A stretch of 64,000 nucleotides of DNA from contig JBAZCA010000005.1 in the NCBI GenBank assembly GCA_041671125.1, positions 21,864 to 85,863 of the forward strand, given 5' to 3'. Below, piece after piece: positions 1-64,000 of the stretch. A program made the position numbers and the translations under genes. This DNA is from Patescibacteria group bacterium. GTDB lineage: Bacteria > Patescibacteriota > Patescibacteriia > Patescibacteriales > JBAZCA01. The notes under the pieces were generated by a model. It searched no databases and was not told where the DNA came from. It worked only from the letters and a program-made list of their open reading frames with translations. Positions within the stretch are counted from its first letter, which is position 1; each line of letters opens with the position of its first letter.

Positions 1-1505
1 TGGATAAGGCGACAATCGCTAAAGGCTATACTGTCGCTTATCCAGACGGAAGCTTAAAGCTGTCGCTCGTTCCGGGGATTTTAAGCGAGGACACTCCGGT
101 GGAGATTGAAGAACTGGACGAGGCGTTTTCCTACCCGTGGGAATTAGAAAAAATTAGCCCGGTCATGCAGTTTGAATTTAAAAATAAAGCCGCTTACGAC
201 AACCATAAGCCATTTTACATCCAGTTCAATTACGAAAAGGAAGACGCGGGAATGAAGCAGGTTTTCTTTTACGATAAAACCGCGGGAGCCTGGCGTTCGC
301 TCCCGACCTGGGACAATCCGGAAGAAAACTTCGTCCGCTCTTTAATCCATCTCCCTTACGCCCGGATCGCGGTTTTTACCAACTCGGAAATTTTAACGAG
401 CGGGCGAGCGAGCTGGTATAGTTATAAAAAAGGCCTATTCGCCGCCTCGCCTGATTTTCCTTCCGGTTCAAGGCTCCGGGTTCATGCTCTTGGATCGGAA
501 AAGTTTGTTGATGTTACGGTTAATGATTTTGGCCCGGATAGAAAAGCCCATCCCGACCGGGTTGTTGACTTAACTAAAGAAGCGTTCGCTAAAATCGCCC
601 CGCTTTCCGATGGAACCGTCGGCATCTATGTTGAGCCGCTCGTTATAACCGGCGGGCTTAAAAATAAGCTGGCGGAGTACGGCCGGGGCGCTCCAACTTC
701 CCCGAACCTCGCTTTCCGGGCGGCCATTGTCATGAATGAAGATACCGGAGAAATTCTCCATTCGCAAAACGCTTCCTCAACTTTTCCTCTCGCGAGCCTC
801 ACCAAAATCGTCGCGATAAAAGTATTTTTGGAAGCCCATCCCGACCTTTCGGAAACCGTTGCTTACAGCGTTAAAGACGCCGAGTATAATTACCTTTACT
901 GCAAGCCCTGGGAGTCGGGAAAGCTGGCTTTAGAAGACGGCGAAACCCTGACGGTTAAAGATCTCGTTTATTCCAGCCTGGTCGGCTCAACCAATAATAC
1001 GGTGGAAACGCTAGTCCGGGTTTCGGGTCTGACGCGCGAAGAATTCATAAAAAGGATGAACGAGCTCGTTAAATCTTACGGGGCAATAAGCACCCGCTTT
1101 ATTGAACCGACCGGCCTGGCGCCGGAAAACGTGAGTTCGGCCGGAGATTATGCTATAATAGCGGGAGAGATTTTAGACGACCCGGTGATAAAAGACGCGA
1201 GCGTAACGCAAGTCTATAAATTTACCACCATTAATAAAAATAAACCCCATTCCATAAAAAATACGAACTTTCTCGTCCGGGAAGGAAAATATGAATTTAC
1301 CGGATCAAAAACCGGCTACTTAAACGAAGCGCTTTACTGCCTGATGTCGCGGGTAAAAGCCGAGAATGGCGATAACCTGATTGTCGTTACCATGGGGGCG
1401 AAAACCCGGGACGAGAGTTTTAGAAAAACCGAAGACCTGATTAAATACGGTCTTTTGGCGGTTGAAAAAAGCGAAGCCAGTAAAAACCTGGCTTACGGCG
1501 GGTAA
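1..1505 (+). CDS. RlpA-like (DPBB) domain fused to D-alanyl-D-alanine carboxypeptidase (peptidase S11); 5' end probably outside window
   Basis: Reading frame stays open from base 3 up to the listed GTG at 99. DPBB-like block GRASWYSY..VTVNDFGPD..VVDLTKEAF. S11 motifs SLTK (SxxK), STN (SxN), KTG. Confidence 0.75.
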   Translation, partial: DKATIAKGYTVAYPDGSLKLSLVPGILSEDTPVEIEELDEAFSYPWELEKISPVMQFEFKNKAAYDNHKPFYIQFNYEKEDAGMKQVFFYDKTAGAWRSLPTWDNPEENFVRSLIHLPYARIAVFTNSEILTSGRASWYSYKKGLFAASPDFPSGSRLRVHALGSEKFVDVTVNDFGPDRKAHPDRVVDLTKEAFAKIAPLSDGTVGIYVEPLVITGGLKNKLAEYGRGAPTSPNLAFRAAIVMNEDTGEILHSQNASSTFPLASLTKIVAIKVFLEAHPDLSETVAYSVKDAEYNYLYCKPWESGKLALEDGETLTVKDLVYSSLVGSTNNTVETLVRVSGLTREEFIKRMNELVKSYGAISTRFIEPTGLAPENVSSAGDYAIIAGEILDDPVIKDASVTQVYKFTTINKNKPHSIKNTNFLVREGKYEFTGSKTGYLNEALYCLMSRVKAENGDNLIVVTMGAKTRDESFRKTEDLIKYGLLAVEKSEASKNLAYGG

Positions 1506-1526
1506 TGTTATTTCTAACTAAAATTT

Positions 1527-2207
1527 GTGATAAAACTTTTAAATGTTTCAAAAATTTATCAGCCTGACATCAAAGCCTTAAACCAGGTAACTTTGCATAT
1601 AAAGCCGGGGGAATTCGTCTCCATTGTCGGCCAGTCAGGCACCGGAAAAACAACGGTCATAAAAGCCCTGATCGGCGAAGAAAGAGTATCGTCCGGAAAA
1701 GTAATAATCGGCGGCTGGGATGTTACGCGGATAAAGCCCGCGGACGTTCCGTTTCTTAGGCGCCAGATCGGCGTAATTTTTCAGGATTTTAAGCTTCTGC
1801 CGAAAAAATCACTTGAAGAAAATATCGCTTTCGCTTTGCAGGTCTGCGGGCAGGCGCCGAAAAAAATTAAGACCATTGTCCCGCACGTGATGAAAATCGT
1901 CGGGCTGGAAGATAAGATGCGCCGCTATCCTAACGAAGTTTCCGGCGGGGAACAACAGCGCGCCGCGATCGCCAGGGCGCTCGTCCACAGGCCGAAAATA
2001 CTTTTAGCCGACGAACCGACCGGCAACCTTGATTCAATCAACACCAAAGATATTATTGACCTTTTACTGAAAATAAATAAGTTCGGCACAACCGTGGTTT
2101 TAGTCACCCATAACCGCGAAGTGGTGAACCGCCTGAAGCGCCGGGTAATTACCCTTGACCGCGGCTGCCTTATTAGCGATCAGGAATGCGGGAAATATAT
2201 TTTGTAA
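1527..2207 (+). CDS. ftsE: Cell division ATP-binding protein FtsE (ABC ATPase)
   Basis: Walker A GQSGTGKT, signature VSGGEQQR, Walker B ILLADEPTGNLD. Directly upstream of an FtsX-like permease. GTG start. Confidence 0.9.
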   Translation: MIKLLNVSKIYQPDIKALNQVTLHIKPGEFVSIVGQSGTGKTTVIKALIGEERVSSGKVIIGGWDVTRIKPADVPFLRRQIGVIFQDFKLLPKKSLEENIAFALQVCGQAPKKIKTIVPHVMKIVGLEDKMRRYPNEVSGGEQQRAAIARALVHRPKILLADEPTGNLDSINTKDIIDLLLKINKFGTTVVLVTHNREVVNRLKRRVITLDRGCLISDQECGKYIL

Positions 2208-2283
2208 AGTCCCGAAGTCCAAGAGTCCGGAAGGCTTGATTGCTTGATGACTTCGGACTTTCTGACTTATAGACTTTAGACTA
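2208..2283. repeat. Spacer hairpin of the AGTC-word family
   Basis: agtcccgaagtcc...gacttcggact inverted pair. Same word style (agtcaaRagtc) as 38662-38727, 40325-40397 and 52856-52887. Confidence 0.7.
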
Positions 2284-2291
2284 TTATTTTT

Positions 2292-3203
2292 ATGTTTTTA
2301 TCCTTAATCCGCGTAATTAAATTCAGTCTGCAGGATATTTACCGCAATATTTGGCTTTCGCTCGTTACGGTAACAATCCTTATCCTCGCCCTTTTTTCCG
2401 TTAACATGCTTTTAGCTGTTGAAGCGATCAGCCGGGCGGCGATTGATTCGGTAAAAGAAAAAATAGACATCAATCTTTACCTTAAATCCGAGGCGAACGA
2501 CGAGGAAATCCTCGCGGTTAAGTCAAAAGTTTCCAACCTGGAAGAAGTAAAAGAAGTCCGCTATATTTCTAAAGAGGAAGCCATGGAAAAATTTAACGAA
2601 AAGCATAAAAACGATCCGGACATGCTTGAAGCCTTAAAAGAATTAAACGACAACCCGCTTACCCCGACACTTGTTATCCGCGCTAAAGATATTGACCAAT
2701 ATGGAAGCCTGATCGCGAAAATCAACGCGATTGACAGCCCGGCCATTGAATCGCGGAATTTTAATGACCATAAAACCATCCTGAAAAGAATTGACGCCAT
2801 AACAACGAAAGTCTCCGAAGCCGGCGCCATCATCAGCCTGATTTTTGTTCTCATAACCGCGTTCCTCGTTTACAATTCCATCCGCGTTGCGATTTATATC
2901 CACCGACGGGAAATCGGCATCATGCGCTTAGTCGGCGCCTCAAACTCGTTCATAAAAATGCCATACCTCGTCTCCAGCGCGATTTACACTTTAGCCGGGC
3001 TCTTAGCGGTCATAGCGATATTTTTTCCTTTTCTCGGACTTTTACAGCCCTACCTTGAAGCCTTTTTCATTGACTATAATATAGACATTATTTCCTATTT
3101 CTCTAATAATTTTCTTAAGATCTTCGGTCTGCAGTTCCTCGCCCTCGCCGCCGTCAACGCCATAGCCAGCCTTATTGCGGTGAGTAAGTATTCAAAGGTG
3201 TAG
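2292..3203 (+). CDS. ftsX: Cell division permease FtsX-like
   Basis: 303 aa. N-terminal TM, periplasmic-type domain, then three C-terminal TM helices. Follows ftsE. Confidence 0.8.
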   Translation: MFLSLIRVIKFSLQDIYRNIWLSLVTVTILILALFSVNMLLAVEAISRAAIDSVKEKIDINLYLKSEANDEEILAVKSKVSNLEEVKEVRYISKEEAMEKFNEKHKNDPDMLEALKELNDNPLTPTLVIRAKDIDQYGSLIAKINAIDSPAIESRNFNDHKTILKRIDAITTKVSEAGAIISLIFVLITAFLVYNSIRVAIYIHRREIGIMRLVGASNSFIKMPYLVSSAIYTLAGLLAVIAIFFPFLGLLQPYLEAFFIDYNIDIISYFSNNFLKIFGLQFLALAAVNAIASLIAVSKYSKV

Positions 3204-3256
3204 GGATGGGACTTACGCGTTCGGCGCAAATGCCCGCTCTTGTTCCGCTAAGATCT

Positions 3257-3400
3257 GCCTCACCCCCAACCCCTCTCCATTAACTGATGTTAATAGAGAG
3301 GGGAGCCAGAGGAATAAATTTAATAAAAATTATCCTTATTATTCCAGCTCCCCTCTCCATACCGCAATACTGCGGGATGGAGAGGGGTCGGGGGTGAGGC
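3257..3400. repeat. Nested palindrome of the GCCTCACCCC..CCCCTCTCCAT family
   Basis: gcctcacccccaacccctctccat (3257-3280) pairs with atggagaggggtcgggggtgaggc (3377-3400). Inner pair is agagaggggagc / gctcccctctcc. Related copies at 31600-31653 and 19137-19160. Confidence 0.85.
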
Positions 3401-3416
3401 AAACCAGCATAAAACA

Positions 3417-3451
3417 GCCGGTCACGCATTAAAACCGCGGACCGGTTTTTA
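3417..3451 (+). terminator. Hairpin plus T-run
   Basis: ccggtc..gaccgg stem followed by ttttt. Confidence 0.5.
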
Positions 3452-3473
3452 GTTTGGCTGTTTTGAGATTTTT

Positions 3474-3944
3474 TTGACAAAAACCGGAGATTATATTAAG
3501 GTGCAGGCAACCGAAAACCTGAAACAGGAGGAAAAATTGAAATTGGAACAAATCATTCAGCGGCTAAGGGACGAGGGTACGCCCCAATGCGACGCGTCGT
3601 CGCAGGAAGGTTGTGCTCTCAAAGGTGTTGACTTTTTTGTTTATCTGCCCAACAAATGTGGTTTCATTAGGGCTGTCGGACGTCTCTTTGCCAAGACTGA
3701 AGACAACGAAGAGAGAGCGGTCGCTGAGACGGAGCTTTTTTATCAGCTCCAGGAAGGCGATAAAATATCCCAGCAGGCGGCGCTGGGATATCTTCTACAT
3801 AACAAGCCGTTGATAGAAAATTGGGTCCGTTTGTTCGATTTTATGACGGATCCAAAAAATTCGGATATTGTAACATTAGCCAGGCAAGTCATGCCTGGCG
3901 AATGTGAACACTTTCCGGATTCCGCTTCACCCCCCGCCGCCTAA
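3474..3944 (+). CDS. Hypothetical protein
   Basis: 156-aa ORF with a TTG start and no motif I recognise. Followed by a hairpin terminator. Confidence 0.4.
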   Translation: MTKTGDYIKVQATENLKQEEKLKLEQIIQRLRDEGTPQCDASSQEGCALKGVDFFVYLPNKCGFIRAVGRLFAKTEDNEERAVAETELFYQLQEGDKISQQAALGYLLHNKPLIENWVRLFDFMTDPKNSDIVTLARQVMPGECEHFPDSASPPAA

Positions 3945-4021
3945 CCCCGCCACCCCCGCTCTTTTCAAAACCCTACCCCCGCTCTTTCAAACCCCGTTTC
4001 AAATACCCACCCAAAACACAA

Positions 4022-4066
4022 AGCCGGTCAGCGATTCTTCCTTTCGCGCGACCGGCTTTTTCTTTT
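4022..4066. terminator. Bidirectional hairpin between convergent genes
   Basis: agccggtc..gaccggct stem with T-runs on both strands. Confidence 0.5.
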
Positions 4067-4078
4067 TGGGAATTTTTT

Positions 4079-4573
4079 TTAGTTAGTGATTTCCACTCCA
4101 CCGAAAATGGCGGCGCCTTTTAAATTAAGGGTTATGTTTCCGGCGCCCGAGGTATGGTTATCATAGCCGCCGAAGATGGCCGTGCCTTTGGAGTTAACTT
4201 TCCAGTTTTTTGGGATCATGATTTTTAAGCCGCCGAAGATGGCGGTCACTTCCATTTCAATATTCTCTCCGGCGGTTTTTACCTCTCTAAGATCAAGTTC
4301 GCCGCCGCCGAAGACAACAACGACTTTTCCGCCCTGAAAATTTTCCGAAGTAATAGTTTTTTCAATCGGGCTGAATATTATTGCCTCGTTTAAATAATCC
4401 TCGCCCGAAGTCCTTTTTTCACCGCTTAAGGCGATACCCCGCCTCCGGCCGGTGAGGATTCTTACGCCTATCGCGATAAGAATTACCGAAAAGGCGATCT
4501 TAAAGAAATTTTCTCCGAAAAAGGCGCTGAGCCCGATGATGATTAAAACTATCCCGGCAATTATTCTTCCCAT
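4079..4573 (-). CDS. LiaF-like cell-wall stress response protein (DUF2154-type C-terminal domain)
   Basis: Two N-terminal TM helices, then repeated beta motifs VVFGGGELDL, TAIFGGLKI, TAIFGGYD, AAIFGGVEI, typical of the LiaF C-terminal domain. Confidence 0.65.
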   Translation of the reverse strand: MGRIIAGIVLIIIGLSAFFGENFFKIAFSVILIAIGVRILTGRRRGIALSGEKRTSGEDYLNEAIIFSPIEKTITSENFQGGKVVVVFGGGELDLREVKTAGENIEMEVTAIFGGLKIMIPKNWKVNSKGTAIFGGYDNHTSGAGNITLNLKGAAIFGGVEITN

Positions 4574-4574
4574 A

Positions 4575-5021
4575 TTAATTATTGAAATTAAGATTAAAAT
4601 TTTGAACGAAATTTATGAGTCCCGCGGGCAGGCCGCCTAAAAGGGAAGACTGAACATGGATCAGGCCGTAGATAATGATAAATCCATAAACGGCCAGGGA
4701 AGCGAGAAAGAGTAGAGCCCCGGCGCCCGGAGCATGCCCAAGAAGGATCTTAATCCCGGCTAAAATAAGGAGAGCCGGCCAGAAGACCCAGATGTAATTC
4801 CAGATTTCCCAGGGAATAACGCCGAGGGTGTTTAAAAGGAGAATTATTCCGGCAAAAAGAATAGCAACGCCAACGCCCGGATCGCCGCGACGGCAACAGC
4901 CGTTGTAATCATGGTTTTGATGGCTTCCGCAACAACCCTTCCGGTTTTTTCCGGAATAAACTTCTTCGCCGAAAACATGGACATTCGGCTCTGATTTTTT
5001 AGCCTCATTTTTTTCTTCCAT
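4575..5021 (-). CDS. Membrane protein, LiaI/LiaF-TM (DUF5668)-like, Cys/His-rich N-terminus
   Basis: CCGSHQNHDYNGCC followed by four hydrophobic helices. Start moved to ATG 5021 because the listed start (5060) lies inside a spacer hairpin (5029-5064). Confidence 0.5.
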   Translation of the reverse strand: MEEKNEAKKSEPNVHVFGEEVYSGKNRKGCCGSHQNHDYNGCCRRGDPGVGVAILFAGIILLLNTLGVIPWEIWNYIWVFWPALLILAGIKILLGHAPGAGALLFLASLAVYGFIIIYGLIHVQSSLLGGLPAGLINFVQNFNLNFNN

Positions 5022-5078
5022 AAGTTTATGAGATGGTAGTAAAAGTAATTTTGTAACCATCTCAATGTTAGCTATTAA

Positions 5079-5411
5079 TTATTTTTTCTTTTTCGCTTTT
5101 CCGTTGCCCTCGCTGGCGTGGCGGGCGACTGAGTTGATGAAGCCGAGGATAACTCCCATACCGACGAAAATATAGATGATGGAAAATATTTTTCCGGCGT
5201 CGGTTCGCGGAGCCAGGTCGCCGTAGCCGACCGTAGTCAGCGTCGTAACGCTGAAGTAAAAAGAATCCAGCCATCTCCAGCCTTCAATTAGATGGTAATA
5301 ATAAGTGCCAAAAATAAGAATACCGATAACGAAAAGCAGAAGCCCGCGGAATTCGGGATCTTTTAAACTTCTCAGTATGGACCAGGCGTACCGGAATATG
5401 TTTAAGAGCAT
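5079..5411 (-). CDS. Two-TM potassium channel (110 aa, no cytoplasmic domain)
   Basis: Selectivity filter TTLTTVGYGD flanked by two TM helices. Confidence 0.8.
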   Translation of the reverse strand: MLLNIFRYAWSILRSLKDPEFRGLLLFVIGILIFGTYYYHLIEGWRWLDSFYFSVTTLTTVGYGDLAPRTDAGKIFSIIYIFVGMGVILGFINSVARHASEGNGKAKKKK

Positions 5412-5444
5412 AAATTAATTCAGCGGCCGATTGCCTTAAAAAAA

Positions 5445-5975
5445 TTAAAACATTTTGCCGATAAAAATACCGGCCGAGTACGTAAGGGCGAGAACGACGC
5501 ACATGATAAATAAATGTTCACCGACGATTTTAATTGAATTTTTTTTGTCCTCCCCTAAAAAATAGCTGAAAATCCCTAAAAGCAAAAATCCATAAATAAA
5601 ACTTACGAGGGCGGCCGTTCCAAGGCTGAATAGTACGAAGGGAAAAATAAAAGACGAAGCGAATATTGCTTTGGACAAAAGAGTGGCTATTGTTGATTGC
5701 CAGATTTCTTTTTCAGTATGTTCTTTTTGCGACTCTTCGGAAATATGAATACCGAGCGCGTCGGAAAACGAATCAGCGATCGCGATAGTAATAATGCCGC
5801 CGATGATTGCCAGCCGCGAATGGGTGCTTGAGTAAATCCCCATAATCAATCCGAGAGTAGTAATCACGCCGGAAGTAAGGCCGAAACTGAATCCGGTCTT
5901 GATGGATTTGCACAGCAGATATTTCACGCCTGATTCCTTATAGCCGTTTATTGTTTCTTTGCATTTATTGATCAT
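5445..5975 (-). CDS. VIT1/CCC1-like (DUF125) membrane protein
   Basis: FGLTSGVITTLGLIMG and IADSFSDALGIHISEES resemble VIT family helices. Multi-TM. Confidence 0.55.
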   Translation of the reverse strand: MINKCKETINGYKESGVKYLLCKSIKTGFSFGLTSGVITTLGLIMGIYSSTHSRLAIIGGIITIAIADSFSDALGIHISEESQKEHTEKEIWQSTIATLLSKAIFASSFIFPFVLFSLGTAALVSFIYGFLLLGIFSYFLGEDKKNSIKIVGEHLFIMCVVLALTYSAGIFIGKMF

Positions 5976-6032
5976 ACTGGTATTATTTTACCATTCCTTA
6001 TTCATTTATAAAATAGGTCTGAATTTCCGGGT

Positions 6033-6064
6033 AAAAAAATAACGCCTATGCGGGCGTTATTTTG
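6033..6064. terminator. Bidirectional rho-independent terminator
   Basis: ataacgcc tatgcg ggcgttat stem with an A-run before it and a T-run after it. Confidence 0.6.
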
Positions 6065-6150
6065 ACTGGCTCGGGGACGCGGACAGCTTTCGGACTTTTC
6101 CGGTTGAAGAGATTTTTTTGGCCGTTAAAGAGAATTGGCTTTTTGTTAAA

Positions 6151-6329
6151 GAGATGAGAGCGGGATCCGGAATTGAACCGGCAACAAATTCATCAAGCCC
6201 CGCATGGAAGAGAACTAATTTTTTACTTAAGCCAAGACACAAATAGCACCCAAGTATATTCTTAATTTGGTACTCTTCCATGCTCTCCATGGTAATAGTT
6301 TCTGATCACCCTTTTCCCGCTCTCATCTC
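6151..6329. ncRNA. Candidate structured RNA (or MITE) bounded by a perfect 15-bp inverted repeat
   Basis: gagatgagagcggga (6151-6165) and tcccgctctcatctc (6315-6329). Nested perfect 11-bp stem gcatggaagag/ctcttccatgc. On the minus strand there is a T-arm-like hairpin CCGGTTCAATTCCGG just before the closing stem. Sits between two terminators. Confidence 0.3.
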
Positions 6330-6370
6330 ATAATCTCTAAAAAAACAAAAATAAGCTTTACGGAAAAGTA

Positions 6371-6619
6371 TTAATTCCGTAAAGCTTTAACAATAGCGAT
6401 AAGCACGATGGCGCCGAATAACGCGACTAAAAAGCTATATAAATTGAAGCCGGTTACGGCGCTTTTCCCTAAAAAACTCATTAGCCAGCCGCCGATAATC
6501 GCTCCGATAATGCCAACGACAATATTCAGCGCGATCCCTTGTTGCGGACTGGTTTTCATGATAATTGAAGCGATCCAGCCGACTAAAGCGCCAAAGATAA
6601 TCCAAAGAATAATTCCCAT
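6371..6619 (-). CDS. GlsB/YeaQ/YmgE family (transglycosylase-associated) membrane protein
   Basis: 82 aa, GALVGWIAS...GIIGAIIGGW pattern. Paralogue of 8332-8580. Confidence 0.8.
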   Translation of the reverse strand: MGIILWIIFGALVGWIASIIMKTSPQQGIALNIVVGIIGAIIGGWLMSFLGKSAVTGFNLYSFLVALFGAIVLIAIVKALRN

Positions 6620-6639
6620 ATTAGTTAGTTATAAATTTA

Positions 6640-6996
6640 TTATTTTTCCTGGCTATTCAATTTAGCCGCGGCTTCAGGAGTTGAAACTGTTTTTCCCGCT
6701 ATAAACAGTTTGACGATGCCTATGGCAAGAATCCAGTACACCAGCATGGCGAGCAGGGTAGTCCATTCAAAAATACTGCCTTGAATATAAGTTACGCGGA
6801 ATACGCTGATAAATGGAGCCGCGAAAACATAGGTTATCCCATAGATGAGGCTGGTAAAGCCGGCGGCCGGGTTGGCGCTGAGAAACTTTAAAATAAATCT
6901 AAAAGCCAAGAAAACTTCTATCAAGCTAAGAATATACCAGACAATTTGAGTGCCTCTGTATAGTGGTTTGGTTGTTGGTGAATTATATGAGTCCAT
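6640..6996 (-). CDS. YggT family membrane protein
   Basis: QIVWYILSLIEVFLAFRFILKFLSANP...AAPFISVF pattern and four hydrophobic segments. Confidence 0.6.
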   Translation of the reverse strand: MDSYNSPTTKPLYRGTQIVWYILSLIEVFLAFRFILKFLSANPAAGFTSLIYGITYVFAAPFISVFRVTYIQGSIFEWTTLLAMLVYWILAIGIVKLFIAGKTVSTPEAAAKLNSQEK

Positions 6997-7116
6997 ATTT
7001 TTTTCCCGCCCGGAGGAGGAGAGTTAATAAGTTAAGATTTTTTAATTCCGCGGTCAGCAAGTCTTCACTTTTTAATAATTAATATTTAAACCCGTTAACA
7101 ACTGCGTGAAAAATCC

Positions 7117-7734
7117 CTAAATTTTAGAGTCAGAAGGAATCGGTCTCCTTTTTAGTTTGTCAATTTCTTTGATTAACTTATTTATCCTGGCTTCCATTTT
7201 CTGCGTCCTTTCCGTAAGATTGTTTTCAAAATTCTTGGTATGATTGGCGAGCGATTCAGCGACGGTCGTCATTTCCGTAATATCTTCAATAGCCAGTATT
7301 ATTATTTGCCGGAATGATTCAGGGGGAAGCGGTTCTTTAAAAATAGCGTCTTCTTGGAAATATATCCGTCGGGCATTTAAAATCATTATCTTCTGCCCGA
7401 TGGAAGGAAAGTTATGGGTGACCTCAAAGCCTTTGAAAAAGGTGTCTTTGGGCAGAATATCTTCAAGCAGTTTTCGCAAGGCGGGAATATTCCATTGGCC
7501 GTCTCCAAGCTCAAATACGATCTTATTTTCGGTTTCCTTCGGTTCAACCTGGAATTTCCTGTAAAAAGGTTCATTGGCCGCTATTACCCGAAGGTTTTTA
7601 TCCAGAATTAATACCGGCTCGCGCACAACATCAACTACAGTCCTTATGTAGGTTAGGCCTTTCCCCCATAAATGTTCAAAAAAATACTCACTACCGGGCG
7701 CAAAAGTCTTTTTTCCGCTGTTTTTCTTTGTCAT
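7117..7734 (-). CDS. Stand-alone PAS domain protein with C-terminal coiled coil
   Basis: VREPVLILDKNLRVIAANEPFYRKF...ILNARRI matches a PAS fold pattern. No output domain. Confidence 0.6.
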   Translation of the reverse strand: MTKKNSGKKTFAPGSEYFFEHLWGKGLTYIRTVVDVVREPVLILDKNLRVIAANEPFYRKFQVEPKETENKIVFELGDGQWNIPALRKLLEDILPKDTFFKGFEVTHNFPSIGQKIMILNARRIYFQEDAIFKEPLPPESFRQIIILAIEDITEMTTVAESLANHTKNFENNLTERTQKMEARINKLIKEIDKLKRRPIPSDSKI

Positions 7735-7791
7735 ATACTTAATGTTATATTAATGAGCCGTCGGTAGACTTAAACCATTACAGATAAAATT

Positions 7792-8310
7792 ATGACTACA
7801 CAGAACGTAAAAAAATCGCAAGCGGATCTGACTTTGGCGTACCATAACCACCAAAAAGAACTTATTCTTTACGCGCTTTCAAAAACTCAAGACCGCGATA
7901 TGAGCGAAGATCTGATCCAGCAGACTTTTATAAAAACCTGGACTTATCTGGTTAAGCAGGGAAAGATTGATTTAATGAAAGCTTTCCTTTACCACGTATT
8001 AAAAAATCTCATCGTAGACCAGTATAGGAAGCCTAAAACAATTTCGCTGGATGCCCTGCTTTCAAAAGGTTTTGAAGCGAAGGTCGGCGATCCGGAGCGA
8101 CTGGTAAATATTATTGACGGAAAGGCGGCGTTTAGCCTAATCAAAAATCTCCCCGAAAAATATCAAAGGGTAATGGAAATGCGTTACGCGCGGGATCTGT
8201 CCCTTAAAGAAATGTCTATTATCACCGGACAGTCTATAAACGCCATGGCCGTGCAATCGCACAGGGGGCTCTTAAAGCTTAAATTGCTATATGATCATGC
8301 CAGCGCTTAA
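7792..8310 (+). CDS. ECF-type RNA polymerase sigma factor
   Basis: Region 2 DLIQQTFIKTWTY. Region 4 HTH LSLKEMSIITGQSINAMAVQSHRGLLKLK. Confidence 0.8.
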   Translation: MTTQNVKKSQADLTLAYHNHQKELILYALSKTQDRDMSEDLIQQTFIKTWTYLVKQGKIDLMKAFLYHVLKNLIVDQYRKPKTISLDALLSKGFEAKVGDPERLVNIIDGKAAFSLIKNLPEKYQRVMEMRYARDLSLKEMSIITGQSINAMAVQSHRGLLKLKLLYDHASA

Positions 8311-8331
8311 TTAATTTTTAAAATAAAATTT

Positions 8332-8580
8332 ATGGGAATTCTTCTTTGGATTCTGTTTGGCGGTTTAGTCGGCTGGATCGCGTCAATGATTATGAAGACT
8401 GACGCCCAGCAAGGCATCGCGCTAAACATCATAGTCGGCATTGTCGGCGCGGTAATCGGGGGCTGGATTATGAGCTTCATCGGCAAAAGCGGAGTAGGCG
8501 GTTTTAATCTTTACAGCTTCCTGGTGGCCTTGCTTGGAGCCATCATCCTTATAGCCGTTGTCAAAGCCCTGCGGCGGTAA
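8332..8580 (+). CDS. GlsB/YeaQ/YmgE family membrane protein (second copy)
   Basis: 82 aa, collinear with the 6371-6619 product. Most differences are conservative. Confidence 0.8.
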   Translation: MGILLWILFGGLVGWIASMIMKTDAQQGIALNIIVGIVGAVIGGWIMSFIGKSGVGGFNLYSFLVALLGAIILIAVVKALRR

Positions 8581-8633
8581 TAGTATTTAAACAGATAACA
8601 ATCATTTTTTGTTTATGATCAAAAAATAAAAAA

Positions 8634-8673
8634 CCGTAGAGATGAGTCAATGCCTCATCTCTACGGTTTTTTT
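8634..8673. terminator. Bidirectional rho-independent terminator
   Basis: ccgtagagatgag tcaatgc ctcatctctacgg (13-bp stem), A-run upstream and ttttttt downstream. Confidence 0.75.
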
Positions 8674-8702
8674 GCTCGGGGTAGTGGATGAAGTTAGAAA
8701 TG

Positions 8703-9617
8703 CTATTTATTAAAATTATATGACTGCTTAATCAGATAAAAAACATTATCAATCTGATCTTCTTTTGTTATTTTTACTTCATAATCACCATTTCCCCAGT
8801 GTCCAACTGGTTTAGGATTAAGCAAATCTCTAGCGATATTCTTAGGATCATCTAATTTTCCACTAGGGACATTTAAAAACACTTTAATATCCTTGCTACG
8901 AATTTCTACGTCAACAAAATTAGTCGCCATTTTATAGGCAATATATAATTTTTTTGGCTCCTCAATAATATCGGTATCTAGGGCGGTAATTTTTTCTCTT
9001 AAAGCATAAAATATTCTTTTTATTTCCTCTTTTTTACCTCTTAAATGATCTTCTAATTTATATTGCTTCTGTAATTTTTCACCTATTTCTTTTTCTTTCT
9101 TGGAATTTTTATAAATTTGAGTTGTGCTTATTCTAACCTTTTCTTGCTTTTCTAAATCTAATTGCAACAGATCATCTTCGTATAAACCATATTTTAACAA
9201 TTCAATTTTTATCGGCAATATTTCGGCCGTATCCAAATCAAATTTATTATAACTCTCTGCTACACAAATCACGCGCGGAGATGCCCAATCAATTTCGCAT
9301 TTAATATCTTTATCCCTGCATAACATTTCAAAATTGGCTCTATGATCCAAAAGCCATTTTAAATAAGACAGTCCCTGATTAATTACATTATCATTTTGCC
9401 CTTTTTTATATTCAATAATGCAAGGTGAGCCATTTTTATCTACCCCAAGCGTATCAATTCGTCCGCCGGAAGTTGTGCTAAATTCAGAGGCCAAAAAGTT
9501 AATATTTAAAATCTCGCTAAGATTATTTTCAAATAAATTTTGGATATCTCTTTCTTTTAAAACTTCGCAAGAAGATAACTTTTTTGCGTTTTTGTCCTTG
9601 ATTTTAAATAATGGCAT
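8703..9617 (-). CDS. NucS/DUF91-like PD-(D/E)xK nuclease with DUF5655-like C-terminal domain
   Basis: GGRIDTLGVDKNGSPCIIEYKKG..QGLSYLKWL gives a D...ExK core. The C-terminal part (YIAYKMATNFVDVEI..GHWGNGDYEV) resembles DUF5655. Confidence 0.6.
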   Translation of the reverse strand: MPLFKIKDKNAKKLSSCEVLKERDIQNLFENNLSEILNINFLASEFSTTSGGRIDTLGVDKNGSPCIIEYKKGQNDNVINQGLSYLKWLLDHRANFEMLCRDKDIKCEIDWASPRVICVAESYNKFDLDTAEILPIKIELLKYGLYEDDLLQLDLEKQEKVRISTTQIYKNSKKEKEIGEKLQKQYKLEDHLRGKKEEIKRIFYALREKITALDTDIIEEPKKLYIAYKMATNFVDVEIRSKDIKVFLNVPSGKLDDPKNIARDLLNPKPVGHWGNGDYEVKITKEDQIDNVFYLIKQSYNFNK

Positions 9618-9621
9618 AAAA

Positions 9622-10341
9622 TTATAAATTATTAGCTAATTCTTCGTAAGCAGTTATTATGAAAGGCATTTGAGGAACTATAGTCTCCATTTTAACATTT
9701 ACTAAGGGATTATGGGCGGCCGTATCTCCTAAAAATTTTATTCCTTTTAATTCGCTTGCAGTTTTCGGCAAAATAATGTGCCTATTATTTATTTTTTCTT
9801 TACTCGCAATATCAATCATTTTTTCCAAGCCAACAAGGAAACCAGGCTTACTAATATCTTCAATTTTAGCTTGTATTTCTTGTTTGGAAAAAACTAAAAG
9901 AATTAATTTTTCTAATATCTTTCTTAGCAGAAATGCGGTACAGGTACCGCTACAGCCAAAGCTATGTTCCAGATCTTCAAATTCAATTTTAAAATCTTTC
10001 TTTAATTTATCGGTTAACTCGGCTGAGAATAAAGAAGCATCAGATATTTTCTTCTTATTTTTTAACGGATTCTGCAAATATTTAACATGATTTATTCCTA
10101 CTTCAGTGATTTCGATTACTCCATTGTTGGATTTAACCCAATTTTCTTTTTGAGCATGATATAACTGGCTTGGATTATACAATCTCTTAAATTGTGTTTT
10201 AGGCCATTCCTTTTTTAATGCTCTAACTCCTGTATTATTTTCTATTTGTCCATCGGTTAAAAAATAAATTAAGGCAAGAATTTTTTCTTTCCCCGACATC
10301 TTACTTAATGGCAGACAGGATAAAAAATTAATTTTATTCAT
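9622..10341 (-). CDS. wHTH-like N-terminus plus DUF4145-like C-terminal domain protein
   Basis: N-terminus is alignable with the 10346-10735 product. C-terminus has LRKILEKLI...LKGIKFLGDTAAHNP, typical of DUF4145. Confidence 0.45.
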   Translation of the reverse strand: MNKINFLSCLPLSKMSGKEKILALIYFLTDGQIENNTGVRALKKEWPKTQFKRLYNPSQLYHAQKENWVKSNNGVIEITEVGINHVKYLQNPLKNKKKISDASLFSAELTDKLKKDFKIEFEDLEHSFGCSGTCTAFLLRKILEKLILLVFSKQEIQAKIEDISKPGFLVGLEKMIDIASKEKINNRHIILPKTASELKGIKFLGDTAAHNPLVNVKMETIVPQMPFIITAYEELANNL

Positions 10342-10345
10342 TTTT

Positions 10346-10735
10346 TTACTTTAAAATATTCTCCCATTCTTCTGTTAATTGGTACATGCCATATTCATGC
10401 GTATCAACCCAGCCCTTAGTCTTGGCCTCATTGGGATAGAAATCGTTATAATTTCCAAGTAGTTTTTTTGTTGACATTTTTGCCCAAAGACTCTTTATGT
10501 CCGTCATGGAAATATCTTTTTCAATATCGCCCTTTGCTAAAAAAGCAACCATTAAAACAAATTTCTTTGGTCCACTCTTATCGCTGGCATATCTTGATAT
10601 ATAAGCCCTTGGGTTTAGATCGAATTTAATTAATTCGTTGTCAGTATTAAAATGTTGCTGTTTTTTGGTGTTAAAAACTTTTTTTTCTAATTCTAATATT
10701 CTTTTTTCTAACTCATTTATTTTTTGATCAGACAT
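10346..10735 (-). CDS. Small coiled-coil plus wHTH-like protein (Mrr_N-like pattern)
   Basis: KFVLMVAFLAKGD...NEAKTKGWVDTHEYGMYQLTEE. Paralogous to the N-terminus of the next gene. Confidence 0.4.
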   Translation of the reverse strand: MSDQKINELEKRILELEKKVFNTKKQQHFNTDNELIKFDLNPRAYISRYASDKSGPKKFVLMVAFLAKGDIEKDISMTDIKSLWAKMSTKKLLGNYNDFYPNEAKTKGWVDTHEYGMYQLTEEWENILK

Positions 10736-10747
10736 AAATTTATAGTA

Positions 10748-11398
10748 TTATTTTTTAGAATAAACCCAAATTTTACCCATGCCGGCTTCGGTATCTATTT
10801 TTTTTCTTGATAAAATATCGTTTCTCACTAAAGGGAGAAGATAAGACGGCAAACTGGATAGCTTTAACGATGTAACTCCTTTCTCTATTAATTTTTTATA
10901 AATTTCGGTGCCATTCTTGCCAGTATTAAAAAATCCCTCTTCATTTAGTTTAAGTAAAAAATCTGTAACTGATGACTTTCTGGGCTTATTATTTTTTTTT
11001 ACACTTTTAGGGGAGTTACTTTCCGAATTAGGATTTTCAAAGTATGCCTGTAAACTAAAAATCCCTTGAGGAAGAATAAAATATTTTCCCTTTTGAGATT
11101 CAACTTTATACTCGTCTTTTAATGATTTAAGTATAGGTCTTAGTGTGTTTCCCTTAATACCTAAATTTTTTTCTAATTCAAATAGAGATACTAAAATTTC
11201 ATTTTTTTCGAGCAATTTCCATGCTTCTTTGCCGCATAAATATAATAAAATACGTTCTCTGTTGGGTAGCTTATTGCTCTGTTGGGTTAAAACCACTGAA
11301 TTTCCTTGCTTCACGAGATTTACGTTTCCCGTAAGCACTTTATCTAATAAATCCTCAGTAACCTCCGTGTTATTAATAATCAAATTTTTTAAAGCCAT
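10748..11398 (-). CDS. Protein with two wHTH-like modules, first gene of the operon
   Basis: NRERILLYLCGKEAWKLL..LEKNLGIKGNTLRPILKSL..KGKYFI, then a second module VTDFLLKLNEEGFF..GKIWVY. No catalytic motif seen. Confidence 0.4.
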   Translation of the reverse strand: MALKNLIINNTEVTEDLLDKVLTGNVNLVKQGNSVVLTQQSNKLPNRERILLYLCGKEAWKLLEKNEILVSLFELEKNLGIKGNTLRPILKSLKDEYKVESQKGKYFILPQGIFSLQAYFENPNSESNSPKSVKKNNKPRKSSVTDFLLKLNEEGFFNTGKNGTEIYKKLIEKGVTSLKLSSLPSYLLPLVRNDILSRKKIDTEAGMGKIWVYSKK

Positions 11399-11749
11399 AT
11401 TTTTTGAGTTAGTTAAATTATATTAAGAGTATATCAGAAACAGAAACATTGTCAAGTATTTTTCAATAATATCAACTTTAGTGCTAATTTAAGACAAAAT
11501 ATATTATTAGATATTTATATTTTTACAAATGTTTCTTAATATTTATTTGTTATTGAATGTTTAGTATAATAATTTATAGATTATATTTATATCTATAAAT
11601 ATAATAAAACATAATAATATTAAGTTGTTTGTTATTAAATTAGTTTTATTTAGCTATAATTAGACAAAATATATATACAAGTAATTATATGTTTATTAAA
11701 AGTTTATCATCTAAACTTTTTACTGTCAAATTTTCTTACATATCTAATT
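11399..11749. promoter_or_regulatory. Extremely AT-rich control region upstream of the four-gene operon
   Basis: About 350 nt, almost devoid of G/C. Direct repeats taatt(t)a(a)gacaaaatatat at 11486-11506 and 11656-11677. tttgttattRaat occurs twice (about 11545 and 11625). Confidence 0.4.
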
Positions 11750-11751
11750 TA

Positions 11752-11790
11752 AAAACGACCGCCCCCTCTGACGAGGGGTGGTCGTTTAAA
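11752..11790 (-). terminator. Terminator after the R-M operon
   Basis: cgaccgccccctc tgac gaggggtggtcg hairpin with a T-run on the minus strand. Confidence 0.6.
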
Positions 11791-11828
11791 ATTTTATCAT
11801 GCTTAGGGTGGAAAATTAATAAACTACA

Positions 11829-12473
11829 TTATTGTGCCATTTCGAAAATCTTACTTACAAGCCCTTTTCTCGCATAAAACGCCCTTGTTATCGGCCGTCT
11901 TTCGCCGGTTCGGAGATTTATTCCGCCAGTTCCTTTTGTTCTCGCTTGTATCCACTTGCCGTCTTTACCAGTTAATCTGCTAAAACCCTCTTTTATAAGT
12001 TTCGCCCGGATAAAATCATAATCAGCTTTAATCTCTTTTATTAGATCGTCATTTTCGGCAAAATCTAGGCTAGTTACCTTTAGTATCTCAGCTTCTTCCG
12101 AATTTTTACCATGCCACATAATGGCGCAAAAAACAATTGATTTTAATTTAGCCCAGCAATGGCTTTCGAAAAATGAATGCTTTTTTAACTCCTCGGGATT
12201 GATCATGGTAATGGCCATGGTTTCTTTCGGGATGAGTATACCTTTTACATAATAAAAGCTCACCGATTTCAATTCATAGGATAAACCGTTAGGAGCTTTG
12301 GAAACATTATTTTGCAAACCGGCCAGTCTTTCCAAGATCAAACCTTTCCAGCCTTTGTTTTGTTTGCCGGTTTCATAAGTAGTAATACCGTATTCAACGG
12401 CCAGCTTCATCAAATCTTTACCGATATACTTTTTTAAATTTTGTATCGCTACTGTGCGGGTAACAATTTTCAT
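11829..12473 (-). CDS. MutH/Sau3AI/MvaI-BcnI superfamily restriction endonuclease
   Basis: NKGWKGLILERLAG..SYELKS parallels the MutH segment KGWIGVLLEIWLG..GVELKT (from memory). C-terminal ..RAFYARKGLVSKIF parallels MutH RGFYLKKNFT. Confidence 0.65.
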   Translation of the reverse strand: MKIVTRTVAIQNLKKYIGKDLMKLAVEYGITTYETGKQNKGWKGLILERLAGLQNNVSKAPNGLSYELKSVSFYYVKGILIPKETMAITMINPEELKKHSFFESHCWAKLKSIVFCAIMWHGKNSEEAEILKVTSLDFAENDDLIKEIKADYDFIRAKLIKEGFSRLTGKDGKWIQARTKGTGGINLRTGERRPITRAFYARKGLVSKIFEMAQ

Positions 12474-12483
12474 GTAAAAAAAG

Positions 12484-13338
12484 TTATTTACTGCTTCCCA
12501 AGTCCTTCAATCTTTTTATTGATAAATCAAGGTATTTTTTTTCTAAGTCAATCCCGATGAATTTCCGGTTATTGAGGTAAGCGGCCAATCCGGTTGTGGA
12601 TGATCCGGTAAAGGGATCCAAAACAGTATCGCCCTTGTCTGTGCTTGCCATAACAATTCTCACTAATAAATCAATTGGCTTTTGGGTTGGGTGTTTGCCG
12701 AACTTCTTTTCCGCCGGTTTAGGCGTTCCCATAGCCCAAACACTCCTCATCTGCAATCCCGGCTTCTTTAAGAAGTCATCCGGCCAGTTACCGTCTTTCA
12801 TGGCCTTGTAATTAAATTTATGTTTGCCTTTTTTGTCTTTTCTCGCCCAGATAAGCGTTTCATGGCTGGCGGTAAAAAATCGACAACTTAAATTCGGGGA
12901 AGCGTTGGGCTTAAACCAGACAATATCATTTAGAATATGAAATTTATTAACCTGCAAGGCAAAACCGCATTGATAAATTGAATGGTAGGTTCCGGAAATC
13001 CAGATCGTTCCGCCGGGCTTTAATACTCTATGGCAGGCCTTTATCCATTCAATATGAAATTCAAAATCTTTCTTTAAACCGTTGCTAACGTCCCATTGGC
13101 CTTTATTGACGCTTACCATTTTTCCGCTATCACAAGTAAAACCGCCATTAGATAAAAGATATGGCGGATCGGCAAAAATCATGTCAATGGAATCTTCCTT
13201 GACTTCCTTATTTAAGAAATCAATAGAATTGCCTAAATATAATGAAAAATCGTTATGTTTGAAGTAGGGTTTGCTCATACTGAAATAATATCCTCTTTTA
13301 CTCATGCCGTCAATCATTTTTCTATAAAAACCGGCCAA
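12484..13338 (-). CDS. Beta-class N6-adenine (or N4-cytosine) DNA methyltransferase, DpnA-like
   Basis: Motif IV IFADPPYLLSNGG lies before motif I VLDPFTGSSTTG. NLSCRFFTASHETLIWARK and GKHPTQKP are also present. The listed start is TTG 13338; ATG 13278 (MSKPYF..) is more likely. Confidence 0.85.
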   Translation of the reverse strand: MAGFYRKMIDGMSKRGYYFSMSKPYFKHNDFSLYLGNSIDFLNKEVKEDSIDMIFADPPYLLSNGGFTCDSGKMVSVNKGQWDVSNGLKKDFEFHIEWIKACHRVLKPGGTIWISGTYHSIYQCGFALQVNKFHILNDIVWFKPNASPNLSCRFFTASHETLIWARKDKKGKHKFNYKAMKDGNWPDDFLKKPGLQMRSVWAMGTPKPAEKKFGKHPTQKPIDLLVRIVMASTDKGDTVLDPFTGSSTTGLAAYLNNRKFIGIDLEKKYLDLSIKRLKDLGSSK

Positions 13339-13689
13339 AATTGCCTTTAATATAGGCTTGTTTTTTATTTCTGAAAAAGTTTACGTGAACTTATAAGAAT
13401 ATGGATGAATTATGATTATTTAGGGTGGGAAAAGTTTATTCCCAATTTTCCCCATGCTAAGCTGGTATGCTTTTTTTAACTTTGCCTTTTAATAATCTTT
13501 CGTTAAGAATAAACATTTTGGCGGACCGGTTGCCCGACCGGCCGCCAAAATGTTTGCTTACGATATTTAAGGCAATTTTAAAAGCAAAAGGTTCATCTCT
13601 TAACTTGATTATAATCACACATCTAACGAAAAATTCTCTTATTTTCTCTAATATTGGGGTATTCCTTTTTTCGGACATATTTTCGAAAT

Positions 13690-13878
13690 ATGGAATTTAC
13701 TAACGAGCAGTTAGATCAGATTATTGCTCTTTTCCGGGATGAGTTAGGCGTAGAAATTGACCGGGCCGAAGCCCGGAGGCAAGCCACATCCCTAATAAAT
13801 TTGATTAAGCAGGTTTACCGGCCAATGAGCAAAAAAGACTTTGCCAAATATGTTGCCAAGGTCAAGAATTACCGATAA
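13690..13878 (+). CDS. Small hypothetical protein upstream of the recombinase (possible directionality factor)
   Basis: MEFTNEQLDQIIALFRDELG.., 62 aa from the ATG at 13690. Followed by hairpin 13889-13921. Function is a guess. Confidence 0.3.
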   Translation: MEFTNEQLDQIIALFRDELGVEIDRAEARRQATSLINLIKQVYRPMSKKDFAKYVAKVKNYR

Positions 13879-13943
13879 AATGTAAGAGCTTACCCGGCTC
13901 AATAAATGGGTCGGGTAAGCTAAGATTACGCCTTATATTACCT

Positions 13944-15614
13944 ATGAATAAACCAAACTCCACAATTCGCTATTTCGCCTATGTCAGAAAGTCCACCGAG
14001 GGCGAGGAACGGCAGGCTTTATCAATTGAAAGCCAAAAGGACAAAGTTTGGGAAGTTTTTCCGGATTTGGAGATTGTTGATATTTTAGAAGAAAAACATT
14101 CGGCTTTTAAGCCATATAACCGGCCGGTTTTTGATGAGATGATTAAAAGGATAAGAAAAGGGGAGGCTACCGGGATTATTGCCTGGCACCCGGATCGGTT
14201 AAGTCGGAATGAAATAGACGCTTCCACGATTACTTATTTAGTCCGGACGGGCGTTATTCATGATTTAAAATTCGGCTCATATAATTTTGATAACTCACCC
14301 GAGGGAATAATGATGTTACAGTTGGCTTTGTCGCAGTCGCAATATTTTTCTTCTAAGCTGGGAAAGGACGTAAAAAGAGGTTTAGAGAAAAAGGTTAGTT
14401 TAGGCTGGCTTCCCGGTGTTGCGCCGGAAGGCTATTTAAACGATATGAGGCTGGAAAAAGGGCAAAGAACGATTATCACCGACAAGAAGCGGGCGGTTTT
14501 ACTCAGGCGGGCTTTTGATATGTTTTTAACCGGGGCTTATTCGGCGCAAGAGGTTTTTAACAAGTTAAATAATGAATGGGGCTACCGGACAAGAAAAAAG
14601 AAAAAAATGGGCGGTAAGCCATTATCAAGAAGCCTTTGGTATAAAATACTCAATAATCCTTTTTACGCCGGTGTTATCGTCTATAACGGCAAGGAAAGCA
14701 AAGGCAGGCAAAAGCCGATAATAACTATTGATGAATTTAATAGAATTCAAGAATTATTGGGCGGTAAGGGTTGCATGAAAAAACCGGGAAAAAGGGATTT
14801 TACTTTTACCGGGCTTTTTCGTTGCGGAGTTTGCGGTTGCCTAATTACCGCCGAGCATAAAACCAAATATATTAAAAGCCAAAACAAAGTTAAAGGCTAT
14901 GATTATTACCATTGCACCCATAAGAAAAAAGAAATTGATTGCCGGCAAGGGTCGGTTTTGGAAGAAGATATTAAGCATGAGATATTATTAAAATTGAAAG
15001 GAATAGAAATTCATCCGAAATTTCTTGAATGGGGACTTGAATATTTGGACAGCGTAAAAGAAACGGAAAATGAGAAAAAGAAAATAATTGATACTAATCA
15101 AAAATTCCAAACAGCGGAACTGGAAAGCCAGCTTTCCGAATTAACCATGATGAGGGCGAAAAAATTAATTGATGATGAGGGATTTATAAAAGAATCGGAT
15201 AAGCTGAAAAAGCAAATCAAAGATTTGAAAAAAGGCGAAGAAAAAAATGATCTTGAAGCGGATATTAAATTTGCCAAAGAAAAATTATCTTTTTGCGTTT
15301 TTGCTTTTAAGAGATTTATTGAGGGCGGAAAAGACGCCCAAAAAGAGATACTCGCCCAGTTAGGCTCGAACCGGGAAATAATCAATAAAAATGTAGTGAT
15401 TACGCTTAATCCGTGGCTTATTCCGATACACGAGAACGCCGAACAGTTTAACGCCGAAATGAAGAGGTTAGAACCGGCTTTAACCCTTACAAATACAACA
15501 CAAAAAGAGGCTCTCGCCTCTCTTCGTTCACGTTGGCTCGGGGACCTGGATTCGAACCAGGATAAACGGCTTCAAAGGCCGCTGTCTTGCCGTTGGACGA
15601 TCCCCGAAATATGA
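13944..15614 (+). CDS. Large serine recombinase
   Basis: N-terminal resolvase domain YVRKSTEGEERQALSIESQ and GIIAWHPDRLSRN. Recombinase domain, zinc ribbon CGVCGC..YYHCTHKKK, coiled coil. The last 23 codons run antisense through tRNA-Gln. Confidence 0.85.
   Translation: MNKPNSTIRYFAYVRKSTEGEERQALSIESQKDKVWEVFPDLEIVDILEEKHSAFKPYNRPVFDEMIKRIRKGEATGIIAWHPDRLSRNEIDASTITYLVRTGVIHDLKFGSYNFDNSPEGIMMLQLALSQSQYFSSKLGKDVKRGLEKKVSLGWLPGVAPEGYLNDMRLEKGQRTIITDKKRAVLLRRAFDMFLTGAYSAQEVFNKLNNEWGYRTRKKKKMGGKPLSRSLWYKILNNPFYAGVIVYNGKESKGRQKPIITIDEFNRIQELLGGKGCMKKPGKRDFTFTGLFRCGVCGCLITAEHKTKYIKSQNKVKGYDYYHCTHKKKEIDCRQGSVLEEDIKHEILLKLKGIEIHPKFLEWGLEYLDSVKETENEKKKIIDTNQKFQTAELESQLSELTMMRAKKLIDDEGFIKESDKLKKQIKDLKKGEEKNDLEADIKFAKEKLSFCVFAFKRFIEGGKDAQKEILAQLGSNREIINKNVVITLNPWLIPIHENAEQFNAEMKRLEPALTLTNTTQKEALASLRSRWLGDLDSNQDKRLQRPLSCRWTIPEI
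15534..15607 (-). tRNA. tRNA-Gln (anticodon UUG), CCA encoded
   Basis: Hand fold: acceptor TCGGGGA/TCCCCGA, D-arm GTC-CAACGGCAA-GAC, anticodon stem GCGGC/GCCGT with loop CTTTGAA, T-arm CCTGG-TTCGAAT-CCAGG, discriminator G, then CCA. Closely parallels E. coli tRNA-Gln. Confidence 0.9.
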
Positions 15615-15629
15615 TTTACCTAGTTACAT

Positions 15630-15734
15630 AAAAGGCCGCTGTCCCCGCCTCTCCGGCGGGCAGGTTGCCTTGTTGGACCTGCCCGCAATGCTGCGCTATG
15701 CTTGCATAGCGTTGCAGGCGGGCGATCCCCGAAA
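15630..15734 (-). pseudogene. Duplicate of the tRNA-Gln 5' half interrupted by two GC-rich hairpins
   Basis: cgatccccgaaat (15722-15734) and aaaggccgctgtc (15630-15642) repeat 15598-15610 and 15578-15590. The D-loop remnant ttgccttgttggac sits between inserts of 21 and 44 nt. Confidence 0.5.
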
Positions 15735-15775
15735 TTATCCAAAACAATCCCGGAACCCCGGGATTTTCTATTTAA

Positions 15776-15804
15776 ATATTAGGATAGTTTTACTGCAGTG
15801 TCAA
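15776..15804 (-). promoter_or_regulatory. Sigma-70-type promoter reading toward the tRNA-Gln locus
   Basis: Minus strand reads TTGACA, a 17-nt spacer (ctgcagtaaaactatcc), then TAATAT. Confidence 0.55.
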
Positions 15805-15948
15805 TTTAATTGCACCCGAAAGGTTAAAATGGTAAAATATCATAAGGTCGCGATTGGCGCGGCCTGACAAAAGAATCAAACCCGGCTGACCGAATATGCA
15901 AGCATTTGGTCAGCCGGGAAGGTTTTATTTTTATTTGCTTTGGACGCT

Positions 15949-16327
15949 TATGGTTTCAGATATCGTAAAAAATAATTTTCTTTTTTATTTTACCCGGCTG
16001 GGGCTGGGGCTCGTTTTTGACATCCTTTATTTTCCGGTTTGGTGGTATACGCGCGGGGCGGTTATGATTTTAAGGCGGCTTGGGAATATGATAGCGGGCG
16101 AAGAAAAATCGCTCGCGCTTATGGTCTGGATAAAAAATATTTTTCGTCCCATGTACGGGGTGCGCGGCTGGGATGGATATTTAATAAGTTTTCTTGTGCG
16201 TTTTTTCCAGATTATCATCCGTTCCATCGCGCTTATAGCCGCGGTTGCTATCGCTTTAGCGCTTTTCGTTTTATGGCTCACCCTCCCTTTAATCGCGATC
16301 GGTCAGGTTTTTTATCAGCTGGGCTAA
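15949..16327 (+). CDS. Hypothetical membrane protein
   Basis: Three or four hydrophobic helices. Start moved to ATG 15949 because 15896-15935 forms an 11-bp hairpin. Confidence 0.4.
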
Positions 16328-16346
16328 CGCATAATGAGAATCAAAA

Positions 16347-19136
16347 ATGCCACGAGAAGAAAAAACAATCAGCGAACCGGTTTTCTCCGTCTGTCCCGAA
16401 TGCGGCGGGTCGGGTGAAATGAAATTAGGCATACCCTGCGGCCACTGCAAAGGCGCCGGCCTCGGAGCCGCGACTGGCGGCCGGATATATTATTGGGGAA
16501 AGAAGCTCTCGCTAATAACTATCCGGATCATCCGTTTAAGAAGAAGTATTTATGTCTTTTTAAATATTTTCGCTTATCTCGCGGGCGTTTCAGGCGTCCT
16601 GGCTTTAGGGTTTTGGGCCTTCTTAAATTATTCTTCGGGAGGCGTTTCGGCGCGTGATTTTTTTATCTGGCAGAAAAAAAACCTCCTTTTACTTTGGTTT
16701 TGGCTTTCGGTCTTTTTTGACATGTTTGTCGTCTATCGCTTAAGCGAGGAAAGTCGGAAATACGGAGAAAGAAGAATTGGCCGGGACGATCCTCTGCCGG
16801 ACGACCCGGGGAAAAAAGGAAAAACGTTTTTTTCGCTGACAAAAAAATTTAAAAAACAGGAGCCGGTTAAAATTGAAGTTTCAAAATATTTCAGCCTGGC
16901 TACGGAAAGGATTATTGAAGACGCCCATCTTCTCGCCCAGTCTCTCGGACATGAGACCGTGGGGGTCAGGCATTTATTTTTAAGTCTTTTGGATGACGAA
17001 AAAACCCTCGCCATGCTGATCCGGCTGGACGCGAATTTAGCGGTTTTAAGGGCGAAAATTGAGAGTCGGCTTTCGGAGCAGGAAAAAAGACCGGCGTTTT
17101 ACGGCTTTCGCGTCCGCGAAGATAATGATTTTAAAAAGGCCATGGTCGCGGCTTATCTTTTTGCCCGGGAACTCGGGCAGGCCGCGGTGAAGCCGATGAA
17201 CTTTATTCTGCCGGTCATAACCCGGGACCGTTACCTTGAAGACCTTTTTTATGAAATGGAAATTGACCGGACAAAAATCGTCAACGCCGTCAGCTGGCTT
17301 AAAGTCAACGAAGAAATGGTTCGGCGCTATAACCGGTTTAGGAGCCAGTCGCGTTTTAAGCCCGGAACCAACATGAACCGGTCTTACACGGCCGTGGCCA
17401 CGCCGCTTCTTGATAATTTCGGCTATGACTTAACAGTCGCGGCTAAATGGGGAAAACTGGATTATTGCGTGGAAAGGGAAAAGGAAACAGCCGAAATTTT
17501 TAGCGCCGTTGATTCGGGGCAATTAGGGGTAATGCTGGTCGGTCCGGCCGGAGCTGGAAAGAAAACTCTGATTCAGGGGATTGCCGAGCTGATGGCTGAA
17601 GAGAACGTGCCGAAAATTTTTCGCGATAAAAGGCTGATTGAAATTGACACTTCGCGGTTAGTTGCCGGCGCGACGGCCGCCCAGGCCGAAGAACGGCTTA
17701 ACGAATTAATTTCCGAAGCCAACCAGTCAGGGAATATAATTTTGGCCATGCGGGATATTGAAAACATCACCGGCATCTCGGCCGGAGGGGAGCAGAGCCT
17801 GGAGCTTTCCGAAGTGCTCGCCAACGCGATTGACCGTAAATTTGTCATTTGCATTGGCACCGCTACCCCGGAAAATTACGCGAAATATTTAGAAGGCAAA
17901 TCGCTAGGGAGCGCCATGGTTAAAGTGGAAGTTAATGAGCCGCAAGGCGACAGGGCCATCCGGATAATTTCAAGCAAAATCGGCCAGCTTGAAAGCCGTT
18001 ACGGGGTGTTTTTTTCCTACGCGGCGCTGGAGCAGGCGGTTGCGGCTACGGGAAAATACATGCACGATAGTTATCTGCCGGCTAAAGCGATTAAAGTTCT
18101 TGAACTGGCGGCCGGCCGGGCGGGAAAAAGGGAAGAGAAAGAAAGAAGGGTAGAAAAAAAAGACATTTTCGGCGTGGTTAGCGAGCTCACCCATATTCCG
18201 GTAAGCTCAGCCGAGGGAGACGAAAGCCGGAAGCTTTTACGGCTTGAAGAAGAAATTCATAAATACATGGTTGACCAGGTGGAAGCGGTTAATATGGTTT
18301 CGGCGAGCCTCCGGCGGGCGCGGGCGCAGATGACCGAAGGAAAGCGGCCGATCGCGAGCTTCCTTTTTCTCGGGCCGACCGGCGTGGGAAAAACCGAACT
18401 GGCAAAATCCATCGCCCGGGTTTATTTCGGCGACGAAAAATGCATGATTCGGCTGGATATGAGCGAATATCAGCACCCGGATAGCATAAAAAACCTAATC
18501 GGCGCGGAAGGGTTGTCTGGTTACCTTACTGAAGCGGTTCACAAAGCGCCTTTTTCCCTTATTTTGCTTGATGAATTTGAAAAGGCCGACAAGAATATCC
18601 TGAATTTGTTTTTGCAGGTCATGGATGACGGGCGGCTGACTGACGGCGCCGGTCGAACCGTTGATTTTACCAATTCCATAATTATCGCCACGTCCAATGC
18701 CGGAGCTTTGTATATCCAGGACGCCTTGAAAGACGGGGGCGCGGCGGATTATGAAGTGATCAAAGAGACCCTAATCAACGAACATTTAAACAAAGTCATG
18801 CGGCCGGAATTGATAAACCGTTTTGACGGCCTTGTCGTTTTTAAGCCTTTGAGCGAGCAGGATGTCATTGACATAACCCGGCTGATGGTTAACAATCTCG
18901 GCAGGAGGCTTTCGGAAAAAGGCATCGGCCTGGAAGCTTCGGAAGAAGGGATAAAAATTCTCGCTCATGAAGGTTTTGACCCGAAATTCGGCGCCCGGCC
19001 GCTCCGCCGCCTTTTACAGGACAAAATTGAAAATATTATCGCCAACAAAATTCTAGCCGGTGAATTAAGAAGAAGAGATAAGGTAGTGATCGGCGAAAAG
19101 GCGGAAATTGAAGTTGTTAAAGGGAAGAAATTATAA
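16347..19136 (+). CDS. Membrane-anchored ClpA/ClpB-family AAA+ ATPase with N-terminal DnaJ-type zinc finger
   Basis: CPECGGSGE..CGHCKGAG, then TM helices and Clp_N-like repeats. D1 has atypical GPAGAGKK and ILAMRDIE. D2 is canonical: GPTGVGKT, LILLDEFEKA, GARPLRR. Confidence 0.8.
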   Translation: MPREEKTISEPVFSVCPECGGSGEMKLGIPCGHCKGAGLGAATGGRIYYWGKKLSLITIRIIRLRRSIYVFLNIFAYLAGVSGVLALGFWAFLNYSSGGVSARDFFIWQKKNLLLLWFWLSVFFDMFVVYRLSEESRKYGERRIGRDDPLPDDPGKKGKTFFSLTKKFKKQEPVKIEVSKYFSLATERIIEDAHLLAQSLGHETVGVRHLFLSLLDDEKTLAMLIRLDANLAVLRAKIESRLSEQEKRPAFYGFRVREDNDFKKAMVAAYLFARELGQAAVKPMNFILPVITRDRYLEDLFYEMEIDRTKIVNAVSWLKVNEEMVRRYNRFRSQSRFKPGTNMNRSYTAVATPLLDNFGYDLTVAAKWGKLDYCVEREKETAEIFSAVDSGQLGVMLVGPAGAGKKTLIQGIAELMAEENVPKIFRDKRLIEIDTSRLVAGATAAQAEERLNELISEANQSGNIILAMRDIENITGISAGGEQSLELSEVLANAIDRKFVICIGTATPENYAKYLEGKSLGSAMVKVEVNEPQGDRAIRIISSKIGQLESRYGVFFSYAALEQAVAATGKYMHDSYLPAKAIKVLELAAGRAGKREEKERRVEKKDIFGVVSELTHIPVSSAEGDESRKLLRLEEEIHKYMVDQVEAVNMVSASLRRARAQMTEGKRPIASFLFLGPTGVGKTELAKSIARVYFGDEKCMIRLDMSEYQHPDSIKNLIGAEGLSGYLTEAVHKAPFSLILLDEFEKADKNILNLFLQVMDDGRLTDGAGRTVDFTNSIIIATSNAGALYIQDALKDGGAADYEVIKETLINEHLNKVMRPELINRFDGLVVFKPLSEQDVIDITRLMVNNLGRRLSEKGIGLEASEEGIKILAHEGFDPKFGARPLRRLLQDKIENIIANKILAGELRRRDKVVIGEKAEIEVVKGKKL

Positions 19137-19172
19137 CCCCTCACCCAGGGTGAGGCAGATCTTGTAAAGATT

Positions 19173-20246
19173 ATGAATTATTATTTAATTATATTCATAG
19201 CGATATTTTTTCTTTCAATAGCCTGCGTTATACTGGTTAAATATCTGGCTGTTAAAACTGATATGGTTGACCGGCCGGTTTTAGGAAGAAAAATCCATAA
19301 AAACGCTATTCCCTTATTAGGCGGGATGGCGGTTTTTTTAGCTTTTTTTTCCGGGCTCTGGTTCGCGAAAGATAGACTGCTCTCCGGCAGTCTTGAACCT
19401 GGGCATTTTATCGGATTTTTTTTCGGCGCGCTCATATTAATGGTTGGCGGATTCCTTGACGATAAATATGACTTAAAACCGGGCCAGCAGATTATTTTTC
19501 CAGTACTCGCGGCGTTGGCGGTTATCGCCGGCGGGGTGGGAATTGAAAAAGTAACCAATCCCTTCGGCGGATTGCTCCTCCTTAACGCCTTAAAAATTCC
19601 GGTTTTTACTTTCGGAGGCATAACTTATTATTTTATTCTGATCTCCGATTTGTTCGTGTTTCTTTGGCTTATGGGCATGATGTACACGACGAAAATTCTT
19701 GACGGCCTTGACGGGCTCGTTGCCGGAGTGACGGCCATCGGCAGTTTTATCATTTTCCTTTTTACCATGACGACAAAGTATTACCAGCCGGACGTAGGGC
19801 TCGCCGCCCTAATCCTTTCAGCCGCCTGCCTTGGCTTCCTGGTTTTTAACTGGCATCCGGCGAAAATATTTTTGGGCGAGGGCGGGTCGCTGTTCTTAGG
19901 TTACGCGCTCGGGACGCTCGCCATAATTTCCGGCGGGAAAATCGCCATCGCCCTGCTAGTATTGGGCATCCCGATTATGGACGTCGCCTGGGCGATTATC
20001 AGGCGGACGCGGGCCGGAAAAAATCCTTTTAAATTCTCTGACCGGGAGCACCTTCACCACAGGCTATTAGACCTCGGTTTCGGACAGCGGAAGACGGTTT
20101 TAATTTACTATTTTCTCTCGGCCGCTTTCGGGCTCTCAGCGCTGTTTTTACAAAGCCGGGGGAAGATTTTAGCCCTTGGCGCGTTGGTTTTGATAATGAT
20201 ATCGCTAGTGGTTCTATTTAATTTTTTAGGAAAGAGGCATCTTTAA
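19173..20246 (+). CDS. Glycosyltransferase family 4 (MraY/WecA-like polyprenyl-phosphate sugar-1-P transferase)
   Basis: LDDKYDL, ILDGLDGLVAG and PAKIFLGEGGS motifs. About 10 TM helices. Confidence 0.8.
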   Translation: MNYYLIIFIAIFFLSIACVILVKYLAVKTDMVDRPVLGRKIHKNAIPLLGGMAVFLAFFSGLWFAKDRLLSGSLEPGHFIGFFFGALILMVGGFLDDKYDLKPGQQIIFPVLAALAVIAGGVGIEKVTNPFGGLLLLNALKIPVFTFGGITYYFILISDLFVFLWLMGMMYTTKILDGLDGLVAGVTAIGSFIIFLFTMTTKYYQPDVGLAALILSAACLGFLVFNWHPAKIFLGEGGSLFLGYALGTLAIISGGKIAIALLVLGIPIMDVAWAIIRRTRAGKNPFKFSDREHLHHRLLDLGFGQRKTVLIYYFLSAAFGLSALFLQSRGKILALGALVLIMISLVVLFNFLGKRHL

Positions 20247-20406
20247 TTATCAATTTACAATGATCAATTTTCAAATATAGGAGTAATCCCGAATATACAA
20301 ATCAAACCCAAATATACGAATATTGCGAAATTTAAAATTCGTATATTAATTTATATTCGTATATTCGGGAATACTCTCCAATTCATTGATCATTGTAAAT
20401 TGATAA
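20247..20406. repeat. 160-nt spacer hairpin
   Basis: ttatcaatttacaatgatcaat (20247-20268) pairs with attgatcattgtaaattgataa (20385-20406). Inner pair is cccgaatatac../..gtatattcggg. Confidence 0.85.
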
Positions 20407-20430
20407 TTGATAATTGATAATTGAATATTT

Positions 20431-21510
20431 ATGGATTTCCATAAACTGCAAAAAACTATCGCGGAAATGAAACTGCCCGCCTTTCGGGAAAGCCAGGTTC
20501 GGCGCGCCTATTATAATGAACTGGCCGGATCTTGGGACGAGGTAACGGTTTTACCGAAAAATTTGCGCCAGGAATTGGTTGAAAAAATCATCTGGGACAG
20601 CCTCGCCCCGGTAAAGGAAGTAAGGGGCGGAGAGGATGTTGTTAAAGCGCTTTTTAGCACGGAAGACGGATGGAAGATTGAGAGCGTCTTAATCCGGCAC
20701 GCCGACGGACGGAATACGGTTTGCGTTTCCTCGCAGGCCGGCTGTCCCTTAGGCTGTATTTTTTGCGCCACCGGGCAGGGCGGATATAAAAGAAATTTAG
20801 AAGCCCATGAGATCGCGGAACAGGCAATCTATTTTGCCCGGATGCTAAAAAATAAACCCCCTCTCAATCTCCCCCTTTTGAAGGGGGAGAAAATTGAACC
20901 CATGGGTGATAAAATAACTAATATAGTTTTCATGGGCATGGGTGAACCAATGCTCAATTACGACAATGTTCTCGCGGCCGTAAAAATATTTAACGATAAA
21001 GAAGGATTGAATTTGGGCGCGCGCCGGATTTCAGTTTCCACCATCGGCATAACCGAGGGCATCCGGAAGCTTATGAAAGAAAACTTGCAGGTAAATCTGG
21101 CCCTGTCGCTTCACGCGCCGAATGACAAACTGCGGGACGAGCTCTGCCCGGTCAATAAAAAATACCCGGTTAAAAAAATCCTTTCCGCCGTTGACGATTA
21201 CATTGAAAAAACTAACCGGCGGGTGATGATAGAATATATCATGTTGGAAAAAATCAATGATTTTCCCGAGCAGGCGCGCGAATTGGCCGAGCTCTTAAAG
21301 GGCCGGAGGCTTTGTTATGTCAACCTGATTGTTTATAACAAGGCGATAACTCTTGATAAAAAACTAAAGCTCAGCCCGAGTTCCCGGGAACGCGTCCAGG
21401 AATTTAAAGCCATCTTAGAAAAAAATAATATCACCGTTACGATCCGCAAAGAATTCGGCGGCGCTATCTGGGCCGCCTGCGGGATGCTGAAAGCGCTGGA
21501 TAAAATTTGA
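20431..21510 (+). CDS. rlmN: 23S rRNA/tRNA adenine-C2 methyltransferase RlmN (radical SAM)
   Basis: SSQAGCPLGCIFCATG radical-SAM cluster motif, MGMGEP, and C-terminal AACG. Carries a repeat-like insert at about 20856-20900. Confidence 0.85.
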   Translation: MDFHKLQKTIAEMKLPAFRESQVRRAYYNELAGSWDEVTVLPKNLRQELVEKIIWDSLAPVKEVRGGEDVVKALFSTEDGWKIESVLIRHADGRNTVCVSSQAGCPLGCIFCATGQGGYKRNLEAHEIAEQAIYFARMLKNKPPLNLPLLKGEKIEPMGDKITNIVFMGMGEPMLNYDNVLAAVKIFNDKEGLNLGARRISVSTIGITEGIRKLMKENLQVNLALSLHAPNDKLRDELCPVNKKYPVKKILSAVDDYIEKTNRRVMIEYIMLEKINDFPEQARELAELLKGRRLCYVNLIVYNKAITLDKKLKLSPSSRERVQEFKAILEKNNITVTIRKEFGGAIWAACGMLKALDKI

Positions 21511-21541
21511 TTTTTGCTTTAAAATAAGCTATAATATTATT

Positions 21542-21745
21542 ATGTATAATTGGTCAGTTGACACAACCGAATTAAAAAAAGATAAGAATCAATACGCGGT
21601 CTGGCGGCTGGAGCAGATGGTTAACTTCGGTTTGGGCGGGAAAAAAGTAAAACGCAAAGAACTGAAAAAATACTGGAAAGTGATTAGTCTTGATCCCCTA
21701 AAAAGGAAATATCTGAAAATGCTTTTATGGCCGGAACAATCTTAA
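21542..21745 (+). CDS. Small conserved hypothetical protein
   Basis: MYNWSVDTTELKKDKNQYAVWRLEQMVNFGL.. This type of short protein is familiar from CPR genomes next to AbiEii-like genes (memory only). Confidence 0.35.
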   Translation: MYNWSVDTTELKKDKNQYAVWRLEQMVNFGLGGKKVKRKELKKYWKVISLDPLKRKYLKMLLWPEQS

Positions 21746-22072
21746 GCCTGAATCAAATCAAGATTCTTGAGACAGTGAGCGGCGATGACGAAATTTGCCG
21801 GAGTTTTTACCTTCTATCAAAAACCTCGTTCAAGGGATTTTATTGACCTCTATTTGATTATAAAAAAAACCGGCTGGAAAATTGACGGTCTGGTAAAAAG
21901 CGCCAAGGTTAAATTTGACTGGCACGTTGATTACTTGCAGCTGGGTAGCCGATTTATGCTCGCTCCGGCAGCAAAGGATTATCCGCGGATGATTTTAAAA
22001 ATAAAAAACGAAGACTGGCAAAATTTTTTTATAGAACAGGCGAAAAGTTTTAAAGGAAAAATAATAATATAA
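21745..22072 (+). pseudogene. Degraded nucleotidyltransferase AbiEii/AbiGii-like toxin gene
   Basis: Frame 1 reads SLNQIKILETVSGDDEICRSFYL (typical N-terminus) and then stops. Frame 2 continues with the C-terminal-type ..RSRDFIDLYLIIKK.. The NTase core is missing. Confidence 0.45.
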
Positions 22073-22371
22073 TTTTAACCGTTCTTTCCGGCAGTTTTAG
22101 AATTAATTTTTCCTTAACAGATCTAATGCTATAATCTTAAAAGGATTGGCGTTGGATAGTTGTAGCAGATTTTTTTGTATTTAAACGCCTTGATCTTTTT
22201 AAAAAAGCGCCCGACCTTGACAAAAAGGCCGTTTTTTGTTAGGGTAAAGGGTCGTGTTTTGATATTTTTTCGGTAATTTTACCGTTATTTTTTTAAATAA
22301 TTGGAAGTTTTTTCGGCTCTTTTTCAAAAGAATCCCTAACCCGAGGCATTGCCTCAGAGAGGAACGGAAGC

Positions 22372-23583
22372 GTGAGCTTAGTGAAAGAAGCGACGATGGC
22401 AAGAGGAATAGCGGTTGAGATGCCTGCTTACAAAGAGGCGACTCCCGCTAAAGTTGATGTGAACATCAGGCGCGCAGTGGACAGCCTGGAATCGGGACGA
22501 CGGTGGACATACGTCGTTGTTGAGATGCTTGTCTATTTACTTTTTCCCCTTCTCGTCGGCTGTGGGTTGGCCTTGTTTTTCCCAGGTCATTGGTTTTTGT
22601 GCGCCTTGACCGGCATGCTACTTTTGCTTTGGCCATTCCTAAAAGGAAAGGCCGGGGTAGTTGTGGCTCGTCGAAGGAAGTTGGTTGACCCCAGGCATGG
22701 GATCCGTTCGTCGAGTTTCTGGTATGACGGGTTCATGTTTGTTGGTTCACCCGGACTCCGTCAGATCCGACGATACAGTGCCCTCTCAAAATCTTTGGAC
22801 ATGATTTATAACTACTTCGGGCGTTTTGGAGTTCTGCCTGAGGGTATGTCCAAAGACTGGTGGGAAAAATTGACCCCGCTCAAGCCCGTCAACTGGCTGG
22901 TTAAGGCATGGACCAGCTTCTGGATCGGCATGCCCATCGCGCAGGATGTCCGGTCGCGACTTAACATTGTTGCCGAGGAGTTTGCTCGGCAGGTAGTTCG
23001 GAAATGGGACGAGATTGGCGGCATCCGGCCGGTCAGGGTAGTCGTTTTGGCCGGGGGTACTCTGCAGGACATCATCATCGGGGTATCTCGGGCAAGGGAA
23101 ATCTGCCCTGAAATTTTGCTCGAAGTGGTTTCGGTCGAGCCGGACGGACTTTTTTCAGTGAAAAGGTTCCGGAAACTCCTTAAGTATTACGGAGTACCCG
23201 CCGAATTTTTTCAGTGCGTCATGAAGAAAGTCTCCACCAACCCCGAAAAACGAGCCACGCTTCGTGAGGTGGTTGAAAATGCAGGTCATCGGTTTACTAA
23301 TTTTGATATGGTGATCTGTATCGGGCTGGGTGACTATATGTATGGGGAAAAAATCTATGACTTTATCCGGATGTTGGATAACGGTGGTGGCACTATCATC
23401 ACCGCTAACATCACGGACAATTTCGTGGAGCGTTTTTTCCTACACATCTTCATCCAGTGGCCAAGGATGCAATATCTCGCCTTGGCTCAGTATCTCCATG
23501 TGCTCGACACAGTTCTTCCTGACCGCAAGGTGTCGATCATTCAAACGCCGCACAGCATCTTCAACATCGCGGTGATTGAGTGA
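22372..23583 (+). CDS. Membrane-associated class I SAM-methyltransferase-like protein
   Basis: Two N-terminal TM helices. Rossmann-like VVVLAGGTLQD, VVSVEPD, FDMVICIGLGDYM. Weak call. Confidence 0.4.
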   Translation: MSLVKEATMARGIAVEMPAYKEATPAKVDVNIRRAVDSLESGRRWTYVVVEMLVYLLFPLLVGCGLALFFPGHWFLCALTGMLLLLWPFLKGKAGVVVARRRKLVDPRHGIRSSSFWYDGFMFVGSPGLRQIRRYSALSKSLDMIYNYFGRFGVLPEGMSKDWWEKLTPLKPVNWLVKAWTSFWIGMPIAQDVRSRLNIVAEEFARQVVRKWDEIGGIRPVRVVVLAGGTLQDIIIGVSRAREICPEILLEVVSVEPDGLFSVKRFRKLLKYYGVPAEFFQCVMKKVSTNPEKRATLREVVENAGHRFTNFDMVICIGLGDYMYGEKIYDFIRMLDNGGGTIITANITDNFVERFFLHIFIQWPRMQYLALAQYLHVLDTVLPDRKVSIIQTPHSIFNIAVIE

Positions 23584-23625
23584 TGTTTCTTGCGACAGGG
23601 GAGGGACTCGTGGATGGACGCTTTC

Positions 23626-23673
23626 GGCCCGGGTGTGTTATAATCAACACAGCACCCGGGCCTCATTTTTTTT
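23626..23673 (+). terminator. Rho-independent terminator
   Basis: ggcccgggtgtgtt..aacacagcacccgggcc stem followed by tttttttt. Confidence 0.65.
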
Positions 23674-23679
23674 AAAAGC

Positions 23680-25899
23680 ATGAATTTTTTTGCAATTTCA
23701 GCCCTTGTTAATTTTTTTACCAGCCTGATTTTAGGAGTGTTTGTGATTCTTAAAAGCCGAAGCTCCAAGAATTTTAGTTTTTTCGTTTTTTGTTTTTTCG
23801 TGGCAGTCTGGAGTCTCGGATACTACTTTTGGCAGATTGCGGACGATGGAATCTCCGCGTTATTTTGGTGCCGGGCTCTAATGGCGTTCGCTATATTTAT
23901 CCCGGTTTCTTACCTCCACTTTGTTTACGCCTTAGTTGACCTAATAGATAAAAGAAGGAAATTTTTGATTTTTAGTTATGTACTTTTTTCTTTGTTTTTG
24001 CTAGGGGATTTTACCCCTTACTTCATCTCTCACGTTGAACCCTTGTTAAAATTTAAATTTTGGCCTATCGCGGGTCCGCTTTATACTTTATTTCTATTGG
24101 TGTGGTTTTTTTATGTTGTATATTCCACTTATTTATTATTTGATAAATATAGGAAATCATTGGGTATTATAAGATTGCAAATAAAATATGTAATGCTCGG
24201 TATGATTATCGGTTTTGCCGGCGGTTCAACTAATTATTTTTTGTGGTATCGAATACCAATTCTTCCGGTCGCGAATATTTTAGTATCAGTTTATGTAGCA
24301 TCTATCGCCTACGCCATCATCCGCTACCGGCTGATGGACATCCGGATTGTTGCGCGGCGGATTTTTATTTATTTTGGCGCCGGGGCGTTTACCTACGGCT
24401 TTTTTTATTTTACCATCTGGCTTTATAGCCGGGCTTTTGGCGGCATTTTTTCTTCGGGAGCTTACGCGGCCGGACTGGTCGTCGCCCCGGCTTTTGTTTT
24501 CGGCTTTTACCGGCTGGATAACGGGCTGAAAAGATTCGCCAACAAGTATTTATTCGCATCGCTCTATAACTATCAGGAAACAATCAATAAACTTACTGAT
24601 GAACTGAATAATTATATTGACTTAAATAAAGTTATCAGCCTTATCGTGGACACGATTAAAAAAACCATGCAATTGGATCGGGCGGGAGTTCTTCTTGTTA
24701 ACGCCGAAACCAGGCCGATAAGCTACCAGATCGCCAAAGTCATCGGCTTTAACCGACAAAACGGCATATCGCTTGTTCAGGATAATTTTTTGACCCGGCA
24801 GTTGGAAAAAACCCAGAAGCCTCTGGTGCGGGATGAGCTTACGCTTCTTTCCCGGGACGCGAGAATACTCAAAGATAAAAAAAGCATAGAGACTCTGCAC
24901 GCCCATATGAAAAAAATTGAAGCGTCGCTCTGCCTGCCCCTGATGAGCGGTAAAAAGCTGATCGGCATAATCGTCCTTGGCGCGAAGATTTCCGGCGACG
25001 CCTATACGTCGGAAGATCTGGAACTTTTAAACACCCTGTCAAAGCAGGCCGGTATCGCGGTTGAAAACGCGAGGCTCTATAAAAAGATAGAGGATTTTTC
25101 GGAAACGCTTCAAGAGAAAGTGGATGAGCAGACAAAAGATATAACCGCGAAAAAAGAAGCGCTGGAGAAAAAAACTAAAGACCTTGAAGAAAATAACGCT
25201 TACATGAAAAAACTCCTGGCCATGCGGTCGGAGTTTTTGGATACCGCCTCGCATCAGCTTCGCACTCCGGTTTCAGTAATTAAGGGAATGCTTTCCATGA
25301 TTTTAGAGGGCGATATGTCAAAGGAAAACATAGATAAATTTATGAAAGCCTCTTTTGAAAAATCCATTAAGCTCGGTGAAATAATCAATGATATATTAAG
25401 GGCTTCGGAAACAGAAAGCGAGAAATTTAACCTGAAGTTTGAAAAAGCTGACATTAAGGCTATTTTAGAAAAAATAATTGAAGACAAGAGAATCCTCGCT
25501 GATAAAAAAGGCTTAAGTTTTAAGCTCACGGTCGCCGGAAAACTTTCGCCGGTTATGATTGACGAAAAATATATGAGCGAGGCTATTGGCAACCTTATTG
25601 ACAACTCTATTAAATACACGGTCAAGGGCGGGGTGTTTATTAAGGCCGAGGAAAAAGAAAGGATAATTTTTATAAGAGTGAGCGATACCGGCATCGGCAT
25701 ACCAAAAGAAGACGAGCCAAAACTCTTTGACAAATTCGTCCGGGCGAAAAACGCCGTAAACGCTTACGCCGACGGAACCGGACTCGGACTCTATATCGTA
25801 AAAAAGATTGTTACAATGCATAAGGGCGCGAGTATTGAAATAGAATGGACGGAGGAAAACCGGGGCACGACGTTTTTAATAAAATTGCCAGTGGCGTGA
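23680..25899 (+). CDS. Sensor histidine kinase (7TM N-terminal domain, GAF-like, HisKA, HATPase_c)
   Basis: H-box ASHQLRTP, N-box IDNSIKYT, G1 DTGIGI, G2 GTGLGLYIV. Six or seven N-terminal TM helices. No response regulator nearby. Confidence 0.85.
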   Translation: MNFFAISALVNFFTSLILGVFVILKSRSSKNFSFFVFCFFVAVWSLGYYFWQIADDGISALFWCRALMAFAIFIPVSYLHFVYALVDLIDKRRKFLIFSYVLFSLFLLGDFTPYFISHVEPLLKFKFWPIAGPLYTLFLLVWFFYVVYSTYLLFDKYRKSLGIIRLQIKYVMLGMIIGFAGGSTNYFLWYRIPILPVANILVSVYVASIAYAIIRYRLMDIRIVARRIFIYFGAGAFTYGFFYFTIWLYSRAFGGIFSSGAYAAGLVVAPAFVFGFYRLDNGLKRFANKYLFASLYNYQETINKLTDELNNYIDLNKVISLIVDTIKKTMQLDRAGVLLVNAETRPISYQIAKVIGFNRQNGISLVQDNFLTRQLEKTQKPLVRDELTLLSRDARILKDKKSIETLHAHMKKIEASLCLPLMSGKKLIGIIVLGAKISGDAYTSEDLELLNTLSKQAGIAVENARLYKKIEDFSETLQEKVDEQTKDITAKKEALEKKTKDLEENNAYMKKLLAMRSEFLDTASHQLRTPVSVIKGMLSMILEGDMSKENIDKFMKASFEKSIKLGEIINDILRASETESEKFNLKFEKADIKAILEKIIEDKRILADKKGLSFKLTVAGKLSPVMIDEKYMSEAIGNLIDNSIKYTVKGGVFIKAEEKERIIFIRVSDTGIGIPKEDEPKLFDKFVRAKNAVNAYADGTGLGLYIVKKIVTMHKGASIEIEWTEENRGTTFLIKLPVA

Positions 25900-25917
25900 T
25901 TTTTTGTATTTTAATGT

Positions 25918-26511
25918 ATGCCAAACAAGCTGGAAAAATATTTAAAAAAACGCGACTTTAAAAAAACGCCCGAACCAAGGGGCGGAAAAGTTGTCGTTGG
26001 TAAAAAAGCTGTTGAAAAGCCAAAGGAGATTGCGAAGAAAAGTGAGGCCGGGAAAAACCGGTTTGTCATCCAGAAACACGACGCTTCGCATCTGCATTAT
26101 GATTTCCGGCTGGAGATCGGCGGCGCGCTCGCGTCCTGGGCCGTGCCAAAAGAGCCGTCCGAAGACCCGGGCGTAAAACGGTTGGCCGTCCGGGTTGAAG
26201 ATCATCCGCTTGAATATATGAATTTTAAAGGGGTGATTCCTGAGGGGGAATACGGCGCCGGAACCGTGGAAATCTGGGACAAGGGGAGTTACGCGAATTT
26301 GCTTCTCGCGTCAATGGAAACGTCCTTAGAGAAAGGGCATCTGGCCGTGAACTTAAAGGGTCGTAAATTAAAAGGCGGATTCGCCTTAATCCGCCTTCGC
26401 CACCCCTCCGCCGGAGGCTCCGGTGGCGCGCAGCAAGGCTACGGCGGACAGGCCCGGTTTAGGAAAGAAAAAGGCAAGGAGCTTTGGCTTTTGGTTAAAA
26501 TGAGGGATTAA
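25918..26511 (+). CDS. Stand-alone LigD 3'-phosphoesterase (PE) domain protein
   Basis: FVIQKHDASHLHYDFRLE..GALASWAVPK..RLAVRVEDHPLEY..EGEYGAGTVEIWD. Confidence 0.8.
   Translation: MPNKLEKYLKKRDFKKTPEPRGGKVVVGKKAVEKPKEIAKKSEAGKNRFVIQKHDASHLHYDFRLEIGGALASWAVPKEPSEDPGVKRLAVRVEDHPLEYMNFKGVIPEGEYGAGTVEIWDKGSYANLLLASMETSLEKGHLAVNLKGRKLKGGFALIRLRHPSAGGSGGAQQGYGGQARFRKEKGKELWLLVKMRD
26398..26457. repeat. GC-rich mini-element inside the LigD-PE coding sequence
   Basis: ccgccggaggctccggtgg hairpin plus gctacggcggacaggcccgg. The latter is near-identical to actacggcgggcaagcccgc in map (49369-49388). Confidence 0.55.
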
Positions 26512-26635
26512 TTATTCTTCAGCTTGCCATCTTAATATTGGGGGATTATAGTATAAATGTTTGGTTCTTCTAAGTAGTTCACTCTATAAATTAACATGGA
26601 TAATTAAAATAACCTTGGTAAATTACCAATTTTCA

Positions 26636-27208
26636 ATGAAGCCCCAAAAAACCCTTACCAAAGTCCTGCGCTTTTCCGGTCGGGAGGTGCCTTGCGTCAT
26701 AAAAAAAAGCCCGACCGCCAGGCGCTTTTATATTTTCGTGCGCCGGGACGGGAAAATCGTCGGCGTAATCCCGCGGGGCGGAAAACTGGAACAGATTGAA
26801 TCGTTCATAGAACGGAAAACTTCATGGATTGAAAAAGCGCTTTACCGGGTAGAGCATGACGTCCCGGGGATTTTAGAAAGTTCTTCCAAAGAAGAATTTT
26901 TAAAGAAAAAAGACCGGGCGCTTGAACTGGTAAGAGATCGGATCAGGCATTTTAATGACTTCTACAATTTTAAATTCAGCCGGGCGGCCGTGAAAATCCA
27001 GAAAAAAAGATGGGGCAGCTGTTCGCGCCAGGGCAGTCTGAATTTTAATTATAAGATTGGCGAACTCTCCGACCGTCTCGCCGATTATTTAGTCGTCCAT
27101 GAACTTTGCCATCTTAAAGAGATGAATCATTCGGCGCGGTTTTGGGATCTCGTAAAAAAAACAATTCCCGATTACCGGGAACTCCGAAGAGAGTTGAGGA
27201 AGATATGA
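26636..27208 (+). CDS. YgjP/DUF45 (SprT/WLM-like) metal-dependent hydrolase
   Basis: HELCHLKEMNHSARFW (HExxH). Start taken at ATG 26636 (MKPQKT..). Confidence 0.7.
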   Translation: MKPQKTLTKVLRFSGREVPCVIKKSPTARRFYIFVRRDGKIVGVIPRGGKLEQIESFIERKTSWIEKALYRVEHDVPGILESSSKEEFLKKKDRALELVRDRIRHFNDFYNFKFSRAAVKIQKKRWGSCSRQGSLNFNYKIGELSDRLADYLVVHELCHLKEMNHSARFWDLVKKTIPDYRELRRELRKI

Positions 27209-27310
27209 ATCTCACAACTCATAACCCATAGCTCATAACTTAAATTTAATATGTAATAGATAATTTAGCGGCTCCGAAAAAATATTGTTGTCTTATAAAA
27301 ACACCCGCTT

Positions 27311-27541
27311 TTAGCGGGATGTTTTTTTAGCGGGTTTTTTCTTCGCGGGTTTCGGCGCCGTTATTTTAGCGGCGTTTTTTTTAATGGTTTTTATGCAGTT
27401 GGCGCAGACTTTCTGGTTTTTTCCGTCAACTTTCCGGGCCTGCAAATTAATGTACTGCCTTTTTAAAGTCCGGATGTTGGAGTGGGATCGGCTGGCGTCC
27501 CGGGTCGTTCCGCGTCCGCAGATGTCGCATGTTCTTGCCAT
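27311..27541 (-). CDS. rpmB: 50S ribosomal protein L28
   Basis: MARTCDICGRGTTRDASRSHSNIRTLKRQYINLQ. Start moved to ATG 27541; the listed start (27613) lies in the leader palindrome. Lys-rich C-terminal tail. Confidence 0.85.
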   Translation of the reverse strand: MARTCDICGRGTTRDASRSHSNIRTLKRQYINLQARKVDGKNQKVCANCIKTIKKNAAKITAPKPAKKKPAKKTSR

Positions 27542-27551
27542 ATTTTGATTT

Positions 27552-27638
27552 GTCATTCTGAGTGAAGTGAAACGAAACGAAGAATCTCGCGGTATTATCA
27601 CGAGATCCTTCACTACGCTTCGCTTCGTTCAGGATGAC
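27552..27638. repeat. 87-nt imperfect palindrome (GTCATTCTGAG...TCAGGATGAC family) in the rpmB leader
   Basis: gtcattctgagtgaag..aacgaagaatctcgcgg...cttcgttcaggatgac. A related copy lies inside aspS (52889-52977). Confidence 0.8.
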
Positions 27639-27709
27639 GTTACGTAAATTTACTTAATAGGAGCTTAACAGTTTTTGATTAAAATGGCAAGCTGTGATAA
27701 TATTTTCTT

Positions 27710-28330
27710 ATGAATACTAATTTAATGATTTTTCAGCTGGTAGCGCTTCTTCTGTCCGCTATAATCCACGAATACATGCACGGCTGGACCGCTAACCAGC
27801 TCGGAGACGATACGGCAAAATTATCAGGCAGGCTCACCCTAAATCCGCTGGCCCACATTGATATATGGGGCTCGGTCTTAATGCCGGCTTTGATTTTTTT
27901 CTCAACCGGCGGGGCTTTTATTTTCGGCTATGCCAAACCCGTGCCTTTTAACCCTTACAATCTTCGCGACCGGAAATATGGATCGGCTAAAGTCGCCCTG
28001 GCCGGCCCGCTTTCCAACCTGTTTCTAGCCGCCCTTTTCGGCCTGATTTTAAGAGTTGTTAGCGCCGGCGTTATATCGCTTAGTCTTTCCGCTGTCCAGC
28101 TAATCCAGATTGTCGTCTATATTAATCTCCTCCTCGCCGTCTTTAATTCGCTTCCCATTCCGCCGCTGGACGGCTCAAAAATTATCATGCCTTTTCTTCC
28201 GGCTGGCGCGGAAAGGGTTTTGGTCGGATTAGAACGCTACGGCATGTTTCTGGTTTTAATTTTCGTCCTCTTCGGCTTTCCGCTAATCATTCCGATAATT
28301 GATTTTCTCTTTAAGCTGATAGCGGGCTGA
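27710..28330 (+). CDS. Site-2 protease family (peptidase M50) membrane protein
   Basis: HEYMHGW (HExxH) and NSLPIPPLDGSKI (LDG motif). Multi-TM. Confidence 0.75.
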   Translation: MNTNLMIFQLVALLLSAIIHEYMHGWTANQLGDDTAKLSGRLTLNPLAHIDIWGSVLMPALIFFSTGGAFIFGYAKPVPFNPYNLRDRKYGSAKVALAGPLSNLFLAALFGLILRVVSAGVISLSLSAVQLIQIVVYINLLLAVFNSLPIPPLDGSKIIMPFLPAGAERVLVGLERYGMFLVLIFVLFGFPLIIPIIDFLFKLIAG

Positions 28331-28353
28331 CAGGCGAAAATCTCTACTGCCGC

Positions 28354-28382
28354 TTGACTTCTTCTTTCAATTTTGTTAAATT
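28354..28382 (+). promoter_or_regulatory. Candidate promoter of the str operon
   Basis: TTGACT, 17 nt, then TAAATT, about 135 nt upstream of rpsL. Confidence 0.4.
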
Positions 28383-28518
28383 ATTCATACACATGACGGC
28401 TCCTTTCGGGGCTCTGTTTTTAGTATTTTAATTAGGGCATGGGGTGTAGCGTTTAGGAAGCTGGCGCTTTCAGAAAACCTATACGCTAAACCCTATATCC
28501 TATTACGCTAAATTAATT

Positions 28519-28944
28519 ATGCCTACCGTAAACCAATTGGTCCGCCAAGGACGAAAACAAATCAAATCAAAAAGCAAGTCTCCGGCTTTGCAGTCCACTC
28601 TTGATACCCTGCATAAACGCCGAACTGACCTGCCTAAGGGGTCAGCTTTTAAAAGAGGCGTCTGCGTAAAAGTAACGACAACCACCCCGAAAAAACCAAA
28701 CTCGGCTCTCCGAAAAATCGCCAGGGTGAGGCTTTCAAACGGCATGGAAGTTACCGCTTATATCCCGGGAATCGGCCATAACCTCCAGGAGCACTCAATC
28801 GTTTTAATAAAAGGTGGAAAAACCAAAGATTTGCCGGGCGTCCGTTACAAAGTCGTCCGCGGAGTTTACGATGCTCAGGGCGTAGCCAGCCGAAAGCAGA
28901 GCCGGTCAAAGTATGGAGCTAAGAAAGAGAAAGCTAAAAAATGA
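28519..28944 (+). CDS. rpsL: 30S ribosomal protein S12
   Basis: [13 protein letters not shown].., [23 protein letters not shown]. Confidence 0.95.
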
Positions 28945-29007
28945 ATTATGAATAATGAATTATGAATAATGAATCAAGAATATTCTATTCATAATTTACT
29001 TATAAAT

Positions 29008-29475
29008 ATGCGCGGCAAACCAGCACCAAAAAGAATAATTGAAGGGGATTTAAAATACAACGATGTTGACATCGCCAAATTCATCAATTACCTGATGATT
29101 GAAGGCAAGAAATCCATCGCCGAAAAGGTTGTTTACGGCGCTTTTGACATTGTTAAAGACAAAACCAAGCAGGATCCGCGCCACGTCTTTAACCGCGCCC
29201 TGAAAGCAGTTTCTCCGCTTTTGGAAGTCCGTGGAAAAAGGGTCGGCGGCGCTAACTTCCAGGTGCCTTTCCAGGTGCGCGGCAAACGCCGTTTTGCCCT
29301 CGGTTGCCGCTGGCTTATTGACTCGGCTGATAAAAAGAAAGGCGGCGCCATGGCTGAAAAGCTCGCCGATGAAATAATTGCCGCCATGAATGGCGAAGGC
29401 GCGGCCGTGAAAAAACGTGAAGACGTGCACCGCATGGCCGAAGCCAACAAAGCTTTTGCCCATTTCGCGAGATAA
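29008..29475 (+). CDS. rpsG: 30S ribosomal protein S7
   Basis: [11 protein letters not shown].. and [15 protein letters not shown]. The listed start (28969) lies in a spacer hairpin. Confidence 0.9.
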
Positions 29476-29512
29476 ACTTATTACATTATCATTTAATAGG
29501 TACTATTTTATT

Positions 29513-31591
29513 ATGCCGAGAGAATACTCAATAGAAAAAACAAGAAACATCGGGATTATCGCTCATATTGACGCCGGAAAAACCACCGTTACCGAACGGG
29601 TGCTTTTTTATACCGGTAAGAAACATAAAATCGGCGAAGTGCACGAAGGCGCGGCCGAGATGGACTGGATGGAACAGGAACAGGAGCGGGGAATAACGAT
29701 TACCTCCGCCGCGACGACCTGTTTTTGGAAAGACTGCCGGATTAATATTATTGATACTCCCGGACACGTGGACTTTACCGCCGAGGTAGAGCGCTCTTTG
29801 CGCGTCTTAGACGGCGGCGTGGTAATTTTTGACGGTGTGGCTGGAGTAGAGCCGCAATCGGAAACCGTCTGGCATCAGGCTGACAAATACAACGTGCCTC
29901 GCATTTGTTTTATCAATAAACTGGATCGCATGGGCGCCGATTTTTATAAAGACGTGGCGTCAATCCATGACCGGTTAACAAAAAACGCTTATCCGGTACA
30001 GCTTCCGATCGGCCAGGAAGCGGATTTTAAAGGAATTATTGATTTGTTTGAAAGAAAAGCCAGGATTTATCTGGACGACTTAGGAACCAAAGTAGAAGAT
30101 ATTGATATACCCGAGGAAATGAAGGATAAAGCGGAAGAATATCGAGCCAAGCTGGTTGAAGCCATTGTTGAAGACAATGAAGAGTTAATGAATAAATATC
30201 TGGCTGGCGAAGAAATCGTTATCGCTGATCTAAAAAAAGAATTGAGAAAGGCCGTGATCGCGGGAAAGATCGTGCCGGTTTTCTGCGGATCAGCTTTAAA
30301 GAATAAAGGCGTCCAATATATGCTGGATGCCGTTGTTGATTATCTTCCGGCGCCGACCGATCTTCCTCCGATTGAAGGATTTAATCCGAATAATCCGGAA
30401 GAAAAGATTATGGTAAAATACAGCGACTCGGAGAAGTTCGCGGCCTTGGCTTTCAAAATCGCCACCGATCCTTTCGTCGGAAAATTGACCTTTATCCGGG
30501 TTTACGGCGGAATTTTAAAGTCCGGCTCTTACGTTTTAAACGCGACGAACGGCGTGAAAGAAAGAATCGGCCGCATAGTCAGGATGCACGCGAACCACAG
30601 AGAAGAAGTCGGCGAAGTTTATTCCGGGGAAATAGCGGCGGTAATCGGTTTAAAAGAAACCACGACCGGCAATACACTCTGCGATGAAAACCGGCCGGTG
30701 GTTTTAGAATCAATAACTTTTCCTGAACCAGTTATTTCTATCGCTGTTGAACCGAAAACCAAAGCTGACCAGGAAAAAATGGGCATGGCTCTCGCTAAAC
30801 TAGCCGAAGAAGATCCGACCTTCCGAGTGAAATCCGATGAAGAAATCAACCAGACGATTATTTCCGGCATGGGCGAACTGCATTTGGATATTATTATTGA
30901 CCGGATGAAGCGCGAATTTAATGTTGAAGCCAACGTCGGCAATCCTCAAGTAGCTTACCGCGAAACAATTAAAAAATCCGCCGAAGCCGAAGGAAAATAT
31001 ATTAAGCAGTCGGGAGGCCGCGGACAATACGGCCATTGCTGGTTGCGCGTTGAACCGAACGAAGCCGGTAAGGGTTATGAATTTTTGGACGAAGTAAAAG
31101 GCGGCAGTATCCCGAGAGAATTTATCACTCCGATTAACAAAGGCGTTAAAGAAGCGATGGATAAAGGTGTTTTAGCCGGTTATCCTTTAATTGATATAAA
31201 GGCCGCGGTTTACGACGGATCTTATCATGACGTTGACTCTAACGAAGCGGCTTTTAAAATCGCCGGTTCTATGGCTTTTCAGGAAGCGGTAAAAAGAGCT
31301 TCGCCAATATTATTGGAACCGATCATGAAAGTTGACGTTATTACTCCGGAGCAATTCATGGGCGACGTTATCGGCGACCTTAATTCAAAACGCGGCCAGA
31401 TTGAAGAAATGGGCGACCGCGGACAGGTCAAAGTCGTATCAGCCAAAGTGCCTTTAGCGCAGATGTTTGGTTACGCCACCCAGCTTAGATCCATGACCCA
31501 GGGAAGGGCGAGCTATTCAATGGAATTTCTTCATTACGCCGAAGTGCCGAATAACGTAGCTTTGGAAATTATTGAGAAGAGGAAGAAATAG
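29513..31591 (+). CDS. fusA: Elongation factor G
   Basis: [21 protein letters not shown]. Start at ATG 29513 ([15 protein letters not shown]). Confidence 0.95.
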
Positions 31592-31599
31592 ATAGACGC

Positions 31600-31653
31600 G
31601 CCTCACCCCGACCCCTCTCCATCCTGAATACTCGGGACAGAGAGGGGAGATGG
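31600..31653. repeat. Copy of the GCCTCACCCC..CCCCTCTCCAT repeat family
   Basis: gcctcaccccgacccctctccatcctgaatactcgggacagagaggggagatgg is nearly collinear with the reverse complement of 3345-3400. Confidence 0.8.
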
Positions 31654-31808
31654 AAAAATATTTTGTCTTTTTTAAAGACGTTCCGGAAAACCGGGACGTT
31701 TTTTAATCGCATTAATAACGCGAGCCCTTGACGCTAAATTTTTTTTACTATAAAATAAAAGAAGATTTGAAAAGCTCTAAGAAGAGTAATTTTTAGGACT
31801 TTTAAAAT

Positions 31809-32462
31809 ATGCAAAACCAACTCCAAAGGGCGATGGAAATCGCGAAAAAAACCGGTGACCGGCTGATTGTTTTTGACAACGCGAAATCGTCTGATCCGTA
31901 CGTGGTTTTATGTCTGGATGAGTATGAAAGGCTCGCGATAAAAAGGGCGGATGTTCGGGGATTGACAGAAGATGAATTACTTGATAAAATAAATCGCGAT
32001 ATTGCTGTTTGGAAAAGCGAACGGGAATTTTTTAACGAATACCTGAAAAGGGAAGATTATGAAGCTGATTATGCCGATGAAGCGGAAGATGATGAATGTG
32101 AAGATGAAGAGCTTGAAGAGGAGCTTTATTTTGAGCCTGAAGAGTATAAGTTATACGAAAGAGCCCGGGAATACGAAGCAAAAAGCGCTCTAGCGGATTT
32201 ATCCGGCAATATGGCCGGCGGAAGAAAAGAGAACAGGGAGGGTAGAGAGGCTCCTCGGGATGGATTATCTTTCGCAGCCCCTTTTTCCGAACCCGCGGCG
32301 GATGAGTCCTCCTATGCCTCTCTTTCGCGTGAAGCTTCGGAAGAGTGCAGTAAGGCTACGGAGGATGAACCGAAAAAATGGAATATTCCGATTGACCGGA
32401 AAAAGGCGGCGGACGAAGTGATTGGAGAAGGACGGAATTATCTAGAAGAGATCGGTTATTAG
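31809..32462 (+). CDS. Hypothetical acidic protein inserted between fusA and tuf
   Basis: 217 aa. Compact N-terminal domain (..DRLIVFDNAKSSDPYVVLCLDEYERL..), then a long Glu/Asp-rich low-complexity tail. Confidence 0.5.
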   Translation: MQNQLQRAMEIAKKTGDRLIVFDNAKSSDPYVVLCLDEYERLAIKRADVRGLTEDELLDKINRDIAVWKSEREFFNEYLKREDYEADYADEAEDDECEDEELEEELYFEPEEYKLYERAREYEAKSALADLSGNMAGGRKENREGREAPRDGLSFAAPFSEPAADESSYASLSREASEECSKATEDEPKKWNIPIDRKKAADEVIGEGRNYLEEIGY

Positions 32463-32636
32463 TAAAATTATTTAAGTTTAATTTAATATTTAGAAATTTT
32501 AATTACATCGGCTGGTTCCTCCAAGGGAAAAAACTCATAGGGATCTACGAATGCCGGGTGCCGGTAGCGGATATAAAAATTCGCCAGCCGCCAATCGTAA
32601 TTCGTTAATCCCCGTGGGGCCGGAACAAAAGTTACT

Positions 32637-33824
32637 ATGGCAGAAAAATTTAATCGCGCAAAGCCACATGTAAATGTCGGAACCATCGGCCACGTTGACC
32701 ATGGCAAAACGACCCTGACGGCCGCTATTTTGAACGTAATGGCTGCCAAAGGATTCCAGGCCACTAAAAGATCAGTGGATCAGATTGACTCGGCTCCGGA
32801 AGAAAAAGCCCGCGGCATCACTATCGCCACCGCCCACGTGGAATATGAATCGGAGAAACGGCACTACGCCCACGTTGACTGCCCGGGACACGCCGATTAT
32901 GTAAAGAACATGATTACCGGCGCCGCCCAGATGGACGGAGCAATTTTGGTTGTTGCCGCGACTGACGGGCCTATGCCTCAGACCAGGGAACATATTATCC
33001 TTGCCCGGCAGGTAGGCGTGCCTTCAATCGTAGTATTTTTAAACAAATGCGACATGGTTGAAGATAAGGATTTGATTGACCTCGTTGAAGAAGAAATCCG
33101 CGACTTGCTTAAAAAATACGAATTCCCGGGCGACACCACCCCGGTGATCCGCGGTTCGGCTTTGAAAGCTTTGGAAAATCCAACCGGCGATGAAGCCCAG
33201 CCGATTCTTGATTTGATCAAATCCCTTGATGAATTTATTTCTGAGCCGGTAAGAGACACCGAAAAACCGTTTCTCATGCCGATTGAAGATATTTTCTCCA
33301 TTGAAGGCCGCGGTACTGTTGTTACAGGAAGGATTGAAAGAGGAATTATTAAAGTGAACGAAGAAGTGGAAATCGTCGGTCTTGGTCCGACAATGAAGAC
33401 CGTCGTAACCGGAGTTGAAATGTTTAATAAACAGCTGGACGAGGGTCGGGCCGGAGACAACGCCGGACTGCTCCTTCGCGGCACGAAAAAAGATGAAGTG
33501 GAAAGAGGCCAGGTGCTCGCCAAGACGGGAACCGTAACTCCGCACACCGAATTTGACGGCGAAATTTACGTTTTATCCAAAGAAGAAGGCGGACGCCACA
33601 AGCCGTTTTTTAAAGGTTACAAGCCGCAATTCTATATCCGGACTACTGACGTAACCGGAGAAATTGAACTTCCGGAAGGAACCGAAATGGTAATGCCCGG
33701 CGACACCGTTAACCTGAAAGTTAAACTTATCGCCCCGATCGCTCTTGAAGAAAAACAGCGGTTCGCTATCCGCGAAGGCGGCCGGACTGTTGGCGCCGGA
33801 GTAGTGACAAAAATTATCAAGTAA
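32637..33824 (+). CDS. tuf: Elongation factor Tu
   Basis: [34 protein letters not shown]. Confidence 0.97.
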
Positions 33825-33834
33825 GTACTTTTTG

Positions 33835-33885
33835 CCCTGTCCAGCTCCATCCCGGAGTCTCGGGACTGGACGGGGTTTAAGTGTT
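33835..33885 (+). terminator. Hairpin after tuf
   Basis: ccctgtccag...ctggacgggg stem followed by a T-rich tract. Confidence 0.5.
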
Positions 33886-33980
33886 TATTTATTAATCCCA
33901 TATCCCATATCTCATATCTCATATCCTGATTTTTAAGGTACACTGAGATTTGAGATGCGAGATATGAGTTATGAGAAATT

Positions 33981-34361
33981 GTGTCCGCAACTAAAATCAA
34001 ACCAGAAGAAAAGAAAGCGAGTCCCAAATCTGCCCGACCGGCAGACAAGCAGGATGAAAAGCCGAAAATCAGGATCAAGGTAAAAGCCTTTGACCATAAG
34101 ATTATTGACGACTCGGCGCGGACGATTATTGAAACAGCCGAACGGAGCGGAGCGAAAACTTTCGGCCCCATCCCATTGCCGGTGGAAAAGAAAAAATACA
34201 CGGTTAACCGGTCAACGTTCGTCCATAAAGATTCCCGCGACCAGTTTGAAATGAGAATCCATAAAAGACTGATTGATATAATTGAACCGACGGCCGCGAC
34301 TATTGAGTCGCTGTCCAACCTGACCCTGCCGGCCGGAGTGGATGTGGAAATAAAAATGTAA
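33981..34361 (+). CDS. rpsJ: 30S ribosomal protein S10 (N-terminally extended)
   Basis: Core [38 protein letters not shown] start gives about 25 extra K/P/E-rich residues. Confidence 0.9.
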
Positions 34362-34675
34362 TAATACAAATTACAAATTTTGCACAAATTGATTTTTACA
34401 TAATAAAGCCGCTTTAATAATTATTGCAACTCCCTTTTTAACTCAAGCCGCCTTTTTGCGGCTGGATGCCTCGCTCTTGAGATAGTTCCCTCGCCTCACG
34501 GCTCGGGATGCCTCGCTCACGCGCTCGGCACTTGAATTATCCAGGGAAAGTGCTATAATGATTAAATCCCGGCGAAAGAGGAGAATTAATTTTTTCCAAA
34601 AGAGTCTAAAACACTAGTAAAAACGGCGCAGTTATAATGCTGGTTTTTTGTGTTAAGACCGGCTTTTTTGTTTCT

Positions 34676-34718
34676 CCACAAATCAACAAATCTGTTACAA
34701 ATATTTGTAGATTTGTGG
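34676..34718. repeat. Hairpin sharing arms with 43440-43510
   Basis: ccacaaatcaacaaatctgttacaaa is identical to the reverse complement of 43485-43510. Confidence 0.8.
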
Positions 34719-34744
34719 GATAATAAAGTCGTTTATAGTGTTTT

Positions 34745-35578
34745 ATGAAATTTATACTAGGAAAAAAATTAGACATGACTCAGGTTTGGAAAGGGGACGC
34801 GGTTATCGGCGTTACCCGGGTTCAGGCCGGGCCATGCCTCGTGACCCAGGTTAAAGAAGCGGAAAACGACGGCTACAAGGCAGTGCAGGTCGGCTATGGG
34901 GAAAAGAAAGAAAAGAATATCGCCAAGCCGCAATTAGGGCACCTAAAAAAAGCCGGTCGGCTTTTAGGACAGAAAAAAAAGACCGAGATAAGATATATCC
35001 GCGAATTCCGGCTGGATAAAAATGGCAGGAACGAAACCGCCGAAGTTAAAGCCGGGGATATAATTGATGTTACAACGTTTGAGCCCGGCGACGTTATTAA
35101 AATAACCGGCGTTTCTAAGGGCAAAGGTTTTCAGGGCGTGGTAAAACGGCACGGATTTTCCGGACAGAAAAAAACCCACGGCAATAAAGACCAGTTAAGG
35201 ATGCCAGGCTCTATCGGAGCGACCGGACCGGCTCATGTTTTTAAAGGCATGCGGATGGGCGGCCACATGGGCAACGCGAAAAGCACGACTACTAACCTGG
35301 AAGTCGTTGAAATTGACAAAGAAAATAATATTTTATTGATAAAAGGATCGGTTCCGGGCGCGAGGAACAGCTTAGTGGAGATTTCCGGCCCCGGAGAACT
35401 GAAAGTTGCCTCTGCCGAAGCAGTCGTAAAAGAAACGCCGACGGAAGCGAAGGCCGAAGAAAAAATGGAAAAAGCCGAAACAGCGCCAGAAGTCGTTGCC
35501 GAAATACCGGTAGAAGAAAAAATAAACGAACCGGAAAAAGTAATTGCGGAAGTTAAAGAAGACAAAACCGAAAAATAA
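34745..35578 (+). CDS. rplC: 50S ribosomal protein L3 (acidic C-terminal extension)
   Basis: MKFILGKKLDMTQVW, GKGFQGVVKRHGF. About 60 extra Glu/Lys/Ala-rich residues at the C-terminus. Confidence 0.93.
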   Translation: MKFILGKKLDMTQVWKGDAVIGVTRVQAGPCLVTQVKEAENDGYKAVQVGYGEKKEKNIAKPQLGHLKKAGRLLGQKKKTEIRYIREFRLDKNGRNETAEVKAGDIIDVTTFEPGDVIKITGVSKGKGFQGVVKRHGFSGQKKTHGNKDQLRMPGSIGATGPAHVFKGMRMGGHMGNAKSTTTNLEVVEIDKENNILLIKGSVPGARNSLVEISGPGELKVASAEAVVKETPTEAKAEEKMEKAETAPEVVAEIPVEEKINEPEKVIAEVKEDKTEK

Positions 35579-35579
35579 T

Positions 35580-36266
35580 ATGTCAATTAAGATAAAAGTC
35601 TACAATCAGGAAGGGCTGGAAACTGGAGAAAAAGTTTTATCCGAGAAAATTTTCGCCGTGCCGGCTAATGAAGAATTGATCCGGCAGGTGGTTGTTTCCC
35701 TCATGGCCAATAAAAGGAAAGTCATAGCCCATACTAAGACCCGGTCTAACGTCAGAGGCGGAGGAAGAAAGCCCTGGAAACAAAAAGGAACTGGAAGAGC
35801 CCGCGCCGGAACTATCCGTTCGCCTTTATGGATCGGCGGCGGCGTTGTTTTTGGACCGCTTAAGGAAAGGAATTTTAAGATGAAGATTAATAAAAAGATG
35901 AACCAGAAAGCGATCTTCATGGCGATTTCCGACCGGGTAAAAAATGACAGCCTGGTTTTACTGGACAGCGTAAGCATTGATGAATATAAAACGAAAAAAT
36001 TTGAAGAGATAATAAATAAGATAACAGATAACAGAAAACAGATAACAGAAAACGCCGGCGAGGTTAAGAAAAAGAAAAGAAGTGTTTTAATGATCCTGGA
36101 AAAAAGCGACGGAAAAACAATCCGGTCGGGAAAAAATCTTTCCGGCGTGGAAATAATTAATCTGGACAATATTAATCTTTTAGATTTGTTGAAATACAGG
36201 GAACTCGTCCTTACGGTCGGAGCGGCGGAAAAGCTGGAAGAAAGATACAAAAAAATTAAAAATTAA
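35580..36266 (+). CDS. rplD: 50S ribosomal protein L4
   Basis: ATG 35580 (MSIKIKVYNQEG), RGGGRKPWKQKGTGRAR. Contains the in-frame word repeat gataacaga at 36020-36053. Confidence 0.92.
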   Translation: MSIKIKVYNQEGLETGEKVLSEKIFAVPANEELIRQVVVSLMANKRKVIAHTKTRSNVRGGGRKPWKQKGTGRARAGTIRSPLWIGGGVVFGPLKERNFKMKINKKMNQKAIFMAISDRVKNDSLVLLDSVSIDEYKTKKFEEIINKITDNRKQITENAGEVKKKKRSVLMILEKSDGKTIRSGKNLSGVEIINLDNINLLDLLKYRELVLTVGAAEKLEERYKKIKN

Positions 36267-36289
36267 GAATTTAGAATATAGAATTTTGT

Positions 36290-36784
36290 ATGACTGCGTT
36301 GTTCGGGAAAAAAGAAGAAGATGGAGCCAAGGCAAAAAAAACTGTTTCTAAGACAGCCGGAGTTAAGGCTGGAGAAAAAGCGACCCAGACTGAAAAGAAA
36401 AGCATGAAAGAGCTGTATTCCGGAACCGGCGCCAAACCGGCAGCCGCGAAAAAAACCAAAGGAGCTTTAACGGCCGGAACCGGAGAAAAGAAAGTTTACG
36501 GCAGGGCTTATCGGGTTTTAATAAAGCCGCTGGTAACGGAAAAAGCTTCAGTATTAAGTTCGCTGAACAAATATAATTTTTCCGTTTCTCCGGACGCGAA
36601 CCGGATTGAAGTCGCCAAAGCGATTCACGAGGTTTACGGAATCAAGCCGGTGAAAGTTAATATTATTAATAATAAAGGAAAAAAAGTCCGCTACGGCAAA
36701 ACCAAAGGGACGAGAAAAGACTGGAAAAAAGCCGTTGTTACCCTGCCGGCGGGCAAGAGTATTAATGTTTACGAAGGAGTCTAG
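36290..36784 (+). CDS. rplW: 50S ribosomal protein L23 (long Lys/Ala-rich N-terminal extension; start uncertain)
   Basis: Core YRVLIKPLVTEKA..DWKKAVVTL. Confidence 0.85.
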   Translation: MTALFGKKEEDGAKAKKTVSKTAGVKAGEKATQTEKKSMKELYSGTGAKPAAAKKTKGALTAGTGEKKVYGRAYRVLIKPLVTEKASVLSSLNKYNFSVSPDANRIEVAKAIHEVYGIKPVKVNIINNKGKKVRYGKTKGTRKDWKKAVVTLPAGKSINVYEGV

Positions 36785-36836
36785 AAATTTTCAATTTTCA
36801 ATTGTCAATTGTCAATTGAAAATCGTCAATTGAAAT

Positions 36837-37676
36837 ATGGCAGTAATCAAAGTAAAACCAACCACCCCGGGACGCCGTCAGATGACTTATGACGATTTTT
36901 CCGATATTACTAAAACCGAACCGGAAAAAAGGCTCGTTATTTTCAGAAAGCAGAAAAGCGGTCGCAACTCGCAGGGAAAAATCACCGTCCGCCATCGGGG
37001 CGGCGGAGCGCGGCGCTATGTCAGGATTGTTGACTTTAAAAGGGATAAGTTTGATATACCGGCCAAAGTGGCGGCGATTGAATACGATCCGAGTCGTGGA
37101 GCGCGGCTGGCGCTTCTCCATTACGCCGACGGGGAAAAAAGATATATTATTGCCCCGGTCGGACTGGAAGTCGGAGTGTCTATCATGAGTTCAAAGAAAG
37201 AATTGCCGGTAAAGCCGGGTAATACCATGCCTTTGGAATACATGCCGGCCGGAATTTTTGTCCATAACGTTGAATTACAGCCGGGACAGGGAGCGAAATT
37301 AGCCCGGGGGGCGGGAAACGCAATTTCCATCATGGGTATCCTTGGCAAATACGCCCAGCTCCGGTTGCCGTCAAAAGAAGTCAGGCTCGTAAAAAAAGAA
37401 TGCCTTTCAACGGTCGGCCAGGTTTCCAATCCAGAGCATAATAATATCAATTACGGAAAAGCCGGAAGAAGGAGATATTTAGGATTCCGCCCGACTGTCC
37501 GCGGATCGGCCATGAACCCGGTTGACCACCCGCACGGAGGAGGAGAAGGTAATCAGCCGATCGGCCTCCGGCACCCGAAGACGCCCTGGGGTAAACCGGC
37601 TTTAGGCGTCAGAACGAGGAATAAGAAAAAATCATCAAGCAGATTAATAATAAAGAGAAGAGGAAAAAAGAGATAA
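36837..37676 (+). CDS. rplB: 50S ribosomal protein L2
   Basis: [22 protein letters not shown]. Confidence 0.96.
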
Positions 37677-37680
37677 AATT

Positions 37681-37974
37681 ATGTCAAGAAGTCTAAAAAA
37701 AGGACCCTACGTAAATCCAAGGATATTAAAGAAGGTAATGAACCTGAAACCCGGCGACAAGACCATTATTAAGGTTTGGGATCGGTCTTGCGTTATTACG
37801 CCTGAAATGGTAGGATTTACTATCGGGGTGCATAACGGAAAACAGCATGTGCCCGTTTTTATTACCGAAAATATGGTCGGGCATAAGCTGGGTGAGTTTT
37901 CTCCGACAAGAAAATTCGTAAGTCACGGAGGAAAAATCGCCAAAGAACAGGCCAAAGCCGCCCCGGCTAAATAA
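37681..37974 (+). CDS. rpsS: 30S ribosomal protein S19
   Basis: [22 protein letters not shown]. Confidence 0.95.
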
Positions 37975-38044
37975 GCCAAAGCGCAGTGTCATGAAGCCTG
38001 TTTTTCTGCTTCATGCGCGCATTTTCAAACTATAAGCCAATAAC

Positions 38045-38653
38045 ATGGAAGTAACAGCCAATTTAAACAATTTAAAGATAGCGCCGAGGAAAGTCCGTCT
38101 CGTTATTGATGTTGTCCGCGGAATGGAAGTGAATAAGGCTTTAACTCAGCTGCAATTCATTAATAAGGAAGCGCGGAAACCGGTGATGAAACTGATTAGT
38201 TCGGCTGTTGCGAATTCGGTCCATAATTTTGACCTGGACAAAAATAACTTGTTTATTAAAAAAGCGACGGTTGACGGCGGGGCGGTTTTAAAGCGCTGGA
38301 TGCCCAAAGCCCACGGCCGAGCCACCCCGATCCGGAAGAGGACCAGCCATATTACTTTGGTGCTGGCTGAAATTGTTGAGAGCGGAAAGAAAGCGCCGAA
38401 AAAGACGGAAGTCGCGGCGCCGATAAAACTCGGGGATATTTCAAAATCGGGAAGCATGCCTAAAGAAGATGAAGGAATTAAGATAAAAAAGAAGAACGAA
38501 GACCGGAAACTTCCGTCCGCTGCCAAACTGCCGGAGGACAAGGGAAAGAAAATCGTTGACCCGAGAGGCGAAGGAAAGGGTAAGCACGTCCGGATTGAAG
38601 GCGCTTCGGAAAAAGGCTTCATCGGCAAAGTGTTCAGACGAAAAAGCGGCTAA
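38045..38653 (+). CDS. rplV: 50S ribosomal protein L22 (about 90-aa basic C-terminal extension)
   Basis: NLKIAPRKVRLVIDVVRG, PKAHGRATPIRKRTSHITLVL. Confidence 0.92.
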   Translation: MEVTANLNNLKIAPRKVRLVIDVVRGMEVNKALTQLQFINKEARKPVMKLISSAVANSVHNFDLDKNNLFIKKATVDGGAVLKRWMPKAHGRATPIRKRTSHITLVLAEIVESGKKAPKKTEVAAPIKLGDISKSGSMPKEDEGIKIKKKNEDRKLPSAAKLPEDKGKKIVDPRGEGKGKHVRIEGASEKGFIGKVFRRKSG

Positions 38654-38740
38654 AATAACCAAGTCAAAAAGTCAAAGAGTCCAGGAGTCAAAAAGTAAGT
38701 TGGCTTTGGACTAGGGACTTTGGACTATGAGACTAATAAC

Positions 38741-39433
38741 ATGGGACAGAAAGTAAATCCAAAAGCATTAAGAACTGGAGTAATTACGGGATGGCCATCC
38801 CGCTGGTTTTCGGACGACAAAAAGCAATTCATAAAAAATCTTGAAGAAGACGTAAAGACGCGGAAATTTTTAACCCGGGAATTTCGGGAAGCCGGAGTAG
38901 ATAAGGTGGAAATTGAGAGGAGCGCCAATAAAGTCGTTATTAATATCCATACCGCTAAACCGGGCATAATTATCGGCCGGAGCGGAAAAGGGATAGAAGA
39001 CCTGAAAGCCAAAATTCATAAAAAATTTCTTTGCCATAACCGTCCGGGTGATATTAATATTAACGTTTTTGAAGTTGATCGGCCAAGCCTGTCCTCCAAC
39101 ATCATTGTCCAGCAGATTGCGGCTGATCTTGAAAAGAGAGTCGCTTTCCGGAGAACTATGAAGCAGGCCATCCAACGAGTGGAAAGAGCCGGAAGCCTCG
39201 GCGTTAAAATAATGGTTAAAGGAAGATTAAACGGCGCTGAAATCGCCCGCGAGGAGAAATTGTCTTCCGGCAGTATTCCACTCCATACGATAAGGGCTGA
39301 TATAAATTATTCACGGGGCACCGCTTTTACTACCTACGGGGCGATCGGAATCAAAGTCTGGATCTACCGCGGCGAAGTATTCGCGGCCGACAACAACGGA
39401 AAAGGCGAAATAGTAGGCAGAAGAAAAAAATAA
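38741..39433 (+). CDS. rpsC: 30S ribosomal protein S3
   Basis: ATG 38741 ([11 protein letters not shown]). KH domain, [10 protein letters not shown]. Confidence 0.94.
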
Positions 39434-39434
39434 T

Positions 39435-39839
39435 ATGTTAATGCCAAAAAGAACAAAATTCAGGAAAATGATGAAAGGCAAGCGGGGCGGGAAAGCCACG
39501 AGACTTATTAATGTAAGCTACGGAAGCTATGGATTAAAAAGCCTGGAAAATTGCTGGGTTTCCTCAAAGCAGATTGAAGCGGCCCGGAGAGTAATTACCC
39601 GTTATACTAAAAAAGGCGGAAAAATCTGGATTCGGATTTTTCCCGATAAACCGGTTACGGCCAAGGGCGGAGAAATGCCTATGGGAAAAGGCAAGGGCGG
39701 AGTTGACCATTATGTCGCCGTCGTAAAGCCCGGCATGGTCATGTTTGAAATGGAAGGCATTGCGGAAGGCCAGGCGCGCGAAGCCATGGAAATGGCCGCC
39801 TATAAGCTGCCGGTTAAATGCAAGTTCGTAACGAAATAA
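39435..39839 (+). CDS. rplP: 50S ribosomal protein L16
   Basis: [23 protein letters not shown]. Confidence 0.95.
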
Positions 39840-39860
39840 GATACCAAAGAAAATACGCAT

Positions 39861-40046
39861 ATGGAGATGAAAGAAATAAAAAATAAAAGTCAGGCCGAAC
39901 TTAACAGGTTGCTTAGCGAATTCCGCGATAAATTACGGGATTTGAGGTTTAAGGACGCTTCAAAACAGCTGAAGAACGTCCGCGACATAAGGAAAGTCCG
40001 GCAGGATATAGCGAGAATCATGACTGTTTTGAATAGCAATAAATAA
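39861..40046 (+). CDS. rpmC: 50S ribosomal protein L29
   Basis: 61 aa, [19 protein letters not shown]. Sits at the expected operon position. Confidence 0.88.
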
Positions 40047-40053
40047 CCATTGT

Positions 40054-40326
40054 ATGAATAACGATAAAACGAAAAAAGAAAAAAAATCCAGAAAATTCAG
40101 CGGAGTGGTCGTATCCGACAAAATGGATAAAACCATTGTCGTCAGAATTGACCGGACCCGCGTTCATCCGCGCTATAAGAAAAGATACGTCGTATCCGAA
40201 AAGTATAAAGTTCATGACGAGAAAAACCAGTTTAAAGAAGATGACCGGGTTGAATTCGTTGAGTGCCGGCCGCTGTCAAAGGACAAGCGGTGGAAAGTGG
40301 TTTATAATAGTCAAGAAGTCAAATAG
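40054..40326 (+). CDS. rpsQ: 30S ribosomal protein S17
   Basis: [22 protein letters not shown]. Confidence 0.93.
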
Positions 40327-40403
40327 TCAAAGAGTCTGATAGTCAAGAAGTCCAAAGTCAGATTAAGAGCGACTTTTTGACTCCGGACTATCGGACTAAA
40401 TTT

Positions 40404-40775
40404 ATGATACAAGTGCAGTCAAAAATTAAAGTAGCGGATAACACGGGAGCGAAAGTCGTGATGTGCATCCGCGTGCTCGCCGGCTATAAGCGGCGCTACG
40501 CGGGAGTCGGCGACATGATTACCGCCGCCGTAAAGGAAGCCGCTCCGCACGCCCCGATAAAAAAAGGGGACGTTGTCCACTGCGTTATTGTCCGGACGAA
40601 AAAAGAGATCCGCCGCAAAGACGGAAGCTATCTTCGGTTCGGTGAGAACGCCTGTGTAGTAATTGACAAAGCGAAAAAAGAGCCCAAAGGCACCCGCGTT
40701 TTCGGCCCGGTAGCGAGAGAAATAAGGAAAGCCGGCTACGTGAAGATTGCTTCCCTGGCTCCGGAAGTGTTGTGA
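40404..40775 (+). CDS. rplN: 50S ribosomal protein L14
   Basis: ATG 40404 ([17 protein letters not shown]). Confidence 0.95.
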
Positions 40776-40830
40776 TTCCCATAACTCATAACCCATGTGC
40801 GGGTTGAGAGTTACGGGTTATGAGAATATT

Positions 40831-40866
40831 ATGAATATCAAAAAAGGCGACACCCGCTTTCGCTAA
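40831..40866 (+). promoter_or_regulatory. 11-codon upstream mini-ORF duplicating the first 7 codons of rplX
   Basis: atgaatatcaaaaaaggcgac versus the rplX start atgaatattaagaaaggtgac: 18 of 21 nt identical, and all 3 differences are synonymous. It then runs into GC hairpin cccgctttcg..cggcgggcaag and a stop. Confidence 0.35.
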
Positions 40867-40912
40867 AAGCTTCGGCGGGCAAGAGGTAAAAATTTTTACA
40901 GAGAAAATAAAT

Positions 40913-41236
40913 ATGAATATTAAGAAAGGTGACAAAGTTAAGATATTGACCGGAAAAGATAAGGGCAAGACCGGAAAGGTTCTGCAGGTTTTTTTGTCCC
41001 GGGAACGGGCGAGCGTGGAAGGCATAAACCTTCTTATAAAGCATTTGCGCCCGAGGAAGCAGGGGGAAACCGGCCAGCGGATTGAATTTCCCGCCCCGCT
41101 GAATGTTTCAAACTTGATGGTCGTCTGCCCTAAATGCGGCAAACCGGCCCGGGTCGGCCATAAAATAACCGTATCGCCGGACGGCAAGAAAAAGAAATTC
41201 AGGGTTTGCAAGAAATGCGACGGAATAATTGAATAA
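40913..41236 (+). CDS. rplX: 50S ribosomal protein L24 (with CxxC..CxxC zinc ribbon)
   Basis: KOW motif KKGDKVKILTGKDKGKTGKV. CPKCG..CKKCDG. Confidence 0.92.
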   Translation: MNIKKGDKVKILTGKDKGKTGKVLQVFLSRERASVEGINLLIKHLRPRKQGETGQRIEFPAPLNVSNLMVVCPKCGKPARVGHKITVSPDGKKKKFRVCKKCDGIIE

Positions 41237-41237
41237 T

Positions 41238-41786
41238 ATGAGATTACAAGAAAAATACAAAAAAGAAATACTACCTAAGCTGAAAGAGAAATTCGGCTAT
41301 AAGAATGCAATGCAAGCGCCCCGGATTACGAAGGTGGCGATTAACGTCGGCGTGGGAAGAAACGCGAAAGAAAAAGCCTATATTGACGAGGTGGTAAAAA
41401 GCGTAGGGAGAATCGCCGGCCAGAAACCGGTAGAGACTAAAGCCAAAAAATCCATAGCGACTTTTAAGGTAAGGCAGGGAATGATTGTCGGAGTGGCGGT
41501 TACGCTTCGCGGTCGGAGGATGTATGATTTTTTGGAAAAGCTCGTAAACATCTCTTTTCCCCGCGTCCGCGATTTCAGAGGAATCAGCCAAAGCCAGGTT
41601 GACCGGACCGGAAATCTTTCCGTCGGCTTTCGCGAGCATATAGTTTTTCCCGAAATCCGCGCCGATGAAGTTGATAATGTTCACGGGCTGGAAATTTGCG
41701 TCGCCACGACCGCCAAAACCAGGGATGAAGGTCTTTATTTGTTAAAATTAATGGGATTTCCCTTTAAGGAAGAAACAAAAAAATAA
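41238..41786 (+). CDS. rplE: 50S ribosomal protein L5
   Basis: ATG 41238 ([11 protein letters not shown]..), [10 protein letters not shown]. Confidence 0.94.
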
Positions 41787-41787
41787 T

Positions 41788-41973
41788 ATGGCAAGAACCG
41801 CGATGATTGCAAAATCAAAGAAGAACCCAAAGTTCACCACCCGCAAAGTGAACCGTTGCTGGCGTTGCGGACGGAACCGGGCGTATATGCGGGATTTTAA
41901 CCTTTGCCGGATATGTTTTAGGGAATTGGCGACGCAAGGCAGTATTCCGGGAGTAAGGAAATCGTCATGGTAA
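41788..41973 (+). CDS. rpsN: 30S ribosomal protein S14, zinc-binding short type
   Basis: 61 aa, CWRCGR..CRICFRE. Confidence 0.93.
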
Positions 41974-42034
41974 ACCCCGCGCAGAAGCTTAGGATTATAA
42001 ATAGTAATAAATGTAAATATAGAAATAAATAAAT

Positions 42035-42442
42035 ATGACAGATCCAATCGCCGACATGCTAACCAGGGTAAGGAACGCCCTCGCCGTCCGGAAGGAAGAG
42101 GTGGTTTTGCCTATGAGCAAAATGAAACTGAAGATTGCCAAAATTCTTGAAAGCGACGGATGGATTGAAAAAGCGGAAGAAGTTTCCGGCCGGGCGGGAA
42201 AAGAAAAATCAAAATTTAAGGAATTAAGAATATTATTGAAATATAAAGGCGGAAAACCGGCCATCAGCTCAATTAAAAGGATTTCCCGGCCGGGACTCCG
42301 GATTTACGTAAAGAAAAGTGAATTACCGAGAGTTTTAAATAATCTTGGGATAGCGATTATTTCCACCCCCGGCGGCCTGATGACCAACCTGGAAGCGAAA
42401 AAGAAGGGTCTCGGAGGGGAAGTGATCTGCGAAATATATTAA
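42035..42442 (+). CDS. rpsH: 30S ribosomal protein S8
   Basis: [15 protein letters not shown]. Confidence 0.95.
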
Positions 42443-42450
42443 GAATTATT

Positions 42451-42990
42451 ATGTCTAGACTAGGAAAATTGCCAATTGAAATACCGGCCGGAACCCAAGT
42501 AAAAATTGAGAACGGCTTAATAACGGTCAAAGGTCCCAAAGGGGAGCTAAAAGAAAAAACCATTGACCGGGTTATTTTAGAATTGGGTGAAAAAGAAATA
42601 AAACTGAGCGTTAAAAATCCGGAGGATAAAACTGAGCGGTCGCTTTGGGGGATGTTTCGCGGCATCGTTAATAACATGGTCACCGGAGTGAATAAAGGTT
42701 TTGAAAAGAAGCTTGAAATTTCAGGCGTCGGCTACCGCGCCGCGGTTTCCGGCAACAAACTGGTTTTAAACGCCGGCTATTCCCATCCAGTGAATTTCCA
42801 GCTCCCCGAAGGGGTAACCGCCAAAGTTGAAGGCAATGCCATTATATTAAATGGAATCAATAAATACCTGGTCGGAGAGGCCGCGGCCAGGATTAGGAAA
42901 GTCCGGCCGCCCGAACCCTATAAAGGCAAAGGCATTAAATATTCGGACGAGACGATTAGGAGAAAAGCCGGTAAGACCGCGGCGAAGTAA
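42451..42990 (+). CDS. rplF: 50S ribosomal protein L6
   Basis: MSRLGKLPIEIPAG, PEPYKGKGI. Confidence 0.95.
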   Translation: MSRLGKLPIEIPAGTQVKIENGLITVKGPKGELKEKTIDRVILELGEKEIKLSVKNPEDKTERSLWGMFRGIVNNMVTGVNKGFEKKLEISGVGYRAAVSGNKLVLNAGYSHPVNFQLPEGVTAKVEGNAIILNGINKYLVGEAAARIRKVRPPEPYKGKGIKYSDETIRRKAGKTAAK

Positions 42991-43077
42991 TTTATGAATT
43001 ATGAATTAAGAATTATGAATTAAGGAAAGTTTTAAAAGTTTTACTTGAGTATCCTTAATTTTTGATGTCATATTATT

Positions 43078-43434
43078 ATGTCGCGAATTTATTCCAAACA
43101 ATTAAAAAGAGAACGAAGGCGGAAAAAAATCCGGGCTAAAGTTAGCGGCACGGCCGAGCGTCCGAGGCTTTCGGTTTTTAAATCCAACAAGGGCATGTAT
43201 TTGCAATTGATTGACGATGTTTCCGGAAAGACCCTGGCGAGCGCTAGAACCGGAGAATTGAAAGATGCCAAGGGCAAGAAGGCTGATATTAGTTTTGAGC
43301 TAGGAAAGATGCTCGCCGGAAAAGCCGCGGAAAAAGGGATTAAAGGAATAGTTTTTGACCGGGGCGGCTATAAATTCCACGGCCGGGTAAAAGCGGCGGC
43401 CGACGGCGCCAAAGAAGGCGGACTAATATTTTAG
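43078..43434 (+). CDS. rplR: 50S ribosomal protein L18
   Basis: [32 protein letters not shown]. Confidence 0.94.
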
Positions 43435-43439
43435 ATAAT

Positions 43440-43510
43440 CCACAAATCAACAAATCTATTCACAAATCTACGAATATTTGTATATTTGTAACAGATTTGT
43501 TGATTTGTGG
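43440..43510. repeat. 71-nt spacer hairpin (CCACAAATCAACAAATCT family)
   Basis: ccacaaatcaacaaatct (43440-43457) pairs with acagatttgttgatttgtgg (43491-43510). Confidence 0.85.
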
Positions 43511-43585
43511 GAGAGTCAAGTTTTGAAGCAGAATTTACGTTTATATTAGTAAAAATATTTAAAAACGTAAGTCTGTGTACTATAT

Positions 43586-44314
43586 ATGGAAAACGAAAAG
43601 AAAGACAATTCAATAGAGGAAAAAATAGAGAATAAGTCTGAAGAAAAAGTTGAGCAACCGAAAGCCGCGGCAACGGCTCCGGTTCAGGTTGCGGCCGCGC
43701 CAACAGAGGTTAAAGCCGCCGCTCCAGCCAGTCCGGTTTTAGCGAGACCAGCCGGGAGAGGTAATGATCGTTTTCGCGATAAAAGAGGCGGTAGATCTGG
43801 AGGAGGACGGCCGGGCGGACGCAAAGGCGGACGGGGCGAAGAATCGCGGGACGAGTTTGACCAGAAAATTATTGATATCGCCCGGGTAACCAGAGTTATG
43901 GCCGGCGGAAAAAGAATGCGTTTTCGGGCCTGCGTCGCCATCGGCGATAAAAAAGGCAGAGTCGGAATCGGCCTTGCCAAAGGTGCTGATGTTTCGGGCG
44001 CGGTTACTAAGGCTGTTAATAAAGCCAAGAAGAACATGATTAAAGTCCGTATCACGAACGATACTATCCCGCACGAAGTCCGCCATAAATTCGGGGCGGC
44101 CAAGCTTTTATTTAAGCCGGCTCCGGAAGGACGGGGAGTAATCGCCGGCGGAGCGGTTCGCGCGGTAATTGAACTGGCCGGAATAAAGAATATCGTCAGT
44201 AAAATTTTAGGCACCAATAATAAAGTCAATAACGTAAAGTGCGCGATTGAAGCTTTAAAGTCGCTAAAAGGTCCGAGGGAAAAAGCCGGAGCCAAAGAAC
44301 TAAAACAGATCTAA
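43586..44314 (+). CDS. rpsE: 30S ribosomal protein S5 (about 75-aa N-terminal extension)
   Basis: Core IDIARVTRVMAGGKRMRFRA..GIGLAKG. The N-terminus is low-complexity (Ala/Pro, then Gly/Arg). Confidence 0.92.
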   Translation: MENEKKDNSIEEKIENKSEEKVEQPKAAATAPVQVAAAPTEVKAAAPASPVLARPAGRGNDRFRDKRGGRSGGGRPGGRKGGRGEESRDEFDQKIIDIARVTRVMAGGKRMRFRACVAIGDKKGRVGIGLAKGADVSGAVTKAVNKAKKNMIKVRITNDTIPHEVRHKFGAAKLLFKPAPEGRGVIAGGAVRAVIELAGIKNIVSKILGTNNKVNNVKCAIEALKSLKGPREKAGAKELKQI

Positions 44315-44315
44315 T

Positions 44316-44738
44316 ATGTCGTTATCTCTGAATACAATCAATAAAAGCAAAGCCGGAAAAAGCCGGAAAAGGGTCGGCCGGGGGAATGCTTCGGGCCACG
44401 GCACTTATTCCTGCCGGGGAATTAAAGGGCAGAAATCAAGGAGCGGCGCGAGCGGACTAATAAGGCTCGGACTAAAAAGGATGCTTCTTGCCACCCCGAA
44501 ATCCAGAGGTTTTAAATCATCCAATCCGGATAACCAGGTCGTTAATATTTCGGTAATAAACCTGATTTTTAAGGATGGGGAAAAAATAAATCCGCGTTCT
44601 CTTGCCAGGGCCGGATTAATCACTAGCGCCGCTTTGCCAATAAAAATCCTCGGGGACGAAAGGCTAAAAATAAAAAACGCGGTTTTCACGGACGTAAAAA
44701 TGAGCGGACGGGCCAAGGAGTTTATCGGGGAAAAATAA
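44316..44738 (+). CDS. rplO: 50S ribosomal protein L15
   Basis: GRGNASGHGTYSCRG. Directly follows rpsE with no L30 gene between them. Confidence 0.92.
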   Translation: MSLSLNTINKSKAGKSRKRVGRGNASGHGTYSCRGIKGQKSRSGASGLIRLGLKRMLLATPKSRGFKSSNPDNQVVNISVINLIFKDGEKINPRSLARAGLITSAALPIKILGDERLKIKNAVFTDVKMSGRAKEFIGEK

Positions 44739-44741
44739 GAT

Positions 44742-44863
44742 AGGGCTTACGCGTTTGGCGCATTTCTTCGTTGGCACCTGCGATACTCACTCGTCGTAGC
44801 TCAAAGTACGCCTCATTCCGTTTCTCGGCGCCGCCTTGAACTGCACCCAAACGCGTAAGCCCT
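44742..44863. repeat. 122-nt palindromic element (GGGCTTACGCGTTTGG arms)
   Basis: agggcttacgcgtttgg (44742-44758) pairs with ccaaacgcgtaagccct (44847-44863). A left-arm-like copy gggacttacgcgttcggcgca lies at 3210-3230. Confidence 0.8.
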
Positions 44864-44889
44864 AAAAGAGTAATCGCAAAGATTCGAAT

Positions 44890-46161
44890 ATGCTTGATAA
44901 AATTTCTCAAATTTGGAAAGCCAGGGACTTAAGGAATAATATCCTTTTTGTTTTAGGCATGCTGGCGATTTTTCGGCTGGCGGCTCATATTCCGATTCCC
45001 GGAGTTGACGTTTCGGCCTTAAGGGGGTTTTTCCAGTCCAACCAGATTCTCGGGCTTTTAAACATATTTTCTGGCGGCAGTATGGAAAATTTTTCCATAG
45101 TCATGATGGGTGTCGGTCCTTATATTACCTCGTCCATCGTCTTCCAGTTGCTCGCCATGATAATTCCCGCCATGGAAGAGATGAATAAGGAAGAAGCCGG
45201 CCGCCAAAAAATCCAGATGTGGACCCGCTGGACGACCGTGCCCTTGGCCATGCTTCAGTCTTATTCAATGATTACCCTTTTACGGCGTTCGTCGTTCCAG
45301 ATTTTAGGCAATATCAGCAACCTTCAGCTTCTAAGTATGATTATAACCATAACCGCCGGAACCGTATTTCTCATGTGGCTCGGAGAGCTTATAAACGAGA
45401 AAAAAGTCGGCAACGGGATTTCGCTCCTGATTTTCGCCGGTATCGTTTCCAGCCTGCCGCAGACGATCCAGCAGATTGCCGCCACCTATGACCCGTCGCA
45501 ATTGTTTACCATTATAGGATTTATCGCCGTCGCCTTAGTAACAATCGTCGGCGTGGTTATTATAACCGAAGGCCAGAGGAATGTTCCGGTCCAGTACGCG
45601 CGGCAGATCCGCGGCAGTCGGGTTTACGGCGGGACTTCTACTCATCTTCCGTTACGGGTTAACATGGCCGGCGTAATCCCGATTATCTTCGCCATTTCCA
45701 TAATTTTATTTCCGTCCATGATTGCCCAGTTTTTTACCCAGGCGAAAAGCGAATGGCTGGCCGACGGCGCGCGTTCGGTTATCGCGCTTTTTCAGAACCA
45801 GCTTTTCTACGGCATCGCTTATTTTATCCTGGTTTTCGCTTTTACCTATTTTTATACTGAAGTGATTTTTCATCCTAATAAAATCGCCGAAAATCTGCAA
45901 AAGCAGGGCGGCTTTATTCCGGGCATCCGGCCGGGAACGCAAACTTCCGAATACCTGGCTGATACTACTCACCGGATAATTTTTGTCGGCGCCTTGTTTT
46001 TAGGCGTCATCGCGGTTCTGCCTCTGGTTATGCGCTATTTTACCGGCATCCAGGCTTTGTCGGTCGGCGGAACGAGCCTTTTAATCGTCGTATCGGTAGT
46101 TATTGAAACCATGAAGCAGATAGAATCCCAGCTTACTATGCGGGAGTATGAGGGATATTGA
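44890..46161 (+). CDS. secY: Preprotein translocase subunit SecY
   Basis: 423 aa, 10 TM. LGMLAIFRLAAHIPIPG, GISLLIFAGI. Confidence 0.95.
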   Translation: MLDKISQIWKARDLRNNILFVLGMLAIFRLAAHIPIPGVDVSALRGFFQSNQILGLLNIFSGGSMENFSIVMMGVGPYITSSIVFQLLAMIIPAMEEMNKEEAGRQKIQMWTRWTTVPLAMLQSYSMITLLRRSSFQILGNISNLQLLSMIITITAGTVFLMWLGELINEKKVGNGISLLIFAGIVSSLPQTIQQIAATYDPSQLFTIIGFIAVALVTIVGVVIITEGQRNVPVQYARQIRGSRVYGGTSTHLPLRVNMAGVIPIIFAISIILFPSMIAQFFTQAKSEWLADGARSVIALFQNQLFYGIAYFILVFAFTYFYTEVIFHPNKIAENLQKQGGFIPGIRPGTQTSEYLADTTHRIIFVGALFLGVIAVLPLVMRYFTGIQALSVGGTSLLIVVSVVIETMKQIESQLTMREYEGY

Positions 46162-46178
46162 TTTGGAGCTACAGGTAT

Positions 46179-46204
46179 GCCGGCTTTTATAGCCGGTTTT
46201 TTTG
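46179..46204 (+). terminator. Rho-independent terminator after secY
   Basis: ccggct ttta tagccgg followed by ttttttt. Confidence 0.7.
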
Positions 46205-46222
46205 TCGGGAGGAATATGATAT

Positions 46223-46394
46223 AATGTAAAATGTAAATATCAAAATGCAAAATGACAAAGATAAAAATTTAAAATGAATGAATAATAAATAAAGAATCAT
46301 GAATTATGCTTACTGCTGATTTTAAAATTCCATTATTCATTATTCGTAATTCATGATTCAAATTTTTTCATTTTGATTTTTAATTTTTACATTG
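46223..46394. repeat. About 170-nt AT-rich nested palindrome
   Basis: aatgtaaaatgtaaatatcaaaatg.. pairs with ..cattttgatttttaatttttacatt. Inner pair is gaatcatgaattatg / cgtaattcatgattc. Confidence 0.7.
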
Positions 46395-46396
46395 TT

Positions 46397-47323
46397 ATGT
46401 CCATTATTTCCATTCTAATCACGACCGCCGGTTTAACGCTTTTTGAAATCGTCTCCAGCATTGACAACGCCATAATTAACGCCGAGGTGCTTAGCACCAT
46501 GCAGCCGAAATATCGGCGTTGGTTTTTGGTCTGGGGAATATTATTCGCCGTCTTCGTTGTCCGTGGGCTACTCCCTTGGGCGATCGTCTGGGCGACGGCG
46601 CCGGAACTCGGATTTTTAGGGGCGCTTACCGCCACGTTCTCTTCAGACCCGAAAGTCATAGAGGCAATTGAATCCTCCGCTCCGGTGCTTTTAGTCGGTG
46701 GCGGAATTTTCCTTATTTTCCTTTTTTTCCACTGGCTTTTTATTGAGGAAAAGCATTACGGTCTTATCGGCGAAAAATTTTTTCATTCGCAGGGAGTCTG
46801 GTTTTACGCGGTGGTGTCCATAATCTTGGCGGTTGTCGTCTGGGCGGCTTTGCACGAAAATCCTTTAATGGCTTTCGGGGCGGTGGTCGGCTCCACCGCG
46901 TTTTTTATCACCCACGGCTTTAAGCAGAACGCCGAGCAGGCGGAAAAACAGCTTTTAAACAAAGGAAGCGGTCTTTCAGACATCAGTAAAATATTATATC
47001 TTGAAGTGATCGACACGACATTTTCCATTGACGGAGTTTTAGGCGCTTTTGCTTTTACCCTGTCAGTGCCGATAATTTTATTCGGCAACGGCATCGGGGC
47101 GTTCGTCGTCCGGCAATTAACCGTTGGCAATATTGACCGGATAAAAAAATATATGTTTTTAAAAAACGGGGCCATGTATTCAATCTTTTTCCTTGGCCTT
47201 ATCATGGTTTTGGACAGTTTCGGTTTTCATATCCCGGCCTGGCTTTCCCCGGTCGTTACTTTCGGCGTAGTCGCTTATTTTTTTTGGAAGTCAAAAATAG
47301 CGATGAACAGTAATGTTAAATAA
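46397..47323 (+). CDS. DUF475 (TerC-related) integral membrane protein
   Basis: LFEIVSSIDNAIINAEVLSTM and later DTTFSIDGVLGAFA are the two DUF475-type repeats. Start taken at ATG 46397. Confidence 0.6.
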   Translation: MSIISILITTAGLTLFEIVSSIDNAIINAEVLSTMQPKYRRWFLVWGILFAVFVVRGLLPWAIVWATAPELGFLGALTATFSSDPKVIEAIESSAPVLLVGGGIFLIFLFFHWLFIEEKHYGLIGEKFFHSQGVWFYAVVSIILAVVVWAALHENPLMAFGAVVGSTAFFITHGFKQNAEQAEKQLLNKGSGLSDISKILYLEVIDTTFSIDGVLGAFAFTLSVPIILFGNGIGAFVVRQLTVGNIDRIKKYMFLKNGAMYSIFFLGLIMVLDSFGFHIPAWLSPVVTFGVVAYFFWKSKIAMNSNVK

Positions 47324-48029
47324 AAATAATTATATGGGAAATTTTGACAATTTACCGAAGGCTGGCGCCGGGTTCCGTATAAGCGGAACGCCCGGCAGTT
47401 TTCAAAGGAAATTTAGGTCGGCAATTAAGTATGGCGATTTAAAAAACCTGAAAGATAACGAAGCCGCCATAACAAAGGAATTTGAAAACAGAATGCCGGC
47501 TTTAAGAAAAAGAGGCGGATTAACCTGGCAAGAGAGGCGGAGCGCATATTTTAGTATTTTAAAAAGGGACAAAAAACTAACCTTTGGTGACAAGAAAGAA
47601 GTGAAAAAATTGTTGGAGAGTTATGCTAAAGGACAAAATTCATCCGGCGGAGGCATTCTTAAAGGATCGCAGACTGCAGAAAAAAAGTCTTCTTCCGGTT
47701 CGTTTTGGGGAATTCTAGGTAGTAAAAAGAAAGAAGAAAAACCGCCGGTTAATCCGGCCATAAGGGCTTATGATCCGGAAGCCATGGCCACCGCCGGCCG
47801 GGTGGGTTACAATCCTGATCAAAGGGGCTTTGCCGGATCCGGGACGGGAAGCGTCAGCTCGCAAGAAATGAGCGGAAGCATGAAATTCATCAATAACCAG
47901 CCGAACCGGTACGCGAAAAAAGGGACCGGTAATCCGGCTTCGCTTTTTGCCCTCGGCGGCAAGTCCGGCGCTTCTTCGGCCAGTCAAGGGAAAGCCTTGG
48001 GACCAAATCGGTTAAAGCCGATTATTTAA
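47313..48029 (+). CDS. Hypothetical protein, Gly/Ser/Lys-rich
   Basis: 238-aa ORF (alternative start 47334). No recognisable motif. Confidence 0.4.
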   Translation: MLNKNNYMGNFDNLPKAGAGFRISGTPGSFQRKFRSAIKYGDLKNLKDNEAAITKEFENRMPALRKRGGLTWQERRSAYFSILKRDKKLTFGDKKEVKKLLESYAKGQNSSGGGILKGSQTAEKKSSSGSFWGILGSKKKEEKPPVNPAIRAYDPEAMATAGRVGYNPDQRGFAGSGTGSVSSQEMSGSMKFINNQPNRYAKKGTGNPASLFALGGKSGASSASQGKALGPNRLKPII

Positions 48030-48032
48030 TTA

Positions 48033-48108
48033 ACACATAACACATAACACATAACACATAACACATAACACATAACACATAACACATAACACATAACACA
48101 TAACACAT
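48033..48108. repeat. Tandem heptamer (ACACATA) x about 10.9
   Basis: Perfect head-to-tail copies counted by hand from 48033 to 48108. Confidence 0.95.
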
Positions 48109-48185
48109 TTTTTACTCCGCAGACCTGGCTGATTTAAAGAAAAGAATGAAAAAAAGTCAAATCCGTTATGCGTTACGAGATTTTT

Positions 48186-48836
48186 ATGAAAAAAATATTT
48201 TACATCATGTTCGGTCCGCCGGGCTCGGGAAAGGGGACGCAGGCGGAAATTTTAGGGAAAAGAATGGGCCTGCCGACGATCTCCACCGGCGTTCTTTTGC
48301 GCAAAGAAATCGGTGATAAGACTGAACTGGGACAAAAGGTGGAATCAATTATTGCCGGAGGAAATCTGGTTTCGGATGAAATCGTCGCAAAAATGATTAT
48401 TAGCAGGCTAAAAGAGTCTGACGCCGCAAAAGGTGCAATTTTTGACGGTTATCCGCGAACCATGAACCAAAATAAATTCCTTTTGGATGTTTTAAAAGAA
48501 ATTCCCGGCGACAATATTATCCCGATACTCGTTGATGTGTCGGATGAGGAAGTCGCGAGGCGTTTAGGCGGAAGAAGAAGTTGTTCTTGCGGGGCGACTT
48601 ATCACATGATTTACAATCCGCCGAAGAATGACGAGACCTGCGACGTCTGCGGCGCGAAAATAGTTATCCGTCCGGATGACGAACCTGGAGTGATAAAAGA
48701 AAGACTCAAGGTTTACCATCTAAACGTTGATCTGGTGATTAATTATTGGAGAAGTAACGGCAGGCTGATAGTAATCGACGGCGAACCGCCGATCAAGGAA
48801 GTGGCCAAGGAGATAGAAAAAAAATTGAAATTTTAA
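48186..48836 (+). CDS. adk: Adenylate kinase (zinc-lid type)
   Basis: ATG 48186 (MKKIFYIMFGPPGSGKGTQ). Lid CSCG..CDVCG. Confidence 0.93.
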   Translation: MKKIFYIMFGPPGSGKGTQAEILGKRMGLPTISTGVLLRKEIGDKTELGQKVESIIAGGNLVSDEIVAKMIISRLKESDAAKGAIFDGYPRTMNQNKFLLDVLKEIPGDNIIPILVDVSDEEVARRLGGRRSCSCGATYHMIYNPPKNDETCDVCGAKIVIRPDDEPGVIKERLKVYHLNVDLVINYWRSNGRLIVIDGEPPIKEVAKEIEKKLKF

Positions 48837-48873
48837 ATTTTGCCACTTTTTTAGAAAAAGTGGCGCAAAAATC

Positions 48874-49016
48874 GCGAGCAGGAAAAATTTCGGATCATTC
48901 ACTGTGAAGCCTAGTAAAATTCCAAACTCGTCGCTCACTGATGTTCGCTCCTCAGACAGTGGAATTTTACACGGCTTCCACGCTCATAATTATCGCCGAA
49001 ATTTTTCAATGCTCGC
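48874..49016. repeat. 143-nt imperfect palindrome between adk and map
   Basis: gcgagcaggaaaaatttcgg (48874-48893) pairs with ccgaaatttttcaatgctcgc (48996-49016). Confidence 0.75.
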
Positions 49017-49024
49017 ATCTTTAA

Positions 49025-49897
49025 ATGATTCATGTGAAGACCAAAGAGGAAATCTTGGCTATGCGCGAGGGCGGAAAAATACTCGCGAGAATTCTTCATG
49101 CCCTGGCGAAAGAAGTTAAACCTGGCGTTACGACCGGTTATCTTGAAAACCTTGCCTATAAACTAATAACAGAAGCCGGCGGCAAGCCGGCTTTTAAAGG
49201 TTATAAGTCAGGAGCCGGCGGCCGGGGTTTTCCGACCGCGATTTGCGCTTCAATAAACCATGAAGTCGTCCACGCTCCGGCTTTACCTCCAAGAGTTTTG
49301 GAAGAAGGCGATTTAATCGGTATTGATATTGGCATGGAATATCCCGCTTTCGTTCCGCCTGCCGGCGGAACTACGGCGGGCAAGCCCGCTATGTCCGGAG
49401 CCGTAAAAAACTTTCCGAAGAACAGGTATTCGGCTTCCGGCGGTTTTATTACGGATATGGCTTTGACGGCCGGAGCCGGGGAAATCGGTGAAGAGCGGAG
49501 AAAGCTCCTGGAAGTAACCAAAAAAGCCCTAGAACTCGGTATCGCCGAGGTAAAACCCGGCAAGCGGCTTTCCGATATCGGCCGGGCAATTGAAAATTAT
49601 GTTAAGAAAAACGGTTTTTCCGTTGTTCGGGCGTTAGTCGGCCACGGGGTCGGCTACGAAGTGCACGAAGAGCCGCAAATCCCGAACTACCTAGCGAAGG
49701 AAAAAGATTTTAAAGATGTTGTTTTAAGACCAGGCATGGTGATCGCCATTGAACCGATGGTAAACGCCGGGGAGCATGATGTTGAATCAGACGCCGACGG
49801 GTTTACGATCGTAACGAGCGACGGAAGCATGAGCGCGCATTTTGAGCATACGGTCGCGGTGACGGACCGGGGGCATGAAATTCTTACTTTAGAATGA
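49025..49897 (+). CDS. map: Methionine aminopeptidase type I with about 32-aa insert
   Basis: GIDIG..[insert]..GFITDMALT, VGHGVG, IEPMV, EHTV metal-ligand contexts. Confidence 0.9.
   Translation: MIHVKTKEEILAMREGGKILARILHALAKEVKPGVTTGYLENLAYKLITEAGGKPAFKGYKSGAGGRGFPTAICASINHEVVHAPALPPRVLEEGDLIGIDIGMEYPAFVPPAGGTTAGKPAMSGAVKNFPKNRYSASGGFITDMALTAGAGEIGEERRKLLEVTKKALELGIAEVKPGKRLSDIGRAIENYVKKNGFSVVRALVGHGVGYEVHEEPQIPNYLAKEKDFKDVVLRPGMVIAIEPMVNAGEHDVESDADGFTIVTSDGSMSAHFEHTVAVTDRGHEILTLE
49340..49445. repeat. GC-rich mini-element region translated inside map
   Basis: cccgctttcg..ccgcctgccggcgg..ctacggcgggcaagcccgc. The same end motifs occur in the rplX leader (40852-40882) and the same core in the LigD-PE gene. 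Confidence 0.55.
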
Positions 49898-49957
49898 TAC
49901 GCCAGCCAGACAAATATTGACTTTTAGAAAAATTGAATTAAAAGTTAAAAATTAAAA

Positions 49958-50362
49958 ATGCAAAATTACAATTCAAAATTTAAAAATATAAAATATTTAG
50001 GCGTGGACTGGGGAACTGATCGCATCGGATTGGCTATGGCCGATTCTGAAACTAATCTGGCGATTCCATATAAAACCGTGAAGAACATTAAAGAAGTTGT
50101 TGAAGTAATAAAAGAAGAAGAGGTGGAAAAAATTATCATCGGTTCGCCCCTCACTTTAAGGAATGAAGAAGGTAAAAACAGGAAAAGGGTTGATGAATTT
50201 ATCAGTGAATTAAAAAAGAAAACCGGATTGCCGATAGAAACCGTTGACGAGCGGCTAACCACCCGGCTCGCGAAATCGCTTAGCGGCGACAGGAAAGTCA
50301 AAGCCGAAAAAGACGCCGTATCGGCTATGCTGATTTTACAAACATATCTTGATAGCAAATAG
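49958..50362 (+). CDS. ruvX: YqgF/RuvX-like putative Holliday junction resolvase / pre-16S nuclease
   Basis: YLGVDWGTDRIGLAMAD and C-terminal DERLTT..A. Confidence 0.8.
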   Translation: MQNYNSKFKNIKYLGVDWGTDRIGLAMADSETNLAIPYKTVKNIKEVVEVIKEEEVEKIIIGSPLTLRNEEGKNRKRVDEFISELKKKTGLPIETVDERLTTRLAKSLSGDRKVKAEKDAVSAMLILQTYLDSK

Positions 50363-50431
50363 TAAATAGATTATTATAAAAGAAAATTAAAAAATTTCTA
50401 TTTACTATTGTCTATTTGCTATTTACTCTCT

Positions 50432-51148
50432 ATGAACGAAACTTACAACCTAAAAGCCATAATTTTAAAGCGCGAACCTTTTCGGGAGCATGACGCGAGA
50501 ATTACCCTATACAGCCGGGAAAGAGGAAAACTAAGCCTCATCGCCCGGGGGACGAAAAAAACCCGCTCAAAAATGGCCGGGCATCTTGAACCGATAACGC
50601 TCGCCAACATCATGGCCGTCCGGGGAAAGGCTTTTGATTATGTCGGCGGAGCCGCGAGTGAGAAATGTTTTCAAGGCGTAAAAGGCGATTTGGAGAAAAC
50701 CGGAGTTGCCGGTGAAGCGATAAGAAAATTTTCCAGCCTGATAAAAGAGGAAGAAAAAGACGAAAATATTTTCGGCTTATTTTTGGATTTCATAAATATT
50801 TTGGAAGAAGAAAAAAATAAGGATTTTAAATTGATATCCGGTTATTTTATGTTTAAGTTTCTTTGCTTATCGGGTTATCGCCCGGAATTGAAAATTTGCG
50901 TTGATTGCGGAAGAAAAATTGAACCGGGCGGAAATTTTTTCGCCCTAAGAAAGGGAGGTTTGGTCTGTAAAACGCATAATTGCCGGCCGGATTTACATAA
51001 CCATAAAGTTTCGGATGACAGTATTAAGATGTTAAGGTGGGTGAGTGAAAGTGATTTAAGTAACGCGTTAAAAGTTAAAACTGATTTGAAAATAGATGGT
51101 GAGGTTAATAACCTCATTTGTTCTTTTACGAATATGATAAATTCATGA
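50432..51148 (+). CDS. recO: DNA repair protein RecO
   Basis: ATG 50432 (MNETYNLKAIILKREPFREHDARITLYSRERGKL). Zinc motif CVDCG..C. Confidence 0.85.
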   Translation: MNETYNLKAIILKREPFREHDARITLYSRERGKLSLIARGTKKTRSKMAGHLEPITLANIMAVRGKAFDYVGGAASEKCFQGVKGDLEKTGVAGEAIRKFSSLIKEEEKDENIFGLFLDFINILEEEKNKDFKLISGYFMFKFLCLSGYRPELKICVDCGRKIEPGGNFFALRKGGLVCKTHNCRPDLHNHKVSDDSIKMLRWVSESDLSNALKVKTDLKIDGEVNNLICSFTNMINS

Positions 51149-51159
51149 GGAGGCGGGAT

Positions 51160-51354
51160 ATGGAGAGAGTGTTTGTTGCTGAAAATAAGGAGCAGGGTTT
51201 TTTCGCGCTCCTTAGAATAATTTTTGAACTGCCAACCGGTAGTTCAAAAGAGGCCGGTCCTGACCAGTCATCGGATGTCAGAAATCTTGACAGCCGAAGC
51301 CAGAACAAAACCAGTCGGCGCTGGAAGATCTCCAGAGTTGACGAACCATGGTAG
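51160..51354 (+). CDS. Small ORF of doubtful coding status (could be a 3' UTR or an RNA)
   Basis: GAGGAGG lies 6 nt before ATG 51160. The 64-aa product has no recognisable features. Followed by a strong terminator. Confidence 0.25.
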   Translation: MERVFVAENKEQGFFALLRIIFELPTGSSKEAGPDQSSDVRNLDSRSQNKTSRRWKISRVDEPW

Positions 51355-51385
51355 GCCGGACACGGAATCCCGGCCTTTTATTTGA
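51354..51385 (+). terminator. Rho-independent terminator
   Basis: ggccgg acacggaatc ccggcc followed by ttttatttg. Confidence 0.7.
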
Positions 51386-51574
51386 TTTTTTAGCGATAAT
51401 AAGCTAAGATTAGTGTGTAGCAGAATTAAATTCATCAGGCTGGTTTTGCATTAAACTGTTATATAAGCCTTGTACAGCGCGGATATTCCGCGGATTAAAA
51501 CGCTGAATTATCGCTGATAAATAGTTGTTCTAAAAATAAGTTAAACTGAGTGGCTAAATTTGTTTAATATTCAA

Positions 51575-51753
51575 TGAGACGGTTGCAAAACTCCTTTTGT
51601 TCCGAGTTGTCCTTTTCGCCCGATACTTGCGTCAAGCTGGCTCGAAATGATTTTCAGCGTAGCCCTGCTACGCCTCAAATCATTTCGCTTGTTTTCCTCG
51701 TCTCGGACAAAAAGTCTCAACTCTCGCTTAAAAGTAGTTTTGTAACCGTCTCA
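51575..51753. repeat. 179-nt palindrome immediately upstream of aspS (TGAGACGGTT.CAAAA family)
   Basis: tgagacggttgcaaaactcc.. pairs with ..agttttgtaaccgtctca, and the centre cgaaatgattt pairs with aaatcatttcg. A short relative lies at 5029-5064. Confidence 0.85.
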
Positions 51754-51759
51754 ATACAT

Positions 51760-53670
51760 ATGCTTAGAACCCATACCAACGGAGAACTGAATAAGTCTAA
51801 CGCCGGAGAAAGCGTGGCGCTTTGCGGCTGGGTGCACCGCCGGCGCGACCATGGCGGAATAATTTTTATTGACCTCCGCGACCGTTACGGCCTGACGCAG
51901 ATTAAATTTGATCCGGATATAAATGAAGCGGCCTGGAAAAAAGCGGACAGCCTCCGGAGCGAGTGGGTGATAAAAGCGTCCGGCAAAGTGCTTTCGCGAC
52001 CCGAAGACATGGTTAATAAAAAATTAAAGACCGGGGAGATTGAAGTGGGGGTTTTAAACCTTGAAATCATGAGCGAATCAAAAACTCCACCCTTTGAAAT
52101 TGACGAGGAAAAAGCCGACGCGTCTAACGAAGCTTTAAGGCTAAAATACCGCTTCATAGATTTAAGGCGCGAAGCGCTACAAAAACTTTTAGCGAAAAAA
52201 GACAAGTTTTTTCAGTTTACCCGAAAATATTTTCACGCGCTCGGGTTTATTGAAGTCCAGACCCCGATTCTCGCGAACTCTTCGCCTGAAGGCGCGCGGG
52301 ATTTTTTAATTCCGTCGCGGCTTTATCCGGGGAAGTTTTACGCCCTGCCGCAGGCGCCCCAGCAGTTTAAACAGCTTTTGATGGTTTCCGGGTTTGACCG
52401 TTATTTCCAGATCGCCCCCTGCTTCCGAGACGAAGACCCGCGCATGGATCGCCATTACGGAGAGTTTTACCAGCTGGACATGGAAATGAGTTTTGCAGAG
52501 CAGGAAGATATTTTTAAAATCATGGAGCCCTGGGCTCTTGAGATAACGAAAAAATTCAGCCGGAAAAAAGTTGTCGGCCTAGAAGCGGACGGTCGGCTGA
52601 AAAAAATTCCCTGGCGCGAAGCCCTGACAAAATACGGGATTGATAAACCGGATTTGCGCTATGATTTAGAAATTAAGCCAGTTACTGAGCTGGTAAAAGG
52701 TTGTGGTTTTACCGTGTTCGCCGGCGCGGTTGAATCGGGCGGCGTGGTTCATGCCCTGAAAGTTGATGGCGGAGCCAAATTCACCCGTTCGCAGATTGAT
52801 GAACTGACCGAGGTAGCGCGAGGAAAGGGCGCTAAAGGATTGGCATATATTGTTGTAAAGTCAAAAGTCAAAAGTCCCAAGTCAGAAGCCATTCTAAGTG
52901 GAGCAAAACTGAACGAAGAATCTCGCGGCAATAACAATGAGACACAGGATTCTTCGGCCTTGCGGACTCAGGATGACGGTGATAAATATGAACTGCAGTC
53001 TCCGATCATAAAATTCTTAGGCGACGAGCTGGCCGGGAAAATCGTGGAAGTCGTGGAGGCCAAGGCGGGCGATATAGTTTTCTTCGGCGCTGATAAGTGG
53101 CGGACGGTTTGCGACGCTTTGGGCGCGGTTCGGATCGCCTGTGCGGAAAAATTGAAATTAAAAGACAAGAAAAAAGCCGCCTGGTGCTGGATTGTTGATT
53201 TTCCCATGTATGACTATTCGGAAATTGAAGCCGGAAAAATTGATTTCGGCCATAACCCGTTTTCCATGCCCCAGGGCGGGATGGAGGCGCTAAATTCGAA
53301 AGAGCCTTTGGAAATCCTCGCCCATCAATATGATCTTATTCTAAACGGTTTTGAAGTTTCATCCGGGGCGATAAGGAACCATGAACCGGAAATCATGTAT
53401 AAAGCTTTTGAAATCGCCGGTTATACCAGGGAACAGGTGGACGCGAAATTCGGCGCTATGCTCCGGGCCTTTTCCTACGGCGCGCCTCCGCACGGCGGCA
53501 ACGCTCCGGGCGTAGACCGGATTTTCATGGCCTTAAACGATCTTGATTCCATCCGCGATATTTACGCTTTCCCTAAAGATGGTAAAGGCAAGGATTTGCT
53601 CATGGATTCTCCGAGCGAGGTGGATGAAAAGCAGCTGCGCGATTTGCATGTTAGGGTGAAACTGGATTGA
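51760..53670 (+). CDS. aspS: Aspartyl-tRNA synthetase (bacterial type, with repeat-derived insert)
   Basis: ATG 51760 (MLRTHTNGELN..GWVHRRRDHGGIIFIDLRD). Class II motifs FRDED and GGNAPGVDR. The listed start (51574) lies in the palindrome. Confidence 0.93.
   Translation: MLRTHTNGELNKSNAGESVALCGWVHRRRDHGGIIFIDLRDRYGLTQIKFDPDINEAAWKKADSLRSEWVIKASGKVLSRPEDMVNKKLKTGEIEVGVLNLEIMSESKTPPFEIDEEKADASNEALRLKYRFIDLRREALQKLLAKKDKFFQFTRKYFHALGFIEVQTPILANSSPEGARDFLIPSRLYPGKFYALPQAPQQFKQLLMVSGFDRYFQIAPCFRDEDPRMDRHYGEFYQLDMEMSFAEQEDIFKIMEPWALEITKKFSRKKVVGLEADGRLKKIPWREALTKYGIDKPDLRYDLEIKPVTELVKGCGFTVFAGAVESGGVVHALKVDGGAKFTRSQIDELTEVARGKGAKGLAYIVVKSKVKSPKSEAILSGAKLNEESRGNNNETQDSSALRTQDDGDKYELQSPIIKFLGDELAGKIVEVVEAKAGDIVFFGADKWRTVCDALGAVRIACAEKLKLKDKKKAAWCWIVDFPMYDYSEIEAGKIDFGHNPFSMPQGGMEALNSKEPLEILAHQYDLILNGFEVSSGAIRNHEPEIMYKAFEIAGYTREQVDAKFGAMLRAFSYGAPPHGGNAPGVDRIFMALNDLDSIRDIYAFPKDGKGKDLLMDSPSEVDEKQLRDLHVRVKLD
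52856..52977. repeat. Composite repeat insertion translated inside aspS
   Basis: aaagtcaaaagtcaaaagtcccaagtcagaag (AGTC-word family), then ccattctaagtggag..aacgaagaatctcgcgg..actcaggatgac (family of 27552-27638). Confidence 0.7.
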
Positions 53671-53716
53671 GATGTATCAGCGAAGCGAAAGAAGTATTTT
53701 TGTGAAAATATTAATT

Positions 53717-54292
53717 ATGAAAAATAATCTAGAACAACTCGCTTACGAATGGATAACCGCCGAGGCCGATAAGACTGATATTGAGAGCGCGTTTTATTGC
53801 CGGACAAGGGATATTTTTGAGGCAAGATCCGGAAGGATGTTTAATGAGCTCGTGAAAAACGAAAAATTTGGAAGTAATTCTTATGTCATAATGGCTGCCG
53901 TCGGCGAGATTGGCAACAATTCTTTTGACCACAACATTGGCAGTTGGTCGGATGTTCCGGGAACATTTTTCGGCTATGAATTTGAAAAGGGCGAGCTTTT
54001 AATAGTAATGGCCGACCGGGGGCAGGGAATTTTAAAAACGTTAAAAAAAGTAAAGCCGGAATTAAAGAATGACGCGGAAGCGCTAAAAACGGCTTTTACC
54101 GAAAAGATTTCCGGTCGGGCGCCGGAGAATAGAGGAAATGGCCTTAAATTCGTCAAAAAGAATGTGGAAGAGGAGAAAATGCATTTAACTTTTTTGTCCG
54201 GCAATGCCCAAGCGGAGCTGAATGAAAGAATGGTGATAACCGAAAAAGATAAAAATCTGCGAGGCTGTTTAGTAATATTAAAAGTAAAATAA
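53717..54292 (+). CDS. GHKL (HATPase_c-like) ATPase / RsbW-SpoIIAB-like serine kinase
   Basis: N-box GEIGNNSFDHN, G1 ADRGQGI, G2 ENRGNGLKFV. Start taken at ATG 53717. Confidence 0.6.
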   Translation: MKNNLEQLAYEWITAEADKTDIESAFYCRTRDIFEARSGRMFNELVKNEKFGSNSYVIMAAVGEIGNNSFDHNIGSWSDVPGTFFGYEFEKGELLIVMADRGQGILKTLKKVKPELKNDAEALKTAFTEKISGRAPENRGNGLKFVKKNVEEEKMHLTFLSGNAQAELNERMVITEKDKNLRGCLVILKVK

Positions 54293-54296
54293 TACT

Positions 54297-54578
54297 ATGA
54301 TTATAGAGCTTAAAAAATTTGGCGACATACTGGTTTCCAGACCGGCCGGCCGGGAAGCGTATTTGGCCATGTCGGCCTACCTTACCCGGGATGTTGATAA
54401 AAACGAGGAAATCATAATTGATTTTTCCGGGGTGAAAGTGCTCGCGCCGTCCTGGGCTGACGAGGTGATTACTAAGGTCGCCGAAGAATTCAAAAATGTT
54501 GAGCTGATTAACGCGGAAAATCAAAGCGTCCAAGCCACCCTAAAAACCTTAAGGGAATATTCGGATTTGAAGATATAA
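54297..54578 (+). CDS. STAS-like DUF4325 protein
   Basis: 93 aa, GDILVSRPAGREAY..IIIDFSGVKVLAPSWADEVI, typical of DUF4325. Confidence 0.6.
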   Translation: MIIELKKFGDILVSRPAGREAYLAMSAYLTRDVDKNEEIIIDFSGVKVLAPSWADEVITKVAEEFKNVELINAENQSVQATLKTLREYSDLKI

Positions 54579-54596
54579 AAAATAATTAATCAACCT

Positions 54597-55046
54597 ATGA
54601 CCTTAAAAGAACAGCTTAAAGCCGACCTGGTGGCGGCCATGAGAGCTAAAGACGCGGAAAAACTTTCGGTTTTAAGGATGCTTGCTACGGCCATAAAAAC
54701 AAAGGAGATCGCGCTCCGGAAGGGCGAAGATATAATATTAAGCGATGAGCAGGTGTTAGACGTAATCGCCTCGGAAGTGAAAAAAAGAAAGGATTCAATC
54801 GTTGCTTACGAGCAGGGCGGGCGAAGCGAACTGGCGGAAGCTGAAAAAAAAGAAATAAAAATCCTTGAGGTCTACTTGCCGGAGCAAATGGCTGACGAAG
54901 AATTGGAGCGGATCGTAAAAAGCGCCGCGGCTGAAGCCGGAGCGGGCGCTAATTTCGGCGCGGTGATGGGAAAGGTGATGGGAAAAGTTAAAGGTCAGGC
55001 CGACGGTAACCGGGTGAGCGCCATGGTGAAAAAAGCGATGGGCTAA
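54597..55046 (+). CDS. GatB/YqeY domain protein
   Basis: MTLKEQLKADLVAAMRAKDAEKLSVLRML..EVKKRKDSI. Confidence 0.85.
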   Translation: MTLKEQLKADLVAAMRAKDAEKLSVLRMLATAIKTKEIALRKGEDIILSDEQVLDVIASEVKKRKDSIVAYEQGGRSELAEAEKKEIKILEVYLPEQMADEELERIVKSAAAEAGAGANFGAVMGKVMGKVKGQADGNRVSAMVKKAMG

Positions 55047-55146
55047 GATTGGCGTTGTAGTTTGGTTTTTTGCCGGGAATATGCTACAATTAAACCGGAA
55101 TTGAATCAGCTAATTCAGCCAATTAATTAAATTAAGCCGGAATAAA

Positions 55147-56175
55147 ATGATGTTATTTTTGCCAGGCATTATCTTTTTCGCGATAGTTTTTTTTATCATT
55201 TTATTTTTAGCTACAAAATCTATGGACTCAAACCAAAATTCCGCTAAGTACGCGTTTTTCTACGCTCTTTCCCTGGTGGCGCTCATTTTTACCTCGCTAT
55301 CGGTCGGCATGATAATTTTCCAGATTATCAATAAAGCCATGGAAACGCCGGTCGGGATGTTTGAAGGCGTATTTTCTTCCGGGGCGCTCCGGTTCGGCCT
55401 GTCGGCGCTTATTATCGCCGCACCGATTTATTATCTGGTTATGCGTTACATTTACGGCAATTTAGCTACCGGAAACCTTAAGAAAGACGCCCGGGAAAGG
55501 GTCTGGTTGACTTACGTGATATTATTCATCTCGTCGGTGATTATGCTCGGCTGGATGGTCGCCACCCTGAATAATTTTTTAAACGGCGAAATCACGTCAA
55601 AATTCATACTTAAGGCGCTTACTTCGGTCGTTATCGCCGGATCAATTTTTACCTTTTATTTTTACGATATCAGGAGGGAAGAAACCGCCGGAAAAAATAA
55701 AATTATCCGGGCGTATTTTTACGGGTCGCTTTTCGTCGTCATCGCCTCTTTGGCGGCCGGGCTGTATTTTAACGACGCTCCGGCCAAAGTCCGGGCGAAA
55801 AATTTTGACCGCCAGGTGATGGAACAGCTTGACCAGACCGACGCCGCCCTTAACTCCTATTATATCAGGAATAAGGCTCTTCCAGAATCCCTTACGGATC
55901 TCCTGAAGGAAGGTTCGCGCGATATTTTTATTACCGATAAAACCATCCGCGATCCGGAAACTGATAAAGTTTTTAGTTATAAAATTTTAGCTAAAGACAG
56001 CTACGAGATTTGCGCTGATTTTAAGATATCTTCAAAAGAAGCCATGGAAGAAGATAACAATCAGGATTATTTACTGACCCGCTGGGCGCATGAAGCCGGT
56101 TTCCAATGCTTTACTAAAAAAGCCGAGATATTGGACGCCCAGGGGACGCCGATTAAGCCGATTGAAGCGAGATAA
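55147..56175 (+). CDS. Membrane protein (DUF5671-like N-terminal TM region, pilin-like C-terminal domain)
   Basis: Five or six TM helices. C-terminal AALNSYYIRNKALPESLTDL..DPETDKVFSYK..YEICADF resembles a pseudopilin globular domain. Confidence 0.45.
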   Translation: MMLFLPGIIFFAIVFFIILFLATKSMDSNQNSAKYAFFYALSLVALIFTSLSVGMIIFQIINKAMETPVGMFEGVFSSGALRFGLSALIIAAPIYYLVMRYIYGNLATGNLKKDARERVWLTYVILFISSVIMLGWMVATLNNFLNGEITSKFILKALTSVVIAGSIFTFYFYDIRREETAGKNKIIRAYFYGSLFVVIASLAAGLYFNDAPAKVRAKNFDRQVMEQLDQTDAALNSYYIRNKALPESLTDLLKEGSRDIFITDKTIRDPETDKVFSYKILAKDSYEICADFKISSKEAMEEDNNQDYLLTRWAHEAGFQCFTKKAEILDAQGTPIKPIEAR

Positions 56176-56180
56176 ACCAT

Positions 56181-56762
56181 ATGGCTAAGAAAAAAATATC
56201 GGATAAAATCCAAGCGAAGGCGAGGAAGGTAAAAAAAAGCGCTCCGGAAAAAGAGATTAAACTTCCGCCGAAAGTCGCCAAGTTAATTTCCTATCTTCTA
56301 AAGGCGGGTGTTAGCCATGACCTTCTCCGGCATAAAACCGTTTATACGGCTTACGACGCGGCCGCGACCATGAAAAAAAAGCTTTCAGAAATGGCTAAAT
56401 CTCTGCTTATCAAAGCTGATAAGGATTACTACGCGGTGATTCTGCCGGCCGACCATAATCTTGACATGGAAAAACTGAAAAAAATTATTTCTAAAGCCGG
56501 AGGAAAGGATATTAAGGCCATTAAGATTCCGGGGGAGAAAGTAATGACCGAAGTGCTGAAAGTGAAAAACATGGCCATGACCGCGTTCGGCGGGCTTCAT
56601 GATCTGCCGGTTATCGCGGAAAAAAACCTGGAAAAAGCCAAAAAGATAATTTTTCCTTCCGGCGGTTTTAACTATTCGGTGGAGATGAAGCTTAAGGATT
56701 TTGTGAAACTTGAAAACGCGATTTTAGGGAAGTTTGGAGTTAAAAGAAAAAAGAAGAAGTAA
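56181..56762 (+). CDS. YbaK/EbsC-type aminoacyl-tRNA editing domain protein with Lys-rich N-terminal extension
   Basis: ..AKSLLIKADKDYYAVILPADHNLDMEKLKK..AFGGLHDLPV..FPSGG. Confidence 0.6.
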   Translation: MAKKKISDKIQAKARKVKKSAPEKEIKLPPKVAKLISYLLKAGVSHDLLRHKTVYTAYDAAATMKKKLSEMAKSLLIKADKDYYAVILPADHNLDMEKLKKIISKAGGKDIKAIKIPGEKVMTEVLKVKNMAMTAFGGLHDLPVIAEKNLEKAKKIIFPSGGFNYSVEMKLKDFVKLENAILGKFGVKRKKKK

Positions 56763-56836
56763 ATAGTAAACAGACAATAGTAGATAGAAGCGTTGAAAAA
56801 TCTATTGTCTGTTTACTATTGTCTGTTTACTAATAC

Positions 56837-57607
56837 ATGCTGTCCGTAAAAATAGATAAATTTGAAGGGCCGCTCCACCTCCTTTTAAAGCTCATTGAGA
56901 AAGAGGAACTGGACATAACCGAAATCAGCCTGGCAAAAATCGCCGACGAGTATATTGAGCTGGTGGAAAGCTCGCCGGCTATCGGCCCGGGCGAGATGGC
57001 CGATTTTTTAGTGCTCGCCGCCCGGCTTCTGTATATAAAATCAAAAGCCTTGTTTCCGCATATTGACCTTCCGGAAGAGGAAGGCGGCGATGACCTGGAA
57101 AAACAGCTCCGGATGTACCGGGAATATCTCCTCGCGGCGGAAAAGATTGAAAAAATCCTCAAAGGGAAAAAATTCATGTTCCAGCGCGAATGGAACCGCA
57201 AGGCGATTGTTTTGTCCATCTATCCGCCTCGGCGCGCCGGAGGCGAGACGGGTCATTTCTCACCCCCGAAGAATATTTTTCCCCCCTCCCTCCGGGAAGT
57301 GATGAAAGAAATAATTGAGCGGATAAAACCGGCGCCAAAGGATCTTGAAGAGAAGAGCCTTGAGGCGGCTATCCATATTGAAGATCGGATCGCGCTGATT
57401 CGGGAAATGCTTCTGAATAAAATTAAATTTAATTTTAGAAAAATCCTGGAAAAAGCCGGATCCAAAACCGAGGTGATCATTTCATTCCTCGCCATGTTGG
57501 AGTTGGCGAAACAGCGGGATATCATCATTGATCAGGATGAGTTGTTTGGAGAGATAGAAATTACAAGATTTGAAGTTGGCTTAAAACAGATAACAGATAA
57601 CAGATAA
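56837..57607 (+). CDS. scpA: Segregation and condensation protein A
   Basis: FEGPLHLLLKLIEKEELDITEISLAKIADEY. GC-rich insert at 57222-57295. The last 7 codons lie in the terminator palindrome arm. Confidence 0.88.
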   Translation: MLSVKIDKFEGPLHLLLKLIEKEELDITEISLAKIADEYIELVESSPAIGPGEMADFLVLAARLLYIKSKALFPHIDLPEEEGGDDLEKQLRMYREYLLAAEKIEKILKGKKFMFQREWNRKAIVLSIYPPRRAGGETGHFSPPKNIFPPSLREVMKEIIERIKPAPKDLEEKSLEAAIHIEDRIALIREMLLNKIKFNFRKILEKAGSKTEVIISFLAMLELAKQRDIIIDQDELFGEIEITRFEVGLKQITDNR

Positions 57608-57650
57608 CAGAACTTTTTCCACTGGTCTGCTATCTGCTATCTGTTATCTG
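57585..57650. repeat. GATAACAGA-word hairpin at the scpA/scpB junction
   Basis: aaacagataacagataacagataacag pairs with ctgctatctgctatctgttatctg. The same word occurs inside rplD (36020-36053). Confidence 0.8.
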
Positions 57651-57657
57651 ATAAATT

Positions 57658-58191
57658 ATGAATTTAAAATCCCAAATTGAATCACTCCTCTTTATCTCGG
57701 CTAAAGCCATGTCCGTCAAGCAGCTTTCCGACACAATAAAAATTCCGGCCAAAGAAGCGGAGAAAGCCTGCGACGAGCTTAATCGGGAATATAAAGAAGG
57801 CGGCCGGGGGGTGGAAATAGTAAAGCAGGGCAATAAATACCAGATGGTAAGTTCGCCGGAAAATGCCGGGCTGGTAAGAGAGTTTGTTAAAGAAGAGGTA
57901 ACGGGCGAGCTCTCGCGTCCGAGCCTTGAAGCTCTTACTATCATCGCTTACCGGGGGCCGATCGCGAAAATTGACCTTGATCGGATCCGCGGAATCAATT
58001 GTGGCCTAATTTTAAGGAACCTGCTTATCCGGGGTCTTATTGAAGCGCGCGAAGACAAGGTAAAGCGGGAAACTTATTACACTGTCACGCTTGACTTTAT
58101 TCGCCATCTTGGGCTAAATGAGATAAGCGAATTGCCTGATTATGAGAAGCTAAATAAGGAGGAAACATTAGAAAGGATGCTTAAAGAATAA
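57658..58191 (+). CDS. scpB: Segregation and condensation protein B
   Basis: IESLLFISAKAMSVKQLS..LSRPSLEALTIIAYRGPI. Confidence 0.88.
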   Translation: MNLKSQIESLLFISAKAMSVKQLSDTIKIPAKEAEKACDELNREYKEGGRGVEIVKQGNKYQMVSSPENAGLVREFVKEEVTGELSRPSLEALTIIAYRGPIAKIDLDRIRGINCGLILRNLLIRGLIEAREDKVKRETYYTVTLDFIRHLGLNEISELPDYEKLNKEETLERMLKE

Positions 58192-58359
58192 TTTTCAATT
58201 TCAAATTTTTAATTTTCAAACAATTTTAAAATTTTCAATGATTCAATTTCTAAATTTGAGGCCTGAAAAATCCCTTTTTAGCCCTCAATTTTGAAAAATG
58301 GGAAATTAAAATATTGGAAATTCATTGTAAATTGAAAATTTATATTTGAAAATTGATTT

Positions 58360-59373
58360 ATGTTCCTCGCGCCCGTCTTAACGTCCGCGTTTATCTGCTA
58401 TACAATTTTACTCAATTCCGTTTTAGCCTCCGAGCTTTTTAAGCCGGAGTTTTTCGGTTTAACGGCGGATGAAAGGAATAGGATTTTAGGAATAGTCGGC
58501 GGCATCAGGGATAATCCGCTGGGGATTTTTGGCTTTAACAAGCTTCCGGAAAATGAAGATAAGCCCGCGCCTCCCAAGCCAAAGCCGAAGGTGGCCGGGA
58601 TAAAAGTCGCGGCCCGGAGCGCCGTGGCCGTTGACTGCGAAACCGGAGACGTTATCTTTGAGCAATCGGCCCGGGAAAAATGGCCGATCGCGAGCATCAC
58701 TAAGCTAATGACAGCTTTGGTCTTTCTTGATTATAACCCCGGCTGGGAAACGGTTTACGAAATAAAAAGGGAAGACCGGAGGGATGGGGGAAGGATTTAC
58801 CTTTATTATGGCGAAAAGGCAAAAGTAAAAGATATTTTTTACACAAGCCTGGTCGCTTCCGACAATACCGCCACCATAGCGCTCATAAGTTCCGCCGGCT
58901 TGAGTGAAGAAAAATTCGTCGCGAAGATGAACGAGCAGGCGGTTTTTCTCGGGATGGCAAACACAAAATTCATTGACGCGACCGGCCTTAAGTCTAACGA
59001 ATCAACGGCCGAGGAAATCGCCAAGTTCGCGGCCATAGCTTTGGCGAACGAGGATATCCGCCGGGCGACCCTGACCGAAGAATACCGGTTTAAGACTTTG
59101 GAAGGGAAAGAAAAAATAATTCCCTCCACTGACCAGCTTTTAAGGGAGAAAATGGATGGCGGCATGGAGATCGCCGGAGGAAAAACCGGATTTACCGAAG
59201 AAGCTGGTTATTGCTTTGCCGGCCGGTTTAAAAAAGACGGCCACGAGCTCGTTACCGTCGTTTTGGGGGCGCCCACCGCTCCGGCGCGGTTCACTGAAAC
59301 AGGCAGCCTGGTTAAATGGGTTTTTGAAAATTTTAAATGGGAGGATGGTGTTGTCGGCTCGGAGGGAAAGTGA
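58360..59373 (+). CDS. D-alanyl-D-alanine carboxypeptidase (peptidase S11)
   Basis: SITK (SxxK), SDN (SxN), KTGFT (KTG). N-terminal signal or TM segment. Confidence 0.85.
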   Translation: MFLAPVLTSAFICYTILLNSVLASELFKPEFFGLTADERNRILGIVGGIRDNPLGIFGFNKLPENEDKPAPPKPKPKVAGIKVAARSAVAVDCETGDVIFEQSAREKWPIASITKLMTALVFLDYNPGWETVYEIKREDRRDGGRIYLYYGEKAKVKDIFYTSLVASDNTATIALISSAGLSEEKFVAKMNEQAVFLGMANTKFIDATGLKSNESTAEEIAKFAAIALANEDIRRATLTEEYRFKTLEGKEKIIPSTDQLLREKMDGGMEIAGGKTGFTEEAGYCFAGRFKKDGHELVTVVLGAPTAPARFTETGSLVKWVFENFKWEDGVVGSEGK

Positions 59374-59406
59374 TATAATGTGAATTAAGAATTAAGAATT
59401 ATTTTT

Positions 59407-60174
59407 ATGTCTGACAGGAGGATTGTCATTGCTAACTGGAAGATGAAACTCGGACTCAAGGAATCTCTGGATCTCGCGGAAAAAATGAAAGAAAAGTTTG
59501 CGGGGTTTAAAGATTGCGAAGCGGGAATATGTCCGAATTTTATTGCCCTTAGCGAGGTGAAAAAAATTTTAAAAGGCAGTCCCTTAAAGCTCGGGGCGCA
59601 GGATGTCTTTTGGGAAGAAAAAGGCGCTTATACCGGCGAGGTTTCGGCGATCAACCTTGACGAAGCCGGCTGCGAGCTGGTTATTATCGGCCATTCAGAG
59701 CGGCGGCGGTATATGCTGGAAAATTATGAAATGATCCATAAAAAGCTGAAAGCCGTGCTGGAAGTGAAAAATCTTATGCCTGTCGTCTGCGTCGGCGAAG
59801 AAAAAGACGAACGCAAAACCGATAAACGCGATTTTATTTTAATTGACCAGGTCAACCAGGCTTTCGGCGGGCTGAACTTAATGGAAGACCAGAAAATTGT
59901 TGTGGCTTATGAACCGATCTGGGCCATCGGGTCAGGAACGGCTATAGAGCCTTCGGAATGCGATTACGCTCATAAGATAATCCGGCTTACTCTGAACGAG
60001 CTTTTTGGCGCGAAAATTTCAGGGCAGGTTTTTCGGATTATTTACGGTGGCAGCGTTTCGCCGAAAAACGTCGCCGAGTTCAAGGGTCTCGCGCATCTTG
60101 ACGGGTTTCTTGTCGGCGGAGCGAGCCTTGATGCTAATGAATTTTATGAAGTAGCAAAATTAATTATCAATTAA
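59407..60174 (+). CDS. tpiA: Triosephosphate isomerase
   Basis: IANWKMK, GHSERR, AYEPIWAIGSG, GGSV. Confidence 0.93.
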   Translation: MSDRRIVIANWKMKLGLKESLDLAEKMKEKFAGFKDCEAGICPNFIALSEVKKILKGSPLKLGAQDVFWEEKGAYTGEVSAINLDEAGCELVIIGHSERRRYMLENYEMIHKKLKAVLEVKNLMPVVCVGEEKDERKTDKRDFILIDQVNQAFGGLNLMEDQKIVVAYEPIWAIGSGTAIEPSECDYAHKIIRLTLNELFGAKISGQVFRIIYGGSVSPKNVAEFKGLAHLDGFLVGGASLDANEFYEVAKLIIN

Positions 60175-60240
60175 AAATTACGAATTACGAATTTTTTATT
60201 ATTAAATTGATAATTGATAATTCGTAATTGAGAATTAAAT

Positions 60241-61116
60241 ATGCTGGTTCACATTAAAGAATTAATTTTGGAAGCAGAAAAAGGCGGGTACGCCCTTGGA
60301 GCGTTTAATATTTTAAACATAGAAATGGCGCTCGGCGTGGCGCGCGCGGCGCAAAAATCCGGTTCGCCGGTCATCATCCAGGTTTCCCAGAACGTAATTG
60401 AATATATGGGAGTCAAGCCCATCACCCATCTTGTTTCAACCGTCGCGAAAAATATCGCCGTCAACGTCCCAGTTGCCCTCCATCTTGACCACGGAAAAAG
60501 TTTTGATGCGGTTTTTGAATGCATCAGTTCCGGATTCACCTCCGTCCATATTGACGCTTCTCATCTGCCTTATGACGAAAACGTCAATTTGACCAGGCAT
60601 GTTGTTGAAATCGCGCGGCCTAAAGGGGTCTGGGTTCAGGGCGAACTCGGCGAAATGATCGGTGGACACGGCAGTAAAGGGAAGACCATAAGCGGAGTAA
60701 AGATCGCTGATCCGGACAAAGTCGCGGAATTTGTTAGAGCCACGAAAATAGATACTGTCGCCGCCCCGATTGGAACGGCCCACGGGGTGTATGAGAATGA
60801 AAAAGTGGATTTTACCGCCTTAAAAGCCATAAAAGAAAAAATAAAAATACCTTTTGTTCTCCATGGCGGATCAGGTGTAAAAGAGGACGATATGCGGGAG
60901 GCGGTGCGGCTCGGGGTAAATATTGTAAATATCGGAAGCGACCTTAAAATCGCTTTTTCAAAGACTTTGATTGAAACCTGTGCCAAAAATAAAAACGAAA
61001 CCGATCCGAGAGTGCTCTTGGCGCCGACGATTGCCGCCGCAGAAAAGGTAGTGGCGGAAAAGATGAAAATTTTTGGTTCGGCCGGACGCTATCCAGCCGG
61101 GGGGATGGAAACATAA
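60241..61116 (+). CDS. fba: Class II fructose-bisphosphate aldolase
   Basis: GYALGAFN, LHLDHG, LHGGSG. Confidence 0.9.
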   Translation: MLVHIKELILEAEKGGYALGAFNILNIEMALGVARAAQKSGSPVIIQVSQNVIEYMGVKPITHLVSTVAKNIAVNVPVALHLDHGKSFDAVFECISSGFTSVHIDASHLPYDENVNLTRHVVEIARPKGVWVQGELGEMIGGHGSKGKTISGVKIADPDKVAEFVRATKIDTVAAPIGTAHGVYENEKVDFTALKAIKEKIKIPFVLHGGSGVKEDDMREAVRLGVNIVNIGSDLKIAFSKTLIETCAKNKNETDPRVLLAPTIAAAEKVVAEKMKIFGSAGRYPAGGMET

Positions 61117-61208
61117 AATCAGAAATTTGAAATTTGAAACTAAAAATAGAGATTGTAAGCAACTGCTATTTCCGGTTTCAAATTCCTAATTTCAAATTTT
61201 TATTTCTC

Positions 61209-64000
61209 ATGCTTGTCGGAAAATCAAAGAGAAGGTTGTTTAATCAGAAGGCTTTGTCGAGCTTGGCTTTTATTTTGGCCGGATTTTTTTTGCTGTCCAT
61301 ACTTTTTTCGGCGACGGTTTCTCCGGTTCTGGCGCAGACCGACCTTGGGCTTAATGAAGCCGCGCAGATCGGCCTTGGTTCTTCCGATCCGAGGGTGATT
61401 ATTGTCCGGATAATCCAGGTGGCTTTGGGATTTTTAGCTTTGGTGGCGGTTGTTATTATAATGTACGCCGGCTGGACGATGATGAGTTCGGAAGGCAACG
61501 CCGAAAAGGTGGAGCAGGCAAAAAATATTTTAAAAAACGCGGTTATCGGCCTGGTAATTATTTTTTCGGCGTTTGCCATTGTCTCTTTTATTTTAAACGC
61601 GCTTACCGGATCGTTTACCGGCGACGACGGAGATGATGACGACGGAGATAACGGACCAGGCATAGAGGCGCTCGGCAACGGCATTATAAAGAGCGTTTAT
61701 CCGGCGCCGGGACAAAAAGATGTCGTCCGGAACACGAGTATTATCGTCACTTTCCGGGAAGAAGTGAAATCTTCCACAATTTGTAAATCACCAGTATGTC
61801 AAAATAACGGGGAGAACTGCGATGAAGGCGAGAGCGGATGCGTGTGTAAATGTAATGGAGGAGATTTTCTTGAGAGTAATTTCCGGATTTATAAAACTGA
61901 AGAAGACAAGCAAGAGGACGCAGACGGCACCACGAGCCTGTGCGGGGTAAATTATAACCCGCTTAAATATCCTAAAGGATGCACAACTTTGAAATCCGCC
62001 AAAGTTTACACCAGCGACAATGAGACTTTTGTTTTCGTTCCAGATGGTTTTTTGGATGGAAGTTATGACGAGATTGACTATAGTGGCTATATTACCAATA
62101 ACATTAAAAAAGCTGGAGACAAAGACGCGGGCATATTTGACGCTTTAGGCGATAAAGATTACGGCTGGAGTTTTAGCGTAGGTGATGTAATTGACCTTAC
62201 TCCGCCCCAGGTAAAAAATGGCGGGGTCTTCCCGGCGCCGGATAACGAGCGGGATACTTCTTCGGAAGTGGCCGGAGCAAAAGCTGCGGGCAGTATTGAA
62301 GTGAAAAATCGGCCCGGAGTGTATACCGCTTCAAAAGCGAACGAACCGGTTAAAGAGCCGCCGAGCGGAAATTGGCCGGATGTTTTGGTAAGCGGAACAT
62401 ATAATTGCTTTAACGACGGGGAAATTTCAGTTACCGTCGGCAGCGACGGCAATTTAACGGTTATGGTATCAAGCCTGGATGTTAAAGGGTTGGTATCAGG
62501 CGACAGCGCCGGAGACGGAGTAATTTTCATCGGGTGCGGACTTAGTCTTGCACCCGTGAGCGGAAATTTCAGCGCCGGAAATAAATGGAAACTCGCGGTT
62601 ACCGCGGAAAAGCAGGCCGACACGCTAAAAGTCGGTTCGCGGGAATATGTTTTTGTAAGCGGCGCCGGAGGAGGGGATAAAATACAAATCGGCGATAAAA
62701 CTAAAACCGCGGTTAATATTGTTGCCGCCTTAGCCGGACATCCGGAAGTGGCGGCAGGGATAAAACCAAGCGCTAATACTGTAGTGGAATTAGCGGCGAA
62801 AAATGCCGGGGCTGACGGGAATAATATAGAACTCGCGACGAGCAATCCGGAAGCGCTTAAAATCGGGAAAATGCGGGGCGGACAAGACCGGGAAGTTACG
62901 GCCATAAAAAAAGACAGGCTTGATAAAGCTAGAAACGCCGTGATTCAGATAAATTTTAACGAAGCCATAAATCCTTTAACCGTATCGGGGGAGGCGGATC
63001 TGTTAAAAGATTATATAAAGATAGTCAACGCGAAAACCGACGCGCAAGGAAACCCGGCGGCAATAGCCAGAAACGGCCAATGTTCATCTGACGCCGATTG
63101 TCTGTCTTTTAAATGCAGGGTTGACGATAAGGCGGCGACTGACGCCGGTTGCGCTGAAGGTGGGGCATGCGTCTGCAAGGGAGACAATGACTATCTTGAA
63201 GGAAAATTCATAGTTTCCAACCAATATAATACGGCAGAGTTTGTTACCAATAATCAGTGCGGAATAAATGCTTGCGGCGAACCGATTTATTGCCTGCCGG
63301 AAAATAGCCATCTAAAAGCGGTTTTAATAGCCGCCGAATTAACTGATTGTGGAGAGGATAATTGCGCGAAAAAAAGCCCTTTTGATGTTTGCGACAGCGA
63401 TATATGCAAAAATCGCGAGGGAAAAAAATATCCGCTTTCAAAATTGCCTTTAGAAGGAATCGCTGACATGGCCTTAAATTCACTGGACGGAAACCGGAAC
63501 AGCTCGCTTCCTCCGGCAGTCGGTTCTGCCGATGGCCCTAAAGAGCAAAGCGGACAGAGCGCTTATGATGAAAATCATGATAGTCCGGGTTCGCTTCATG
63601 GCGACGATTTTATTTGGTCATTTTTCATAAACGACAAAATTGATTTAACCCCTCCGGTAATCAGCGCGACCCGGCCGAAACATGACGGGAGCGCCGATAA
63701 GCGCAAAGAGATAGAAATTGAATTCAGCGAATTTATGATGTCGGGAAGCCTCGCGACCGGAGAAAAAATCATAAAAACCGTAAAGGGAGATGAGATTATC
63801 CATAAGCTCATCAATCTTAGAAGCTATACGAATGAACAGCCGGGGTATTGGGTAAGCAAAACCGATGTTGATGATCTTCCCCCGGCAGACGGCGTTATTC
63901 CGGCTGGCGACGGCGAACCGGATCGGACTAAGGCTTTATTAAACCATTCGGTATTTTCCGAAGCCGCGAAATACCGGGCGCAGGTCGGTTCGGGAGTAAA
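61209..64000 (+). CDS. Large secreted/surface protein, 3' end outside window (over 930 codons here)
   Basis: I translated by hand from ATG 61209 to base 64000 and found no in-frame stop. It is absent from the ORF track because it is open-ended. N-terminal signal or TM, then a pilin-like two-helix module (ALGFLALVAVVIIMYAGWTMMSSEGNAEKVEQAKNIL..GLVIIFSAFAIV), a poly-Asp linker, Ig-like VYPAPGQKDVVRNTSIIVTFRE and Cys-rich modules. Confidence 0.75.
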   Translation, partial: MLVGKSKRRLFNQKALSSLAFILAGFFLLSILFSATVSPVLAQTDLGLNEAAQIGLGSSDPRVIIVRIIQVALGFLALVAVVIIMYAGWTMMSSEGNAEKVEQAKNILKNAVIGLVIIFSAFAIVSFILNALTGSFTGDDGDDDDGDNGPGIEALGNGIIKSVYPAPGQKDVVRNTSIIVTFREEVKSSTICKSPVCQNNGENCDEGESGCVCKCNGGDFLESNFRIYKTEEDKQEDADGTTSLCGVNYNPLKYPKGCTTLKSAKVYTSDNETFVFVPDGFLDGSYDEIDYSGYITNNIKKAGDKDAGIFDALGDKDYGWSFSVGDVIDLTPPQVKNGGVFPAPDNERDTSSEVAGAKAAGSIEVKNRPGVYTASKANEPVKEPPSGNWPDVLVSGTYNCFNDGEISVTVGSDGNLTVMVSSLDVKGLVSGDSAGDGVIFIGCGLSLAPVSGNFSAGNKWKLAVTAEKQADTLKVGSREYVFVSGAGGGDKIQIGDKTKTAVNIVAALAGHPEVAAGIKPSANTVVELAAKNAGADGNNIELATSNPEALKIGKMRGGQDREVTAIKKDRLDKARNAVIQINFNEAINPLTVSGEADLLKDYIKIVNAKTDAQGNPAAIARNGQCSSDADCLSFKCRVDDKAATDAGCAEGGACVCKGDNDYLEGKFIVSNQYNTAEFVTNNQCGINACGEPIYCLPENSHLKAVLIAAELTDCGEDNCAKKSPFDVCDSDICKNREGKKYPLSKLPLEGIADMALNSLDGNRNSSLPPAVGSADGPKEQSGQSAYDENHDSPGSLHGDDFIWSFFINDKIDLTPPVISATRPKHDGSADKRKEIEIEFSEFMMSGSLATGEKIIKTVKGDEIIHKLINLRSYTNEQPGYWVSKTDVDDLPPADGVIPAGDGEPDRTKALLNHSVFSEAAKYRAQVGSGV

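Follow-up and report, generated by a model that had tools for sequence, protein, structure and literature searches.

A probable in-frame copy of a GC-rich palindromic repeat in the methionine aminopeptidase gene of a Patescibacteria bacterium

What kind of DNA lengthens the loop between two metal ligands of an essential enzyme in a Patescibacteria genome? The genomes of Patescibacteria/CPR rank with the smallest and most gene-dense on record. In the stretch of 64,000 nucleotides analysed here (hereafter, the window), the first two Asp ligands of a methionine aminopeptidase (MetAP) lie 43 residues apart, versus 11 in E. coli. A sequence-only reading of the window had ascribed the extra segment to a GC-rich element inserted at the DNA level and tolerated in frame.

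The enzyme and the two layers of its loop

The MetAP open reading frame (49025-49897, + strand) is intact and encodes 290 residues that match PF00557 (E=1e-44). Its AF2 model (pLDDT 93) gave TM(target) values of 0.96 and 0.91 against the MetAPs of T. maritima (1o0x) and E. coli, respectively (Foldseek). All five metal ligands (D101, D144, H207, E243, and E274) are present, in columns that are invariant in a 36-sequence MetAP alignment. The protein is a type-1 methionine aminopeptidase (peptidase M24A) with the pita-bread fold, and its catalytic residues are untouched by the element described below. D101 (49325-49327, context GIDIG) and D144 (49454-49456, context ITDMA) align with E. coli D97 and D108, respectively. 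The same alignment columns span 59 residues in the window MetAP versus 27 in E. coli, i.e., 32 extra residues, which bears out the earlier estimate of the spacing; the extra peptide quoted with it, PAFVPPAGGTTAGKPAMSGAVKNFPKNRYSASG, was also correct. A phmmer alignment of the window MetAP to 1o0x was broken at residue 107/140.

The flagged interval consists of two layers, of which the first, 49343-49384 (+ strand), comprises the element DNA: 42 nt, corresponding to 14 codons (P107-K120, PAFVPPAGGTTAGK; peptide stretch across the site, EYPAFVPPAGGTTAGKPAMSGAVK). The site is the tip of the beta-hairpin linking the two Asp metal ligands, a loop that tolerates 0-39 extra residues among Patescibacteria MetAPs. 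The G+C content is 0.71 for these 42 nt (30/42, our own count) and 0.69 for the covariance-model match (49340-49387), compared with 0.59 for the whole flagged interval, 0.51 for the gene, and 0.44 for the window; the description 'GC-rich' suits the element well and the whole interval only modestly. The edges are ambiguous by 6 nt because of a flanking CCCGCT repeat, and 49349-49390 is equally possible. After deletion of the 42 nt, the loop reads EYPAMSGAVKNFPKNRYSASGG and aligns with the ordinary Patescibacteria type. Modelling of the structure, as the earlier reading had proposed, placed this part in a surface loop: residues P107-K120 had pLDDT values of 50-60, and the element peptide is predicted to form 14 disordered, Pro/Ala/Gly-rich residues. 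The element codons showed a nucleotide identity of 0.64 to the closest orthologue (L082), versus 0.83 for the rest of the gene, and 57% versus 75% to L166; in these comparisons, the element part changes faster than the gene, under relaxed constraint.

The second layer, 49391-49444 (+ strand; M123-G140, MSGAVKNFPKNRYSASGG), is an ancient Patescibacteria-specific extension of the beta-hairpin loop. It is common to most Patescibacteria MetAPs, and the pattern ..[KR].F..[PK]N.[YH]S..GG[FY].TDM is kept in dozens of distant ones, where typical versions have the GC content of their gene context and a folding z of about 0. In the window, it shares 88% nucleotide identity with L082, like the rest of the gene, and residues 131-140 have a pLDDT of 92 (AF2). 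This layer is an old protein-level feature without element DNA, and about half of the flagged interval is accordingly conserved as protein across distant lineages that lack the DNA motif. The conserved extension of the phylum may bear on docking of the enzyme at the ribosome.

Anatomy and distribution of the repeat

The element follows the pattern [CT]CCNCC-TWCG, a variable inner hairpin, and then GCTWCGGCGGRCARG. Its 6-bp outer stem (CCCGCY/RGCGGG) covaries to TCC.../...GGA and CCCTCC/GGAGGG; over the family, 92% of cells are paired, with CG/UA covariation. The internal loops are symmetric TWC, the centre is occupied by a small conserved loop (CGCYAARGC) in some copies and by a nested perfect hairpin of variable sequence in others, and the tail, CARG (CA[AG]G), is unpaired. 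The short form measures 30-31 nt (92% of cells paired in 8 copies), and the long forms nest a second hairpin.

In the MetAP copy, where all features lie on the + strand, the left arm of the outer stem, CCCGCT (49343-49348), pairs with GGCGGG (49375-49380) in the centroid fold. The variable module is a perfect inner hairpin with an 8-bp stem and a 4-nt loop (GTTCCGCC-TGCC-GGCGGAAC, 49352-49371; hairpin scan and fold), and the right arm GGCGGG is followed by the conserved unpaired tail CAAG (together 49375-49384). The left arm also opens a 6-nt direct repeat, whose second CCCGCT copy (49385-49390, P121-A122) is either host target sequence or microhomology. In an alternative pairing, which the MFE fold adopts, this second copy pairs with GCGGG to enclose a CAAG loop. 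Similar flanking repeats were observed in L167 (CCGGT...CCGGT), L170, and L169.

Every DNA word by which the sequence-only reading had linked this site to two others is present in the window: the end motif CCCGCTTTCG at 49343-49352 and 40853-40862, the end motif CGGCGGGCAAG at 49374-49384 and 40873-40883, and CTACGGCGG[G/A]CA[A/G]GCCCG at 49371-49388 and 26439-26456, which is indeed read in different frames (TTAGKP in MetAP versus YGGQAR in LigD-PE). The recurrence of this 18-mer did not hold up as evidence, since its 16/18 match is at chance: 66 of 125 control segments (53%; 106 nt each, GC of at least 0.54, matched elsewhere in the window) match equally well elsewhere. A shuffle test of the 18-mer pattern was rejected as circular because the pattern had been written from the two sites found. 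The links among the MetAP gene, the rplX spacer, and the LigD-PE gene nevertheless proved real under a covariance model (R1) built from 8 short copies, the window rplX-spacer copy among them. R1 scored the MetAP copy at 30.2 bits (49340-49387, E about 3e-4) and the LigD copy at 30.8 bits (26387-26455, E about 2e-4), these E-values being rough, and the family patterns and the model having been derived partly from instances later recovered.

The window contains three clear copies and one weak one. Besides the MetAP copy, a non-coding short-form copy (40853-40883, + strand; 43.7 bits, itself a training sequence of R1) lies in the rplN-rplX spacer, which measures 14 and 25 nt in orthologues without the insert (L082 and L084, respectively). 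The third copy (26390-26452, + strand) carries a nested 32-nt inner hairpin and lies in frame near the C-terminus of the LigD 3'-phosphoesterase ORF (25918-26511), in a reading frame that differs from that of the MetAP copy and with its left arm 48 nt upstream of its right arm. It starts where the PF13298 match (residues 52-159) stops, and the PDB alignment stops at residue 161; its left arm, which overlaps the codons of conserved residues (IRLR), may in part be a coincidence. The weak candidate is a minimal copy, CCCGCCTCTCCGGCGGGCAGG, next to tRNA-Gln (15644-15664, + strand; covariance-model match 15641-15667, 19.2 bits, E 0.17), which is non-significant alone and closely resembles the minimal copy in the L170 MetAP gene.

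The observed covariation score of the R1 training copies was reached in 1 of 500 shuffles. The 30-nt consensus matched 8 sites in 2.2 Mb and none in controls of reversed or complemented sequence. When one mismatch was permitted, the right arm by itself was not enriched (12 matches versus 9 in reversed sequence); a left arm was found within 75 nt upstream in 9 of these 12 matches, with about 0.6 expected by chance (our own estimate). The relationship between sites is significant only when left arm, right arm, and hairpin are scored together. In 0.88 Mb of Patescibacteria DNA, R1 recovered non-training copies in the window MetAP and LigD genes, L116, L126 (two copies), L130, and L084. Further copies were found in the MetAP gene (43.2 bits) and an intergenic region (40.4 bits) of L169, in the L170 MetAP gene, and in a tandem cluster in L171. 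In 1.3 Mb, mostly from other bacteria, only two training sequences scored and no new copies appeared; the negative control set consisted of loci around mostly non-Patescibacteria MetAPs, among the matches listed in a profile search with a full-length MetAP alignment.

Two copies each were present in L116 (8.9 kb), L126 (7.2 kb), and L169 (8 kb), and at least three in tandem in L171. One L126 copy directly follows a stop codon and the other directly precedes a start codon, the L165 copy lies 3' of a gene, and the L116 and L171 copies adjoin tRNAs, while the L151 copy is in frame within a P-type ATPase gene and is translated as PAFANATAGK. In-frame copies are found in the MetAP, LigD-PE, and P-type ATPase genes, and non-coding copies in spacers and beside tRNAs; because of the non-coding copies, a purely protein-level origin is ruled out.

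No Rfam family matched any copy, and the non-coding copies showed no clean target-site duplication. A search of a 5.8-billion-protein database with the element peptide, for which its word index is ill-suited given the short query, returned three candidates, of which only P0121 had E<=10. The element appears to represent a previously undescribed REP/RPE-like repeat family of Patescibacteria. In Uhrbacteria, the MetAP loop holds a different palindromic repeat with three more copies within 20 kb, which is an independent parallel.

Filled and empty sites and competing explanations

Comparison of MetAP orthologues with and without the insert revealed near-identical filled/empty pairs. P0039 (loop YPASSAGKPAKSTRGTSGLLVDG) and P0089 (loop YPAKEG) are 97.2% identical outside the loop, and P0008 and P0023 are 94% identical, again outside the loop. 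The L170 and L147 genes share about 90% nucleotide identity and are colinear but for one 51-nt gap in the loop, where the filled site contains CCCGCCTCTTCGGCGGGCAAG. Element carriers are scattered over the MetAP tree. As a further DNA-level signature, folding z was -2.1 to -4.2 in six of the seven longest MetAP loops (-0.7 in L089), and five of these seven (all but L082 and L158) exceeded their gene context in GC by 0.05-0.15, whereas z of the many standard 78-nt loops scattered around 0 (-2.05 to +1.68). The inserts of the window, L166, and L082 share their position and differ little in length; independent fresh insertions were rejected on these grounds, and we favour a single old (ancestral) insertion in this sub-clade, followed by rapid divergence and remodelling without fresh mobility. 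With the non-coding copies, covarying stems, and filled/empty sites, the earlier proposal of a DNA-level in-frame element stands for 49343-49390 and fails for 49391-49444.

We consider it likely that, at 49343-49384, the gene carries in frame a copy of a short palindromic, GC-rich REP/RPE-like repeat of Patescibacteria. The element is read through as 14 Pro/Ala/Gly-rich loop residues because it is open in the MetAP frame. It may be selectively near-neutral DNA that survives where an essential gene offers a rare harmless place for insertion, and may spread by copy-paste from other genomic copies, with a transposase or microhomology/template switching at CCCGC as candidate processes. The palindrome would be regenerated repeatedly at the DNA level, as suggested by close orthologues that carry different perfect palindromes at the same spot (GCCGCTCG|CGAGCGGC in L082 and CCCGGCCA-GAA-TGGCCGGG in L084). 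By analogy with REPs, the non-coding copies probably form RNA/DNA hairpins that function at gene boundaries. Against this explanation weigh the small number of copies in the window (3-4), the lack of a clean target-site duplication at non-coding copies and of a transposase among the window ORFs scanned, and the shared position of the insert in the window, L166, and L082.

A bolder version, which we regard as unlikely, holds that the element is a structure-guided mobile hairpin that homes repeatedly to the Tyr-Pro-Ala codons of MetAP (TAT-CCC-GCN) via GCGGG-CCCGC pairing, and that A-x-A-G-K-P has since been exapted in some Patescibacteria lineages. Such homing would account for the covariation between stem and flanking CCCGC(T) repeats seen in the window, L167, L170, and L169, and, if true, would represent a new insertion mechanism in ultra-small genomes that is either transposase-independent or served by an unknown enzyme.

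The main alternative to the repeat-copy explanation takes the whole insert as a lineage-specific functional loop that arose at the protein level by ordinary substitutions and slippage, like the insert of streptococcal MetAP1a; the DNA resemblance would then be a by-product of the self-complementary codons of Pro-Ala...Ala-Gly-Lys-Pro (CCCGC/GCGGG). The C-terminal half is clearly such a loop, the streptococcal insert lies in the same hairpin, and 4km3 is the only non-eukaryotic MetAP match that phmmer aligned there in one stretch. The peptide [AS]xGKP is retained with synonymous codon variation in distant MetAPs (L102, L130, L137, and L167), as protein-level selection would give, and this counts against a pure DNA-level reading, so that the two levels are not mutually exclusive. 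The MetAP core also contains a chance hairpin, at 49173-49193, that encodes AGGKPAF; derivation of the element from this hairpin was judged a codon-driven coincidence, given the non-coding copies. Against a protein-level origin, copies with covarying stems and a conserved loop occur in non-coding DNA of several genomes, the element recurs in unrelated proteins and in another reading frame, its presence differs among MetAPs that are 97% identical outside the loop, and its part of the protein evolves faster and is predicted to be disordered. The non-coding copies largely refute this explanation for 49343-49384, and for the insert as a whole we consider it improbable.

It is still less probable that selection keeps the hairpin in map as a functional mRNA (or DNA) structure, such as a translational pause, processing, or regulatory site, with its sequence free as long as pairing is kept. 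The different perfect palindromes at the same place in three orthologues (window, L082, and L084) would fit such selection, as would the alternative pairing GCGGG-CAAG-CCCGC and the folding z (-1.7 for the + strand, -2.6 for the - strand; dinucleotide shuffles). However, most Patescibacteria map genes have no hairpin there, including those encoding proteins 97% identical outside the loop (genes about 90% identical in nucleotides), the hairpin has decayed in L166 (MFE -25, versus -43.6 in the window), and the element also occurs at unrelated loci. An assembly or sequencing artefact, such as a fold-back chimera at a GC-rich hairpin, is hardly credible: although the window stems from a short-read metagenome assembly (ENA ERZ27249449) and palindromes readily give rise to such errors, the insert keeps the gene in frame. 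Related inserts are also present in independent assemblies from JGI, ENA, NCBI, and Logan, with P0001 and P0003 each coming from two sources, and the element sequence is conserved across genomes, unlike fold-back artefacts.

Relation to known inserts and repeats

A close enzyme-level parallel is a 27-residue insert in streptococcal MetAP1a (PDB 4KM3; Arya et al. 2013, PMC3790777), which, like the window insert, extends this beta-hairpin loop in the catalytic domain of a type-1a MetAP. It lies in the region taken up by the N-terminal extensions in types 1b and 1c, and the enzyme retains methionine specificity (PMC3790777). Unlike the window insert, it is ordered and carries a conserved motif, [de]-V-[st]-[kr]-L-[de]-F-[nq]-X5-K; no repeat-DNA origin is described for it in PMC3790777. 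The motif is absent from PAFVPPAGGTTAGKPAMSGAVKNFPKNRYSASGG, the two inserts share no sequence similarity, and the window loop region as a phmmer query retrieved no MetAP from the PDB.

The short form of the element is a short (20-40 bp), GC-rich imperfect palindrome, as are REPs (Di Nocera et al. 2013, PMC3733652). Both have a short unpaired tail, lie 3' of ORFs as well as in clusters or in pairs of opposite orientation (L116 and L171 for the element), and include intragenic copies encoding about 10-30 residues. Membership of the GTAG-tagged REPs was unsupported: no terminal GTAG/CGTC tag (PMC3733652) could be discerned, the conserved tail being CA[AG]G instead, and CTAC (GTAG on the other strand) appears only within the internal loop in some copies, with CTTC in others. 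No Y1/RAYT (PF01797-type) protein, and no transposase, was found among the 30 window ORFs scanned against Pfam, and the copy number of the element per genome is probably low.

Rickettsia palindromic elements (RPE), or 'protein-coding palindromes' (Ogata et al. 2002 Genome Res; Claverie & Ogata 2003 TiBS, as cited in PMC3733652), are a further close precedent. Like the element, they are short palindromic repeats of reduced genomes, located between genes and in frame in unrelated, often essential, protein genes, and translated as an extra surface peptide that leaves the host protein intact. The element likewise combines in-frame copies in functional protein genes with copies in non-coding DNA. 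It is set apart from RPE by host (Patescibacteria), length, and composition, so that homology is not expected and the sequence family is presumably another; it is much shorter (about 21-63 nt, whereas RPE-1 exceeds 100 bp). Its build is modular, in that the arms are conserved while the inner hairpin can be exchanged, and it recurs at one loop of one enzyme in several lineages.

The element family would supply a usable covariance model and natural filled/empty pairs in an essential enzyme, and may explain odd Pro/Ala/Gly/Lys-rich peptides in CPR proteins (…AKASAGKP…, …YGGQA…). For annotators and phylogeneticists, variation in MetAP loop length may be partly selfish-DNA noise. Translated palindromic repeats in protein genes, known chiefly from Rickettsia and a small number of genomes rich in REPs, would now extend to Patescibacteria/CPR.

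The extended loop of the window MetAP

The window's type-1 methionine aminopeptidase (MetAP) ORF (49025–49897, + strand; 290 aa; PF00557) lies in the conserved order secY, a terC-like gene, one ORF without a Pfam hit, adk, map, ruvX, and recO of the Patescibacteria contig ENA ERZ27249449 k141_201856 (198 kb), and its named top homologues were all Patescibacteria/Parcubacteria MetAPs. The ORF without a Pfam hit (47313–48029; 238 aa) was low-complexity (Gly/Ser/Lys-rich) and was found at the same position in syntenic relatives. The first two metal ligands of MetAP are D101 (GIDIG) and D144 (ITDMA). The sequence-only reading had placed an extra segment between them, which was confirmed by alignment with E. 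coli (32 additional residues) and by a phmmer match to T. maritima MetAP that broke in two at 107/140; every DNA word it quoted was in place to within one base. The insert keeps the reading frame, and the fold and metal ligands were intact.

The insert consists of two layers. Among 120 aligned homologues and 80 metagenomic map loci, most Patescibacteria MetAPs already carried a hairpin-loop extension of ~17 residues with the pattern E[YW]P....[KR].F..P.N.[YH]S..GG[FY][FY]TDM; the DNA of such standard loops had the GC content of its gene, and folding z scattered about 0 (−2.05 to +1.68). The second half of the window insert (49391–49444; M123–G140, MSGAVKNFPKNRYSASGG) is this old loop, with 88% nucleotide identity to the closest orthologue, similar to the rest of the gene (83%), and an AlphaFold pLDDT of 92 over residues 131–140. 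The first half (49343–49384; P107–K120; GC about 0.7) is the element copy, whose nucleotide identity was 64% to locus L082 (gene remainder, 83%) and 57% to locus L166 (75%). Its 14 residues, with pLDDT 50–60, are predicted to be unstructured and to lie at the hairpin tip. The DNA folds into a 6-bp outer stem, CCCGCT/GGCGGG, around a perfect 8-bp hairpin, GTTCCGCC-TGCC-GGCGGAAC, and a direct repeat of CCCGCT borders the 42 nt on either side; removing exactly this segment leaves EYPAMSGAVKNFPKNRYSASGG, a loop that aligns with the ordinary type. Of the seven longest MetAP loops analysed, all but L089 (z −0.7) folded unusually well (z −2.1 to −4.2), and five, excluding L082 and L158, had a GC excess of 0.05–0.15 over their own genes.

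The MetAP element belongs to a dispersed palindromic family

Short-form copies were found in the rplN–rplX spacer of the window (40853–40883, CCCGCTTTCGCTAAAAGCTTCGGCGGGCAAG), between genes in L165 (TCCACCTTCGCTTAAGCTTCGGCGGACAAG), adjoining a tRNA in L116 (TCCTCCTACGCCAAGGCTTCGGCGGACAGG), and within an ORF with P-type ATPase motifs in L151 (CCCGCCTTCGCCAATGCTACGGCGGGCAAG), the last being read in frame as PAFANATAGK, in the same frame as the MetAP copy. Long-form copies, in which the arms are retained and an extra hairpin is nested centrally, were present in the window MetAP, the window LigD 3'-phosphoesterase (LigD-PE) ORF (26390–26452), L116 (4496–4538), and the MetAP of L084, where a second, 33-nt hairpin is nested inside a short-form copy. 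The 30-nt consensus matched eight times in 2.2 Mb and never in the reversed or complemented sequence, and the left arm lay upstream of the right arm in 9 of 12 right-arm matches. The proposed structure was 92% paired over eight short copies, with CG/UA and GC/AU double changes.

A covariance model trained on these eight copies, including that of the window rplX spacer, scored the window MetAP and LigD sites at 30.2 and 30.8 bits, respectively; its E-values are rough by design, and the patterns and model derive in part from the very copies recovered. In 0.88 Mb of Patescibacteria DNA, it detected new copies in L126 (two), L116, L130, and L084, and over 1.3 Mb of mostly other bacteria nothing scored except two training sequences. 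Both L126 copies were intergenic, with compensated stems (CCCTGCC/GGCAGG and CCCTCC/GGAGGG); a stop codon directly precedes one of them, and a start codon directly follows the other. Later loci added copies in L170, L169 (43.2 bits in MetAP and 40.4 bits between genes), and L171, where a tandem cluster adjoining a tRNA gene had been called as a protein of 72 aa. This protein, P0121 (L171 520–680; …PFGKASADEPAFAKAWANESTFAKASAGK…PAFAKAPAGG), reads through at least three tandem copies and is probably a false gene prediction; it was seen in four ENA assemblies, on four contigs. No Rfam family matched the element copies. Independent support for the family comes from the non-training matches, the zero-hit controls, the covariation, and the filled/empty gene pairs described below.

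The sequence-only reading had linked the insert to the rplX leader and, by an 18-mer with two mismatches, to the LigD-PE gene. The 18-mer is not evidence by itself, since 66 of 125 control segments (106 nt, GC ≥0.54) had an equally good match in the window. The MetAP element and the rplN–rplX spacer share two blocks of 10 and 11 exact bases in unchanged order, a match less easily put down to chance. Both links are real, and their support is the element architecture (arms and structure model), not the 18-mer.

Filled and empty sites at MetAP and rplX

Outside the loop, homologues P0039 (loop YPASSAGKPAKSTRGTSGLLVDG) and P0089 (loop YPAKEG) shared 97.2% identity; their genes (L170 and L147) showed ~90% nucleotide identity and were colinear save one 51-nt loop gap, the filled site starting CCCGCCTCTTCGGCGGGCAAG-CCCGCTAAG. 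P0008 and P0023 (94% outside the loop) showed the same kind of difference, as did P0026/P0045 (88%) and P0013/P0056 (84%). Beside the element, the filled MetAP loops of this clade have a second extra piece of ~30 nt (S/V-T-R-G-x-S-G-L-L-V; approximately L170 436–465 and L169 3196–3225), not present in empty-site relatives. In a rough neighbour-joining tree, element-bearing MetAPs were dispersed among short-loop forms, which is no more than suggestive. Such DNA has entered or left the loop on several occasions. Within the window's own sub-clade, the insert has the same position and length in the window (14 extra codons), L166 (14; 78% amino acid identity), and L082 (13; 86%), and we read these three as a single older insertion that later diverged; the hairpin has decayed in L166 (MFE −25 versus −43.6 in the window) and been remodelled in L082 to a different perfect palindrome, GCCGCTCG|CGAGCGGC.

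The rplN–rplX spacer measured 137 nt in the window. In the closest two syntenic relatives, neither of which has the element, it was 14 and 25 nt. Within 40831–40933, the first 21 nt of rplX (ATGAATATCAAAAAAGGCGAC, MNIKKGD) are duplicated with 18/21 identity; the first copy reads MNIKKGDTRFR-stop, the second, at 40913, begins the real gene, and the 61 nt between them contain the element copy and an AT-rich palindrome, GTAAAAATTTTTAC. Orthologues were without this insert, which looks like an insertion into the rplX 5' end rescued through a duplicated start. Another hairpin (CATAACCC...GGGTTATG; 40786–40825), without an Rfam match, lies right after rplN, ahead of the duplicated start.

Independently, in a Candidatus Uhrbacteria genome, the MetAP loop (L095 10091–10201; the same in L002 and L097) held a palindromic repeat of quite another kind (CCCTCACC...TCTCCCTCAGGGAGAGGGGAGGGTGAGGG; peptide …PSPSGRGEGEG…). 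A minimum of three additional copies lay within 20 kb (L095 14114–14200, 19599–19619, and 20184–20204), two followed by an A-run. The loop evidently accommodates such DNA readily. The L158 loop variant (1138–1227; folding z −4.2) has an 11-bp perfect stem, ACCCCGCAAAA/TTTTGCGGGGT, around ~37 nt; its sequence is unrelated to that of the other elements. In the conserved MetAP core, the codons of the motif AGGKPAF (49173–49193) form a perfect 8-bp hairpin, AAGCCGGC-GGCAA-GCCGGCTT, resembling the AGKPA part of the element, a likeness that we judged to be a coincidence of codon choice.

Possible mechanism and comparison with known systems

We infer that the element is near-neutral DNA, either selfish or hitch-hiking, and that it persists because the MetAP loop tolerates insertions. 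New copies would arise by copy-paste from other genomic copies, DNA-level processes would maintain or renew the palindromes, and the non-coding copies are probably REP-like, at transcript ends. Retention of the S/A-x-G-K-P peptide while third-codon positions vary (L102, L130, L137, and L167; several distant lineages) suggests that part of the element may have come under protein-level selection, and counts against a purely selfish reading. The CCCGC(T) repeat and the stem covary where the repeat flanks a copy in MetAP (window; L167, CCGGT; L170; L169), which could reflect target pairing, microhomology-mediated capture, or simply an alternative GCGGG-CAAG-CCCGC hairpin. No Y1/RAYT transposase was present among 30 scanned window ORFs, which says little, as 64 kb of the genome was covered. 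Window positions ~8700–15800 resemble an integrated island with a DUF5655 protein, a MutH-like endonuclease (11832–12473, − strand), an N6/N4 DNA methylase (12487–13338, −), and a large serine recombinase (13944–15611, +) abutting tRNA-Gln (15534–15607, −), after which a strongly structured, GC-rich multi-hairpin stretch (15640–15770; folding z −5.0) contains a weak minimal element copy.

In the literature collection searched, we found no paper on palindromic repeats in Patescibacteria or on this MetAP loop. In streptococcal MetAP1a, the same hairpin loop is lengthened by an insert (4KM3; PMC3790777). That insert is a protein motif, ordered and conserved, and no similarity to the window insert sequence was found. 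Two REP superfamilies are defined by a GTAG/CGTC tag (PMC3733652); the tag is absent from the window element family, and the element was therefore assigned to neither. Among known phenomena, Rickettsia palindromic elements and intragenic REPs (PMC3733652) come closest; like the window element, they are short palindromes that occur in intergenic DNA as well as in frame inside genes. The window element differs from both in its host, sequence, smaller size, and modular inner hairpin.

What the first reader, a model, noticed from the sequence alone, without database searches (positions are those of the whole stretch)
52856..52977. Two intergenic-type repeat families fused and translated inside aspS
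AspRS reads GAKGLAYIVVK [SKVKSPKSEAILSGAKLNEESRGNNNETQDSSALRTQDDG] DKYELQSPIIKFL. The corresponding E. coli loop (GAKGLAYIKV...SPVAKFL) is only about a dozen residues, from memory.

The DNA of the insert has two parts. The first is an AGTC-word run (aaagtcaaaagtcaaaagtcccaagtcagaag), like the spacers at 2208, 38662 and 40325. The second is a copy of the palindromic element found in the rpmB leader: compare ccattctaagtggag..aacgaagaatctcgcgg..actcaggatgac with gtcattctgagtgaag..aacgaagaatctcgcgg..gttcaggatgac. An essential gene has therefore absorbed spacer repeats in frame.
Basis: partly seen in the sequence, partly recalled or inferred. Interest (0 to 1): 0.55.

Follow-up and report, generated by a model that had tools for sequence, protein, structure and literature searches.

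The report
Selfish repeats translated inside aspartyl-tRNA synthetase
An essential enzyme gene (aspartyl-tRNA synthetase) of an uncultured Patescibacteria bacterium carries, in frame in one surface loop, a short tandem repeat plus a full copy of a palindromic repeat that is otherwise intergenic, and relatives carry other repeats in this same loop.

Summary
aspS (51760-53670, +) carries about 40 extra codons between GLAYIVVK and ELQSPIIKF. They consist of an (AAAGTCA)4.6 array (52857-52888), a 90-nt copy of a palindromic repeat (52888-52977, exactly 30 codons) and a 12-nt tail.

A profile built only from copies in other phyla matches the aspS copy end to end (E 4.7e-8). It also matches the copy upstream of rpmB (27552-27638). 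Relatives with 81-86% identical AspRS have an empty site.

The AlphaFold model puts the insert in a disordered loop between two strands of a confidently folded GAD domain.

New here: this loop is an insertion hotspot. Of 120 relatives, 21 carry at least 4 extra residues there and 1 at any other internal site. The inserts are of at least 8 unrelated kinds. One (L128) is two tandem copies of a repeat that is 90-97% identical to intergenic copies on the same contig.

Two close comparisons show locally raised divergence, including synonymous divergence, around the insert. This suggests the inserts also move between aspS alleles by recombination.

The palindromic repeat belongs to an apparently undescribed family found in many phyla. 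Each arm is its own hairpin, and the layout resembles REP/REPIN elements.

Closest precedent: Rickettsia palindromic elements. No expression or protein data exist.

The parts
51760..53670 (+). aspS coding sequence (636 aa from the ATG at 51760; the mechanical ORF starts upstream at 51574)
   Evidence: 100% identical to P0001, aspartate--tRNA ligase. Pfam tRNA_anti-codon, GAD and tRNA-synt_2. RecO-aspS-...-YqeY synteny is shared with relatives.
52843..52866 (+). Beta-strand (residues 362-369, LAYIVVKS) on the N-terminal side of the insert, inside the GAD domain
   Evidence: AlphaFold2 model me56412764085, DSSP strand 362-369. Ten-residue block means of pLDDT over residues 241-360 are 80-95 and drop to 83 for 361-370.
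52857..52888 (+). Period-7 tandem array (AAAGTCA)4.6, read as KSKVKSPKSE
   Evidence: TRF. AGTC-word triplets occur at only 4 places in the window, chance 0.00. A perfect (AAAGTCA)4 sits at the same site in L125, with a variant in L126. The KVKSQKS-type peptide recurs in P0025, P0030, P0051, P0070 and P0110 and in L140.
52888..52977 (+). Full-length but decayed copy of the GTCATTCTGAG...CTCAGAATGAC palindromic repeat. It is 90 nt = 30 codons on codon boundaries, read as AILSGAKLNEESRGNNNETQDSSALRTQDD
   Evidence: nhmmer with a profile from 41 copies of other phyla: model 3-85/85, E 4.7e-8. 47 nt at 81% identity to the rpmB-leader copy. The hairpin is lost: fold z -1.06 and ungapped identity to its own reverse complement 0.38 vs 0.74.
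52978..52989 (+). 12-nt tail GGTGATAAATAT (GDKY) between the element and the conserved ELQSP
   Evidence: Codon alignment with the empty allele in L004. Its origin is unknown. An aromatic residue before ELQSP is common in insert-bearing alleles.
52870..52983 (+). Residues 371-408 of AspRS: the predicted disordered loop made by the insert
   Evidence: pLDDT below 50 and no secondary structure, between strands 362-369 and 410-413. GRAVY of the 43-residue insert peptide is -1.47.
27552..27638 (+). Intact intergenic copy of the same palindromic repeat, 11 nt upstream of the rpmB start (rpmB is on the minus strand, 27541..27311)
   Evidence: nhmmer E 1.1e-11 over the full model. It folds as a near-perfect hairpin, -42.9 kcal/mol, z -6.2. 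It is 87 nt and stop-free in the frame used in aspS.
2208..2282 (.). Intergenic AGTC/GACT-word hairpin spacer
   Evidence: AGTC words on the + strand followed by AGTC words on the - strand.
38662..38734 (.). AGTC/GACT-word hairpin spacer upstream of rpsC (probably rplV-rpsC)
   Evidence: The downstream gene was read from the sequence as S3 ([13 protein letters not shown]). The upstream gene was not identified with a tool and is assumed to be rplV.
40309..40397 (.). AGTC/GACT-word hairpin spacer between rpsQ and rplN
   Evidence: Flanking genes were read from the sequence: S17 C-terminus ([14 protein letters not shown]) and L14 start ([12 protein letters not shown]).

Best explanation
The insert is repeat DNA tolerated as a passenger. 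Two kinds of short repeat that normally sit between genes in this genome came to lie at the tip of a beta-hairpin in the GAD (insertion) domain of AspRS: a period-7 AAAGTCA array and a 90-nt doublet of a hairpin-forming repeat.

It survives in an essential gene for three reasons. The added length is a multiple of three (42 codons replace 2). The repeats have no stop codon in the frame and orientation used. The site is a solvent-exposed turn that can carry a long disordered hydrophilic loop without disturbing the fold. The insert is most likely transcribed, translated and kept in the mature enzyme, with no function of its own.

Since arriving, the element copy has lost its hairpin symmetry and its peptide has become more hydrophilic.

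How it got there is inferred, not shown. Either the repeat entered aspS directly in this lineage, or, as two comparisons of close relatives suggest, an aspS segment already carrying the insert was imported by homologous recombination.

Shown: the anatomy, family membership of the element, absence from close relatives, recurrence at this site, and the predicted disorder. Inferred: translation and retention, neutrality, and the route of arrival.
For: Anatomy and frame.

Family membership: one search gives E 4.7e-8 over the full length with a profile that contains no sequence from this lineage. Searches support it.

Intergenic sister copies: window 27552-27638 and L003 8403-8485.

Empty or different site in close relatives.

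Pre-adaptation: the intact rpmB copy is 87 nt and stop-free in the same frame. A canonical copy is open in 2 of 3 frames on each strand. AAAGTCA repeats are stop-free in all three frames on this strand, whereas the reverse strand (TGACTTT) contains TGA.

Structure: the GAD domain has block-mean pLDDT 80-95. Residues 371-408 are below 50 and form coil between strands 362-369 and 410-413.

Decay and adaptation of the peptide: fold z -1.06 vs -6.2, and GRAVY -1.30 vs -0.41.

Same process elsewhere: the L128 aspS insert is two tandem copies of a 41-nt hairpin repeat, 90-97% identical to three intergenic copies on the same contig. Among 120 relatives there are 21 inserts at this loop and 1 at any other internal site. 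The nearest neighbours of filled alleles are often empty, at 95-98% core identity. L129 and L130 differ by a clean 42-nt insertion. Copies of the same family lie inside other real ORFs, for example the L062 epimerase.

Recombination: L129 vs L130 show 0 mismatches in the flanks and a mosaic tract that ends at the insert. Window vs L001 show 13-25 mismatches per 60 nt only around the insert. Synonymous codon differences are 0.35 and 0.31 in the flanks against 0.09 over codons 1-335.

Not a one-off assembly: an identical protein is recorded under two NCBI accessions and on an ENA contig of different length.

Precedent: Rickettsia palindromic elements, PMC10969869.
Against: There is no transcript, peptide or enzymatic evidence. 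Retention in the mature protein is inferred only from the open frame.

Only one genome carries this particular insert. The assemblies that share it may rest on the same reads, and the exact junction was not found in the JGI metagenome collection.

The window holds only two copies of the palindromic family, so recent mobility in this genome is not shown. No target-site duplication and no autonomous partner were found.

The AGTC run could have arisen locally from the VKSK codons rather than from a spacer. Stepwise expansion of a 7-nt unit would pass through frameshifts, so neither route is clean.

Structural tolerance alone does not obviously explain a 21:1 concentration at one loop. A targeting or selective component is not excluded.

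The overall model confidence is moderate (mean pLDDT 71.7).
Confidence: 0.78

Rival explanations
1. Adaptive hypervariable loop. The GAD hairpin tip is under diversifying or positive selection in Patescibacteria, for example through contacts with GatCAB or tRNA, or to escape a factor that targets AspRS. Repeats are recruited there because variation itself is useful.
For: The concentration at one site is extreme: 21 vs 1. At least 8 unrelated insert sequences occur, with rapid turnover between relatives 94-98% identical. Divergence around the insert is locally raised and resembles cassette exchange.
Against: About 80% of relatives have the short 6-7 residue loop. The inserts share no motif or structure and are predicted disordered. 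L4 shows the same behaviour in a linker, which points to a genome-wide mutational process filtered by tolerance. No selection test was possible.
Confidence: 0.12
2. Assembly artefact: a chimeric join or a collapsed repeat placed intergenic repeat sequence inside aspS.
For: Only one organism carries this insert. Repeats are classic sites of misassembly. The junction was not found in a second collection.
Against: aspS continues in the same frame on both sides. The element occupies exactly 30 codons with no stop. The copy is diverged from the other copy in the window (81% over 47 nt), not a duplicate of it. The identical protein is recorded on contigs of 150,906 and 198,314 bp from different records. 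Inserts at the same site occur in many independent assemblies; P0099 is on 7 contigs and P0030 on 4.
Confidence: 0.03
3. Intervening sequence removed after transcription or translation (intron, intein-like element or translational bypass), so the mature enzyme lacks the insert.
For: From my own knowledge, not checked here: CPR bacteria are reported to carry insertions in rRNA genes. The intact repeat forms a strong hairpin.
Against: The insert is 40 residues, far below intein size, and lacks the Cys/Ser/Thr ... His-Asn splice residues. No Rfam family, including introns, matches 52700-53150. The hairpin in the aspS copy is degraded. An open, in-frame, hydrophilic reading is what one expects if the insert is translated.
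Confidence: 0.03
4. Local origin without any mobile repeat. Slippage and template switching at the VKSK codons generated the array and a hairpin, and the resemblance to the palindromic family is convergent.
For: The native codons GTA AAG TCA AAA already contain one AAAGTCA unit. Period-7 arrays with different words are common in this genome's spacers, which suggests a local array-generating process.
Against: All four conserved boxes of the family are present in the right order and spacing, and the profile match is full length at E 4.7e-8. Convergence on 90 nt is not credible. This rival could still hold for the heptamer half alone.
Confidence: 0.04

Closest known systems
Rickettsia palindromic elements (RPEs; Ogata et al. 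2000 Science 290:347, as summarised in PMC10969869)
   Same: Both are short palindromic repeats found between genes and also in frame inside unrelated, often essential, protein genes. They add a peptide segment at positions compatible with the fold. The repeats carry open frames. Copies decay after insertion.
   Different: The element family and phylum differ; sequence similarity to RPE families was not compared here. RPEs are about 150 bp; this element is 90 nt and is a doublet of two 35-45 nt hairpin units. Here one loop of one protein has been hit repeatedly by several unrelated repeat families in different lineages. The insert is also a composite with a period-7 tandem array. No expression data exist for this case.
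REP sequences and REPIN doublets of proteobacteria (Bertels and Rainey 2011; from my own knowledge, not read here)
   Same: The unit is an imperfect hairpin with conserved ends. It occurs as singlets and as inverted doublets that form a long hairpin. It is multi-copy and mostly intergenic. No target-site duplication is seen. Covariation shows each arm is its own hairpin.
   Different: REPs are usually specific to a species or genus and tied to a RAYT transposase. This family keeps near-identical boxes across many phyla, and no associated transposase was identified. Classic REPs are extragenic by definition.
[quoted passage not shown]
   Same: Small size, terminal inverted repeats, and occasional in-frame intragenic copies.
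   Different: No target-site duplication was seen. No parent insertion sequence with the same ends was found in 120 loci.
Lineage-specific insertions in aminoacyl-tRNA synthetases in general
   Same: Extra peptide in a surface loop of a synthetase domain that lies outside the catalytic core.
   Different: Those are usually conserved across a clade and have no DNA-level match to repeats. This insert is absent from relatives 81-86% identical and can be traced to a repeat family.

Membership tests
GTCATTCTGAG...CTCAGAATGAC palindromic repeat family (unnamed; defined here from 41-68 copies in other phyla) | Left terminal box GTCATTCTGAG | tested here: met
   The aspS copy reads GcCATTCTaAG, 9 of 11. 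The rpmB copy matches 11 of 11.
GTCATTCTGAG...CTCAGAATGAC palindromic repeat family (unnamed; defined here from 41-68 copies in other phyla) | Internal box CGAAGAATCTCG, 8-30 nt after the left box | tested here: met
   Exact 12 of 12 at 52914-52925, 15 nt after the left box.
GTCATTCTGAG...CTCAGAATGAC palindromic repeat family (unnamed; defined here from 41-68 copies in other phyla) | Inverted internal box (C)GAGATTCTTCG and right terminal box CTCAGAATGAC | tested here: met
   caGGATTCTTCG (10 of 12) and CTCAGgATGAC (10 of 11), read. The GGAT variant of the right box is the second commonest in the family.
GTCATTCTGAG...CTCAGAATGAC palindromic repeat family (unnamed; defined here from 41-68 copies in other phyla) | Significant full-length match to a family profile built without this lineage | tested here: met
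   nhmmer model positions 3-85 of 85, 29.7 bits, E 4.7e-8 in about 170 kb searched on both strands.
GTCATTCTGAG...CTCAGAATGAC palindromic repeat family (unnamed; defined here from 41-68 copies in other phyla) | Hairpin potential: complementary arms, and complementary core dinucleotides within each arm | tested here: not met
   The aspS copy folds no better than shuffles (z -1.06; arm folds z +0.1 and +0.8). In the right arm TT faces GA, giving one G.T instead of a Watson-Crick pair (one search shows the family rule). I read this as decay of a true copy.
In-frame palindromic-element insertion of the RPE kind | The same repeat is also present in intergenic DNA of the genome | tested here: met
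   Window 27552-27638, upstream of rpmB, and L003 8403-8485 in a close relative.
In-frame palindromic-element insertion of the RPE kind | The insertion keeps the host reading frame open and the host protein otherwise intact | tested here: met
   42 codons replace 2 and there is no stop. All AspRS Pfam domains are present. Core identity to P0002 and P0003 is 94-95%.
In-frame palindromic-element insertion of the RPE kind | The insertion sits at a surface position compatible with the fold | tested here: met
   By prediction only: a disordered loop at a beta-hairpin tip of the GAD domain. The PDB homologues align on both sides of it.
In-frame palindromic-element insertion of the RPE kind | The insert is transcribed, translated and retained in the protein | not testable with these tools
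   No transcriptome or proteome data are available.
In-frame palindromic-element insertion of the RPE kind | Sequence homology to one of the RPE families of Rickettsia | not tested
   No RPE sequences were at hand. So this is 'works like an RPE', not 'is an RPE'.
MITE | Terminal inverted repeats | tested here: met
   TGTCATTCTGAG / CTCAGAATGACA.
MITE | Target-site duplication flanking the element | tested here: not met
   No repeated flank in 51 copies. Only T at -1 and A at +1, which extend the palindrome. None at aspS.
MITE | A parent insertion sequence with the same ends | tested here: inconclusive
   None in 120 loci of at most 8 kb. The four distant end pairs enclose ordinary genes. This was not a genome-wide search.
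AGTC-word hairpin spacers of this genome | Three or more AGTC words spaced 7-9 nt | tested here: met
   52859-52883 is one of only four such places in the window; chance 0.00.
AGTC-word hairpin spacers of this genome | An inverted arm of GACT words within about 60 nt, forming a hairpin | tested here: not met
   No minus-strand AGTC triplet lies near aspS. There is only a single GGACT at 52965-52969.
Intein or intron | Intein size and splice residues, or a match to a known intron RNA family | tested here: not met
   The insert is 40 residues and has no Cys/Ser/Thr ... His-Asn boundary residues. No Rfam match in 52700-53150 at E up to 1.

The most novel reading that the evidence does not exclude
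The tip of one beta-hairpin in the AspRS GAD domain is a hypervariable cassette in Patescibacteria. Unrelated selfish repeats are captured there again and again and are then exchanged between co-occurring lineages by recombination.

One of the donors is an undescribed repeat family that resembles REP/REPIN elements and spans many phyla. Its unit is an AUUCU/AGAAU stem, a GA/GA internal loop and a variable inner stem. Because it has stop-free frames, it could be a general source of new protein loops well beyond Rickettsia.
Probability: 0.25. Interest if true: 0.75.

Novelty: new variant of a known kind. Interest (0 to 1): 0.56.

Why it matters
It extends a phenomenon known mainly from Rickettsia, selfish palindromic DNA written into essential proteins, to the Candidate Phyla Radiation. 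These genomes are tiny and assumed to be streamlined.

It shows that one permissive loop can be reused by many repeat families, which gives a natural experiment on how new protein segments arise from non-coding repeats.

Practically, such inserts inflate and fragment protein families, shift alignments and can mislead gene callers. The repeat upstream of rpmB creates a spurious 100-aa ORF.

The repeat family itself, conserved across phyla with clear covariation in each arm and absent from Rfam and from the literature searched, deserves its own study.

Tried and rejected
- **Literature search by sequence words.** GTCATTCTGAG and CGAAGAATCTC gave only unrelated primer hits.
- **Literature search by topic.** Searches on Patescibacteria plus MITE, on CPR plus in-frame palindromic insertion, and on GAD-domain insertions gave nothing relevant.
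- **Rfam.** Nothing at the rpmB leader, the aspS insert or eight loci holding canonical copies. There were only sub-threshold matches typical of hairpins, plus one unrelated tRNA on L010.
- **Pfam and NCBIfam on translations of the repeat.** Nothing.
- **Exact junction in JGI metagenomes.** No match.
- **Close relatives in that collection.** The best is only 70% identical, so the history of this particular insert could not be traced. Five apparently over-long matches were just a neighbouring paralogous synthetase gene.
- **The look-up of encoding contigs with the 636-aa protein.** Not on record, because the gene is called with the upstream start there as the 698-aa P0241.
- **Target-site duplication and a parent IS.** None found.
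- **Plasmid and phage collections.** Two Planktothrix plasmid hits without annotation; no phage hits.
- **Repeat origin of the inserts in L001, L003, L126, L127 and L129.** No second copy on their own contigs and no match to the palindromic profile, so their origin is unresolved.
- **Microhomology between the heptamer (..GTCA) and the element end (GTCA..) as the cause of the fusion.** Considered, but it rests on 4 nt only and was dropped.
- **Protein-level search for the repeat peptide.** Not run. Variable inner-stem lengths shift the frame between boxes, so no stable peptide signature exists.
Full report
**1. What is in the sequence**

The + strand ORF 51574-53670 encodes aspartyl-tRNA synthetase. 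From the ATG at 51760 it is 636 aa. It is identical to P0001, which NCBI names 'MAG: aspartate--tRNA ligase [Patescibacteria group bacterium]'.

The 120 best relatives are mostly 593-598 aa. Of these, 95 have only 6-7 residues between GLAYI and LQSP. The E. coli enzyme (1eqr) has about 12, and HMMER breaks its alignment at query residues 373-411.

A codon alignment with the empty allele of P0004 (L004) shows where the insert sits. P0004 is 81% identical by BLASTP and 86% over aligned columns. In the window, 42 codons replace two:

- Window: GTT GTA AAG TCA [42 codons] GAA CTG CAG
- L004: GTT GTG CGC TCG GAA ACT GAA CTC CAG

**2. Anatomy of the insert**

(a) 52857-52888 is a period-7 tandem array, (AAAGTCA)4.6.

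(b) 52888-52977 is a 90-nt copy of a palindromic repeat. It starts and ends on codon boundaries, so it is exactly 30 codons.

(c) 52978-52989 is a 12-nt tail (GDKY) of unknown origin.

The repeat in (b) shares 47 nt at 81% identity with 27554-27600. It also shares an exact 17-mer that occurs only at these two places in the window, and a matching right end.

The other copy, 27552-27638, lies 11 nt upstream of the rpmB start on the minus strand. It folds as a near-perfect hairpin (-42.9 kcal/mol, z -6.2). The region containing the aspS copy folds no better than shuffled sequence (z -1.06).

**3. Is the aspS segment really a member of a repeat family?**

The hits came from Chloroflexota, Deltaproteobacteria, Acidobacteriota, Planctomycetota, Clostridia, Omnitrophota, Bacteroidota, Chlamydiota, Nitrospirota and others, often with several copies per genome.

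From 41 full-length copies in those loci I built a profile HMM. None of these copies comes from this lineage. The profile gives three hits:

- Window 27552-27638, E 1.1e-11
- An intergenic copy in the close relative L003 (8403-8481), E 8.5e-12
- The aspS segment 52890-52977, over model positions 3-85 of 85, E 4.7e-8

All four conserved boxes are present in the aspS copy, in the right order. Membership is therefore secure. What the aspS copy has lost is the hairpin. Its ungapped identity to its own reverse complement is 0.38, against 0.74 for the rpmB copy.

**4. The AGTC half**

Three AGTC words spaced 7-9 nt occur at exactly four places in 64 kb, where 0.00 is expected by chance. Three are intergenic spacers:

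- 2208-2282
- 38662-38734, upstream of rpsC (probably rplV-rpsC)
- 40309-40397, between rpsQ and rplN

The fourth is aspS 52859-52883.

In the spacers an AGTC arm is followed by an inverted GACT arm, so they are hairpins. In aspS only the forward arm exists, the period is 7 rather than 8, and the best shared stretches are 10-15 nt. It is therefore the same kind of array, but not a demonstrable copy of a spacer.

The same array occupies the same site in other lineages:

- L125 has a perfect (AAAGTCA)4. The same contig also holds an AAAGTC-word hairpin spacer between S8 and L6.
- L126 has a variant.
- The KVKSQKS-type peptide recurs in P0025, P0051 and P0110, and in L140.

Three units are 21 nt and read KVKSQKS. 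The repeat is stop-free in all frames on this strand, whereas the reverse strand contains TGA. That fits the single orientation seen.

**5. Structure**

AlphaFold2 with 65 aligned relatives gives a confidently folded GAD domain. Ten-residue block means of pLDDT are 80-95 over residues 241-360 and 82-93 over 411-480. Residues 371-408 are below 50 and have no secondary structure. They lie between strand 362-369 (LAYIVVKS) and strand 410-413 (YELQ). The insert is thus a long disordered loop at a beta-hairpin tip.

It is strongly hydrophilic, with GRAVY -1.47. The peptide from the aspS element copy scores -1.30, against -0.41 for the same frame of the intact rpmB copy. The central I-I-T-R-S-F-T-T-L-R-F-V has become N-N-N-E-T-Q-D-S-S-A-L-R-T. 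The substitutions that destroyed the hairpin also made the loop more soluble. I read this as adaptation after insertion, which is an inference.

**6. The loop is a hotspot**

In an alignment of the 120 relatives, 21 carry at least 4 extra residues at this loop. One carries extra residues at another internal position. All other length differences are at the termini.

The inserts fall into at least eight unrelated kinds, including:

- KSKVKSQKS
- VLREG(A/V)xPSLGPD
- (P/T)SPSKGEGN(F/Y)E
- GSGQASPSYAEATADKQ
- The inserts of P0002, P0045 and P0110, and of L131

Insert-bearing alleles sit next to empty ones. P0067 has neighbours at 98% core identity with no insert, and P0027 at 95%. P0001, P0002 and P0003 are 94-95% identical to each other and carry three different inserts.

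In an independent collection, 5 of 26 further Patescibacteria-type alleles also have inserts here.

The clearest parallel is L128 (P0099). Its insert is two tandem copies of a 41-nt hairpin repeat, AACCTCACCCC..CCCTCTCC-loop-GGAGAGGGGGCAATTA. It is 90-97% identical to three intergenic copies within 4 kb on the same contig. The window itself holds that repeat family at 3256-3401.

**7. How inserts move**

L129 (filled) and L130 (empty) have no mismatches in the kilobases flanking aspS. Between them lies a mosaic of up to 10 mismatches per 60 nt, running from just upstream of aspS to the insertion site and ending there. At the site itself there is a clean 42-nt difference.

The window and L001 differ by 0-5 nt per 60 over most of the first 1,000 nt of the gene, but by 13-25 per 60 in 52780-53080. 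The fraction of codons with a synonymous difference is 0.35 and 0.31 in the roughly 30 codons on each side, against 0.09 over codons 1-335. It is 0.23 in the C-terminal part, so the gene is mosaic in more than one place.

Insert classes also travel with characteristic flanking residues. VLREG, for example, accompanies the PSLGPD class.

This pattern is what one expects if segments carrying an insert are exchanged between aspS alleles by homologous recombination. It is not proof. It lowers the number of independent insertions needed but not below the number of unrelated insert kinds. The ENA sample that holds the window-type contig also holds the P0003-type contig, so donors and recipients co-occur.

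**8. Is it an artefact?**

aspS continues in frame on both sides. The copy is diverged from the only other copy in the window. The identical protein is recorded under two NCBI accessions on a contig of 150,906 bp, and as the 698-aa call P0241 on an ENA contig of 198,314 bp. Locus L211, the 4,097-nt stretch around P0241 on that ENA contig, is identical to window 50574-54670. These assemblies may share reads, so read mapping remains the decisive check.

**9. Nature of the palindromic family (side result)**

Each arm is a hairpin of its own:

- An outer 5-bp stem, AUUCU/AGAAU
- A symmetric GA/GA internal loop
- A variable G+C-rich inner stem

Unit folds have z -3.2 to -3.7 in three of the five canonical copies folded, -2.3 in a fourth, and about 0 in the fifth.

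In 64 of 68 distinct doublets, the core dinucleotide of the inner box of the variable arm is the exact reverse complement of that of its outer box. Five Watson-Crick variants occur: TT/AA 34, TC/GA 17, CC/GG 6, TG/CA 5 and CT/AG 2. The other arm is held at TT/AA by the search pattern. The partner of each box therefore lies in its own arm.

Singlets and inverted doublets both occur. There is no target-site duplication. No parent IS was found in 120 loci. There is no match in Rfam, Pfam or NCBIfam, and none in the literature searched. The layout is that of REP singlets and REPIN doublets, but conserved across phyla, which is unusual.

A canonical copy is open in two of three frames on each strand. 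Copies inside other real ORFs were seen:

- An Omnitrophota epimerase (L062; Pfam Epimerase E 1.3e-23)
- A long Planctomycetota ORF (L083; open for more than 1,300 residues; sub-threshold TPR matches only)
- An Omnitrophota ORF open for more than 1,700 residues (L033)

**10. Comparison with what is known**

The closest precedent is the Rickettsia palindromic elements. These are repeats found in frame in many unrelated genes at positions compatible with the fold (PMC10969869). This case works the same way but is not a member of those families, as far as tested.

What differs:

- The phylum
- The element, a REP/REPIN-like doublet
- The fusion with a period-7 array
- The repeated use of one loop by several repeat families, with signs of recombinational exchange

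Ribosomal protein L4 in the same window also translates a period-7 array, (AGATAAC)5 at 36019-36053, read as ITDNRKQITEN. Its relatives have a hypervariable linker at that position, and 36 of 120 carry at least 4 extra residues there. The process therefore appears to be genome-wide and filtered by structural tolerance.

**11. Verdict**

It is a real in-frame capture of repeat DNA by an essential gene, of a known general kind, with new features that make it moderately interesting. Translation of the insert and its lack of function remain inferred.

Noticed in passing
window 36019-36053 (inside rplD, about 35579-36266, +): Ribosomal protein L4 contains an in-frame period-7 array, (AGATAAC)5, read as ITDNRKQITEN. 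The Pfam L4 match spans 203 residues for 188 profile positions. Relatives have a hypervariable K/E-rich linker here: 36 of 120 carry at least 4 extra residues, and some peptides look repeat-derived, such as RQGSGGQAADGG.
   Followed up: partly
window 2208-2282, 38662-38734, 40309-40397: Intergenic hairpins whose left arm is a tandem array of AGTC words and whose right arm is the inverted GACT array. Two of them sit inside the ribosomal-protein operon (upstream of rpsC, probably rplV-rpsC; and rpsQ-rplN), where genes are normally tightly packed.
   Followed up: partly
window 20245-20424, 33895-33976, 46277-46360, 57585-57650, 48031-48108 and about 20 further sites: Many intergenic period-7 tandem arrays, each with its own word (AATTGAT, ATAACAG, AATGAAT, TAACACA x11 and others). 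They are often paired with an inverted array nearby, so they would form hairpins. Nearly all lie outside long ORFs. Their origin and function are unknown.
   Followed up: partly
loci L005-L124 (other phyla); window 27552-27638: The GTCATTCTGAG...CTCAGAATGAC repeat is spread across many phyla. Each arm is a hairpin with an AUUCU/AGAAU stem, a GA/GA internal loop and a variable inner stem. The core dinucleotides of the two boxes of an arm are exact complements in 64 of 68 copies, with five variants. It has no match in Rfam, Pfam or the literature searched.
   Followed up: partly
window 27311-27613 (minus strand): The repeat upstream of rpmB is stop-free and in frame with rpmB. The mechanical ORF therefore starts at a GTG inside the repeat and gives a 100-aa product (MKDLVIIPRDSSFRFTSLRMTNQN+MARTCD...) rather than the shorter L28 that starts at MARTCD. 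A gene caller could report an extended L28.
   Followed up: no
window 3256-3401; L128 4082-4177, 6109-6143, 6608-6647, 7672-7708: A second hairpin repeat family (CCTCACCCC..CCCTCTCC / GGAGAGGG..) is present in the window as nested inverted repeats. In another lineage it is the donor of the aspS insert of P0099, and probably of the SPSKGEGN-type inserts of P0027, P0065, P0007 and L136.
   Followed up: partly
L129 vs L130, about 9900-11220: Two otherwise identical genomes (0 mismatches in the flanking kilobases) differ by a mosaic tract covering the 5' two-thirds of aspS and ending at the insert. This is a likely recombination import.
   Followed up: partly
L062 (Omnitrophota epimerase ORF): The same epimerase carries two different repeat-derived peptides in frame: DSRFRGNDKSGGNDESGGNDE, and GVRDSSACGLRMTKN from the family studied here. 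In-frame capture of repeats is therefore not confined to Patescibacteria.
   Followed up: partly
window 4096-4251: Three direct repeats of 24 nt, spaced 69 and 63 nt apart (multiples of three), with a weaker (71% identical) fourth copy at 48616-48639. They probably mark a repeated protein segment. Not examined (family D11).
   Followed up: no
L127 9713-11104; L134, L135, L141, L146, L152: In several relatives a second class II synthetase gene (anticodon-binding plus tRNA-synt_2 domains, no GAD domain; about 20-25% identical to AspRS) follows aspS directly. The window lacks it at that position.
   Followed up: no
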